NCBI GenBank assembly: GCA_050256555.1
Contig: JBBWWC010000145.1
Span: 1 to 38,625 of the forward strand
Length of the DNA: 38,625 nucleotides
Direction of reading: 5' to 3'
Source: Planctomycetota bacterium
Lineage (GTDB): Bacteria; Planctomycetota; UBA8108; UBA1146
The translations under genes were made by a program, and so were the position numbers. Shown in pieces: positions 1-38,625 of this stretch. The stretch's first letter is position 1, and the number at the start of each line of letters is the position of its first letter. The notes under the pieces were generated by a model, which worked only from the letters and a program-made list of their open reading frames with translations, was not told where the DNA came from and made no database searches.

Positions 1-1010
1 GAAAGGCTCTCTTCAAACTCCGCATCTGATTCACCAGGGAAACCAACAATGAAATCGGTCGCCAGGGTAATATCCGGCATCTTTTCTCGTAGTCGTTCAA
101 TCACATGAAGATAAAAGGACCTGTCATAGGTTCGCTTCATCCTGGCAAGTACTGAATCGCTTCCCGATTGGACCGGGAGATGCAGGTAATCCATCACCTT
201 CGAGCAATCCGCCATCGACTGAATCAACTTGGGACGCAGAAAACGTGGATGTGACGTGATGAAGTGACAGCGCTCGATCCCATCGATCTCTTCCACGCCG
301 CGCAGTAACGTATCGAGACCGATACCTGCGCCCAGCCGTTTACCATAGGAGTTCACCGTCTGACCGAGGAAGGTGATCTCTCTGACACCGGTATCAGCGA
401 GACGTCGAACCTCGTCCAGGATCACTTCAGGAGGTCTCGAAACTTCCTTGCCTCTGGTGGTCGGAACGATGCAATAGGTACAAACCATATCGCAGCCGCG
501 CATCACCGAGACAAAGGCATGCCAGGGATTGGGGCCAAGGTTTCTCTGGCGAACAAATTCTAGTGGTGAATCCATCTCGGTGGCCAGTAGCGCATTGCGA
601 GATCCGCGCGCTTCCTCGATCAACTCTGGCAACCGATCAAATTCTCGCGTACCGATGATGAGATCAATCCAGGGAGCACGTTCGGTGAGTTCGTCTTGCT
701 TGTGCTGCGCCACGCAGCCAGTCAGTCCGAGAACCAATTCTGGTTCTTCTTTTTTCCGTCTCTTGAAACTGGTCATTCTCATCACAGCACGCTCTTCGGC
801 TTGCTCACGAACTGAACAGGTATTGTAAAGAATCACCCCTGCATCTTCAGGGTCATGAACCAGCTGGTACCCTTTCTGCATCAATCCTTCGAGCATCAAT
901 TCTGCATCCAGCTTGTTCATCTGGCAGCCAAAGACCTCAAAATAGACCTTCCGCGCCTTGGGTACATCGGTAGCCACCGGCTCCAGTTGCATCGGATACG
1001 TTAGCTTCAT
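1..1010 (-). CDS. miaB: tRNA-i6A37 methylthiotransferase MiaB (radical SAM), 3' end runs off the window
   Basis: Manual translation of the minus strand: VYFEVFGCQMNKLDAE (MTTase N-terminus), MRGCDMVCTYC (CxxxCxxC) and TDFIVGFPGES. ATG at 1010; alternative in-frame TTG at 1028 after AGGAGG. Absent from the ORF track because there is no stop in the window. Confidence 0.93.
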   Translation of the reverse strand, partial: MKLTYPMQLEPVATDVPKARKVYFEVFGCQMNKLDAELMLEGLMQKGYQLVHDPEDAGVILYNTCSVREQAEERAVMRMTSFKRRKKEEPELVLGLTGCVAQHKQDELTERAPWIDLIIGTREFDRLPELIEEARGSRNALLATEMDSPLEFVRQRNLGPNPWHAFVSVMRGCDMVCTYCIVPTTRGKEVSRPPEVILDEVRRLADTGVREITFLGQTVNSYGKRLGAGIGLDTLLRGVEEIDGIERCHFITSHPRFLRPKLIQSMADCSKVMDYLHLPVQSGSDSVLARMKRTYDRSFYLHVIERLREKMPDITLATDFIVGFPGESDAEFEESL

Positions 1011-1125
1011 TGGGTATGCTGGCTTCAAATGTCCTCCTGAGAACAACTTTCGAAACAGACTCGACCCGGATGGTAGGAATCGAACAGTTGCAGGTCAATA
1101 TGACCCTCAATATGTCCCGGTAGCT

Positions 1126-2757
1126 TCAACGAGATTGCCAGGGAGACAGATAACCAAACAATAGCCTCACCAGCAGGAACCCGACCACCAGCGCACTAAA
1201 AAGAGCCAGCCAGGGCAAATCAGAAACCAGGAAAATAGCCAAACAAATCAACATCGCAGCGGCCAGAACTCCCTCAACGATACGCCGGCTGGCCCCGTCG
1301 ACTCGATTCGCTAGCCGATCCATACCCACAATCTCTGATTCGACGCGAAGCCTTCCACGAGTGGCCCGCCGCAGGGCATCCGAGATGAGATCCGGCAATT
1401 CGCCGAGCGTCTCGACTCCATCGAGAGCCTGATCGGCGGTCCGCCGAAGAATCCCCTCTGCACCCCCTTGCTCCTGCATCAACTCCAATAGCAACGGTTC
1501 CAGTTCACTGGCGGTGTCAAAACCGGGATCTAGTTTTTCCGTCAAGCCTTCGAGTAGAACCAACGATCGAGTCATACGGACAAATCCGGGAGCAATTTCA
1601 ATCCTGTGTTCAGTAGAAATATCGATGATGCTCTTCAATAGAGCCGGAAGATCGACATCGGAGATCTTCAATCCCACATAAGGATCCAGCCTGTTGGCAA
1701 TCGATTGAGTCAAGGCGAAGGTATCAGCATCTCCATGACAGTAACCAACATGTAACACCTGCTGTGCCAGCTCTTCATAATCCCTCTCGACGAGAGCCTT
1801 GAGCATCTTTGAAAGACGCCAACGAAGTTCCTTGGTCAGAAGACCTGTGAGACCGAAGTCAATCCAGCAAAGACGACCATCAGGCTGAAGAATCACATTG
1901 GAAGGATGGGGATCTCCATGAAACTGGCCATGACGAAAAATCATGGTGAAGAGTGATCGAGCACATCGTCGCACCACTTCTCTTCTATTTTCTCCACCGA
2001 GTTCTGCATGACCCAGTGGGATTCCATCGATCCAGTCCATCACCAGTACTTCACGGCTAGAAACTGAAGCATGGGTACCGGGAATGACAATCTCATCGTT
2101 GCCTTCGAAGGCGAGGCGAATCCGATCGATGGCATTTCTCTCGAAGTTGAAGTTGATCTCATTCTCAAGCGCATGCCGTAACTCTCGCACCACTCCATTG
2201 GGATCAAATCCTCCCGACTCGGGTTGTCGGGCAAGGGCTTCGGCAAATTGATCAAGCAATCCCATATCACGCTGGATGAGTTTCTCGATGCCCGGTTTAC
2301 GAACCTTGATGGCCACCCGGTGGCCATCCAGTGTCATCCCGCGATAGACCTGTGCAATCGAGGCACTGGCAATCGGCTGCTCATCGATCTGTCGAAAACA
2401 ATCGGACAGGCTCCTTCCGAGGGAGCTTTCCACCACTTCCTTGATTTCAGAAAATGGAATCGGATCAACATCGTCTCGGAGTCGCTCCATCTCTTTCACC
2501 AGATGAGAAGGAAAGACATCTGGACGACTTGCGATCAACTGCCCCAGCTTGATGTAAAGTGGGCCAAGTTCTTGTAGAGCAAGACGAAGTCTGCGAGGAA
2601 AAGAACTCTCGGATCTCGCTCCCCCACCAAACAGGCGGACTCGAACTCCCGACCCTAACCGGGAGGCCAAATCACCCAGCCCGTGTCGAGCCATGATCAA
2701 GGAGATATCCTTGAGTCGCGGTAAATTACGTAGAGCGCGCAGAGGTTTCACCACCAC
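1126..2757 (-). CDS. ubiB: UbiB/ABC1 family atypical protein kinase
   Basis: LGPLYIKLGQ, PIASASIAQVY, VAIKVRKPGI, FHGDPHPSN and WIDFG motifs; C-terminal TM helices. Confidence 0.9.
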   Translation of the reverse strand: MVVKPLRALRNLPRLKDISLIMARHGLGDLASRLGSGVRVRLFGGGARSESSFPRRLRLALQELGPLYIKLGQLIASRPDVFPSHLVKEMERLRDDVDPIPFSEIKEVVESSLGRSLSDCFRQIDEQPIASASIAQVYRGMTLDGHRVAIKVRKPGIEKLIQRDMGLLDQFAEALARQPESGGFDPNGVVRELRHALENEINFNFERNAIDRIRLAFEGNDEIVIPGTHASVSSREVLVMDWIDGIPLGHAELGGENRREVVRRCARSLFTMIFRHGQFHGDPHPSNVILQPDGRLCWIDFGLTGLLTKELRWRLSKMLKALVERDYEELAQQVLHVGYCHGDADTFALTQSIANRLDPYVGLKISDVDLPALLKSIIDISTEHRIEIAPGFVRMTRSLVLLEGLTEKLDPGFDTASELEPLLLELMQEQGGAEGILRRTADQALDGVETLGELPDLISDALRRATRGRLRVESEIVGMDRLANRVDGASRRIVEGVLAAAMLICLAIFLVSDLPWLALFSALVVGFLLVRLLFGYLSPWQSR

Positions 2758-2763
2758 AATCTC

Positions 2764-3099
2764 CTACTCAGATCCAATGCGCCTCTCCAGCTTCGCCACA
2801 CGAGCGATGAGCTGGTCTAAATCTTCGCGACTAACAGGGGCTACTTTTTGAATACGTTGCAAGAGATCATCAGAAATGCTTTTCGCTGAACTGGACTCTT
2901 CGCTCTGACTCGAGTTCTGCGATGAGCGAGATGCGCCAGAAGAAGAGGTGCTGTTTTTCCAGGCCTCGAGAACCGCCTCTGCTTGCTCGCGCGAAATGGT
3001 TCCATCTTCCACGAGACCATCCACGGCGGTGCTCAAGCCAGATCGAGCTCGCTCGATGGCATCGATCCCGGCATGGATCCATTGACGTACCGCATCCAA
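2764..3099 (-). CDS. Phasin/PhaF-like small helical protein
   Basis: Pattern 'VDGLVEDGTISREQA...VSREDLDQLIARVAKLE' typical of phasin-like proteins found upstream of ubiB; GAGGAGG RBS before TTG; Ser-rich linker. Confidence 0.7.
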   Translation of the reverse strand: MDAVRQWIHAGIDAIERARSGLSTAVDGLVEDGTISREQAEAVLEAWKNSTSSSGASRSSQNSSQSEESSSAKSISDDLLQRIQKVAPVSREDLDQLIARVAKLERRIGSE

Positions 3100-3184
3100 G
3101 AGAGAACCTCCTCACTTTCTGTCGGTCCGTCATCGTAGCGGATCGATCAGGAGTGATCGAGAAGCGGTCTCTTTGTCGATGGGT

Positions 3185-3221
3185 AAAAAAATAGGGAGTC
3201 CGTTGAGAATCAACGGACTCC
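3185..3221 (-). terminator. Rho-independent terminator
   Basis: Perfect 12-bp stem GGAGTCCGTTGA-TTC-TCAACGGACTCC followed by CTATTTTTTT on the minus strand. Confidence 0.85.
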
Positions 3222-3275
3222 GCGGGAAAGGGGGGGGAGTGCAATTTGTAAGAAGCCCTGTTCAAAAGCGCTTCG
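3185..3275 (-). ncRNA. Candidate sigma54-dependent small RNA (~90 nt)
   Basis: Lies between a -24/-12 promoter and a terminator; 5' hairpin GAAGC...GCTTC (3274-3252); C-rich linker ACTCCCCCCCCTTTCCC; no credible ORF. Confidence 0.5.
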
Positions 3276-3285
3276 GAAGTACCTA

Positions 3286-3302
3286 TGCAACCGCTGGGCC
3301 AA
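3286..3302 (-). promoter_or_regulatory. sigma54 (-24/-12) promoter
   Basis: Minus strand TTGGCCCAGCGGTTGCA: GG-N10-GC, one mismatch to TGGCAC-N5-TTGCW. An AT-rich IHF-like segment lies upstream (~3329-3353). Confidence 0.65.
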
Positions 3303-3446
3303 CCAACCGAAATCCGCACGAAATGTCATAATTGCTTGTATTGAAGTAGGTTACAAAAGGAGGGCCAGCTCCCACTCATGCCAAACAGCACGGCAGTATT
3401 TACAAGGTAGGAATAATTTACGGGACCAAATTTCCGACCTGGTGGA

Positions 3447-4532
3447 CTACTGGCGAGCCGAATCCATCACGACCGCAAGGGCATCGAGGGCTTCCCTGAG
3501 CTGATCCACCGGCAGACCAAAGCCGATCCGGATGTGATCCGGAGCGCCGAAAAGGTAGCCGGGGGTCAAATTCACACCGTTTCCCAGACACATTTGCCGG
3601 AATTCATCACCATCGATACCGCTGTCACAAGGCACCCGAGGAAAGCAAACCAGACCACCATCCGGAACCACCAGCGACATCGGTTGGTCTTCCAGCCAGG
3701 AACTAAAAACCGCCCAACCTTCTGTGGCAAACTTTCGACCTCGCTGACGAAGCGGCTCCCATCTCTTGATCGCAGCGCGAGCCACTTGATCGGTCAAACA
3801 TGAGTTGTGAATAGTGGTCGAATCAAAAATACAACGCGCGCGTTCCACCAGCTCCGGAGTCGCCATCCCCCACCCAAATCTGATCTGTGAAATTCCATGC
3901 ACCTTATTCAGACCTCCGATGCTCACGATCGATGGGTGGCGTCGTGAAATCGGTCCAGGATCCGGATCAAGAAACGGTCGATACATCTCATCGACAATGA
4001 CATGGCAATCTAAATCCTGACACAGTGCCGCAATCCCTTGCTCCTCTTCGACAGAAAGCTTCACCCCACTAGGATTGTGCAAATTGGTCAGCAACAATAA
4101 TTGTGCATCGTGTTCATGAATGATTGTGCCCAGCTGCTCGAGGTCGATGCGATATCCTTCCTCGAATTTGCGAGCAAAGGGAACTGTTTTCACACCCTGC
4201 ATCGATAAGGCATTGACGACCGGAAGATAGCCAGGCATCTCATGTACCACGGTTGCCCCTGGTCCTGCCAACGCCGATGCAAAACAGAAGTGCGCATGTG
4301 AAGCACTCGAAGCGAGAAGAATCCCCTCGGGATCAAGATCCCAGGTCTTTGCCAACGTATCCATCACTTCAGGCGGACCATAAGGCGTGAATTCGAACAG
4401 TTCGAGACTTCCTGGATCTAGATCGATGTCTTGCCAGCTAACCGGTGGGACAGCGCTCATCGTGAGCTTGTGCTTTCCTAGCTGTCCCTCCGATTTTGCC
4501 CATCGGATATAGGGGACTCTGGAGAGTTCCAT
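3447..4532 (-). CDS. PLP-dependent aminotransferase class I/II
   Basis: TNLHNPSG, VIVDEMY, GGLNK (PLP lysine), IRFGW and HIRIGFG. Start placed at MELSRVPY (4532) after a purine-rich RBS; the ORF track extends to 4625. Confidence 0.88.
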   Translation of the reverse strand: MELSRVPYIRWAKSEGQLGKHKLTMSAVPPVSWQDIDLDPGSLELFEFTPYGPPEVMDTLAKTWDLDPEGILLASSASHAHFCFASALAGPGATVVHEMPGYLPVVNALSMQGVKTVPFARKFEEGYRIDLEQLGTIIHEHDAQLLLLTNLHNPSGVKLSVEEEQGIAALCQDLDCHVIVDEMYRPFLDPDPGPISRRHPSIVSIGGLNKVHGISQIRFGWGMATPELVERARCIFDSTTIHNSCLTDQVARAAIKRWEPLRQRGRKFATEGWAVFSSWLEDQPMSLVVPDGGLVCFPRVPCDSGIDGDEFRQMCLGNGVNLTPGYLFGAPDHIRIGFGLPVDQLREALDALAVVMDSARQ

Positions 4533-5479
4533 TCCTCTTCCTCTCTCATCTTTTGCAAACGGACTCGTCGGCGAAATCTTTGATTCAATGCCGCAATGAT
4601 CACCAGAATCGCAAGACCTTTCCACGACAGAATGAACTCGAGAAGAAGTCCGAGAAAAACCTGCGAATCGGCAAGTTCACGTCTCCACTGTTCTGTCGCT
4701 TCCTCGATGGAAAGTCCGGAAACCTGCTCAAATCCTGCTTCCCAGCGAGTTCCTGCCAAACATTTTTCAAGGATTCTGGCATGAAGATTCTCACCCCAAC
4801 GCTTTCGAGTCCAATCGATAAATAAAAGCGCTTCGGCATAGAGTAACGAAGCTCGGTAATGATCTTCTGGAAGATACTGATCAAGATCGGTGATCGGAAC
4901 CAATGCATCACTACGCGCCAGAAGAATCAAGGCTCTACGGGTCGAAGGTTCAGGTCTCTGATGAGCCACGGATTGCGCTATTCCCTCGTGAACCCAGCGC
5001 GGCAAAACACCACCGGCTTCTGCCAGGACCAGATGGGCCAGTTCATGAACAACGGTAGCGTTACCCCTGGATGGCTGTCGAACCAGATGGAACGCATCGA
5101 TGATGGCGATTCCTTTGCCGGTCAAGGCCACCGCAGGAACCCACTGCGGAACTGTTTTGGAACCGAGTTCCTTGAGCGCATTATTGAGCCCAACGTGTCC
5201 ATGGACCAGAACCAGCAATGGACGGCGTGGAGAAACAGATCCAAGCCAGACTCTCAGTTCAAACAGAGCCTTCTCGACCCGACTCTGAAGAGCGTCTGAG
5301 GGATCATTCACTCCGGGAGCTACCGCCCAATCGACAGTAGAGTTCTCGATGCGTCGGTATTTCTCCAACGCGTCTTGCTGGGCTGCCAAAGAAGATTTGG
5401 TACCCACGCACAACACCAGCAGAAAGACACTGGCGATGAACCACAGAGAAAATCGTGTTGTCGAAAAATCTCGGTACAC
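4478..5479 (-). CDS. Peptidase MA-like (gluzincin-type) membrane-anchored metallopeptidase
   Basis: HELAH plus PRWVHEGIAQ third-ligand motif; N-terminal signal-like hydrophobic stretch; C-terminal TM followed by a basic tail; GTG at 5479 after AAGGAG. Confidence 0.8.
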   Translation of the reverse strand: MYRDFSTTRFSLWFIASVFLLVLCVGTKSSLAAQQDALEKYRRIENSTVDWAVAPGVNDPSDALQSRVEKALFELRVWLGSVSPRRPLLVLVHGHVGLNNALKELGSKTVPQWVPAVALTGKGIAIIDAFHLVRQPSRGNATVVHELAHLVLAEAGGVLPRWVHEGIAQSVAHQRPEPSTRRALILLARSDALVPITDLDQYLPEDHYRASLLYAEALLFIDWTRKRWGENLHARILEKCLAGTRWEAGFEQVSGLSIEEATEQWRRELADSQVFLGLLLEFILSWKGLAILVIIAALNQRFRRRVRLQKMREEEEWNSPESPISDGQNRRDS

Positions 5480-5494
5480 GTTTCTCCTTGATAC

Positions 5495-5527
5495 AAAAAA
5501 AGGCGTGGGATCAATGATCCCACGCCT
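5495..5527 (-). terminator. Rho-independent terminator closing the actin-like module
   Basis: Perfect 12-bp stem AGGCGTGGGATC-ATT-GATCCCACGCCT followed by a T-run on the minus strand, ~30 nt after the stop at 5557. Confidence 0.85.
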
Positions 5528-5556
5528 CCCATGATCCAATTTGTATCGTCGAAACG

Positions 5557-6750
5557 CTAGGCACTCTCGGAAAGAGCAGCAACCAAGCATCCCTTGGAAA
5601 CGCTATACAGCGGATCCTCGGCAAGACGGATCTCTTTGATCTCAAGCGGGAACTGAATCTTCTCGAACTCCTGCTGGAAGACTTCAGTAAAGCCGCCAAT
5701 CATGCTCGTTCCACCAGCACAGACAATGCTCACTGGCTCCGGGAAACGAGGCATAGAGGAAGAAGACTCGAAACGTTCCTTGATATTCTTGAGTGTGTAG
5801 GAGATCAGGTTGCGGTAGTAAATCTCGACCGCTTCTTCATCGCGCCCCTGCGGATTGGCGAGATCGATCCCCTTCTCCTTCAACCCGCATGCGCGAGAGG
5901 AGCTGATTCCAAGTACGTTGGCCACGTTGCGATCGATCCAATCGCCACCACGTGTGGTCGAGAAGGAAAGCGCCGGAATCGACTTGTACGCAACGCAAAC
6001 GTTGAACATTCCACCACCACAGGAGATCCCGATGCCGGTGAAATCATCTTCGGCAAGCTCGGAGAAGACCACAGCGTGACCTTCCACCAGCGGCTTGGGC
6101 TCGTATCCAAGCCCCTTCAGCAATCCGCCAAAAACGCCCTGGTGATAAACAACATTCATATCCGCATCGATGGGATCAGCAGGAACAGAGAAGTAGCAGT
6201 TCTCACCCTGTTGCTTCGGCTTACCGAGCAGGGTCTCGAGAAGCATCTTCTCGATCGGAAGAGCGTCATTCTCATCCGGACTGATCATGCCGTCCTTCAT
6301 CGGGCGACGAGTGTTTCGATTGAAGATATTCGCGAGCTCAAATGCCGGATCTCCAACGACCACCATGCGATTATTCACCACCACGTACTGAACGCCCAAA
6401 CGGGTCAGCATATTGCGGGTGTAATCATCACAATCGATATCGATGAAAGCATTCCGCTGGATCTTGAGGTTCACGTTACCCGTGCCGTCCTGGAAGGAAG
6501 ACACGAGATTTGCAGTACCCACATCCAGTCCACGTCCCAACGAAACTCCAACAGTCGACTGATCCGAAACAGTGGCCTCAGCAGCAACAACCGGAACATC
6601 CGCATTACCTTTGGGCGGATAATTGACTGCATTGAGTGCGTTTGCTTCCTCGACACCGAAAACAACATCTTTTTTCTGGTCCTTGCCTGCTTTCGCAGCG
6701 GAACCCTTATTCTCGAAGTTGTCACGGGCGTAATCTGCGTAATCTCCCAT
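5557..6750 (-). CDS. Actin-fold (ASKHA) ATPase, volactin-like
   Basis: Phosphate-1 GLDVGTANL, connect-1 LVEGHAV, phosphate-2 GIGISCGGGMFNV, RGGDWID, adenosine CAGGTS and connect-2 DPLYSVSKGCLVAA. The FANIFNR-like/TRRPM and PADPID segments match haloarchaeal volactin as I recall it. Confidence 0.85.
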   Translation of the reverse strand: MGDYADYARDNFENKGSAAKAGKDQKKDVVFGVEEANALNAVNYPPKGNADVPVVAAEATVSDQSTVGVSLGRGLDVGTANLVSSFQDGTGNVNLKIQRNAFIDIDCDDYTRNMLTRLGVQYVVVNNRMVVVGDPAFELANIFNRNTRRPMKDGMISPDENDALPIEKMLLETLLGKPKQQGENCYFSVPADPIDADMNVVYHQGVFGGLLKGLGYEPKPLVEGHAVVFSELAEDDFTGIGISCGGGMFNVCVAYKSIPALSFSTTRGGDWIDRNVANVLGISSSRACGLKEKGIDLANPQGRDEEAVEIYYRNLISYTLKNIKERFESSSSMPRFPEPVSIVCAGGTSMIGGFTEVFQQEFEKIQFPLEIKEIRLAEDPLYSVSKGCLVAALSESA

Positions 6751-6756
6751 GCCCCG

Positions 6757-7389
6757 TTACTCCGTTTCTTTCTGGAGGCCTCGCAATTTTGCCAGATTGG
6801 CTGCGATTCCTCCCGCTTTCGCGTTTTTCACCTCGACCTGGCCGAGGTTATTTTCCAATTCTTCGCCCGACGACTTTGAATAGAGCGCGACAAGCGCCTC
6901 TTCAGACGGGACATCTTCTACTTTTATTGGGGCTCCGCTGGTGCCATGTGCCACCTTGCTGGTCAGAGCATCGATACTCTTGCGAATACCATCGATCTGA
7001 TCGCCGGTTGCATTGGCGGGCTCGGGCTGAGCGTCTGCCAGGGCTTCCTTCACCACGGAGCGAAGCTCGTCCGTGTCCAAGGACTGTCCAGGAGCTTGAT
7101 TTTTCGTGCGTGCCTCCTGGAGTTTTTCTTCCAGGTCGACAGCTTGCGCACGTAACTTCTCGATCCGCTCCTCGTAGCTCTTCTGCTTCTCCACTTGTTC
7201 GGAGTTACGCTTTTTCACCAGACGGGTGAACTCGCTACGAGCTTCTTCACGAATTCTGTCGCAGTCATCATCGTTGATTTCACTGAGACGCTCAGCGACA
7301 ACATTTTCGACAGCTTCATCGATGAGATTGAAAACAGCGGCTTTATCGAGAACCTTGACAGTTCTGTGCCCCCCTGCGTGCGAGTTCAT
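6757..7389 (-). CDS. Coiled-coil hypothetical protein, putative partner of the actin-like ATPase
   Basis: Heptad-rich E/K/Q segment (YEERIEKLRAQAVDLEEKLQEA); short amphipathic C-terminus (GIAANLAKLRGL); stop only 6 nt before the actin ATG. Confidence 0.75.
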   Translation of the reverse strand: MNSHAGGHRTVKVLDKAAVFNLIDEAVENVVAERLSEINDDDCDRIREEARSEFTRLVKKRNSEQVEKQKSYEERIEKLRAQAVDLEEKLQEARTKNQAPGQSLDTDELRSVVKEALADAQPEPANATGDQIDGIRKSIDALTSKVAHGTSGAPIKVEDVPSEEALVALYSKSSGEELENNLGQVEVKNAKAGGIAANLAKLRGLQKETE

Positions 7390-7666
7390 CGATGGCCATG
7401 GTGCTAGTGCGCTTTTTTAATGCGTCAGGCACATCAAATGTATGACTCATCGGCCAACCGTCCTTGTTGGTACGCATTTCCGTTGCTCCCGCGAGAACTA
7501 GAAAAACGCACGCTGGTCGATCGCTGGGATCAACCCGATTACGAAGGCCCCTTGGTAGAGGCCAAGAAGACTAGCATCGGGTTGGAAAAGGCGGCAAATC
7601 GGGTCATCGGAGAGAAATGAGAAATAAGCCCTCAGCGGCGACAGGGCTGCTGTATTGCGAGAATCT

Positions 7667-8371
7667 CTAGCCTTCGGCGTCAATCATCTTTTGCGCATAG
7701 AGACGGATCCGGGACTCCGCGGCCTTACGATCCCTGGTCGAAAGTTTCGCACCATACTGATCCATCATCAGTATCAAAGTCGTCCGAGCCTTGCCGTAAT
7801 CGGCCAGCGCAACGTAAATCTGCTGAAGATCCCAGTATTGCTTTGGATGTTGATAAGCGACGGTCGTATTACGAAGATGGAACTCCATGTCACGTAAAGA
7901 TAAACGAAGCCAGCGATTCGCCTGTGACTTGGCCTCGATCCTGCGCCGTAGCAGATCTTCGTCCGGCTTTAAACCGACCTCTTCCAGAGGCGTGCATTCC
8001 TGATCAAGCATCGCATAAATATACTGATATCCGTCCGCAACACGCTTGCGAATCTCAAATCTCTCAAGACGAGGCTGCAATGAATCAGAACTCAGCTTGA
8101 CCGCTTCATCTAGCAAGCCTGCCGCTTCTTCATAGCGCTCGATACTCTGATGAATACTCTTGGTGTTTTCTGTGTCGACCGTGTCCATGACGTCGCGAAC
8201 GATTCTCGCAGCTTCCTCACGATTCTTGGTAATTTTCTGTGCCGCCTCAATCGCATCGATCTCGCCTGTACGACTCCCTCCTGGATTCACACAACCGATC
8301 GTGACCCCCAATAAAATGAGAACTACGAAGCTTGGTAATCGACGGATCAAACAAATCTTCTGGGCGAACAT
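7667..8371 (-). CDS. Putative lipoprotein with all-helical/TPR-like fold
   Basis: Basic N-region, hydrophobic stretch and lipobox-like VTIGC; TPR-like helices (IYVALADYGKARTTL); ATG at 8371 after GGAGGAG. Confidence 0.65.
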   Translation of the reverse strand: MFAQKICLIRRLPSFVVLILLGVTIGCVNPGGSRTGEIDAIEAAQKITKNREEAARIVRDVMDTVDTENTKSIHQSIERYEEAAGLLDEAVKLSSDSLQPRLERFEIRKRVADGYQYIYAMLDQECTPLEEVGLKPDEDLLRRRIEAKSQANRWLRLSLRDMEFHLRNTTVAYQHPKQYWDLQQIYVALADYGKARTTLILMMDQYGAKLSTRDRKAAESRIRLYAQKMIDAEG

Positions 8372-8518
8372 CAGGGCTCCTCCACAAACCACGGGACCGA
8401 TCAAAGCGCAGACCGTTCTCACTAAAGCGATCGTACAGTTTAGAGTCCCCGACAAATAAGGGAAGACTGATCGACAACCAGATTCTGTCATATCATTTCC
8501 ACCATGTAACAGCTGTGA

Positions 8519-10072
8519 CTACTCTTCTGCTGGCAAAAGGGCGTTTATCCCATCATCACGGGGCATCACTATATGTTCCCTGTGTCGGTCTACGAGCACC
8601 TTCCCCGGCGGGAGCCCTTTCGGTTTTCGAACATTTTTCGCCTCGGTCCAGTGCACCGCCATGTTCTCAGGCCCGCGCCAACCGGCCAGTCGAGCGGCCA
8701 AAAAAGCCGCATCGTCAATGCTTTCCGGTGAAGCAGATTTCCCTCTTTCGACACACAGGATCACATGCGGACCCGGTCTCCCGGCAACATGAAAAAACAG
8801 ATCATTACCCCGCGCCGTGCGGATACTCAATTCATCATTCTCTTTGGCACTACGTCCGGCCAAAATCTTCAATCCCTCACGACTGCGAAAGGTCCGGAAC
8901 CGGATCGGCAGATCCTTCTTTCCTTTCGAAGTCTTCCCTTCAGCCGAACGTGTTTCTTGTCGAGGCTTACCATGGGATTGAAACAGCTTCTTGGCTTTTC
9001 CTATCCACTGCTGTATTCGCTCATCACTACGGGAACTGACACCTTCCAACATTGCGCGCTCAGCAGACACCTCATCCAGAGCATCGATGACCTTTCGGGC
9101 TGTATCACGTCGATCTGTTAAAATAGCAATCGATCTCTTTCTCTTACGAGCTCTGCGAAAACAACGTTCGACATTCTCTTGTGGCGTCCGGTCCGACTCG
9201 AGTGAGATCTCAACCAACGGGGTCCCCTCCTGATACCAGTCGGGAACCTCAACCGATTCCATTCCGCGGCTCAATCGCGACAGGTTCCCCTTGAGCAGCT
9301 CTCCCTTACGTTGCCACTGCTCCCAGTTCCCTGAAGTTTCCAGATCCGCTTCCAGTTTCTTGAGTCGTCTTGAGAAGGTCTTGCGGATCCGATTCAATTC
9401 CTGAGCATGGGTCCGTAGCTCCGCCGCCACTAATTGAATCTGCTCCTGCTGTGCCAACGTGTCGAAGAGCCAGCGATGCAATGGCGCTTCTCCGGTTCGT
9501 TGCTCGACCGGAATCGCCTGAATCGGGTCAAAAGGTAAGGTAGGAGTGGTAGCCGCCGTCACATCTACCTTGCCAGCGAGAGGTGATTTCACCGGTGAAT
9601 AGGGTTCTCCTTTTCCCAGGCCACCTCGTCCCTGAACCAGCAGTACACGCCGATCAGTCCCCTCGGTGATCAGCAGTCGACCCTGACGGCCAAACAATTC
9701 AACGATCAGTTCGCGAATCACTCGAGGCTTGCCTCCGAAAGACAGCATCAACCTCATCACCCGGTCTTCACCGGGCTGGTCAACCTTGTCGATGCGGGCA
9801 CCAGATATTAGATCGCGAATCTGGCTGACCAGATCACTGGGCTGTGGAGGAGCCGCCGGAGGATTCTCCCACAGCAACATTCGCGAAGTTCCAGGATGGA
9901 GAGAGATGAGGAGATGCCGCCGATGAGAACCGGAACCGATGACAATACGGAGATTCCCATCGGCGGCATCAAAAACCTTACCGACATGTTGGCCACAAAC
10001 GAGTTCTTCCAGCTCGGCGACAAGTCGCTTCACTTCTTCCGTTCTTAAACCACCGGCGGCAGGTAAATTCAC
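8519..10072 (-). CDS. rqcH: Ribosome quality control protein RqcH (NFACT/FbpA family)
   Basis: DRVMRL, ELFGRQG, TPQENVERCFRRARK, GRSAKENDELS, FFHVAGRPGPHV and NVRKPKGLPPGKV. Confidence 0.88.
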   Translation of the reverse strand: MNLPAAGGLRTEEVKRLVAELEELVCGQHVGKVFDAADGNLRIVIGSGSHRRHLLISLHPGTSRMLLWENPPAAPPQPSDLVSQIRDLISGARIDKVDQPGEDRVMRLMLSFGGKPRVIRELIVELFGRQGRLLITEGTDRRVLLVQGRGGLGKGEPYSPVKSPLAGKVDVTAATTPTLPFDPIQAIPVEQRTGEAPLHRWLFDTLAQQEQIQLVAAELRTHAQELNRIRKTFSRRLKKLEADLETSGNWEQWQRKGELLKGNLSRLSRGMESVEVPDWYQEGTPLVEISLESDRTPQENVERCFRRARKRKRSIAILTDRRDTARKVIDALDEVSAERAMLEGVSSRSDERIQQWIGKAKKLFQSHGKPRQETRSAEGKTSKGKKDLPIRFRTFRSREGLKILAGRSAKENDELSIRTARGNDLFFHVAGRPGPHVILCVERGKSASPESIDDAAFLAARLAGWRGPENMAVHWTEAKNVRKPKGLPPGKVLVDRHREHIVMPRDDGINALLPAEE

Positions 10073-10127
10073 GACGCAGTTGCATCCCGATGGAACAAGA
10101 TTTCTCTCGGATCACCGGGAAACTTCT

Positions 10128-10580
10128 TCATTCTGCCGCATTCCAGCAGTCATCAATCAGATCATAGGAATGAAGATCTGAAGCATCGAAGAAGAGTTCC
10201 AGTTCCCGTTGTGCAGCTTCGGGACTGTCAGAACCATGGACCAGGTTGAAACCGTTGGAAATTCCAAAATCTCCACGGATGGTACCCGCTTCTGCATCAC
10301 AGCCGAAGGTCGCTCCCATCAGCTTCCGACAAACGGTGATCGCCTTGTTGCCTTCCAGCGCCAATGCCACCACCGGACCAGAAGTCATGAACTGTACCAA
10401 TCCGGCATAAAAGGGTTTGCCCTGGTGTGACTCATAGTGAGTGGCCGCAAGTTCATCGCTGATTTGCATCAATTTCATGCCAATCAACTTGAGCCCCTTG
10501 CGTTCAAATCTCTCGATAACGGGACCTACCAGGCGTCTCTGAACGGTATCTGGCTTCAGGAGAATGAGCGTACGCTCCAT
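10128..10580 (-). CDS. ndk: Nucleoside diphosphate kinase
   Basis: MERTLILLKPD, FMTSGPVVA, GTIRGDF and NLVHGSDS (catalytic His). Confidence 0.97.
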   Translation of the reverse strand: MERTLILLKPDTVQRRLVGPVIERFERKGLKLIGMKLMQISDELAATHYESHQGKPFYAGLVQFMTSGPVVALALEGNKAITVCRKLMGATFGCDAEAGTIRGDFGISNGFNLVHGSDSPEAAQRELELFFDASDLHSYDLIDDCWNAAE

Positions 10581-10798
10581 CGTGGGTTTCCTTCCCTTGG
10601 GGGTCATCGCCCCCCGGATGTTATGCTTCTTCACGGCAGGATCTCTCTCTTGAGTCAGATCCTGGGGGGTATTCCGGAAATGTTTTCCCGGAAGTCTCTC
10701 CTGGTACGGGAACCATCCCGATACTCCGTGTGAATAGATTCTCGCTCCTGGGTTCTCGATTTCCAGCAGATCGAGTCAGGGGAGAGGGAGGCAATGCG

Positions 10799-12361
10799 AT
10801 GAAATCTGCACAGGAAATACAGCATCCTGCCGCTCTGCGTGAAATTCTCACGCTTACGGGCGCATCTTCGCTCGATGCCCTGACGCAGATCCTGGCTGGA
10901 ATTGATAAAAATGACGCCATCCGGGCGTTCCTCGACCTGGTCGTGGAAACCACTTCGGCGGAGCGAGTCTTCCTGCTCCAGGAAAACGATGGGCAATGGG
11001 ATTGTCCACTGGCACGAAATCTAGACCTCGAAGACCTGCGACAACCTCTCGATAAGATTCTCTTACCGCTGCTAGATCGCACCCGAGAACAAGGAGCCCC
11101 ATGGCTCTGTCTCGATGTACCGGGGCTCTCCGATCGAGCCCGCTGGGATAGAGAACGTCTTCCCAGAACACAATCGGTCTACATCATACCCATCGATTCC
11201 GAAACCTATCTCTACATCGACCATCGCTTTCACCCGCTCTCGGAAACTGCTGCCGAAGATCCGATGCTGGCCATCGCACTGCTGGGGATCCAGTACGCGA
11301 CCTCTCGAATCGCACAGAAAATCGATGCACAGAAAACGCCAGTATCGAGCAAAGAATCAAATGATTCGACCAACGAAAAAAATCGCAGTGGCGTGAAGAA
11401 AGATCCAGTAGAGATCATCGGGGAGCACCCGGATCTGATTGCGATGAAAAATCTCATCCAGCGAGTGGCCCCCAGTACTGCACCGATTCTCATCACAGGA
11501 GAAAGTGGAACCGGCAAGGAACTTGCGGCTCGTTCGATTCACGAAAATAGCCAACGAGCCTCTGGTCCTTTCATCAGTGAAAACTGCGGCGCCATCTCTG
11601 AAAACCTGCTGGAAACAGAGCTGTTCGGTTGTATGAAAGGTGCCTACACCGGCGCAGTTTCCGACCGACCTGGACTTTTCGAACAAGCTCATGGAGGAAC
11701 CATCTTCCTCGATGAAATTGGCGATACTTCTCCCGGTCTTCAAAAGAAACTATTACGAGTCATCCAGGAGGGCGTTGTTCGACGAGTTGGCGGGCAAGAA
11801 TTAATCGAAATCGATGTAAGAATCGTGTCGGCGACCAACCGAGATCTGTTGGCAGAAGTACACAACCAACGTTTCCGTGAAGACCTCTACTACCGCTTGA
11901 ACGTGATCAATGTTCACTTACCACCACTTCGCCAACGTGGCACAGATGTTGAGCTACTGGCAAGACACTTCCTCAAGCAGACCAATGCAGATACAGGAAA
12001 GTCCCTGGAGCTCACTCCTGCGCTACTGGAGGCTCTCAACAATCATCCATGGCCCGGTAATATCCGCGAACTCCAGAATGAAATCCGCCGCGTCCATGCA
12101 CTTGCGGATAACGCCCTCGACCCGGCAGACCTCTCGCTGAAAATCGCCGACAAGGAGAATCGCTCCTCGGTAGCGACCGGGCTCGATCGGGTTAAAGAAG
12201 CAGGATCACTCAAGGATGCCATCGAGCAGCTGGAAGCGGAGTGGATCGGTCAAGCCCTGCGACAATGCGATGGGCACAAGAGCCGTGTCTGCCAGTGGCT
12301 TGGAATCCCGAAAACCACTCTCTACGCAAAAATGCGTCGCTATGGTCTGTCCAGCGACTGA
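10799..12361 (+). CDS. sigma54-dependent enhancer-binding protein (GAF-like N-terminus, AAA+, Fis-type HTH)
   Basis: GESGTGKE, GAYTGA, FLDEIGD, FREDLYYRLNV, WPGNIRELQN and a C-terminal HTH. Start set at ATG 10799 after GGAGG. Confidence 0.93.
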   Translation: MKSAQEIQHPAALREILTLTGASSLDALTQILAGIDKNDAIRAFLDLVVETTSAERVFLLQENDGQWDCPLARNLDLEDLRQPLDKILLPLLDRTREQGAPWLCLDVPGLSDRARWDRERLPRTQSVYIIPIDSETYLYIDHRFHPLSETAAEDPMLAIALLGIQYATSRIAQKIDAQKTPVSSKESNDSTNEKNRSGVKKDPVEIIGEHPDLIAMKNLIQRVAPSTAPILITGESGTGKELAARSIHENSQRASGPFISENCGAISENLLETELFGCMKGAYTGAVSDRPGLFEQAHGGTIFLDEIGDTSPGLQKKLLRVIQEGVVRRVGGQELIEIDVRIVSATNRDLLAEVHNQRFREDLYYRLNVINVHLPPLRQRGTDVELLARHFLKQTNADTGKSLELTPALLEALNNHPWPGNIRELQNEIRRVHALADNALDPADLSLKIADKENRSSVATGLDRVKEAGSLKDAIEQLEAEWIGQALRQCDGHKSRVCQWLGIPKTTLYAKMRRYGLSSD

Positions 12362-12480
12362 TTTTCGGTGATCAAATCGAATCTGTGCCATTCCTGGACA
12401 ATTAGATCCAAGTTCGCACGCCCAACCGACTCATCTAGCTCGTAACCGCTCTCCAGCGACTGTCCAAGACAAATCACTCC

Positions 12481-12496
12481 GGGCCCGAACCTTGCC
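12481..12496 (+). promoter_or_regulatory. Putative sigma54 (-24/-12) promoter upstream of the RpoD-like gene
   Basis: GGGCCCGAACCTTGCC: GG-N10-GC with TTGC, ~60 nt before the start; same GGCCC-N5-TTGC form as 3286-3302. Confidence 0.45.
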
Positions 12497-12557
12497 ACTG
12501 TCATGTGAACCAAGAATCAACAAACCCAACCATCGGAAACGGGTCAGGAGGCGCATC

Positions 12558-14204
12558 GTGAAGCCGTTCCAGGATCGATTGAAAAAACTACTCAAACAGG
12601 TTTCAGATCAGGACTCGGTCGAACTGGATGAAATCGTCAAAATCCTACCCGAGCTGATCAAGAGCAAAAAAAAGCTCGCGAAGGTCCAAGAACTTCTCGC
12701 CAATCTCGATTGTGAAATCACAGGACTCAAGACGAAGAACTCAACACCAGCAGATCTTGACTCTGCTGAGTTCAATCACGAAGAAGCAAAAAAGGCCGAG
12801 AAAGAGATCGAAGAAGATCTCAAAAAATCTGAGGCTGAAAATATTGCCGTGAAGGCTCTCGATGACCCCATCCGGATGTACTTTTCCCAGATGGCTGCGA
12901 TTCCACTGCTCACCAGAGATGAAGAGATTCTCTACGCCAAGGAGATCGAGAAAAGCCAGAAAGAACTGGTGCGTCACATTTACCAGACAGCCCTGGGTCA
13001 GGATGAAGCTCTTCAGCTACTGGAGCAGATCGCAAATCAAACTCGCCTCGTTGAAAAAAGTCTCGACTTGACCCTTTCTCGTAAAGGTGATCGTCATGCC
13101 TTCTTCGAACGTCTTCACAAGGAGCTGCCGAAAATGCGCTCCCTGTTCGAAGCCAGCACTCTTGAATCCCTCGATCTTGAAGACTTATCCCTGTCCGATA
13201 ACAATGAACGTCCAAAAATTGAAAAGCGTTTGCACAACAGAATTCTTCGTCTCGCGAGAATGCTTGAGTCCTACCAGGTAAAGATGAAATACGTCAGTCG
13301 CTGGCAAGAACAGATCGCCGGACTGGGATTGAAACTCGAATCAGTGATCGTCGGCTTACGGATCCGTAACAAGCGTGCGGTCGCCAGCGAGTTCGATGAG
13401 ATCAACGAGGCGATCCTCGAGCCATACCCGGCTTTCATCGAGCGAGGCCGTGAGATTACTCGACAGTTCAAGCGTTACGAGAGTGCCAAGGGCAGTCTCT
13501 CTTCTGGAAACCTGCGACTGGTCGTCAGCGTTGCGAAGAAGTACCGCGGTCGTGGACTGACCTTCCTCGATCTGATCCAGGAAGGAAATACTGGATTGAT
13601 GCGTGCCTGCGAGAAGTACGAATACCGTAAAGGGTACAAGTTCTCGACCTACGCAACCTGGTGGATCCGTCAGGCCATCAGTCGTGCCATCGCTGAGAAA
13701 TCCCGAATGGTCCGACTCCCGGTCTACATGTCCGAAACGATGAGTAAACTGGGGGGCATCAGTCGTGAGTACCTGCAGAAAACTGGTCGTCGCCCTGATC
13801 TACATGAGATCGCCAAGGAACTGGAAGTTCCACAAGAAGAACTGGAAGCAATGATCCGGTTGAGCAGATCGCCGGTTTCCCTCTCCACTCCGGTGGGGCC
13901 AGAGGAAGATTCCACCTTCGGAGATTTCATCGAAGATCACCGCTTCACTGCTCCTGCTGAATCCATTTCTGCAGAGGCACTGAAGGGCCGTATGGTCCAT
14001 GTTCTTGAAACACTCAGTCTACGTGAACGAGAAGTTATCAAGATGCGATTCGGCATCGGCCGAGACGACACGTACACGCTGGAAGAGCTGGGAAAGAAGT
14101 TCAAGGTGACACGTGAGCGTATTCGTCAGATCGAAATCCGTGCGCTGAAGAAACTTCGGCACCCTGTTCGGTCTCGAAATCTGGAAGGATTTCTGGACGA
14201 ATAA
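12558..14204 (+). CDS. RNA polymerase sigma70 factor, RpoD/group 1-2 type
   Basis: Region 1.2 DDPIRMY, region 2 [12 protein letters not shown]...[14 protein letters not shown] and region 4 [20 protein letters not shown]; GTG at 12558 after AGGAGG. Confidence 0.93.
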
Positions 14205-14239
14205 ATCGCACTACTTCGTAAGAAAACAAATGAGATTTT

Positions 14240-14298
14240 AGCCGGAGTCTGACACGCGCCCCCCTGCCGAATCGGTGGGAGTCAGAATCCGGCTTTTC
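14240..14298. terminator. Long hairpin/terminator between convergent genes
   Basis: AGCCGGAGTCTGAC (14240-14253) pairs with GTCAGAATCCGGCT (14281-14294) with one mismatch; inner GCCGA/TCGGT stem; followed by TTTCT. Confidence 0.65.
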
Positions 14299-14820
14299 TC
14301 ATCTTTGAGGTATCTCCCCCATCAGCCAACGAGCCCGGATAAAATCAACGCCGGCAACGCTCACTCCTCCTTCAAAGAGACAGGTCTCGGCGTCAACTTC
14401 TCGGATCAAAGTCACCCGCAGATGGAGGATTCCAGGGACCACCATCTCGGTATCGACTTCCAGGTTTTCGATCTCTACAACACGAGGAAGCATCATTCCC
14501 GTGTCACTCTTCCACGCACTGGCAATATCCTTTTCGGGCAATGCCGCCGAAAGCAGGACCACGCAAGACAATTGCTCCAGGGCAGACATCGCCGTTGTGG
14601 ATGGGAAAACAAAATCGACCTGGTTTCCAGCCCGCTGTGAATCTCCGCCCGAAACTGCTTTCTGGGCAACCGCCATTCTTCCCGGCTGTAAACTGATCAC
14701 CTGATCGATCAGGATACGACTCTTCGACAAGGGAAGGAGACGACGGAGATCTTCGGCATCCAGGGTGAGTACCCCGTTGGATAGCATTCGCTGCTTTTGC
14801 CATCGTGCATCTTCGACCAT
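14299..14820 (-). CDS. FabZ/FabA-like hotdog-fold protein (degenerate active site)
   Basis: LRRLLPL...ILIDQV...PGRMAVAQKAVS and VVPG motifs follow FabZ order. Start uncertain (14889/14820). Confidence 0.65.
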   Translation of the reverse strand: MVEDARWQKQRMLSNGVLTLDAEDLRRLLPLSKSRILIDQVISLQPGRMAVAQKAVSGGDSQRAGNQVDFVFPSTTAMSALEQLSCVVLLSAALPEKDIASAWKSDTGMMLPRVVEIENLEVDTEMVVPGILHLRVTLIREVDAETCLFEGGVSVAGVDFIRARWLMGEIPQR

Positions 14821-14989
14821 CACGCTACCAGCCTTTTCACTATCATTACGGAAGGCACCCGTAACCAAAACTCTGCCCGATCCTACCAACTTACAGAGGA
14901 CGGATGGATGGTCCAGCTCTGCTCCGTTAGTCTGACCAGATCAGACAGGAAATCAGCCCCTTTCCGCAGATAGAATCGGAGTCTCCCCA

Positions 14990-15691
14990 GTGGATTCACC
15001 TCAACCTGAGAATAACCTGGCTGCTAGCAGCCTCCATTGCACATTCGGAAAACTGGAGCTTGATCTCGATGTTCCCGAAGGTGTCTGGAATCCGACGCCA
15101 AACGGAATCCTCCTGGGAGAAACTCTCGAGGCGATGGATTTCACGGGAGAAAGCATCCTCGAGTTGGGTACCGGTTGTGGAGTTCACGCAGTAGTCCTGG
15201 GTCTTCGCGGTGCCCGAGAAATGCTCCTCACCGAAATTGACGATGGGATACTCTCTCACGCCAAAAAGAATCTAGATAAATACGGAATCGAAACAAAAAC
15301 ACGGTTCATCGTTGCCGATTGGATCCAGATCGATGTCAGCGGATATGACACCTTGATCGCGAATCCACCCTACTGTGTCTCCGGAAAAAATTATCGTCGA
15401 TACTTCATCGATACTCTCATCCTTGAAGCCCACAAGCTCATCCGACCCGGCGGCCGGATCATCTTCATTCACTCAACGATGGCAGATTCACCCCGTACCA
15501 TCCGGCTCATGGAAGAGAGCGGTATGAAGGTGAAAATTCTTGCCGAAAAAGACTACCCGTTTCGGGATTATTACTTCGAGGACCCACTCTTCATGCTCGA
15601 GATGGCAAAAGTCCCTGGTTCCTATACGGTCAGGGATGGAGTTCATCATGAACGCCTGATGGTCTTTGAGGGAACGCTACCGGAAAATTAG
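14990..15691 (+). CDS. Class I SAM-dependent methyltransferase (HemK-related, NPPY motif)
   Basis: ILELGTGCG motif I, TEID and IANPPY. Confidence 0.85.
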   Translation: MDSPQPENNLAASSLHCTFGKLELDLDVPEGVWNPTPNGILLGETLEAMDFTGESILELGTGCGVHAVVLGLRGAREMLLTEIDDGILSHAKKNLDKYGIETKTRFIVADWIQIDVSGYDTLIANPPYCVSGKNYRRYFIDTLILEAHKLIRPGGRIIFIHSTMADSPRTIRLMEESGMKVKILAEKDYPFRDYYFEDPLFMLEMAKVPGSYTVRDGVHHERLMVFEGTLPEN

Positions 15692-17253
15692 GGAACGACC
15701 GTACCGCCCTCACAAATCAAATTTGCAGCCTCCTCCAGCTCCGGTGAAAGAAAACGATCGCCGGAACGGTGTGGGATCACCTCACGAATGGCTTGGACTC
15801 GGGATTCCAAACGTCGGCCACTGCGAAGCGGGCGACGTAATTCCAGAGCATCTAACCCAATCAACATCTCAATACCCACCACATGGGCTGCCAGCGAAGC
15901 ACAATCTTTCGCTTTCTCCGATGCATGAGTCGACATACTTACATGATCTTCCGATCCGGCGGAGGTCACGATCGAATCGACCGAAGCCGGATGAGCAAAA
16001 ACTTTCATCCGTGAAACTATCGCCGCCGCTGTAACCTGCGCCATCATCCAACCGGATTCCAGACCTTCGCGCCGGGCAAGAAACGCCGGTAAACCCTGAT
16101 TGGTGTCCGGGTTGACCAATTTTTCGAGACGGCGCTCAGAGATCGAAACCAGGTCCGTCAGAACAATGCTCAGTAGATCCGCTGCATGGGCTACCGGAGC
16201 ACCGTGGAAGTTTCCTCCCGAGAGGATCTCCCCTTGATCAGCAAAGACCAGCGGATTATCGGTCGAGGAGTTCGCTTCCTTCTCGACCACCTGTCCGATC
16301 CAGTCGAGGGCATCCCTGACGGCTCCATGTACCTGTGGCGTGCATCGAAGAGAGTATGGATCCTGAACTCGATCGCAATCGGCATGCGATTCGACAATCT
16401 TGCTACCCTTGGTCAAAGCTCGAATGTGTTCTGCTACCACAGCCTGACCTGGATGAGGCCGGATCTCATGGATCCTGGGATCAAAAGGATCTAACGAACC
16501 AAGTAATCCTTCGAGACTAATCGCTGCAGTGACATCTGCAGCATTGGCTACTGACCAGGACAAAAGCAATGCCTGAGAAAGCATCGCAAGAGAAATCTGT
16601 ACTCCATTGATGAGAGATAGTCCCTCTTTCGCCTTGAGATCGATCGGCTTGAGGCCTTTTTTCTTCAGTGCGGACTTTCCAGAAATCCATTTCCCATCCA
16701 CCAGAGCTTGCCCCTCGCCGATCAAAACCTGGGCAAGATGCGACAGCGGTGACAGATCTCCACTGGCACCGACCGAACCTATTTTGGGAATCCGGGGAAG
16801 AACATCCTGCTCCAGCATCGAAATCAATAGATCGATCACCTCGGGACGTATACCACTATTTCCATGCGCCAGTGCATTGGCTCGCAATGCGATGGCCAGT
16901 CGAACTTCTTCTGGCCCCAGTGGTTCACCAACACCTACCGCATGACTTCGAATCAGATTCAACTGCAAACGATGCACATCCGCTGCTGGGATCCGAACGT
17001 TACAGAATCTACCAAAGCCGGTATTGATGCCGTAAGACGGCTCGTCCCCCTGGGCTACCGAGGAGACCAGCTGGTGAGCAGCCTTGACTCTTGAACGAGC
17101 TTCTCGAGGAAAGCGAAAACTCGCAAGACCTCGCGAGATGGCATCCAGATCATCCATGGTGAGTGAAAAACCATCGATCTTGACAACTCGTTTTCGCCCG
17201 ACAGGCCCCTTCTGCTGGGAACCCCGGGGCTTTTTTTTGCTAGATTTGGCCAA
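15688..17253 (-). CDS. hutH: Histidine ammonia-lyase
   Basis: YGINTGFG, LIRSHAVG (SH = HAL specificity), GSVGASGDL (MIO), QDPYSLRC and GGNFHG. TTG at 17253 after GAGGTGG; the ORF-track extension to 17472 overlaps ETF-QO. Confidence 0.93.
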   Translation of the reverse strand: MAKSSKKKPRGSQQKGPVGRKRVVKIDGFSLTMDDLDAISRGLASFRFPREARSRVKAAHQLVSSVAQGDEPSYGINTGFGRFCNVRIPAADVHRLQLNLIRSHAVGVGEPLGPEEVRLAIALRANALAHGNSGIRPEVIDLLISMLEQDVLPRIPKIGSVGASGDLSPLSHLAQVLIGEGQALVDGKWISGKSALKKKGLKPIDLKAKEGLSLINGVQISLAMLSQALLLSWSVANAADVTAAISLEGLLGSLDPFDPRIHEIRPHPGQAVVAEHIRALTKGSKIVESHADCDRVQDPYSLRCTPQVHGAVRDALDWIGQVVEKEANSSTDNPLVFADQGEILSGGNFHGAPVAHAADLLSIVLTDLVSISERRLEKLVNPDTNQGLPAFLARREGLESGWMMAQVTAAAIVSRMKVFAHPASVDSIVTSAGSEDHVSMSTHASEKAKDCASLAAHVVGIEMLIGLDALELRRPLRSGRRLESRVQAIREVIPHRSGDRFLSPELEEAANLICEGGTVVP

Positions 17254-17386
17254 TTCCAACCACCTCTCTGGTAACGGCAGAAAGCTACGATGGACCTCCC
17301 TCTCTCGCAAGGGTGACCCGGCTCCAGTGGAATCTTCTCTGAACCGGTATAGTATGCTCCAGACCCCCACTGGAATGGAGCCCGGC

Positions 17387-19033
17387 ATGACGATTGAGCG
17401 AGAAGAGCTCCCTGTGGACATTCTCTTCGTAGGAGCTGGACCTGCCTGCCTGACCGCAGCACTCCATCTCAAACGTCAGCTGGCCGCAATGGGCAACCAA
17501 GAAGTAGAGATCGCCGTCATCGAAAAGGGGACCTCGGTCGGGGATCACATCCTTTCCGGGGCCGTGGTTGATCCTCGCCCTCTGAATGAACTCCTCGGAG
17601 AAGATTGGCGTGATCAAGGAGTCCCGGTCGAAGCATGGGTCGAATCAGAAGAGGTCCGGCACCTATCCCAGAAAAATGCCACCCGCATCCCCGTACCTCC
17701 AATGCTCAAGAACCATGGATTCCCGGTCATCAGTCTGTCAGAGATGGTCAACTGGTTGAAGGATCAATGCGAAGAAGCCGAGGTGATGGTGTTCGAGGGA
17801 TTCCCGGGCAGCGAGTTCCTGAAAGATGAACAGGGGCAGGTTGCCGGAGTCCGGACCATGGATAAGGGACTCGACGCCAACGGCGAGCCCGGACCCAATT
17901 TTGAACCTGGAGCTGACATTCAAGCGCGATGCACCGTCCTTGGCGAAGGTGTACGTGGATCTTTGACCAAACAATTGATCGAAGAGCAAAATCTGCAGGG
18001 TCGTAATCCACAAATCTATGGCACCGGCGGAAAAGAACTGTGGCAACTACCAGAAGGACGATTCCCCGCCGGCAAGGTCCTTCATACATCGGGTTGGCCC
18101 CTGACATCTACACAGTACGGAGGATCGTGGATCTACGGTCTTTCCGGCAACAGAGCTTCGGTTGGTTTTGTCACCGCCCTCGATGCGAAACAACCCTGGA
18201 CCGATCCATGGGAAAACTTTCAACGCTGGAAAGAACATCCCTTCATCGCAAAGATTCTCGAAGGGGGAGAAATCCTCAAGGCCGGAGCAAAATGCCTACC
18301 GGAGGGCGGGTACTGGTCACGACCACGACCATGGGGTGATGGGTTTCTGATCATCGGAGATTCGGGCTCGAACCTGAATGTGAGTCGTCTCAAGGGTGTC
18401 CACACCGCCATGAAAACCGGGTTGCTCGCCGCAGAAACGCTTCTCGAAGCGATTCGTAAGGACGATTTCAGCAGTCAAACACTCTGCGAATATGAAGCTC
18501 GGTTCGAAAAATCATGGCTCAGAGATGAACTGTACCGGGTTCGAAATTATCGAGCAGAGTTTCAAGGAAGAGGATTCTGGGGCGGAGCCATCCGTGCCGG
18601 CCTCAAGTACGTCCTCGGTGGAATCGGCAAAGAATATGCACCACTCGCGGCTGACCATGACGAGATGTTGCAATTGAGTGCGGCACAAAAAGAACCCGCA
18701 GCTCCCGAATATGATGGCAAGAAACTCATCGACAAGGTAACCCAGGTCTATCATTCCGGTTCCATCCATGCCGAACAGCAACCAAGCCATCTAAAAGTCG
18801 CCGATACAGATCTATGCGCAACTCGCTGCAAGGAAGAGTATGGCAATCCATGCCAGCATTTCTGTCCCGCCAATGTCTACGAGATGGTCGAGGACGGAAA
18901 CGGTGCAGAACGACTCCAGATCAATCACTCCAATTGCGTTCATTGCAAAACATGCGATATTCTTGACCCCTATCAGGTCATCACCTGGACAGTACCTTCC
19001 GATGCCGGAGGACCGAAATATCTGGGTCTATGA
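17387..19033 (+). CDS. Electron transfer flavoprotein-ubiquinone oxidoreductase
   Basis: VGAGPA FAD motif, HILSGAV, GEGVRGSL, and C-terminal 4Fe-4S motifs FCPANVYE / NCVHCKTCDILDP. Confidence 0.93.
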   Translation: MTIEREELPVDILFVGAGPACLTAALHLKRQLAAMGNQEVEIAVIEKGTSVGDHILSGAVVDPRPLNELLGEDWRDQGVPVEAWVESEEVRHLSQKNATRIPVPPMLKNHGFPVISLSEMVNWLKDQCEEAEVMVFEGFPGSEFLKDEQGQVAGVRTMDKGLDANGEPGPNFEPGADIQARCTVLGEGVRGSLTKQLIEEQNLQGRNPQIYGTGGKELWQLPEGRFPAGKVLHTSGWPLTSTQYGGSWIYGLSGNRASVGFVTALDAKQPWTDPWENFQRWKEHPFIAKILEGGEILKAGAKCLPEGGYWSRPRPWGDGFLIIGDSGSNLNVSRLKGVHTAMKTGLLAAETLLEAIRKDDFSSQTLCEYEARFEKSWLRDELYRVRNYRAEFQGRGFWGGAIRAGLKYVLGGIGKEYAPLAADHDEMLQLSAAQKEPAAPEYDGKKLIDKVTQVYHSGSIHAEQQPSHLKVADTDLCATRCKEEYGNPCQHFCPANVYEMVEDGNGAERLQINHSNCVHCKTCDILDPYQVITWTVPSDAGGPKYLGL

Positions 19034-19154
19034 GTCACTTAAGCCGTTTTTGGTCAGATCATGCTGAACTACAGAACTTGACCGGGTTCATCGGTCTCCT
19101 ATCATCGAGCTATTCTGGTCACCCCTGCTGGTGTCCGAACCCTGGAAGGACCCA

Positions 19155-20411
19155 ATGAATCACTTCGATGACGGAATTGCTGACAGTGGCGACGATAGGG
19201 CCAGAGATCTGATTCACGACTGGAATATCTCTGATGGAACCATTTCCAGAACAGATGCGATCGAGTTCGACGATGAAACGTTACGCGATGGTCTCCAGTC
19301 CCCCTCCGTTGTTGATCCTCCCATCGAAAAAAAGTTCGAAATCCTTCGCCTGATGGATCGACTTGGAATTCACACCGCCAATGTCGGGCTTCCTGGAGCT
19401 GGACCCCGAGCGGTCGAAGATGTCACGCGGCTCTGCCAGCTCATCGTTGACGAAAATCTCTCCATCACTCCCAACTGTGCTGCTCGTACCCATGAGAATG
19501 ACATCCGTGCAGTTGCACAGATCAGTCAGAATGTTGGGATCGCCATCGAATGCTGCACATTCATCGGATCGAGTCCGATCCGGCAATACACCGAAGACTG
19601 GACTCTCGAAAGAATGCTGGAGCACACACGGTATGCCTCCGACTTTTGTAGTCGTGAGGGAATTCCACAGATGTATGTCACTGAGGATACCACTCGAGCA
19701 GCTCCTGAAACTCTCAAGGCCCTCTACAGCTGTGCCATTGAACATGGCGCTGCTCGGGCCTGTGTCTGCGACACCGTTGGACATGCGACCCCCAGTGGAG
19801 TTCGTTCCTTGATACGATTTATCCAGAAGGTGGTCGCAGAAACTGGAGTCGAAGGAGTCAAAATTGACTGGCATGGTCATCGAGATCGAGATCTCGACAT
19901 CGCAAACTCCATCGCAGCAGTCGAATCGGGCGTTCATCGAATCCACGGTGCTGCGATAGGAATCGGCGAACGATGTGGGAACACTTCGATGGACCTGCTT
20001 TTGGCCAACCTGAAGTTAATGGGCTACATCGACAACGATCTGACCTTGCTGCCTGAATATGTCCAGGCAGTCAGCGAAGGATGCCATGTACCCATCCCGA
20101 AAAACTATCCCATCTTTGGCGCCGACGCTTTCGAGACAGCCACCGGTGTTCATGCCGCAGCCGTCATCAAAGCGTTCCGGAAAAAAGACACCTGGTTGGC
20201 AAATCGTGTCTATTCAGGAGTTCCCGCCGATGAATTTGGATTGTCGCAGAAGATCAGTATCGGCCCGATGAGTGGTCGATCAAATGTGGTCTACTGGCTT
20301 GAGCAGCATGACATCGAACCCACTGAAGAAGTCGTCACCAAGATCTTCGATCAGGCGAAAAAAGCTGACAGACTTCTCTCCGATGAAGAGATCATCCTGC
20401 TGGCACGTTAA
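19155..20411 (+). CDS. leuA: 2-isopropylmalate synthase-like DRE-TIM metallolyase (no C-terminal regulatory domain)
   Basis: DETLRDGLQ, EDTTRA, CDTVG, HGHRD, GIGERCGN and GPMSGRSN. Confidence 0.75.
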   Translation: MNHFDDGIADSGDDRARDLIHDWNISDGTISRTDAIEFDDETLRDGLQSPSVVDPPIEKKFEILRLMDRLGIHTANVGLPGAGPRAVEDVTRLCQLIVDENLSITPNCAARTHENDIRAVAQISQNVGIAIECCTFIGSSPIRQYTEDWTLERMLEHTRYASDFCSREGIPQMYVTEDTTRAAPETLKALYSCAIEHGAARACVCDTVGHATPSGVRSLIRFIQKVVAETGVEGVKIDWHGHRDRDLDIANSIAAVESGVHRIHGAAIGIGERCGNTSMDLLLANLKLMGYIDNDLTLLPEYVQAVSEGCHVPIPKNYPIFGADAFETATGVHAAAVIKAFRKKDTWLANRVYSGVPADEFGLSQKISIGPMSGRSNVVYWLEQHDIEPTEEVVTKIFDQAKKADRLLSDEEIILLAR

Positions 20412-20423
20412 ATCCAGGTGTGG

Positions 20424-21404
20424 TCAGGGGCGAAACGGAAAGTTGACAGCTCCACTGAGGACCAATGAAGAACCGTCTTCAGCTGTACCCTCCCAGCGCA
20501 GAAGCGTACCCTCATCGATGTGAGTCTTTCGCACCGACGCCAGCAGCGAAATCACTCGCCCGTCGCTGGCCACCGAAGTAATTTTTCCCGGTGGTTTTAC
20601 GTCTCCTTCATTGGCGTGTAGGACATCGCCGACCATCATCGGAGAACTTGAAACTGCTTCAGGAAGAACCATCTCCAGGCGACGCAACTGACGATTGACA
20701 TGACCATAGGTGCGAATTCGAGCCAGTACTTCCTGACCAGCATAACAACCCTTGTCATAAGAGATCGCATCGGAGAGTCCCACTTCCGGAGGCAACGAGC
20801 GCTCTGTCACTTCTTGACCCAGGCGTGGAAATCCGGCTTCAATGCGAGCCCGTTCGGCATTTCCCGCCGAGCAGATGGTAACCCCTGACTGCTCCAGTTG
20901 TTGCTCGATCTCCGGGATCAGTTCTTGCGGTAGTAGTAAATCATAACCGGATTGAGGCGAACGAGGACGAGCGATCACCAACCCATTGCGCCAACAGACC
21001 GATTGCAAAAAGGTATCAGGATCGAGAGAAGTCAGAGATTCGACTACCTGCGGAGAAGTTGGGCCCTGTACAGAAATCACTCCGAAGTGATTCGTTTCAA
21101 TTTCCACATCTTCAAGGATCACGAGCCGATCCAGTCGCGATCGTAGCTCGGTAGACATCGCTTCTTCAACAACAAGGAGAAACCTACCGGAAGAATCACG
21201 ATGCGCATCAAAGAAGGCCAGAATACGGCCTTTCCCATCCAGCAGGGTCCCACGAGTCCCTGATCCGGGAACCACTCTCTTCAGGTCACAAGAAACAAGA
21301 CGTTGAAGAAAATCTTCAGCATCCGATCCAGAGACCTCGATGACATCGAGATGACAGTCGGCCCCAAGGCGGACACAGGACTCAAAAATACACGACCCAC
21401 TCAT
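20424..21404 (-). CDS. ygfZ: Folate-binding YgfZ/GcvT family protein
   Basis: Signature KGCYAGQEVLAR; VSGSDAEDFLQ. Confidence 0.88.
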   Translation of the reverse strand: MSGSCIFESCVRLGADCHLDVIEVSGSDAEDFLQRLVSCDLKRVVPGSGTRGTLLDGKGRILAFFDAHRDSSGRFLLVVEEAMSTELRSRLDRLVILEDVEIETNHFGVISVQGPTSPQVVESLTSLDPDTFLQSVCWRNGLVIARPRSPQSGYDLLLPQELIPEIEQQLEQSGVTICSAGNAERARIEAGFPRLGQEVTERSLPPEVGLSDAISYDKGCYAGQEVLARIRTYGHVNRQLRRLEMVLPEAVSSSPMMVGDVLHANEGDVKPPGKITSVASDGRVISLLASVRKTHIDEGTLLRWEGTAEDGSSLVLSGAVNFPFRP

Positions 21405-21415
21405 GGCCCATCCGA

Positions 21416-22504
21416 TCAGAGAGAACGAATCTTTTCGATCACCCTGTCACCCCACTCATCCGTCGAAATACCGCTTGCAGCACTGACGGAGGTCACGTCT
21501 TCACTTTGAAGAACACATTCGATGGCTCCCTCGATGCGAGCTGAAGCAGCGTCTTCACCGAGATGATCAAGCATCATTTGAACCGCCGCGATGGCAGCAA
21601 TCGGACATGAAACGTTCTTCCCTTTGTACTTGGGCGCAGATCCGTGTATCGATTCGAACATCGAGACCTGACCCGGATGGATATTGCCGGAAGCGGCAAC
21701 ACCCATTCCTCCCTGTAGTACAGCACCGAGATCAGTGATGATATCTCCGAAAAGATTGGTCGTAACAACGGTATCAAACGATTCAGGGTTCTTGATCATC
21801 CACATGCAAGCCGCATCGACATAGGCATGGTCTTGCTCGATATCCGGGAACTCTTCTCCGACCTCTGCGAAAGTACGGGTCCAGATATCCTGCGCCCGGA
21901 TAGCATTGGCTTTATCGACCAGTAGAAGTTTCTTCTGACGGTTTCTCTTTCGCGCCAGTTCGTAGGCATACCGGACCACTCGCTCGACACCTTTGCGCGT
22001 GTAAACCATCTGCTGCATAGCGACTTCATCGGGGCTGCCCTTTTTGAGGATTCCGCCGATTCCAGCATATGCATCTTCAGTGTTCTCACGAACCACGACG
22101 AAATCGATGTCGTCAGGTCCCTTACCCTTGAGCGGACAGAACTTCTCGGAAAGAAGTCGAATCGGGCGAAGATTGACGAAAAGATCCAGATTGAAACGTA
22201 ATCCGGCGATGATGGCACGTTCTACCAATCCCACTTCGACTCTCGGATCACCAATCGCTCCCAGATAAGCGGCATCCATCCCACGTACCTGCTCCAGCAC
22301 ATCGTCTGGAAGTAGCTCTCCTGTTTCCAGGTAATGCTCACTTCCGTGCGGAAAATCGGTTCTATCGATCTGGAATCCCCCCATCTCAGCGACAACATCG
22401 AGAACCTTGAAGGCCTCATTCGTCACTTCGGGTCCGATTCCATCTCCGGCAAAAACAGCAATCTTGTAATTCTTCGACACGGTCTCACTCCCTCTGGATG
22501 TCAT
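21416..22504 (-). CDS. leuB: 3-isopropylmalate dehydrogenase (beta-decarboxylating dehydrogenase)
   Basis: GDGIGPEV, NLRP, VRENTED, NLFGDIITD and FESIHGSAP. Confidence 0.85.
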   Translation of the reverse strand: MTSRGSETVSKNYKIAVFAGDGIGPEVTNEAFKVLDVVAEMGGFQIDRTDFPHGSEHYLETGELLPDDVLEQVRGMDAAYLGAIGDPRVEVGLVERAIIAGLRFNLDLFVNLRPIRLLSEKFCPLKGKGPDDIDFVVVRENTEDAYAGIGGILKKGSPDEVAMQQMVYTRKGVERVVRYAYELARKRNRQKKLLLVDKANAIRAQDIWTRTFAEVGEEFPDIEQDHAYVDAACMWMIKNPESFDTVVTTNLFGDIITDLGAVLQGGMGVAASGNIHPGQVSMFESIHGSAPKYKGKNVSCPIAAIAAVQMMLDHLGEDAASARIEGAIECVLQSEDVTSVSAASGISTDEWGDRVIEKIRSL

Positions 22505-22510
22505 TTAATT

Positions 22511-23710
22511 CTATGCCTCTGATTCGACCAGTACAGCAATACCCTGACCACCACCGATACAGGCGCTGGCAACACCAAGCCCACCTCCACGACGACGTAG
22601 TTCGTGAAGGATGGTCAGAATCAGTCGGGTTCCTGTCATCGCCAGCGGGTGACCGAGCGCAATCGCACCACCATTCACGTTGACCTTGTCTCGATCAAGA
22701 CCCAGATCTTTTTCGACGGCAATGTACTGGGCGGCAAATGCTTCGTTGATTTCAAACAAGTCGATGTCCTCGATGGAAAGTCCTTGGGCGGCAAGCAAAC
22801 CACGAATCGCCGGCGCTGGACCGATTCCCATGACAGAGGGATCCACTCCAACCGTATGCCAGCCCTTGACGGTACCGAGCACCGGTCGTCCATCCGCAGC
22901 CGGCGTACCTTCGGCAGCCAGCACCACTGCAGCTGCACCATCAACGATCCCGCTGGCATTTCCTGCGGTCACCGTTCCTTCTTTACCAAACGCTGGACGT
23001 AATCGAGCTAGTTTTTCCTGGGTAGTTCCCGGCTTGATGTGATCATCCCTGTTGACCTCGATCACTTCTTTGCGTCGTTTGACTTCAACCGCAAACATTT
23101 CATCATCGAAGAGACCCTGCTCTTGCGCAGCCAGCGCTCGGGAAATCGAGACGATAGCAAATTCGTCTTGTTCTTCACGCGAAATTTTATATTGATCGGC
23201 TAGCTTCTCGGCAGTCTGGGCCATGAATAATCCGCAATACGGATCCATCAAGGAAGCCATCAACAGATCTTCCAGCTTGCCACCACCTAGATGGAAACCT
23301 TCTCGAGCCCCACGAATCACATGCGGGCACTGAGACATATTTTCCATGCCACCGGAAACGACAACCTGAGCCTCATCGAGCAGGATGTGTTGTGCACCGG
23401 TCACCACCGACTGCAATCCTGAGCCACACAATCGATTCACCGTCAAAGCCGGTGTCTCAATCGGAAGATCTGCGCGTAACGCCACATGCCGTGCCCCATA
23501 AAGCGCATCGGCACTGGTCTGCATCACATTTCCCATCACCACGTGATCGACTGCCGACGGATCGATTTCCGATCGACGCAAAGCTTCACGAGTGGCCATG
23601 GCTCCCAGCTCGATGGCACTGAGATCCTTGAACAGGCCGAAGCCCGGGGTTCCCACGTATTCGGCCATCGCAGTTCTGGCACCACCGAGGATCTGAATCT
23701 TATTATTCAT
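22511..23710 (-). CDS. Acetyl-CoA C-acyltransferase (thiolase)
   Basis: [23 protein letters not shown] and CIGGGQG. Confidence 0.95.
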   Translation of the reverse strand: MNNKIQILGGARTAMAEYVGTPGFGLFKDLSAIELGAMATREALRRSEIDPSAVDHVVMGNVMQTSADALYGARHVALRADLPIETPALTVNRLCGSGLQSVVTGAQHILLDEAQVVVSGGMENMSQCPHVIRGAREGFHLGGGKLEDLLMASLMDPYCGLFMAQTAEKLADQYKISREEQDEFAIVSISRALAAQEQGLFDDEMFAVEVKRRKEVIEVNRDDHIKPGTTQEKLARLRPAFGKEGTVTAGNASGIVDGAAAVVLAAEGTPAADGRPVLGTVKGWHTVGVDPSVMGIGPAPAIRGLLAAQGLSIEDIDLFEINEAFAAQYIAVEKDLGLDRDKVNVNGGAIALGHPLAMTGTRLILTILHELRRRGGGLGVASACIGGGQGIAVLVESEA

Positions 23711-23765
23711 CTTCGATTCCCTGTCTTACAACTAGCACCCGGATCAGGACGACCCTCGGTGCGGG

Positions 23766-24560
23766 CTATTTCCCACGGAACTCCGGGGGTCTTTTCTCAA
23801 GAAAGGCATTCATGCCTTCTCGCATATCTTCCGTCTCGCTGATCTTTGAAAAAAGATCCGCTTCCAGTAACTGTCCCTCGTCGATATTGAAATCGCCACC
23901 ACGGATGACGGCATCGATGGCATGCCCGAGAGCCAAAGGCCCCCGCTTACACAACGTCTCGGATACTTCCAATACCTTGGCAGAAAGTTCATCCGGTTCA
24001 CAAACTCCGTTGACGAGTCCCATTTCTGCAGCCTGATCTGCCGAGACAAAATCTCCGGTCAAGATCATCTGGAGAGCACGACCACGTCCAACGATCCGCT
24101 GTAAACGCTGAGTGCCACCATACCCAGGAATAATTCCCAGTGTGACTTCCGGCAAACCAATCTTGGCACGCTTTGATGCATAGCGAAGATGGCAGGCGAG
24201 TGCCAGTTCACAACCACCACCCAGAGCAAAACCATTGATCTGAGCGATCACTACCTTGCCACAACGTTCAATCGCATCGAAAGCAGCCTGGCCTGCCCTG
24301 GCTCTCGATCTTGCTTCCTCGGCATTCTGACCAGCCAGCTGCTGAATGTCGGCTCCGGCAACAAATGCTTTCTGCCCTGCTCCTGTGATGATCACAACCC
24401 GGATCGAGTCAGCTACAGCGATGGCCCGAAAGGTACGGTCAATCTCTGCCACAGTCGCATCATCGAGCGCATTGAGCTGCTCCTGGCGGTCAACCAGGAC
24501 ACGGAGCACTCCATCGCCCACCGATTCAACCACCAGATTTTTCAGGGCCAGATCTTCCAT
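23766..24560 (-). CDS. Enoyl-CoA hydratase (crotonase)
   Basis: AFVAGADI, ALGGGCEL and LPEVTLGIIPGYGGTQRL. Confidence 0.93.
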   Translation of the reverse strand: MEDLALKNLVVESVGDGVLRVLVDRQEQLNALDDATVAEIDRTFRAIAVADSIRVVIITGAGQKAFVAGADIQQLAGQNAEEARSRARAGQAAFDAIERCGKVVIAQINGFALGGGCELALACHLRYASKRAKIGLPEVTLGIIPGYGGTQRLQRIVGRGRALQMILTGDFVSADQAAEMGLVNGVCEPDELSAKVLEVSETLCKRGPLALGHAIDAVIRGGDFNIDEGQLLEADLFSKISETEDMREGMNAFLEKRPPEFRGK

Positions 24561-24572
24561 ATTCCTTCTCCG

Positions 24573-26606
24573 CTACTTCTCGACGATCTTGACCGGAACA
24601 TAGTCATGATCACGCTTATTCTTCACTTCGGAACTCTTGATGGTGCTTCCTTCGGTAAGGCGATCTGCCGCAGCTTGCCCAGAGACAATCTGTCCGAACA
24701 CCGTGTAGATACCATCAAGATACGCGAGTCGATCAAGAGCAATCAAAAATTGAGATCCGGCGGTATTCGCCACTTTATGATTTCGCGCCATGATGAGGGA
24801 ACCCCTGACAGCATTATTTTTCTTGCTCACCTCATCCACGATCTTGTACCCAGGCCCTCCGATACCGCTCCCATCAGGACTACCGCCCTGAATAAAACCA
24901 CGGCTCTCAACGGTATTTACTTTCCGGTGAAAAGTAAGCCCATCGTAAAAACCACTCTCGACCAGAGAGATAAAGTTGGCCACCGTGTTGGGCGAATCAT
25001 TCTCGAACAACTCGATCGTGATCGGACCGCTAGTGGTATTGAGAATCACCAGCGGAAGATTACTGGGCTGCTTCGGACGGGTGGGAGTGTTCCCCAGACT
25101 GTCCGCAAAGGACGCCCCCTGGGATGCCGAAGAAGGCTCTACCTGTGCAGGCAATGGCTTCTGTGGCTTGGCACTGACAGCATCGGCCGCTTGCTGGACC
25201 TTTTCAGGGAGCAAGTCGTACGGATAGGCCAACACCAGAGTCATCTCGGCAGCCAGATTCTTGCCGATTCGCTCCTGGACCCGATCCAGTGGTTCTCCTT
25301 CTTCAAGCACTACCGATCCGCAAGAGATCAATCGCTGGGCCACAGCAGCGGACGACCCGAGACCGATACCAAACTGAAGCCCGAGTTTCTGGCCATCAGA
25401 ACTACCGACCGGAACGACCCCGAAGGATCCGAGCTTCCAGGGCACCTTCGAAGAGGGTTTGACCGCCGCGATTCCGGGCTGGGATCGATCAGTAACACCA
25501 AAATTGAGGGACTGCCCATTCGTCAGGGTGATCGGTACCTTATTCAGATGACCGTTTCTGGCCTGCGAAATAATTTCTTGCCGCAATCCAGGGATTCCTA
25601 CGTCCTGAATCTCAATCCAGGCCCGGCCGCTGGTGAAACAACAGAGGAACCAACGATCCCGCTTCTCCACTGCGGGCAAAACATTGAATTGCGCTTCGCT
25701 CGACCGGTAAAAGCGCCACCGGGCTTTCCAGTTGGCATAACCTGGTAAATCTACGATCTGGGCGACATTCTTTTCGAGACGACCGAAGAAACTATCGCCG
25801 CGCCAGATGACACGAACAATCGGCCAGGGTTCAGAAACTGGTGCGTAATCGGCAAGATTAAAGACTCTCTCGAGACTCTCTTTCGGTGCTAGTTTTCGCA
25901 TTTCCAACTTTGCCGGGTCAAAATCTTCCGGCATCGAAAGCGGTACATTCAACTTGCCAAACTGATATCGGACGATCAATCCAAGCGGCCACAGAACTGG
26001 ATCCAGAACATCCAATGAACCATCGGTATCATTTCGAACGTTGATGGTCACAAGAACCGGATCGCCCGGCTGCAGCGAATTTTCATTGAACTCGATAGAC
26101 CATGCCAGATCTGAATTTCTATCTCCCTGGACAGGAACAGGAGAAACCACAGACTTCTCCCCGGATGGATTGGCAGTCGAGGAGTCATCCGCGGGTTTCG
26201 GCTCAAGAACTTTGCCCCGCGATTCAAGATACTGGATGACGTGCCAGCCATAGCGGGTCTTGCAAGTCGCCAGTCCATTCTTTTCCGAAATCTTGAATGC
26301 CGCAGCAGAGAACTCCGGCTCCATCGACCCCGCCGACACCCAGTCCAGATCTCCACCGAGCAGCTTCGTACCGACATCGAGGGAGTAACGGCGGGCCAGA
26401 GCCCTGAAATCGCTGCCCTTTTCGACCGCCTGTAACAGGCGATCTGCAATTTGCTCATTGGCGACCAGGATGTGCCGGAGATGCCGCTGCTCCTGTGCCT
26501 CTGCTGTCGAGCAAGAGAGATAGATCAGCAAACATATGACCGCCAGGTTCCTCATCCACTTGAGCCAACCCATCTTTGACAAACCGAAGGAAACTTCAAA
26601 ACTCAT
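24573..26606 (-). CDS. Secreted multi-domain peptidyl-prolyl isomerase (parvulin plus cyclophilin)
   Basis: Signal peptide (AEA|QEQ); parvulin RHILV...LARRYS...GGDL...GWHVI; C-terminal cyclophilin TTSGPITIEL...FYDGLTFHR...FIQGG...GSQF...YTVFG. ATG at 26606 after GGAGG. Confidence 0.88.
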   Translation of the reverse strand: MSFEVSFGLSKMGWLKWMRNLAVICLLIYLSCSTAEAQEQRHLRHILVANEQIADRLLQAVEKGSDFRALARRYSLDVGTKLLGGDLDWVSAGSMEPEFSAAAFKISEKNGLATCKTRYGWHVIQYLESRGKVLEPKPADDSSTANPSGEKSVVSPVPVQGDRNSDLAWSIEFNENSLQPGDPVLVTINVRNDTDGSLDVLDPVLWPLGLIVRYQFGKLNVPLSMPEDFDPAKLEMRKLAPKESLERVFNLADYAPVSEPWPIVRVIWRGDSFFGRLEKNVAQIVDLPGYANWKARWRFYRSSEAQFNVLPAVEKRDRWFLCCFTSGRAWIEIQDVGIPGLRQEIISQARNGHLNKVPITLTNGQSLNFGVTDRSQPGIAAVKPSSKVPWKLGSFGVVPVGSSDGQKLGLQFGIGLGSSAAVAQRLISCGSVVLEEGEPLDRVQERIGKNLAAEMTLVLAYPYDLLPEKVQQAADAVSAKPQKPLPAQVEPSSASQGASFADSLGNTPTRPKQPSNLPLVILNTTSGPITIELFENDSPNTVANFISLVESGFYDGLTFHRKVNTVESRGFIQGGSPDGSGIGGPGYKIVDEVSKKNNAVRGSLIMARNHKVANTAGSQFLIALDRLAYLDGIYTVFGQIVSGQAAADRLTEGSTIKSSEVKNKRDHDYVPVKIVEK

Positions 26607-26803
26607 CTTCTGTGCCTCCACTGTGCAACACGGGTTCAACGATACCGATTTACTTGTACGATCCTGGGCCGATAGGAAGCCATTCCGATCGTCTTGCCAG
26701 ACGATCCTCCAAACATTTCCTTTAGCCTCACTGGAATCAGTGCAAGATAACACGGAGCCACGTTTCAATGAAGTGGATCCACAGCTCAGGAGAGAGGTTC
26801 TGA

Positions 26804-27733
26804 TTGCTTTCTCGGTCATATAAAGCAGATCTGGCCCTGGTCCTTGTGGTCGTCATCTGGGGAGCCACCTTCGCCTTGGTTCAGAAGGCCATCGAGGAGA
26901 TCCCGGTCCACTCCTTCCATGTTCTCCGTTTCGGCATCGCAACCCTCGCTCTGCTGCCGATCTATCTCTTCCGAAAACATCGAAATCGTTCCACCATACC
27001 GGCTCCCAGAGGGCTGTTACTGAAGGCGGGTTTCCTTGCCGGGTTGTCACTGTGGTTAGGTTACAGCTTTCAAACCTTTGGCCTTCTTCACACCACCCCG
27101 GCCCACTCTGGATTCCTCACCGGAATGGCAGTGGTAATTGTGCCGTTGCTGGCATTCTTACTGCTGAAAGAAAAGCTTGAGAAGCGAGTGATCATTGGTA
27201 TTTCGATGGCGGCCTCAGGTCTCGCATTACTTGCCTTCGGCGGCCAGGGAACGATCGATCAACTACCACCAGAACCTGACATAGCGAAAGGTGATCTGCT
27301 CACCTTTGGCTGCGCAACGGCCTTCGCATTTCAGATCATCGTCAAGGCGCACTGGGCATCAAAACTCTCTGCGCTGCAACTGACCATCGTTGAGCTGACC
27401 ACTGTCTTTTTTCTATCGCTGTTGGCCGCCACGATGCTGGAGGAATTTCCAGATCTTGAAACGCTATCATCAACCGTGTGGAGTGCCGTGTTATTGACCG
27501 GGCTACTGGCGACAGCCTTTGCATTCCTGGTCCAGAGCTGGGCGCAACGGACCACCACGGCAGTACACACTGCGGTGATCTTCGCCTTCGAACCCGTCAC
27601 CGCCGCCTTCTTCTCGTGGTGGTTGATCGGTGAAGTTCTCACCCCATGGGCAGCCATCGGTGGAATCCTGATCATCGGCGGCATGCTGCGCACTGAACTA
27701 CGTGGCAGTAACAAAAAAACCGCTGAAAACTAG
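26804..27733 (+). CDS. DMT/EamA family transporter
   Basis: About 10 TM helices; IWGATF, FQTFGL, GDLLT and FEPV motifs. Confidence 0.9.
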   Translation: MLSRSYKADLALVLVVVIWGATFALVQKAIEEIPVHSFHVLRFGIATLALLPIYLFRKHRNRSTIPAPRGLLLKAGFLAGLSLWLGYSFQTFGLLHTTPAHSGFLTGMAVVIVPLLAFLLLKEKLEKRVIIGISMAASGLALLAFGGQGTIDQLPPEPDIAKGDLLTFGCATAFAFQIIVKAHWASKLSALQLTIVELTTVFFLSLLAATMLEEFPDLETLSSTVWSAVLLTGLLATAFAFLVQSWAQRTTTAVHTAVIFAFEPVTAAFFSWWLIGEVLTPWAAIGGILIIGGMLRTELRGSNKKTAEN

Positions 27734-29445
27734 CCGGAACGTCGCTCAGGCAAGCGGATCTCCTCGACCATCTTCATCACCTCTGCAGGAGGATCTGCGG
27801 TGAACGATCGCACGATTCCCGCCACCATGAAGTTCAAGCACAGACCAACGGTGCCGATCCCCTTCGGCGAAATCCCCCACCACCAGTTCTCGACGCTATC
27901 CAGTTCAGGATGCAGAAAACGGAAATAGATGATGTAACCAGCCGTGAACAACAACCCCACGACCATGCCAGAGATGGCACCTTCGCGATTCATTCTCTTC
28001 ATGAAGATACCCAGCAAGATCGCCGGGAAAAAACTGGCCGCAGCCAGCCCGAAGGCAAATGCGACCACTTCGGCAACAAATCCTGGCGGGTGGATTCCCA
28101 GATAACCAGCAACGCAAACTGCCGCCCCGGCAGCAACTCGTGCAGCAAACAACTCTTGCTTCTCGGTCATATCTGGACGTAAACAATTGCGAAGCAAATC
28201 ATGAGAAACAGAAGTAGAAACGACCAGCAGTAAACCAGCAGCGGTCGAAAGGGCCGCCGCAAGACCTCCGGCGGCAACCAAGGCGATAACCCAGTCGGGT
28301 AATCCGGCGATTTCCGGATTGGCCAGAACCATGATGTCACGGTCGATCTTCAACTCATTGGCAATCGGTTGCCCCGAATCGTCGACTGCGGATTTGCCAA
28401 CATATTGCACCAACCCATCACCGTTCTTGTCTTTGAACTCGATGAGTCCAGTACCCTCCCAGGTCTGGAACCAGGCCGGCATCTGATCATGTGGTTGAAA
28501 GTTGCCATCCTTGTAAACAGTGTCGATCAGATTGGTGCGAGCAAAAACAGCCACAGCCGGAGCCGTCGTGTACAAGATGGCGATGAAAAGTAGTGCCCAA
28601 CCGGCAGACTTACGCGCTGCCCGAACACTCGGAACTGTATAGAAACGGATAATCACATGGGGTAATCCGGCGGTACCCGCCATCAAGGCGAAGGTGATGG
28701 CCAGCAAGTTGATGGTATTCCCTGACCCCAGCGTATATCGAGAAAATCCAAGCTGTTCATGAAGTCCATCAAGCCGTGCCAAAAGACTGACTTCAGATCC
28801 TGGAGGAGTCGATCCAAATCCAATCTGCGGAATCACGGTGTCAGCTACCAGCAATGAAATGAAAATCGCCGGGACCATGAAGGCGAAGATCAAAACACAA
28901 TACTGGGCGACCTGGGTATAGGTGATGCCCTTCATCCCCCCGAGCACTGCGTAAATGAAGACGATCCCCATGCCAATGATGACACCGTTGGTCACATCGA
29001 TCTCGAGAAAGCGGCTGAACACCACCCCTACTCCACGCATCTGGCCGGCAACATAGGTGAAGGAGACAAAGATGGCGCACACCACAGCGACCAGTCTTGC
29101 GGTTTGTGAGTAGTAACGCTCTCCGATGAAATCAGGCACAGTAAACTTGCCGAACTTACGCAGGTAAGGTGCCAGTAGCAAAGCCAGCAACACGTAGCCA
29201 CCGGTCCAACCCATCAGGTAAACAGATCCGTCATACCCACTGAAGGAAATAATCCCTGCCATCGAAATAAATGATGCGGCACTCATCCAATCGGCAGCAG
29301 TCGCCATACCATTGGCCAGAGGTGGCACATGCTGACCCGCAATGTAGAAATCTCCGGTACTACTGGCGCGTGATCGGATGGCGATACCGATGTAGAGCAG
29401 AAACGATGCACTGACCAGCAGTGCTGTCCAGACGGTAACTCCCAT
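27730..29445 (-). CDS. Sodium:solute symporter, ActP-like
   Basis: NGMATAADWMSAASF, GKFTVPDF and GTAGLPHVIIRFYT; TGATG coupling to the upstream small gene. Confidence 0.92.
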   Translation of the reverse strand: MGVTVWTALLVSASFLLYIGIAIRSRASSTGDFYIAGQHVPPLANGMATAADWMSAASFISMAGIISFSGYDGSVYLMGWTGGYVLLALLLAPYLRKFGKFTVPDFIGERYYSQTARLVAVVCAIFVSFTYVAGQMRGVGVVFSRFLEIDVTNGVIIGMGIVFIYAVLGGMKGITYTQVAQYCVLIFAFMVPAIFISLLVADTVIPQIGFGSTPPGSEVSLLARLDGLHEQLGFSRYTLGSGNTINLLAITFALMAGTAGLPHVIIRFYTVPSVRAARKSAGWALLFIAILYTTAPAVAVFARTNLIDTVYKDGNFQPHDQMPAWFQTWEGTGLIEFKDKNGDGLVQYVGKSAVDDSGQPIANELKIDRDIMVLANPEIAGLPDWVIALVAAGGLAAALSTAAGLLLVVSTSVSHDLLRNCLRPDMTEKQELFAARVAAGAAVCVAGYLGIHPPGFVAEVVAFAFGLAAASFFPAILLGIFMKRMNREGAISGMVVGLLFTAGYIIYFRFLHPELDSVENWWWGISPKGIGTVGLCLNFMVAGIVRSFTADPPAEVMKMVEEIRLPERRSG

Positions 29446-29720
29446 CACTGCCCCCCATCGTCAGAAAAGTACTCGTCATCGAGACGATTCATACGCCAGG
29501 AATAAACAAAGATCAGGATGACGAATGTGTAAATGGACCCCTGCTGAGCAAACCAAAAACCGAGAGGAAACTCGGTACCTGGCAATTGAAACTGATCCAG
29601 CCATGGAGCCAGGGCGATGCCAAATCCAAGAGATACGACCGCCCAGATGGTGATCAGAACAAAGATCATCTTCAGATTACTACGCCAGTACTTTGCGATT
29701 TCATCCGATTCGCTGCTCAT
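29445..29720 (-). CDS. DUF4212 small subunit of the SSS transporter
   Basis: YWRSNL...FPLGFWFAQQGSIYTFVILIFVY...MNRLD; ATG at 29720 after GAGGAGG. Confidence 0.9.
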   Translation of the reverse strand: MSSESDEIAKYWRSNLKMIFVLITIWAVVSLGFGIALAPWLDQFQLPGTEFPLGFWFAQQGSIYTFVILIFVYSWRMNRLDDEYFSDDGGQ

Positions 29721-29841
29721 CTTCCTCCTCTGACCTGACTCATGAGATGGACGGAGTATCCCCAAGCGGCAGGAAAGCCGCAAGGTGCCTCTTGGGCTTC
29801 CCGGTTGTCCCGACTACCCTGACGCTGACTTGAGGAGGCCG

Positions 29842-31617
29842 ATGAACATCACAATGCTCGCCATTGCTAGTGCTGTCGCACTGTGGCTCGGATATCGCTT
29901 CTACGGCCAGTGGGTGGCGACTCGCGTATTCGGTCTCGGCGAGATCGCCGATCAGCAGATGCCCAGTCATCAACTCGAGAATGGGGTCGATTTCGTGCCA
30001 ACGAAACGCTCCATCCTGTTTGGCCATCACTATGTGACGATTGCAGGAGCGGGCCCCATCGTCGGACCGGCAGTCGCCGTCACCTGGGGTTGGTTGCCGG
30101 CATTACTGTGGGTCGTATTCGGCGCCATCTTCATCGGAGCCGTACACGATCTGGGAGCGCTGGTACTCTCGGCAAGAAACCAGGGCCGCAGTATCGGCGA
30201 TCTATGTGCCGAAATTTTGTCGCCACGGGTTCGGCTACTATTTCTGATCTTCATCGCCCTGGCCTTGTGGGTGGTGCTGGCGGTGTTCGCATTCGTCATC
30301 GCCAGTTTGTTCGTCGCCCGTCCGGAGAGCATCCTGGCGGTGTGGATCGAAATCCCGCTGGCGATCTTTGTCGGCTGGCAACTGACACGTGGCAAATCGA
30401 TGGCGTTATGGGGTGGATTAGCCCTGATCGTGATGTACAGCTGCATCGGCATCGGCTCGAGCGACACCATGCGCTCCTTCTTTGCCTTCGACTGGGGTGG
30501 TGAAGAAAACTGGCTGGCACAAAACGCCAGTCTGTTCTGGTTGCTGATGTTGTTTGGCTACTCGTGGATCGCCAGCATTCTGCCAGTCCAGAAACTGCTG
30601 CAACCGCGCGATGCCATCAACTCGCATCAACTGTTTCTGGCTCTCGGCGCGCTGGTGACCGGATTACTGGTCATAACAGTGACCGGTGGACCACAACTGG
30701 AAGTGGTCGCCCCGGCCATCAATCCAGATCCTCCGATCGATGCCCCGCTCTTGTTTCCATTCTTATTCATCACCATCGCCTGTGGAGCTGTGAGTGGTTT
30801 TCATTGCATGGTCGCCAGCGGCACCACTTCCAAACAACTCTCCAGTGAAAAGGATGCCCGTAGCATCGGATTCGGTGCAATGATTCTGGAGGGTGGGCTC
30901 GCAGTGCTCGTCATTCTCTGTTGCGTCTCTGCTGCAGGATTTTCCAGTAGCGAAGAATGGGCCGCTCAGTACTCGGCAGACTGGGTCGGTAAGGGATCCC
31001 TGCTGGCCCGACTCTCAGGGTTCATTCACGGAGGCGCTGCTTTCATCAGCGCAGCACTTCCCTTCTTCTCTCTCGAGTTTCTTGCCACGGTCATCACTGT
31101 CGTCATCATCTCGTTTGCGGCCACCACGATGGATAGCGCCACTCGAATCCAGCGCTATGTCATCCAGGAACTGGCCGAAGCCACCGGCTTGAAGTTCATG
31201 TCTCATCGTCAGGTTGCGACTGCATTCGCTGTACTCTCCGCCGCAGCGCTGGCCCTGCTGGCAGGACAGGGGGGAAAGGGCGGCCTGGTGTTATGGCCCA
31301 TCTTCGGCGTCACCAATCAGCTACTGGCCAGTCTCACCCTGGTGGTTCTGACGACCTGGCAAGCCAGACGTGGTCGCCCCATCTTTCCGACACTGCTGCC
31401 TCTCGTCTTTCTCACCGCCACTGTCGGGTGGGCCGCCATCACCCAGATGCAAGGATTACTCGCAGCAGAAAAGATTGAGTGGCCACAGGTGGCTCTGCTC
31501 GGCTTCGGCATGCTGCTACAACTCTGGATGCTGGTTGAAGGTTTGCTTTGTATTCAACGTTCTCGAAGCGGCGAAAAAGATGGCCGCGTCGATCCGTCAG
31601 GAGTAGTTCACTCCTGA
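29842..31617 (+). CDS. cstA: Carbon starvation protein CstA family transporter
   Basis: GVDFVPT, FGHHYVTIAGAGPIVGP, ITIACGAVSGFH and LWPIFGVTNQLLA; ATG at 29842 after GAGGAGG. Confidence 0.92.
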   Translation: MNITMLAIASAVALWLGYRFYGQWVATRVFGLGEIADQQMPSHQLENGVDFVPTKRSILFGHHYVTIAGAGPIVGPAVAVTWGWLPALLWVVFGAIFIGAVHDLGALVLSARNQGRSIGDLCAEILSPRVRLLFLIFIALALWVVLAVFAFVIASLFVARPESILAVWIEIPLAIFVGWQLTRGKSMALWGGLALIVMYSCIGIGSSDTMRSFFAFDWGGEENWLAQNASLFWLLMLFGYSWIASILPVQKLLQPRDAINSHQLFLALGALVTGLLVITVTGGPQLEVVAPAINPDPPIDAPLLFPFLFITIACGAVSGFHCMVASGTTSKQLSSEKDARSIGFGAMILEGGLAVLVILCCVSAAGFSSSEEWAAQYSADWVGKGSLLARLSGFIHGGAAFISAALPFFSLEFLATVITVVIISFAATTMDSATRIQRYVIQELAEATGLKFMSHRQVATAFAVLSAAALALLAGQGGKGGLVLWPIFGVTNQLLASLTLVVLTTWQARRGRPIFPTLLPLVFLTATVGWAAITQMQGLLAAEKIEWPQVALLGFGMLLQLWMLVEGLLCIQRSRSGEKDGRVDPSGVVHS

Positions 31618-31619
31618 AA

Positions 31620-32588
31620 TCAACGCGAGCAGAAGCCTCGATGCTTCTGATAATAGTCCTGGTGGTATTCTTCAGCGCGCCAGAAGGTCGGAACCGGAGT
31701 GATGACCTGAGTGCAGAAGGTACGGCCGCCGAAGGCCCGGTCTTCTGCTAGCTTCTCCATCTCTTGCTCTACCTGCTCTACCTCATCTGCATCGTTACAG
31801 AAAACCACCGAACGATACTGACTGCCAACGTTGGGGCCCTGCTGATCAGGAGTGGTCGGATCATGCAATCCGAAGAATAGACAGGTCAGTTGCTGGAAGG
31901 ATACCTGTTGCGAATCGTAGTGAATCTCGACCGCCTCAGCATGCCCCGTCTCGCCACTACATACCTGCTCATAGGTAGGGTCTTCCACATGACCTCCCAT
32001 GTAACCGGAGATGACGTCAACGACGCCATCGAGGCTCGCAAAGCGATCCTCGACTCCCCAGAATCAGCCACCACCAAACCAGGCACGAGACAGTTGTCGA
32101 TCGGAACCAGTATCTTCCATCGGCTCGTCAGGAATTTCATGAGGGATCGATTGCCCTTCCGGATAGAAGTGCAATGCCATTGAATTGAGACAATGACGGG
32201 TACCCGTCGGTGGCGGTCCATCAGGGAAAACATGCCCCAGGTGCGCATCACAGCGAGCGCATGTGATCTCGATGCGAATCATGCCATGACTCTCATCGCT
32301 GTTTTGACGGACATGCTGCCGATCAAAGGTCTCGAAAAATGACGGCCAGCCGGTACCGGAGTCAAACTTGTGCTCCGACCGAAATAGTGGCAGCTGACAA
32401 ACAATACAGGCGTAGACACCGGGCTTCTTCTCGGCCAGATGGCCACCACAGAAAGGAGCTTCCGTACCGGATTTCTGGGTCACCTGATGCTGTTCTGGAG
32501 TCAAAGCTGCAACCAGCTTTTGATGCTGACCAGGAGTTGGTGGACTCAGTGGATAACCACTGACAGAGACTTCAGGTTCAGAAACCAT
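31620..32588 (-). CDS. msrBA: Bifunctional MsrB-MsrA methionine sulfoxide reductase with in-frame UGA (probable selenocysteine) at 32066-32064
   Basis: MsrB (CIVC, KFDSGTGWPSF, CARC, HLGHVF, RHCLNS) runs into AWFGGG-TGA-FWGVE and continues in frame to GYMGG...PTYEQVC...GHAEAV...QYRS...AEEYHQDY. Confidence 0.85.
32028..32054 (-). promoter_or_regulatory. Candidate bacterial SECIS hairpin
   Basis: GTCGAGG-A-TCGC-TTT-GCGA-G-CCTCGAT, starting at +10 after the UGA. The loop lacks the usual G. Confidence 0.5.
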
Positions 32589-32715
32589 GACATCCACCCT
32601 TCGCTCAGAATCTCTTTCGATGGCCACATCGAGCCGCCAACGATGGTACCCTCGGTTCCAACCGATCCCAAATGGAAGATTCATCGCTCAAAATCATGAG
32701 CAGATGGAGGTATGC

Positions 32716-33423
32716 GTGGAAGATACAGAAAACCCGGAAATACCGGCACAGGAACAAATCACCTGGGAACTGTTCCGCGATCGGTTCATCGCAGCCCTGG
32801 GACCTTTTGCGCCCGGCTTCGCACGTGAACAACTGGCCAGGCACGCATGGCTGGTTCGCGAAAAGAATCAGGTGATGAATCTGACCCGAGTGGTCGATCC
32901 CGAAGCGATGGCCATCCGGCACACGGCAGACTCGCTGGCTGCACTACCTCTGCTGGCAGAAGGCGGCGAGCAGATCTTCCATCACATTGTCGATCTCGGA
33001 ACGGGAGCCGGATGGCCCGGCCTTTCGATCGCCATCGCCTGCCCGCATCTCAAAGTGACCCTGCTCGACTCGACACGAAAAAAAGTCGATTTCCTTCAAA
33101 CGGTCGTCGATGACCTGGGCCTCCAGGATCGGGTGAACTGCGTCTGGGCTCGCTTCGAAAACTGGGCGAGAGAGCACCGCAAGAGTATCGATCTATTGAC
33201 CGTAAGAGCAGTCGGACCTGTTGATCGATTACTCGGCTGGTGCACCAATAATTATTTCGGCCCGATGTTGTTATGGAAGGGACCTGCCATCGACAAGGAA
33301 ATGAAGGAGGTCGAGGGCTTGATGTGGAAACGTCGCCTGTTCGTTGCTCTCGATGAACCGTATCAAATTCCTGGCGATGATGCAGTACGTCGACTGATTC
33401 TCATCGATCACCAGCGAAGTTAA
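32716..33423 (+). CDS. rsmG: 16S rRNA m7G527 methyltransferase
   Basis: MNLTR, RHTADSL, VDLGTGAGWPG, LLDSTRKKVDFL and VRAVG; GTG at 32716 after GGAGG. Confidence 0.92.
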   Translation: MEDTENPEIPAQEQITWELFRDRFIAALGPFAPGFAREQLARHAWLVREKNQVMNLTRVVDPEAMAIRHTADSLAALPLLAEGGEQIFHHIVDLGTGAGWPGLSIAIACPHLKVTLLDSTRKKVDFLQTVVDDLGLQDRVNCVWARFENWAREHRKSIDLLTVRAVGPVDRLLGWCTNNYFGPMLLWKGPAIDKEMKEVEGLMWKRRLFVALDEPYQIPGDDAVRRLILIDHQRS

Positions 33424-33624
33424 TTATTCCTGTTCTTTTCGAATGAAGTGCGCCCCACTTTGCGTCGAGCGATCACGGAACCAACCGATGATGGCTGCAA
33501 TTCCAGAAACACTGAGAATGAAAGCCAGCGCATATTGCAATATGTCCGGAAAATTAAAAATCACCAGTCCAGAAGCAAGCAATAAGATTCCCATGATCAG
33601 TTTTCCGTTAACAATAACTGTCAT
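33424..33624 (-). CDS. Small two-TM membrane protein (DUF3096-like)
   Basis: 66 aa; [31 protein letters not shown]; ATG 13 nt after the thiolase stop. Confidence 0.55.
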
Positions 33625-33637
33625 CGATTCCCTCTCT

Positions 33638-34825
33638 TCAGGCAGTTTTCTCGACATCAATTTCGAGAGCCAGTCCCATGCCACCGCTGATACAAAGTGT
33701 CGCCAATCCCTTGCCGCCACCACGCCGCCGAAGCTCGTGTAAAAGCGTGGTCGTGATTCGAGCTCCGGTGGCACCGATCGGATGGCCGAGAGCGATGGCT
33801 CCCCCGTTGACGTTGAGACGTTCGCGATCGATCGGAAGCTCACGTAAACAGGCCAGAACCTGGGCAGCAAATGCTTCGTTCAACTCGACCAGATCATAAT
33901 CACTGATCTGACCACCATTTTTCGCCAGTAACTTATGAATGGCAGGAACCGGTCCGATGCCCATCCGTTCCGGTTCGACTCCTGCTCGCGCAGAGTCTCC
34001 CAGCGTCGCCAGAATCGGCCACCCTTCCTTCTTCGCCAGCGATTCATCGACGATGACCAGAGCACAGGCTCCATCGGTGATCCCTGATGAATTCCCCGCA
34101 TGAATCGATCCATCTTTCTTGAAGACCGGTTTCAAGCGCGCCATTCCCTCTAGATTCGCACCCGCTCTGGGATGTTCATCTGCCTCGACGACCGTCACAC
34201 CTTTACGGCCAGGAATCTCGACCGCTGCAATTTCTTGATGGAAATATCCCGCTTCTCGAGCTCGCTCGCAACGATGCTGACTCTCCACCGCATATGCGTC
34301 TTGTTCTTCTCGATCGATGGAAAACTCCTCCGCCAAATTCTCAGCGGTCGCCCCCATCAACTGGTCCGCTAACGGACAATGAAATCCATCGCGGTACATC
34401 CCATCGACCAGCTCTCCCTGGCCGAGACGGTACCCCTTACGCGCATCCAGAAGGTAGAACGGCAGTTGCGACATACTCTCTGTACCGCCAGCGATCATCA
34501 CCTGCGCATCTCCGCGCTCGATGGCATCACGAGCCTCAATGATCGAAAGAAGTCCAGAACCACATGCCATGTTGAGCGTGATGGCCGTCGAATGGCGCGA
34601 CATTCCAGAACGGATGGCAATCTGCCGTGCCACATTGGGACCACCTCCGGCTTGCCGACCGCATCCAAACCGCAGTTCATCGACCCGATCGGGTGAAATT
34701 CCTGCCGCCTTGAGCGCTGGTACCACCGCTGCAACACCAAGATCTGCCGGTGAAAGGGAAGATAAGCCGCCAAGAAACTTCCCGATGGGAGTTCGCTTGG
34801 CAGAGCAGATGACTGCACGGCTCAT
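33638..34825 (-). CDS. Acetyl-CoA C-acyltransferase (thiolase)
   Basis: [29 protein letters not shown] and CISGGMG. Confidence 0.95.
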
Positions 34826-35973
34826 GACTGGGCTCCCGTCAGGGATCTGGATATCAAAATCTTCTGCAAATCCTCACCGCCCCCAAATGGCGCCACCGAT
34901 TGGACGTCTCGATAGGCGCGCTCGATGGGATATTCACGACTATAGCCATTCCCACCGAGAATCTGAACGGCATCTCGACAAGCCTGATAAGAAGCCTTCT
35001 TGGCCGCCAAGTTTGCCATCGCCGCTTCTCTACTGGGGGATTTTCCGGCATCGAAAAGACAGGCCGCACGCCAGAGCATCAGTCGAGCGCTTTCCACGGC
35101 GGTCGCCGCATCGGCGAGCATTGCTCGAATCGAACCGAAGCGATCAATCGAACGTCCAAAAGCGATCCGCTGCGACGAATAACTCATCGCATGACTGATC
35201 GCTCCACGCGCCACTCCCAGAGCCACGGCTGCACCACCAAGACGTGATTTATCAACGACTTTTGAGATGGTCGACCAACCAGAATCGCCCCTGGCCAACC
35301 GCGCTTCTCTGGCGATCTGAACTCCATCGAGTTGTAGATCACACAACCCTGCTCCTCGTAAACCGAGCAGATCTTTCAGTGGCTCACGTGAACACCCGGC
35401 CAACGAAGTATCGACGACGTAGGCACCCAGATCTTGGAGCTGCTCTTCTCCACTGCGCGCAATTACGGTAATCAATCCTGCCAGGCCACCACCGATCACC
35501 CATGTTTTGCGACCATGGAGCGAATAACCGTCAACTTCTTCACCAACGGTACATGTGATTCCAGCAGCATCGGATTCAGCTTCGATTTCCGCCAGGGCAA
35601 ACCCGGCGAGAGTCTCACCACTGGCAATCGCCGGCAGCCATTTTTCGCGCCCAGCATCATCTGCCAGATCAAGAATAGCACTGGAGCCCTCAAAAAGATG
35701 AGTCGCCAGTACAGCACCGGTCGATCCACAACAACGTGCGATTTCCTCGACCGCGAGACATGCTGCAAGTAGATCGAGGCCTGCTCCGCCATGTTCTTCC
35801 GGAATCGTGATTCCTAGCATTCCGAGCTCGGCAAGCGCAGTAATGGAACTGGTCGGAAACTCCTGGGATTCATCCAGTTGTTCTGCCTTGGAAGCAATCT
35901 CGTTATCAGCGAAATCCGCAATCATCTCTCGGACTTGCTGGTGGTGTTCTTCAAAACGAATCAAAATTTGCAC
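34822..35973 (-). CDS. Acyl-CoA dehydrogenase family protein lacking the canonical catalytic Glu
   Basis: PEEHGGAG, GRKTWV, RIAFGRSI and QILGGNGYSREYPIERAYRD; PFGGG occupies the IYEGT position. Confidence 0.85.
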   Translation of the reverse strand: MQILIRFEEHHQQVREMIADFADNEIASKAEQLDESQEFPTSSITALAELGMLGITIPEEHGGAGLDLLAACLAVEEIARCCGSTGAVLATHLFEGSSAILDLADDAGREKWLPAIASGETLAGFALAEIEAESDAAGITCTVGEEVDGYSLHGRKTWVIGGGLAGLITVIARSGEEQLQDLGAYVVDTSLAGCSREPLKDLLGLRGAGLCDLQLDGVQIAREARLARGDSGWSTISKVVDKSRLGGAAVALGVARGAISHAMSYSSQRIAFGRSIDRFGSIRAMLADAATAVESARLMLWRAACLFDAGKSPSREAAMANLAAKKASYQACRDAVQILGGNGYSREYPIERAYRDVQSVAPFGGGEDLQKILISRSLTGAQS

Positions 35974-36022
35974 CTTCCGTGGATCACATGATGCTGGCTG
36001 ACGATCTGTCGCACAGTCGGCC

Positions 36023-36991
36023 TCAAGAACCAGTGTCTTTCGTGTCAGGAGAAATCAGCTTCCCCAGGGCATCCTTGACAGTTATCTCGCCCTTCGAAAC
36101 AGCGACGGCCAGTTGCTCCAGGCTCTTCTGGCCCCCAACAGCTTCCAGACCACGTCGCACCCACTCCTGTTCCATCCGTCGCCGAATCCGCCGGAGGATT
36201 CGTGCTTGAACTCTTTGCGGATCAGGCGCTTCACGATGGGCGCGTGCCGCCTCCAGAAGAGTATCTGCTATCTGATCAATTCCGGTTCCATCCTGGCTGC
36301 TCACACTCAGCGGTTCAGGAGCTTGCTGATCCCTCGCAGCCTCCTCTGCCCAGCGCATCAATTCCTCAGCACCAGGCCGATCGCACTTATGGATCACCAC
36401 TCGATCGACGACTTCAAGAACTCCTGCTTTGAGAAGCTGAATCGCGTCACCTGATTCAGGGCTGAGCAATAGCCAGGCTTGATCTGCTTCTGCACCGATC
36501 TCCACTTCAAGCTGGCCAACTCCAACCGTCTCGATGATGACGATGTTAAATCCCGCACGACCAAGAACCTCGGCAGCAAGATCGGTACAACCGGCCACAC
36601 CATTGGTCGCTCCGCGACTGGCGATACTCCGGAACCAAGCATCCTCGCCCAGCTCTCCAGGCATTCGTGCACGATCTCCCAGCAATGCTCCGCCGGAAAG
36701 AGGACTGGTCGGGTCGATGGCCAGTACCGCAACACGTTGACCTTTTTCGATTAACTTCGGCACCAGTTTTGAGATGAGCGAAGATTTGCCGACTCCCGGT
36801 GCACCGGTCAAACCAATCCTGAAACTTCCGGGCAACTCCGGGAGACCTGCCAGCAACAAATCGGCCGCAGATTCATCTTCTTCGATAGCCGTGATGGCAC
36901 GTCCGAGATCACGTCTCGACCCACTCAGAATACCTGCGGCCAGTAGTTCGAGATCACCTGCTGACAAGTTACCTCCGAGCCGGTCGTACAT
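36023..36991 (-). CDS. meaB: MeaB/ArgK GTPase (B12 mutase chaperone)
   Basis: GLTGAPGVGKSS, AIDPTSPLSGGALLGDR, IETVGVGQ and LKAGVLE. Confidence 0.9.
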   Translation of the reverse strand: MYDRLGGNLSAGDLELLAAGILSGSRRDLGRAITAIEEDESAADLLLAGLPELPGSFRIGLTGAPGVGKSSLISKLVPKLIEKGQRVAVLAIDPTSPLSGGALLGDRARMPGELGEDAWFRSIASRGATNGVAGCTDLAAEVLGRAGFNIVIIETVGVGQLEVEIGAEADQAWLLLSPESGDAIQLLKAGVLEVVDRVVIHKCDRPGAEELMRWAEEAARDQQAPEPLSVSSQDGTGIDQIADTLLEAARAHREAPDPQRVQARILRRIRRRMEQEWVRRGLEAVGGQKSLEQLAVAVSKGEITVKDALGKLISPDTKDTGS

Positions 36992-38168
36992 GACGGGAGA
37001 TCACAAGTCGCTGGATCTGACTGGTTCCCTCATAAATCTCGGTGATCTTTGCATCTCGAAAGAGGCGCTCGACCGGGCTCTGTCGACCAAGGCCTGCGCC
37101 ACCATGTACCTCAAGAGCCATTCGAGCAGCATCATTGGCGATCTCGGAAGCACTCAATTTTGCCATCGAAGCTTCCCGTGAATGCGCAAGTCCAGAATCT
37201 TTGAGAAGCGCTGCACGTCTTGTCAGTAATCGAGAAGACTCGATCCGCAATGCCATGTCGGCAATCTTGTTGGAAACCAACTGATTGTCGGCAAGTTTCC
37301 TACCAAACATCAGATGCTCCTCGGCAAAACGAACCGTTTCATCGAGACAAGCCTGAGCAATACCAATCCCCTGGGTTGCGATACCGATCCGGCCACCGTC
37401 GAGAGTATGCATGGCAATCTTGAAACCCTGCCCCTCTTCACCAAGAAGATTCTGTGCCGGCACCCTCATCTCATCGAACACCAACTGAACGGTATCCGAA
37501 CCGCGAATACCAAGTTTCTTCTCTTTCTTTCCGACAGAGAATCCTGGCATCGATTTCTCGATCACGAACGCATTGATTCCACGCGATCGGAGAGAAGAAT
37601 CCATCGTCGCAAAAGTGACAATAATATCTGCATAAGACCCATTGGTAATCCACGCCTTGGTACCATTCAGCACCCACTCATCACCTTCTCGACGACAAGT
37701 GGTTTCGATCGAGGCGGCATCCGAACCATGATCTGGTTCAGTGATAGCGTAAGCACCGAGCTCCTTACCACTGGCAAGACGCGGGAAAAATCGGGCTTGT
37801 TGTTCTTTGGTACCGAAGTGCAGTAGCGGACTGGAAAGAAGCGAGTTGTGAACCGAAAGGGTTACACCTGTCGAAGCACAGCCCCGGTTAATCTCTTCCA
37901 GGGCGACGCAAAGCGCCAGGTTATCCAGACCCAGGCCACCGTATTCTTCCGGAGCCAGGATTCCCATGAAACCAAGATCTGCCAACCGCGCAACGCTGCT
38001 GGCAGGATAGCTTTCCTCGCGATCATGTTGATCGGCAGCAGGAATCAATATCTCGTTAGCAAACTCTCGAGCGACCTGCTGCAACTCATGATGTTTCTCG
38101 GGAAGAGAAGATCCGAGCATCGCCCCCAGGAGACCTTCGAGATCCGTGTCTTGGCCCTCTTCAAGCAT
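36969..38168 (-). CDS. Acyl-CoA dehydrogenase (short-chain/butyryl-CoA type)
   Basis: AITEPDHGSD, NGTKAWITNG, KLGIRGS, LDGGRIGIA and KITEIYEGTSQIQR. Confidence 0.93.
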   Translation of the reverse strand: MLEEGQDTDLEGLLGAMLGSSLPEKHHELQQVAREFANEILIPAADQHDREESYPASSVARLADLGFMGILAPEEYGGLGLDNLALCVALEEINRGCASTGVTLSVHNSLLSSPLLHFGTKEQQARFFPRLASGKELGAYAITEPDHGSDAASIETTCRREGDEWVLNGTKAWITNGSYADIIVTFATMDSSLRSRGINAFVIEKSMPGFSVGKKEKKLGIRGSDTVQLVFDEMRVPAQNLLGEEGQGFKIAMHTLDGGRIGIATQGIGIAQACLDETVRFAEEHLMFGRKLADNQLVSNKIADMALRIESSRLLTRRAALLKDSGLAHSREASMAKLSASEIANDAARMALEVHGGAGLGRQSPVERLFRDAKITEIYEGTSQIQRLVISRHVRPARR

Positions 38169-38184
38169 CGGCTACCTCTTCTTC

Positions 38185-38625
38185 TCAGGAATAATCGTAG
38201 AAACCGCGACCACTCTTACGACCCAGGTCTCCGGCCGCAACCATACGCCTTAGTAACGGGCACGGACGATATTTCGGATCACCCAGTTCGCGATGCAGTA
38301 CTTCGAGGATGTTCAGGCAGACATCGAGTCCGATGAAATCAGAAAGTGCGAGCGGGCCCATCGGATGCCCCATCCCCAGTTTCATCACCTCATCAATCGA
38401 CTCTCGACTCGCAACACCTTCCATCAGTGCAAAGAAAGCTTCGTTGATCATCGGTGCAAGTATGCGATTCGCCACAAAACCGGGATAATCAGCCGCTTCC
38501 CACGGCTCCTTACCCAATCTTCGTGAAAGCTCGAGCGTCGCCTCGACCACATGATCAGAACTGAGATGACCTCGGATCACCTCGACCAGTTTCATCATTG
38601 GAACTGGATTCATGAAGTGCATACC
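38185..38625 (-). CDS. hbd: 3-hydroxybutyryl-CoA dehydrogenase (5' part outside the window)
   Basis: [30 protein letters not shown] and GLDV. Confidence 0.92.

Follow-up and report, generated by a model that had tools for sequence, protein, structure and literature searches.

Anatomy of the locus

The window analyzed here is a 38,625-nt stretch of DNA from a Planctomycetota bacterium (contig JBBWWC010000145.1; GCA_050256555.1), a marine planctomycete. The locus under study lies on its minus strand and consists of a gene for a volactin-family actin-like ATPase, a gene for a partner protein directly upstream, and an intrinsic terminator. The actin gene is a 397-aa open reading frame (ORF) at 5557..6750, separated in the ORF listing from the partner ORF by a gap of 6 nt. 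A GGAG Shine-Dalgarno-like motif, found by reading the sequence at 6760..6763 of the same strand, falls within the final codons of the partner gene and 9 nt ahead of the actin ATG, and the translation of the two genes may be coupled. One RNA-library contig (6571-6867) bridges the junction of both genes, which is a weak hint only. The preliminary description had the pair closed by an intrinsic terminator, and this was borne out: a minus-strand hairpin at 5498..5530 begins 27 nt past the actin stop codon, has 15 pairs (8 G-C) and a loop of 3, and leads into a T run. With a free energy of -27.5 kcal/mol (z = -5.98), it folds better than every one of 200 shuffles.

The flanking genes encode NDK, an NFACT protein, a 274-aa protein, a peptidase-MA-like protein and an aminotransferase, all of them ordinary chromosomal genes, and the synteny of this housekeeping neighborhood is kept across the order. 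There are no mreCD, ftsZ, plasmid or magnetosome genes around the locus, as had been described beforehand.

The partner gene had been described as a 210-aa ORF (6757-7389) ahead of the 397-aa ORF. Both ORFs and the 6-nt gap are present as reported, but the 210-aa ORF is not a natural gene. A DNA alignment with five same-genus loci revealed one extra G, found in the window only, in a run of six (7369..7374, minus strand). The main reading frame of the partner gene (6757..7371, minus strand; profile E-value 1.3e-97 and an alignment of 33 homologues) encodes the coiled-coil region and a volactin-specific C-terminal region, and its first ~27 codons lie in another frame at 7372..7450 on the same strand. 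Profile positions 27-232 map to 6760-7371 and positions 1-30 to 7361-7450, and the profile built from the relatives also matches the second frame at 7346-7570 (E-value 4e-12). In the relatives, the partner is ~230 aa long and is read from an ATG equivalent to position 7450 here; this start codon is present at 7450-7448, with AAGGA at 7465-7461, ten nt upstream of the ATG. The first seven residues of the 210-aa ORF are an out-of-frame artefact. The extra G is either a real mutation or an assembly error; none of the public contigs of three DNA runs covers 7342-7369.

The actin-like protein belongs to the Volactin family

The 397-aa protein matches the Pfam family Volactin (PF25216) over almost the entire model (positions 3-321 of 321; E-value 2.3e-89; 300.5 bits against a cut-off of 35), with the same outcome in a genome-wide profile search, and the control genome of Haloferax volcanii also matches this family model. 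Other actin models scored far below their cut-offs: in Pfam, MreB_Mbl gave 12.9 bits (cut-off 27) and FtsA 20.4 (31.8), while TIGR01174 (FtsA) gave 11.6 (175.85), NF040964 (MamK) 27.5 (400) and NF053560 (crenactin) 14.7 (630). Neither the Hsp70 models nor the ParM model matched the protein at E<=1. These scores agree with the earlier opinion that MreB, FtsA and MamK were unlikely identities. MreB in particular was considered and rejected: its model lies under the cut-off, no mreCD genes are nearby, and a separate, true MreB (463.6 bits) is encoded elsewhere in the same genome. By profile, the best solved relatives are MamK (E-value 7e-15), MreB (1e-7) and FtsA (2e-6), all of them filament formers.

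BLASTP aligned the window protein with a volactin-family protein of Halogeometricum at 42% identity over 327 aa (E-value 6e-98), and five haloarchaeal records showed 42-44% identity over 82% of the length (E-values 1e-77 to 1e-79). All seven segments that had been said to follow volactin are present, with the same or near-identical motifs in the Halogeometricum protein; the reference for this comparison is that family member and not VolA of H. volcanii itself. Among 91 aligned family members, D76, G78, T79, E223, S243, G245, G247, G346 and G347 are conserved. They include the motif set of the family, namely a phosphate-1 DxGT, a catalytic Glu, Ser for the phosphate-2 Asp, and AGGTS. The substitution of Ser for the phosphate-2 Asp, noticed earlier, holds throughout the family, as S243 is kept in at least 90% of the 91 members and aligns with the phosphate-2 Asp position of MamK. 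It could change the chemistry of the ATPase, in the haloarchaeal members likewise.

The core of the protein comprises residues 71-397, and residues 1-70 form a low-complexity, lineage-specific N-terminal tail that is conserved within the taxonomic family only. In both trees, which had the genome's own MreB as sole outgroup, the window protein fell in a Planctomycetota-dominated subclade and the haloarchaeal proteins in another, with a poorly resolved backbone. Profiles and BLASTP, part of the check that had been proposed for its grouping, place the protein with Volactin and not with MreB, FtsA, MamK or crenactin; judged by sequence, it is a member of the Volactin family from a different subclade than the haloarchaeal proteins, rather than a demonstrated orthologue of VolA.

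The partner protein and its linkage to volactin

The partner lies upstream of volactin in 20/20 loci searched by tblastn. A profile built from database homologues placed it upstream and on the same strand in 74/80 species-level loci; of the other six, four have a downstream version, one is cut by a contig end and one is without a partner. In the four downstream cases, a ~200-aa ORF with the C-terminal region stands just after tandem volactins, so that a partner-like ORF adjoins volactin in 79 of the 80 loci, counting the one cut by a contig end. The two genes stay neighbors even where partner identity is as low as 28-30%, and they do so over many families of the phylum. Related genomes are not independent, and these counts overstate the support. 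The profile is specific: only the partner gene's own two pieces were matched among 22,836 ORFs of the genome at E<=1e-3, and 77 of 6,691 ORFs were matched across the 80 loci, none of them on the opposite strand. The two proteins also occur as fusions, with the N-terminal part of the partner profile matching the N-termini of 10/272 volactin proteins searched; in one 669-aa example, the partner occupies residues 6-199 and volactin residues 338-663. These fusions are metagenomic gene calls read at the protein level.

Across 301 genomes of the phylum, 75 carry both genes, 38 volactin only, 22 a partner-like gene only, and 166 neither. Volactin is thus found in 113/301 Planctomycetota genomes, and the partner is not universal, since 38 of these 113 have no partner match at E<=1e-6. 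The partner-less set includes all 16 genomes of one family with divergent volactins, and the genomes of this family that were sampled, near-complete and in few contigs, have that partner-less type alone. At two loci, each from a different one of the 16 genomes, other genes stand upstream. Within the window's own subclade, volactin cores are 55-96% identical among the compared loci. MreB is present in 294 of the 301 genomes, with or without volactin.

The preliminary description had suggested surveying bacteria and haloarchaea for a conserved upstream coiled-coil gene. It is conserved in bacteria, but in all three haloarchaeal loci the upstream gene encodes a DUF7139 protein with 3-4 TM-like windows, and the window's partner is therefore not common to VolA's own lineage. 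The five haloarchaeal records of family members are on megaplasmids. Among viral contigs, some of them very large, 554/600 pattern matches encode a volactin relative, and two huge-phage genomes (485 and 595 kb) carry family members. The viral loci use other upstream proteins in 79 of 80 cases, and a ~200-aa family is found upstream of volactin in viral contigs. For both the actin and its partner, no meaningful match to PHROG or PADLOC families was obtained.

The partner is soluble, with no TM-like window. A coiled coil is indicated at residues 83-119 of an intact relative by a crude heptad scan only, together with sub-threshold matches to coiled-coil families. None of 33 members exceeded any Pfam cut-off or matched a DNA-binding family, and no NCBIfam or PDB relative rose above threshold (best PDB E-value 0.034). 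A feature-based atlas search likewise returned nothing usable (best score 0.81).

A relationship emerged from the loci with a partner-like gene only: in five of six that were retrieved, this gene is directly upstream of a MamK-family actin (391-412 bits), and the window's own genome also carries such a pair. Comparison of the volactin partners with six MamK-associated partners by hhalign gave a probability of 98.15 and an E-value of 6.4e-14 over 106 columns, corresponding to the N-domain and coiled coil. The homology is firm only via this profile-profile comparison on six proteins, as single profiles relate the genome's own MamK-associated partner to its volactin partner weakly (E-values 2.8e-5 and 0.022; BLASTP 0.005). 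In the MamK-associated partners, the volactin-partner profile covers only positions 4-172 and the C-terminal region is absent; that region occurs with volactin only. A C-terminal motif common to the partners from planctomycetes, viruses and haloarchaea is no more than a lead, with an HMM E-value of 39 and hhalign E-values of 0.032, 0.0042 and 0.05 at probabilities of 1.6, 8 and 1.1. The two regular expressions devised for it were composed with the sequences in view, and each of them matched a single group.

A candidate cytoskeletal module and its relation to known systems

We consider it probable (roughly 70%) that an actin-like cytoskeletal module is encoded here by an operon of two chromosomal genes. 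The second of them codes for a Volactin-family ASKHA ATPase with a phosphate-1 Asp, a catalytic Glu, an adenosine-binding Gly-Gly and Ser at phosphate 2. Its product would most likely form dynamic, nucleotide-dependent filaments, as the homologous volactin of H. volcanii does. The first gene, which carries a frameshift in this assembly, would provide a dedicated partner, whose N-domain and coiled coil may dimerize it and attach it to a common target in the cell and whose C-terminal region, found beside volactin only, may bind the filament. The module would work alongside MreB and would not replace it, and most likely it serves to position or anchor some structure, or takes part in morphogenesis.

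Other readings were weighed against this one. The filament could instead segregate DNA in the manner of ParM/ParR or salactin, with the partner as a centromere-binding adaptor and a chromosome, megaplasmid or phage genome as the cargo. An actin paired with an adaptor is the established logic of type II partition, and the volactin paper likens volactin dynamics to those of dynamically unstable ParM; the family members on haloarchaeal megaplasmids and in the two huge phages, and the many viral relatives, also fit, since large replicons could need positioning. Yet the 320 nt upstream of the partner hold no direct-repeat array and only two short inverted pairs, and the context is one of chromosomal housekeeping genes with synteny kept across the order. 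No DNA-binding family was detected in any of the 33 partners. Of the marks of type II partition, neither a centromere repeat array nor plasmid context nor a recognizable DNA-binding adaptor was found here. The partner also lies upstream, whereas in parMR the adaptor is downstream, and the volactin gene is single-copy in its genome. We regard segregation as distinctly unlikely. It is very improbable that the ASKHA ATPase forms no filaments and acts together with a coiled-coil cofactor in a chaperone-like or regulatory role, as grpE-dnaK do, with the phosphate-2 change as the mark of a switch. The Ser itself speaks for such a pair, and so does the position of a coiled-coil gene immediately before the one for the ATPase, which resembles grpE-dnaK. 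But the same Ser is found across the family to which the H. volcanii protein belongs, and that protein, according to the volactin paper, forms filaments in vivo; the nearest solved relatives are polymer formers, and Hsp70 models find no match.

Least probable of all, and already disfavored, is that the two genes are neighbors simply through inherited synteny, with no physical or functional tie between them, or that they were recently acquired as a mobile or phage gene set. In favor of this account are the close kinship among many of the loci and the abundance of the family in viral contigs. Against it, adjacency survives at low partner identity over many families, domain fusions exist, and in some loci the partner has moved downstream of tandem volactins and is still adjacent; the PHROG and PADLOC searches gave no meaningful match for either protein, and the flanks are conserved housekeeping genes.

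A broader and rather unlikely extension of the cytoskeletal module, which we offer tentatively, is that volactin actins and their adjoining proteins constitute one ancient filament-plus-docking-peptide system of Planctomycetota, haloarchaea and huge phages. A similar short, two-part C-terminal motif would be offered to the filament by the soluble coiled-coil partner, by the DUF7139 membrane protein and by the viral ~200-aa family alike, and their other ends would set the local job, which in the FtsZ-less Planctomycetota could have to do with division, with budding or with how inner membranes are organized.

Planctomycetota have unusual cell plans and, to our knowledge, lack FtsZ, and for this reason a conserved actin system that has gone unstudied in them deserves a direct look. 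Our results make volactin a well conserved bacterial gene too, name a concrete partner family and likely binding region for experiments, and join the partners of two actin families, volactin and MamK-like, by a shared N-terminal module, which suggests that actin-like filaments in these cells are attached to something by a common mechanism. The locus may represent a new cytoskeletal system of bacteria, a proposal open to experiment. We found no paper describing a bacterial volactin and partner system, although Supplementary Note 5 of the volactin paper, which deals with homologues, may mention bacterial relatives.

Volactin itself is the closest known system. According to the volactin paper, VolA (HVO_2015) of H. 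volcanii forms dynamic filaments in vivo and has a role in cell-shape transition; volactin has been studied in this one archaeon only. The window protein is in the same Pfam family at full length, is 42% identical to a Haloferacaceae member, has the motif set in common, including Ser at phosphate 2, and has a gene that closely follows another on its strand, as in the three haloarchaeal plasmid loci. It differs in its bacterial host, its separate subclade in both trees and its 70-aa N-terminal tail, and in having a soluble upstream protein in place of the membrane-type DUF7139. Among solved structures, MamK comes closest by profile, and the N-domain and coiled coil of the partner are homologous to those of proteins upstream of MamK-family actins in Planctomycetota; the MamK model score is far too low, however, magnetosome genes are absent nearby, and the MamK-associated partners are without the C-terminal region of the volactin partner. 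ParM/ParR/parC is alike in its two-gene layout of filament former and small adaptor, and dynamic filaments would be expected here by analogy with volactin, but the present locus is chromosomal, has the reverse gene order and no centromere-like repeats, and its actin does not match the ParM model at E<=1. MreB, with RodZ and MreCD, shares the actin fold, a weak profile relation and a presumed action in morphogenesis, but its model falls below the cut-off here and the genome has a separate MreB of its own.

The actin and its family

The 397-aa protein encoded at 5557-6750 (minus strand) aligns with the whole Pfam Volactin model (E 2.3e-89; 300.5 bits against a cut-off of 35). The preliminary description, which had called it volactin-like rather than MreB or FtsA, is borne out, as the models for MreB (MreB_Mbl, 12.9 bits), FtsA (20.4 bits), MamK (27.5 bits, cut-off 400) and crenactin (14.7 bits, cut-off 630) all fail. 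A Halogeometricum protein aligned with it in BLASTP at 42% identity over 327 aa (E 6e-98), with every motif quoted in that description visible in the alignment, and five haloarchaeal megaplasmid records were found by tblastn at 42-44% identity. The single sequence retrieved no relative from the PDB; a profile of 91 family members matched MamK (E 7e-15), the "actin family protein" 8r2n (1.5e-9), MreB (1e-7) and FtsA (2e-6). The family segment Gly-Ile-Ser-x-Gly-x-Gly-Met aligns onto Val-Asp-Ile-Gly-Ala-Gly-Thr of MamK, and therefore Ser243, conserved in at least 90% of Volactin family members, stands in place of the phosphate-2 Asp, as had been proposed. Phosphate-1 Asp76, Glu223 and Gly346-Gly347 are retained, and residues 1-70 form a low-complexity tail with conservation confined to the taxonomic family.

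Above-cut-off matches to the Volactin model were obtained for 37 of 41 relatives. Among Planctomycetota genomes at least 85% complete, 113 of 301 carry one, with a patchy distribution among families. In a representative library, E ≤ 1e-3 was reached by 1,213 cluster representatives and E ≤ 1e-30 by 390. Of 599 pattern matches in GTDB species genomes, 496 encode a relative, the best 80 being labeled Planctomycetota nearly throughout and Omnitrophota for several. Relatives also occur in two huge uncultured-phage genomes and in 554 of 600 IMG/VR pattern matches, on contigs of up to 619 kb. Phylogeny was inferred with FastTree (178 rows) and with an IQ-TREE quick search of 62 of those rows, hand-picked (37 locus-derived, 24 representatives and the MreB of the same assembly). 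Both trees placed the window protein inside a Planctomycetota-dominated clade (support 97 in FastTree; in IQ-TREE 82, rising to 95 for an inner clade) and three haloarchaeal rows together with both huge-phage rows in a separate clade (98 and 92, respectively), on a poorly resolved backbone.

Several architectures occur within the family. Tandem gene pairs have their members in two subclades, and there are fusions of two volactins (~730 aa) as well as ~700-aa forms with a ~350-residue insert in mid-fold (tandem, fusion and insert forms: loci L033, L034, L036, L095, L096, L101, L102, L114, L118, L132, L137 and L142; proteins P0121, P0122, P0137, P0167 and others). In taxonomic family f57 (L062, L063), ORFs of 812-820 aa end with the volactin core; their ~480-aa N-terminal part matches neither partner profile and may be either a genuine extension or the product of calling the ORF too long.

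A partner gene linked to volactin

The 397-aa gene lies 6 nt after a 210-aa ORF (6757-7389, minus strand), and the pair is closed by a terminator, an arrangement noted beforehand and found again in every element. The hairpin and T run (5530-5498, minus strand) comprise 15 pairs, 27 nt past the actin stop codon (-27.5 kcal/mol; z = -5.98), and a GGAG lies 9 nt ahead of the actin ATG within the final codons of the upstream gene.

The 210 residues are, however, not the natural length of that gene, since relatives encode a 230-aa partner from an ATG equivalent to window position 7450. Two window frames, 6760-7416 (E 1.3e-97) and 7346-7570 (E 4e-12), are matched by a profile built from the upstream proteins of relatives, and DNA alignment with five same-genus loci locates one extra G, present in the window only, in the G6 run at 7369-7374, the apparent frameshift. 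Among the 35 database homologues found, the conserved N-terminus is missing only from the window's form. Public contigs of three DNA runs end before the G run, and 7342-7369 is covered by none of them. The window gene was left unmended, and later partner analyses were carried out on intact relatives.

In the partner, a conserved N-domain (~55 residues) is followed by a helical region that varies in length and a conserved C-terminal region of ~50 residues, with one heptad-like stretch and no transmembrane-like window. None of 33 members matched a Pfam family, and the PDB held no relative (best E 0.034). The expectation that the upstream gene would be conserved held in bacteria: it was found upstream by tblastn in 20 of 20 loci, at identities falling to 28-30%, and a profile built from database homologues located it ahead of volactin, on the same strand, in 74 of 80 species loci. 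The remaining six comprise four with a ~200-aa ORF, of the C-terminal region only, just 3' of tandem volactins, one cut by a contig end and one without it. As specificity controls, the profile matched two of 22,836 ORFs in the same assembly (E ≤ 1e-3), both fragments of the partner gene itself, and 77 of 6,691 ORFs in the 80 loci, none on the opposite strand. Of the 272 volactin proteins searched, 10 have an N-terminus that the partner profile recognizes; these ten are metagenomic gene calls, unverified at the level of DNA.

Across 301 genomes, which are related and not independent, 75 carried both genes, 38 volactin only, 22 a partner-like gene only and 166 neither, at a threshold of 1e-6 that misses divergent partners. 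Family f10 supplies 16 of the 38 volactin-only genomes, and its volactins are divergent. Its loci from near-complete genomes (L021, L025, L060, L061) encode volactins of ~24% identity to the window protein, scoring up to 320 bits against Pfam; these loci lack a partner-type gene, and their upstream genes are different ones of ~500-600 aa, one with an SLBB domain.

Neighboring genes encode NDK, an NFACT protein, a family-less 274-aa protein, a peptidase-MA-like protein and an aminotransferase, in an order conserved in the taxonomic family and in part in the order and class. By the source names of its close protein homologues, the organism belongs with marine Planctomycetota MAGs. For the downstream peptidase-MA-like gene, the longest ORF (4478-5590) begins within the actin gene and crosses the terminator, but the true start probably lies later, ahead of a hydrophobic signal-like segment. 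Upstream of the partner gene, intergenic positions 7531-7604 hold three ACCCGAT-type words forming two inverted pairs, which could be an operator or chance. Exact matches to marine metatranscriptome library contigs cover 6571-6867 and 7400-7550, one contig bridging the partner/actin junction, a weak hint of operon expression.

Function and comparison with other actin systems

In our best reading, the locus encodes a candidate filament and a dedicated adaptor, with polymerization and binding as predictions. MreB is encoded in the same assembly and in 294 of 301 genomes of the phylum, so volactin is no replacement for it. We found no match to tubulin or FtsZ in the assembly (80% complete), no centromere-like repeats upstream of the partner gene, and no PHROG or PADLOC family matching the actin. 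In our literature searches, volactin-family actins from Planctomycetota or phages were not described. 'Ca. Uab amorphum' has a lokiactin-like actin, which is distinct from volactin.

In published work on Haloferax volcanii, volactin forms dynamic filaments with tips contacting the membrane, is required for the timely rod-to-disk change, and has binding factors described as not known. In haloarchaea, where a survey for the upstream coiled-coil gene had been suggested, all three megaplasmid loci fetched (L042-L044) instead carry a DUF7139 gene directly upstream on the same strand. The DUF7139 proteins (~300 aa, three to four transmembrane-like windows, an acidic tail) are candidate membrane anchors of the filament tips. 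Volactin-family genes of viruses came from phage (L146, L147) and IMG/VR contigs (L154-L233), including contigs of 200-620 kb. A tight upstream ORF was present in 66 of 80 viral loci, 38 belonging to one unnamed family (~190-240 aa, basic C-terminal tail) and 11 to another, and the planctomycete type occurred in one only. The C-termini of planctomycete, haloarchaeal and viral partners resemble one another on inspection and can be aligned in register, with weak statistics, a likeness that we regard as a lead only.

Two families account for most of the 22 partner-only genomes, and in five of the six such loci fetched (L148-L151 and L153, from volactin-free Planctomycetota genomes) a MamK-family actin (391-412 bits, cut-off 400) lies directly downstream of the partner-like gene. 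These proteins of 307-734 aa have the N-domain and coiled coil only, matching profile positions 4-172. The assembly itself has such a pair, its second actin module, on contig C193 (L047), a 379-aa partner-like protein (312-1451) with a MamK-family actin (1459-2190) 8 nt downstream; the actin gene runs off the contig, leaving a match of 253.7 bits over 231 of 335 positions, and no magnetosome genes are in view. Profile-profile comparison matched the volactin and MamK-associated partners over 106 columns (probability 98.15, E 6.4e-14), so the N-domain and coiled coil would appear to serve two actin families, with the C-terminal region occurring with volactin only. The partner-like genes next to MamK-family actins in the five loci suggest that a MamK-like system equipped with an adaptor of its own is widespread among non-magnetotactic Planctomycetota.

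Follow-up and report, generated by a model that had tools for sequence, protein, structure and literature searches.

Gene organization and reading frame

The window, i.e., the whole stretch of 38,625 nucleotides that was analyzed in this study, is contig C145 of a metagenome-assembled genome (G000) from an uncultured marine Planctomycetota bacterium. This genome was 2.82 Mb in size, consisted of 323 contigs and was approximately 80% complete. On the minus strand of the window, the frame from 32588 to 31620 encodes a polypeptide of 322 amino acid residues when TGA is read as selenocysteine (Sec or U), and it contains one internal TGA, codon 175 (WFGGG-U-FWGVE). This TGA (32066..32064) is located at the position of the catalytic Cys in the GCFWG motif of MsrA, within the string TGG TTT GGT GGT GGC TGA TTC TGG GGA GTC GAG that was found at 32081..32049. 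The gene, referred to here as msrBA, and its two TGA codons are as follows:

31620..32588, minus strand: msrBA gene, 322 codons plus a terminal TGA, with an ATG at 32588 and an in-frame UGA taken as Sec
32064..32066, minus strand: UGA codon 175, very probably read as Sec at the MsrA catalytic position (GGG-U-FWG)
31620..31622, minus strand: true stop codon, also a TGA, at which the conservation of the frame ends

The start Met was kept in four of the five orthologs from the same genus. Under translation table 11, msrBA is split into an ORF of 206 amino acid residues (32064..32684) that ends with WFGGG and an ORF of 126 residues (31620..32000) that begins at a Met within the conserved GYMGG motif; gene finders cut the fused msrBA in two. 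A preliminary description of this DNA had placed the TGA exactly on the Cys of the MsrA GCFWG motif, quoted the same string of codons, noted that the rest of MsrA was listed separately as the ORF 31620..32000 and proposed a Cys-MsrB/Sec-MsrA fusion of about 322 residues whose other MsrA and MsrB motifs were intact. Results from this study bear out these statements. The position of the TGA and the quoted string were both confirmed on the minus strand, the ORF list agreed, the size and architecture were as proposed, and the MsrA motifs were whole, with Pfam matches that were nearly full length on both sides.

The neighboring genes leave little room around msrBA. The convergent cstA (29785..31617, PF02554) and msrBA end 2 bases apart (31617-31620), and there is therefore no intergenic space for a terminator. 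At the other side, the divergent rsmG/gidB ORF (32587..33423, PF02527) overlaps the start of msrBA as called. The start of the rsmG/gidB ORF probably lies further in than called.

Domains and cysteine residues of the msrBA product

The polypeptide consists of two domains that are joined by a linker, and it ends shortly after a conserved Cys residue:

32163..32504, minus strand: MsrB (SelR) domain, residues 29-142, Pfam PF01641, E 2.3e-48
32085..32162, minus strand: linker, residues 143-168, which varied in length and sequence among orthologs in the protein alignment
31638..32084, minus strand: MsrA (PMSR) domain, residues 169-317, Pfam PF01625, E 1.3e-55
31629..31631, minus strand: codon of Cys320 (HRGFCSR end), a candidate recycling Cys that the family's two Cys forms also retain

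The match to PF01641 covered positions 1-115 of the 116 positions of the model and scored 163 bits (cut-off 24.9). The features of an MsrB were all present, including the profile match, the catalytic Cys in an RxCxN motif and two CxxC zinc pairs. The Cys residues of this domain are the catalytic Cys133 (RHCLNS), the CxxC pairs C61/C64 and C110/C113, and Cys47 (APFCGG), and all six were invariant in the 18 full-length Sec-form orthologs. The match to PF01625 crosses the TGA, covering positions 2-148 of the 153 positions of the model with a score of 188 bits (cut-off 23.7).

The MsrA part contains Cys210 (VCSG), Cys264, Cys292 and Cys320, and the protein ends at residue 322. None of the 18 Sec forms deviated from Cys at positions 210 and 320. 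Moreover, Cys320 was aligned with the Cys of the C-terminal GYC in mammalian MsrA (1fva, 1fvg, 2l90 and 6agv; position 218 of 6agv_A), and the match to the E. coli chain 1ff3_A ended at its residue 198, which was aligned with Cys320. In the mammalian and E. coli enzymes, the GYC Cys that is aligned to Cys320 is the one that acts first in recycling. As judged from these alignments, Cys320 is a candidate partner that may form a selenenylsulfide with Sec175.

Of the 18 Sec forms, 15 have Cys and three have Ser at position 264 (VVF-C-ND; 31797-31799, minus strand), where all nine non-Sec forms have Phe, Tyr or Val. This distribution indicates that Cys264 arose together with Sec.

Conservation of the in-frame TGA and selection on the downstream frame

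The fused gene with exactly one TGA was found in 24 of the 28 species genomes of the family, which comprises seven genera. The TGA forms were from four genera, including 6 of 6 genomes in g1 (to which the genome of the window belongs), 9 of 9 in g5, 8 of 8 in g7 and 1 of 1 in g4. The fused gene was without a stop in G006, G007, G010 and G013. Among the 40 relatives compared, one TGA was found in the orthologs nearest to msrBA of the window. Of the 30 loci whose codon was read, 21 had TGA, seven had TGC or TGT at the same codon and two had lost the motif (G006 and G010). All 21 TGA codons were the U codon of GGG-U-FWG; for G041, G042 and G043, the TGA was taken from the family-wide count. The presence of TGA at this one codon in all 21 of these related loci is far beyond chance. 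The seven loci with a Cys codon were those of G007 and G013 in the family, both with TGC, and those of five genomes that belong to other families, to other orders or to the class at large.

The identities between the whole protein of the window and those of the TGA orthologs were 56–77%, and those downstream of the TGA were 55–81%. The dN/dS ratios between msrBA of the window and 15 orthologs ranged from 0.07 to 0.17 downstream of the TGA, and they ranged from 0.06 to 0.16 upstream of it in the 10 pairs where they were computable. Two near-identical and three partial rows were excluded from this set, and the ratios are rough, as dS was saturated (>1). Judged from these ratios, the frame after the TGA is clearly under purifying selection.

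In a maximum-likelihood tree of 27 near-full-length rows, from which three partial rows were dropped, the 18 Sec forms were all on one side of a branch with support of 93/91. With the midpoint root, the only root used, they were nested among the Cys forms of the family and of other orders, and one change from Cys to Sec is therefore enough to account for them. The simplest scenario would be that the change arose once, in the ancestor of the four genera of this marine Planctomycetota family. Cys forms share the same order of domains, so that the MsrB-then-MsrA order predates the Sec codon.

The fused MsrA domains of G006 (L043) and G010 (L044), which represent two genera of the family, were without an active site. 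They had GGGFNG and VGAEEG, respectively, in place of GGCFWG, and their QYRS motif was also altered. Their rows were on long branches, and a separate stand-alone MsrA was found in each genome. From its sequence, the fused MsrA domain of these two genomes looks degenerate or repurposed.

Two stand-alone MsrA genes with a TGA at the catalytic codon were also found. They are L087 (G039:C55:21900-22900, plus strand; ATFGAG-U-FWGVE) and L088 (G033:C255:7200-8200, minus strand; ATFSLG-U-FWGGE), which belong to two other families of Planctomycetia. Both are probably independent Sec-MsrA forms. Given that stand-alone MsrA with TGA occurs in two more families, Sec-MsrA is recurrent in Planctomycetia.

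Hairpins after the UGA codon

The 63 nucleotides around and after the UGA were predicted to fold as two adjacent hairpins (−27.2 kcal/mol, z −2.2):

32031..32051, minus strand: hairpin H1, candidate SECIS (GAGG-A-UCGC UUU GCGA-G-CCUC)
32010..32030, minus strand: hairpin H2, directly after H1, with 9 base pairs and a GUU/GUC loop

The stem of H1 starts 12 nucleotides past the UGA, and its apical loop is 21 nucleotides past the UGA. In the alignment of 21 TGA orthologs (19 distinct), 98.7% of the cells of H1 were paired. Its pair 21:31, which couples a synonymous site in an Asp codon with a codon for Ser or Ala, was CG in 10, UA in 5 and UG in 4 sequences and was never unpaired, i.e., the changes were compensatory. 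Similarly, pair 39:55 of H2 was CG in 7, UA in 7 and UG in 5 sequences. RNAalifold recovered the same helices. The covariation score of H1 and H2 together was reached by none of 500 shuffles, a test that is inflated by the kinship of the sequences, and pairing dropped to 28–55% in slid controls. Because GAC and GUC are complementary, the codons for DGVVDV by themselves impose part of the H2 pairing. H2 may belong to the SECIS, or it may simply result from the sequence coding for DGVVDV.

The H1 pairs were kept at a mean of 7.9 of 8 in the 21 TGA forms, compared with 2.9 of 8 in the seven Cys forms; for H2, the means were 8.6 and 5.3 of 9, respectively. G007 (L037), which has TGC, is 55% identical and is among the nearest Cys forms, kept seven of the eight H1 pairs. 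H1 is therefore not strictly exclusive to the TGA forms. Either H1 is older than the Sec codon or the lineage of G007 reverted from Sec to Cys.

Bacterial SECIS elements typically have a G in the loop. The apical loop of H1 is UUU or UUC, without a loop G. A scan of 31500-32700 against Rfam, with E values up to 1, found no SECIS family; its sole match, to Pospi_RY (E 0.73), was below the gathering threshold and at the level of chance.

Machinery for selenocysteine decoding

The genome of the window possesses the components for decoding UGA as Sec. Its tRNA-Sec scored 62.5 bits (Rfam cut-off 47) and was identified by ARAGORN as SeC with the anticodon tca. The scores for selB, selA and selD were 379, 517 and 349 bits, respectively, each over its curated cut-off. 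In addition, selD carries its own in-frame TGA at the active-site loop (SCSG-U-AAKI) and is of the Sec type. Across the family, selA and selB were each found in 27 of the 28 genomes. Given that these included the genera with Cys-MsrA, the Sec trait predates the Sec codon of msrBA.

In the genome of the window, selA, the Sec-containing selD and the tRNA-Sec gene are in a row on contig C196 (L017, G000:C196:2569-6495), and selB is on C7 (L001).

Other candidate selenoproteins of the genome

The genome was scanned for in-frame TGA codons with coding potential on both sides that were aligned to Cys in paralogs. The coding filter reduced 12,224 candidates to 1,423, and paralog matches that span the TGA were found for 86 of these, from which ten clear cases were chosen by eye. 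In eight of these ten, a Pfam domain spans the TGA at the position of a redox Cys, and the organism therefore uses Sec widely. The eight cases were four AhpC/TSA-like or TlpA-like proteins (three with WUGPC and one with SUGAC), a DsbH-like thioredoxin (WUGWC), an SCO1/SenC protein (CSGI-U) and two DUF1573 proteins (UGC). Besides SCO1/SenC, their loci are L071, L072, L073, L074, L075, L077 and L078. The UGC form of DUF1573 is a known selenoprotein according to PMC13188914. Similar to msrBA, the other candidate selenoprotein genes of the genome also had hairpins soon after the UGA.

The SCO1/SenC gene is at L076 1-807 (minus strand; G000:C146:1667-2473), with further loci at L081-L086. PF02630 spans its TGA, which is in the CxxxC motif (CSGI-U). 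The best ortholog match had a TGA in 22 of the 28 genomes of the family, from six genera, with identities of 53–68%; two of these 22 matches contain a second internal stop, and the position of the codon in the relatives is presumed. The selenoproteome review PMC13188914, from 2026, does not use the terms SCO1, SenC or PF02630 in its main text. SCO1/SenC may be an unlisted selenoprotein family.

Some candidates were not accepted as selenoproteins. In L079 (G000:C283:3332-4876, minus strand), whose product carries a cytochrome c554 domain at its C terminus, the CG-U motif aligns to CGC of a paralog and the TGA is outside any Pfam domain, which leaves this candidate uncertain. Many low-complexity paralog matches were likewise set aside, as was a repeat protein on C39.

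Alternative readings of the UGA codon

The UGA could be read by a normal tRNA, near-cognate Trp or Cys, or TGA could be a sense codon, in which case residue 175 would not be Sec. Low-level near-cognate read-through of UGA does occur in bacteria. However, TGA was the commonest stop, ending 420 of the 821 long ORFs of the genome as well as msrBA itself, and thus it is not reassigned genome-wide. The full Sec pathway is present and conserved, in-frame TGA codons are found at redox Cys positions across the genome, and the hairpin linked to the TGA is conserved. Moreover, MsrA would be inactive with Trp at the catalytic site, which does not fit the purifying selection on this domain that the ratios given above show. 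We regard reading by a normal tRNA or as a sense codon as very improbable.

The TGA could also be a nonsense mutation or an assembly error, so that the gene would be a decaying pseudogene or MsrB would be made alone. Such a reading would fit the split under table 11 into ORFs of 206 and 126 residues, the lack of a full-length relative with more than 55% identity in the database and the treatment of such genes as broken by gene callers. Against it are the TGA in 24 of 28 genomes from four genera, at the same codon in all 21 loci read, the dN/dS of 0.07–0.17 downstream, the intact MsrA motifs and the TGA in an independent contig. The last came from public sequencing data. Parts of the stretch were contained in 19 marine metagenome runs from 12 studies, one of which is possibly its source, and four of the 19 runs were compared with the window. 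A contig of 151 nucleotides from another study's RNA library (X17) covers 32040-32190 with no difference, including the TGA. It is only a hint of transcription and may derive from DNA in the library. DNA contigs of X4 and X6, which are from other studies, also span the TGA; 26 of their differences were unplaced, and only X17 is certain. Gaps in the cover by X5 carry no weight. Considered together, a nonsense mutation or an assembly error is extremely improbable, and conservation among the relatives already refutes this reading.

That two separate products are made, with MsrB ending at the UGA and MsrA starting independently downstream, is hardly credible: an ATG is present at 32000, but it encodes Met197 of the internal GYMGG, its product would be without the catalytic GxFWG segment, no start codon occurs from the UGA up to the GYMGG motif, the frame is continuous in all orthologs, and each Cys form is one fused protein.

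Thus, UGA 175 very probably encodes Sec, as the preliminary description had proposed. That description had named the Sec machinery, the read support for the TGA and the codon of the orthologs (TGA versus TGY) as checks on the proposal, along with what would speak against it, and every one of them came out in favor of Sec. The genes selA, selB and selD and tRNA-Sec are all in the same genome; the independent RNA-library contig carries the TGA; and the TGA is not private to one strain, as it is found in 24 of 28 family genomes, with Cys codons in more distant orthologs.

Comparison with known MsrA and MsrB proteins

Reviews treat MsrA as established among the bacterial selenoproteins and give GUFWG/H as its motif (PMC13188914; PMC9312934). 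It is among the selenoproteins described for Syntrophobacter fumaroxidans (PMC1794560), and the Global Ocean Sampling (GOS) account of surface metagenomes gives 9 Sec-MsrA compared with 4,678 Cys homologs (PMC2398784). "Bacterium-like" Sec-MsrA is also described in picoplanktonic green algae (PMC6627142). PMC13188914 and PMC6627142 thus bear out the remark in the preliminary description that Sec-MsrA with GUFWG is found in a few bacteria and algae.

Similar to the msrBA product, Sec replaces the catalytic Cys of MsrA in CoMsrA of Clostridium (Alkaliphilus) oremlandii (PDB 4LWJ). As described in PMC4333827, CoMsrA is a stand-alone protein of 209 amino acid residues of the 1-Cys type, without any Cys and with an extra C-terminal helical domain, and thioredoxin does not recycle the enzyme. 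Different from CoMsrA, the MsrA of the msrBA product follows an MsrB domain in the same chain, keeps Cys210 and Cys320 as conserved residues and has just two residues after Cys320. Neither of the features of the CoMsrA type, i.e., Sec without other Cys and the extra C-terminal helical domain, was found in it. CoMsrA is also the more distant relative, as the MsrA domain of the msrBA product scored 73–78 bits with the 4lwj group and 113–118 bits with mammalian and E. coli MsrA. The lower score with the 4lwj group suggests that the change from Cys to Sec in msrBA was independent of that in CoMsrA.

The fused architecture is also known. The MSRBA architecture is mentioned in PMC6211008, and the 120 best protein matches listed were all full-length fusions of the Cys type, 309–407 amino acid residues in length and 48–55% identical to the msrBA product. 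Several of these 120 have the NCBI name 'bifunctional methionine sulfoxide reductase B/A protein' and are from Phycisphaerae or Planctomycetia. The Planctomycetota Cys forms have the same MsrB-then-MsrA order and a similar length. They differ in having Cys at the MsrA catalytic position, and H1 was poorly kept in their genes (mean of 2.9 of 8 pairs). Among the 120 best matches listed from a collection of 5.8 billion protein clusters, no full-length protein was more than 55% identical, whereas the orthologs found at the DNA level reached 56–77%. These DNA orthologs are without a full-length protein entry, which shows that gene callers truncate the Sec forms.

Similar to msrBA, the solved fusions 3e0m, 5fa9 and 7e43 have both Msr domains in one chain. 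Their order is MsrA-then-MsrB, unlike that of msrBA: the MsrB match was at residues ~173–296 in 3e0m and 5fa9, and the MsrA match was at residues 38–184 in 7e43. No MsrB-then-MsrA fusion was found among the solved chains listed. The best solved relative of the MsrB domain was the MsrB 3hcj_A/3hci_A (E 2.7e-57, residues 10–152). 3hcj_A shares GTEAPFCG, both CxxC pairs and RHCLNS with the msrBA product, but it is a stand-alone MsrB. The Cys of APFCG is presumably the recycling Cys in the 3hcj enzyme.

A literature search found no report of a Sec MsrB-MsrA fusion in Planctomycetota, and supplementary tables of surveys may list such genes. The msrBA product is a new example of the known Sec-MsrA family in the known B/A fusion architecture.

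Proposed mechanism

Taken together, we consider it highly probable that msrBA encodes one MsrB-MsrA protein of 322 residues with Sec175; in this reading, Sec would be inserted under the direction of SelB, Cys320 would serve in recycling and the Sec form would have a single origin. The product would be a single bifunctional enzyme with an N-terminal Cys-MsrB of the zinc type, a linker of ~26 residues and a C-terminal MsrA with Sec175. H1, possibly together with H2, would recruit SelB and Sec-tRNA(Sec) to the UGA, at which Sec would be inserted and termination avoided. By analogy to the mechanism of the MsrA family, Sec175 would attack methionine-S-sulfoxide and become a selenenic acid. The latter could then be resolved by Cys320 to form a Sec175-Cys320 selenenylsulfide, which thioredoxin or another thiol reductant might then reduce. 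The R-epimer would be handled by the MsrB domain via Cys133.

Selenium dependence and implications

Termination at the UGA would give a product of residues 1–174, which contains the complete MsrB domain and the linker. In a search with one query, the fused gene was the only msrA/msrB match in the genome of the window and in each of five congeners (genomes 79–94% complete). Given that it is the sole match, shortage of selenium would remove MsrA and leave MsrB. From the gene layout, a built-in switch, which the preliminary description had also put forward, would follow as a logical deduction: full-length MsrB-MsrA would be made when Sec is inserted and a zinc MsrB of 174 residues when RF2 wins. 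That such a selenium-dependent product switch operates and has been kept across four genera is a tentative proposal, which we consider rather unlikely. If true, the selenium of sea water would set the ratio of R-only to R plus S repair of methionine sulfoxide. In any case, the MsrB-then-MsrA layout is naturally suited to testing whether a truncated enzyme that is released at a Sec codon can be useful.

The results leave the knowledge of Sec decoding and Msr chemistry unchanged. They bear on annotation and on estimates of selenium use in the ocean, as standard gene calling hides Sec msrBA. For the organisms themselves, they mean that selenium dependence would extend across an entire family of uncultured marine Planctomycetota, as the only MsrA detected there would require this element, and that the family would have a rich selenoproteome besides.
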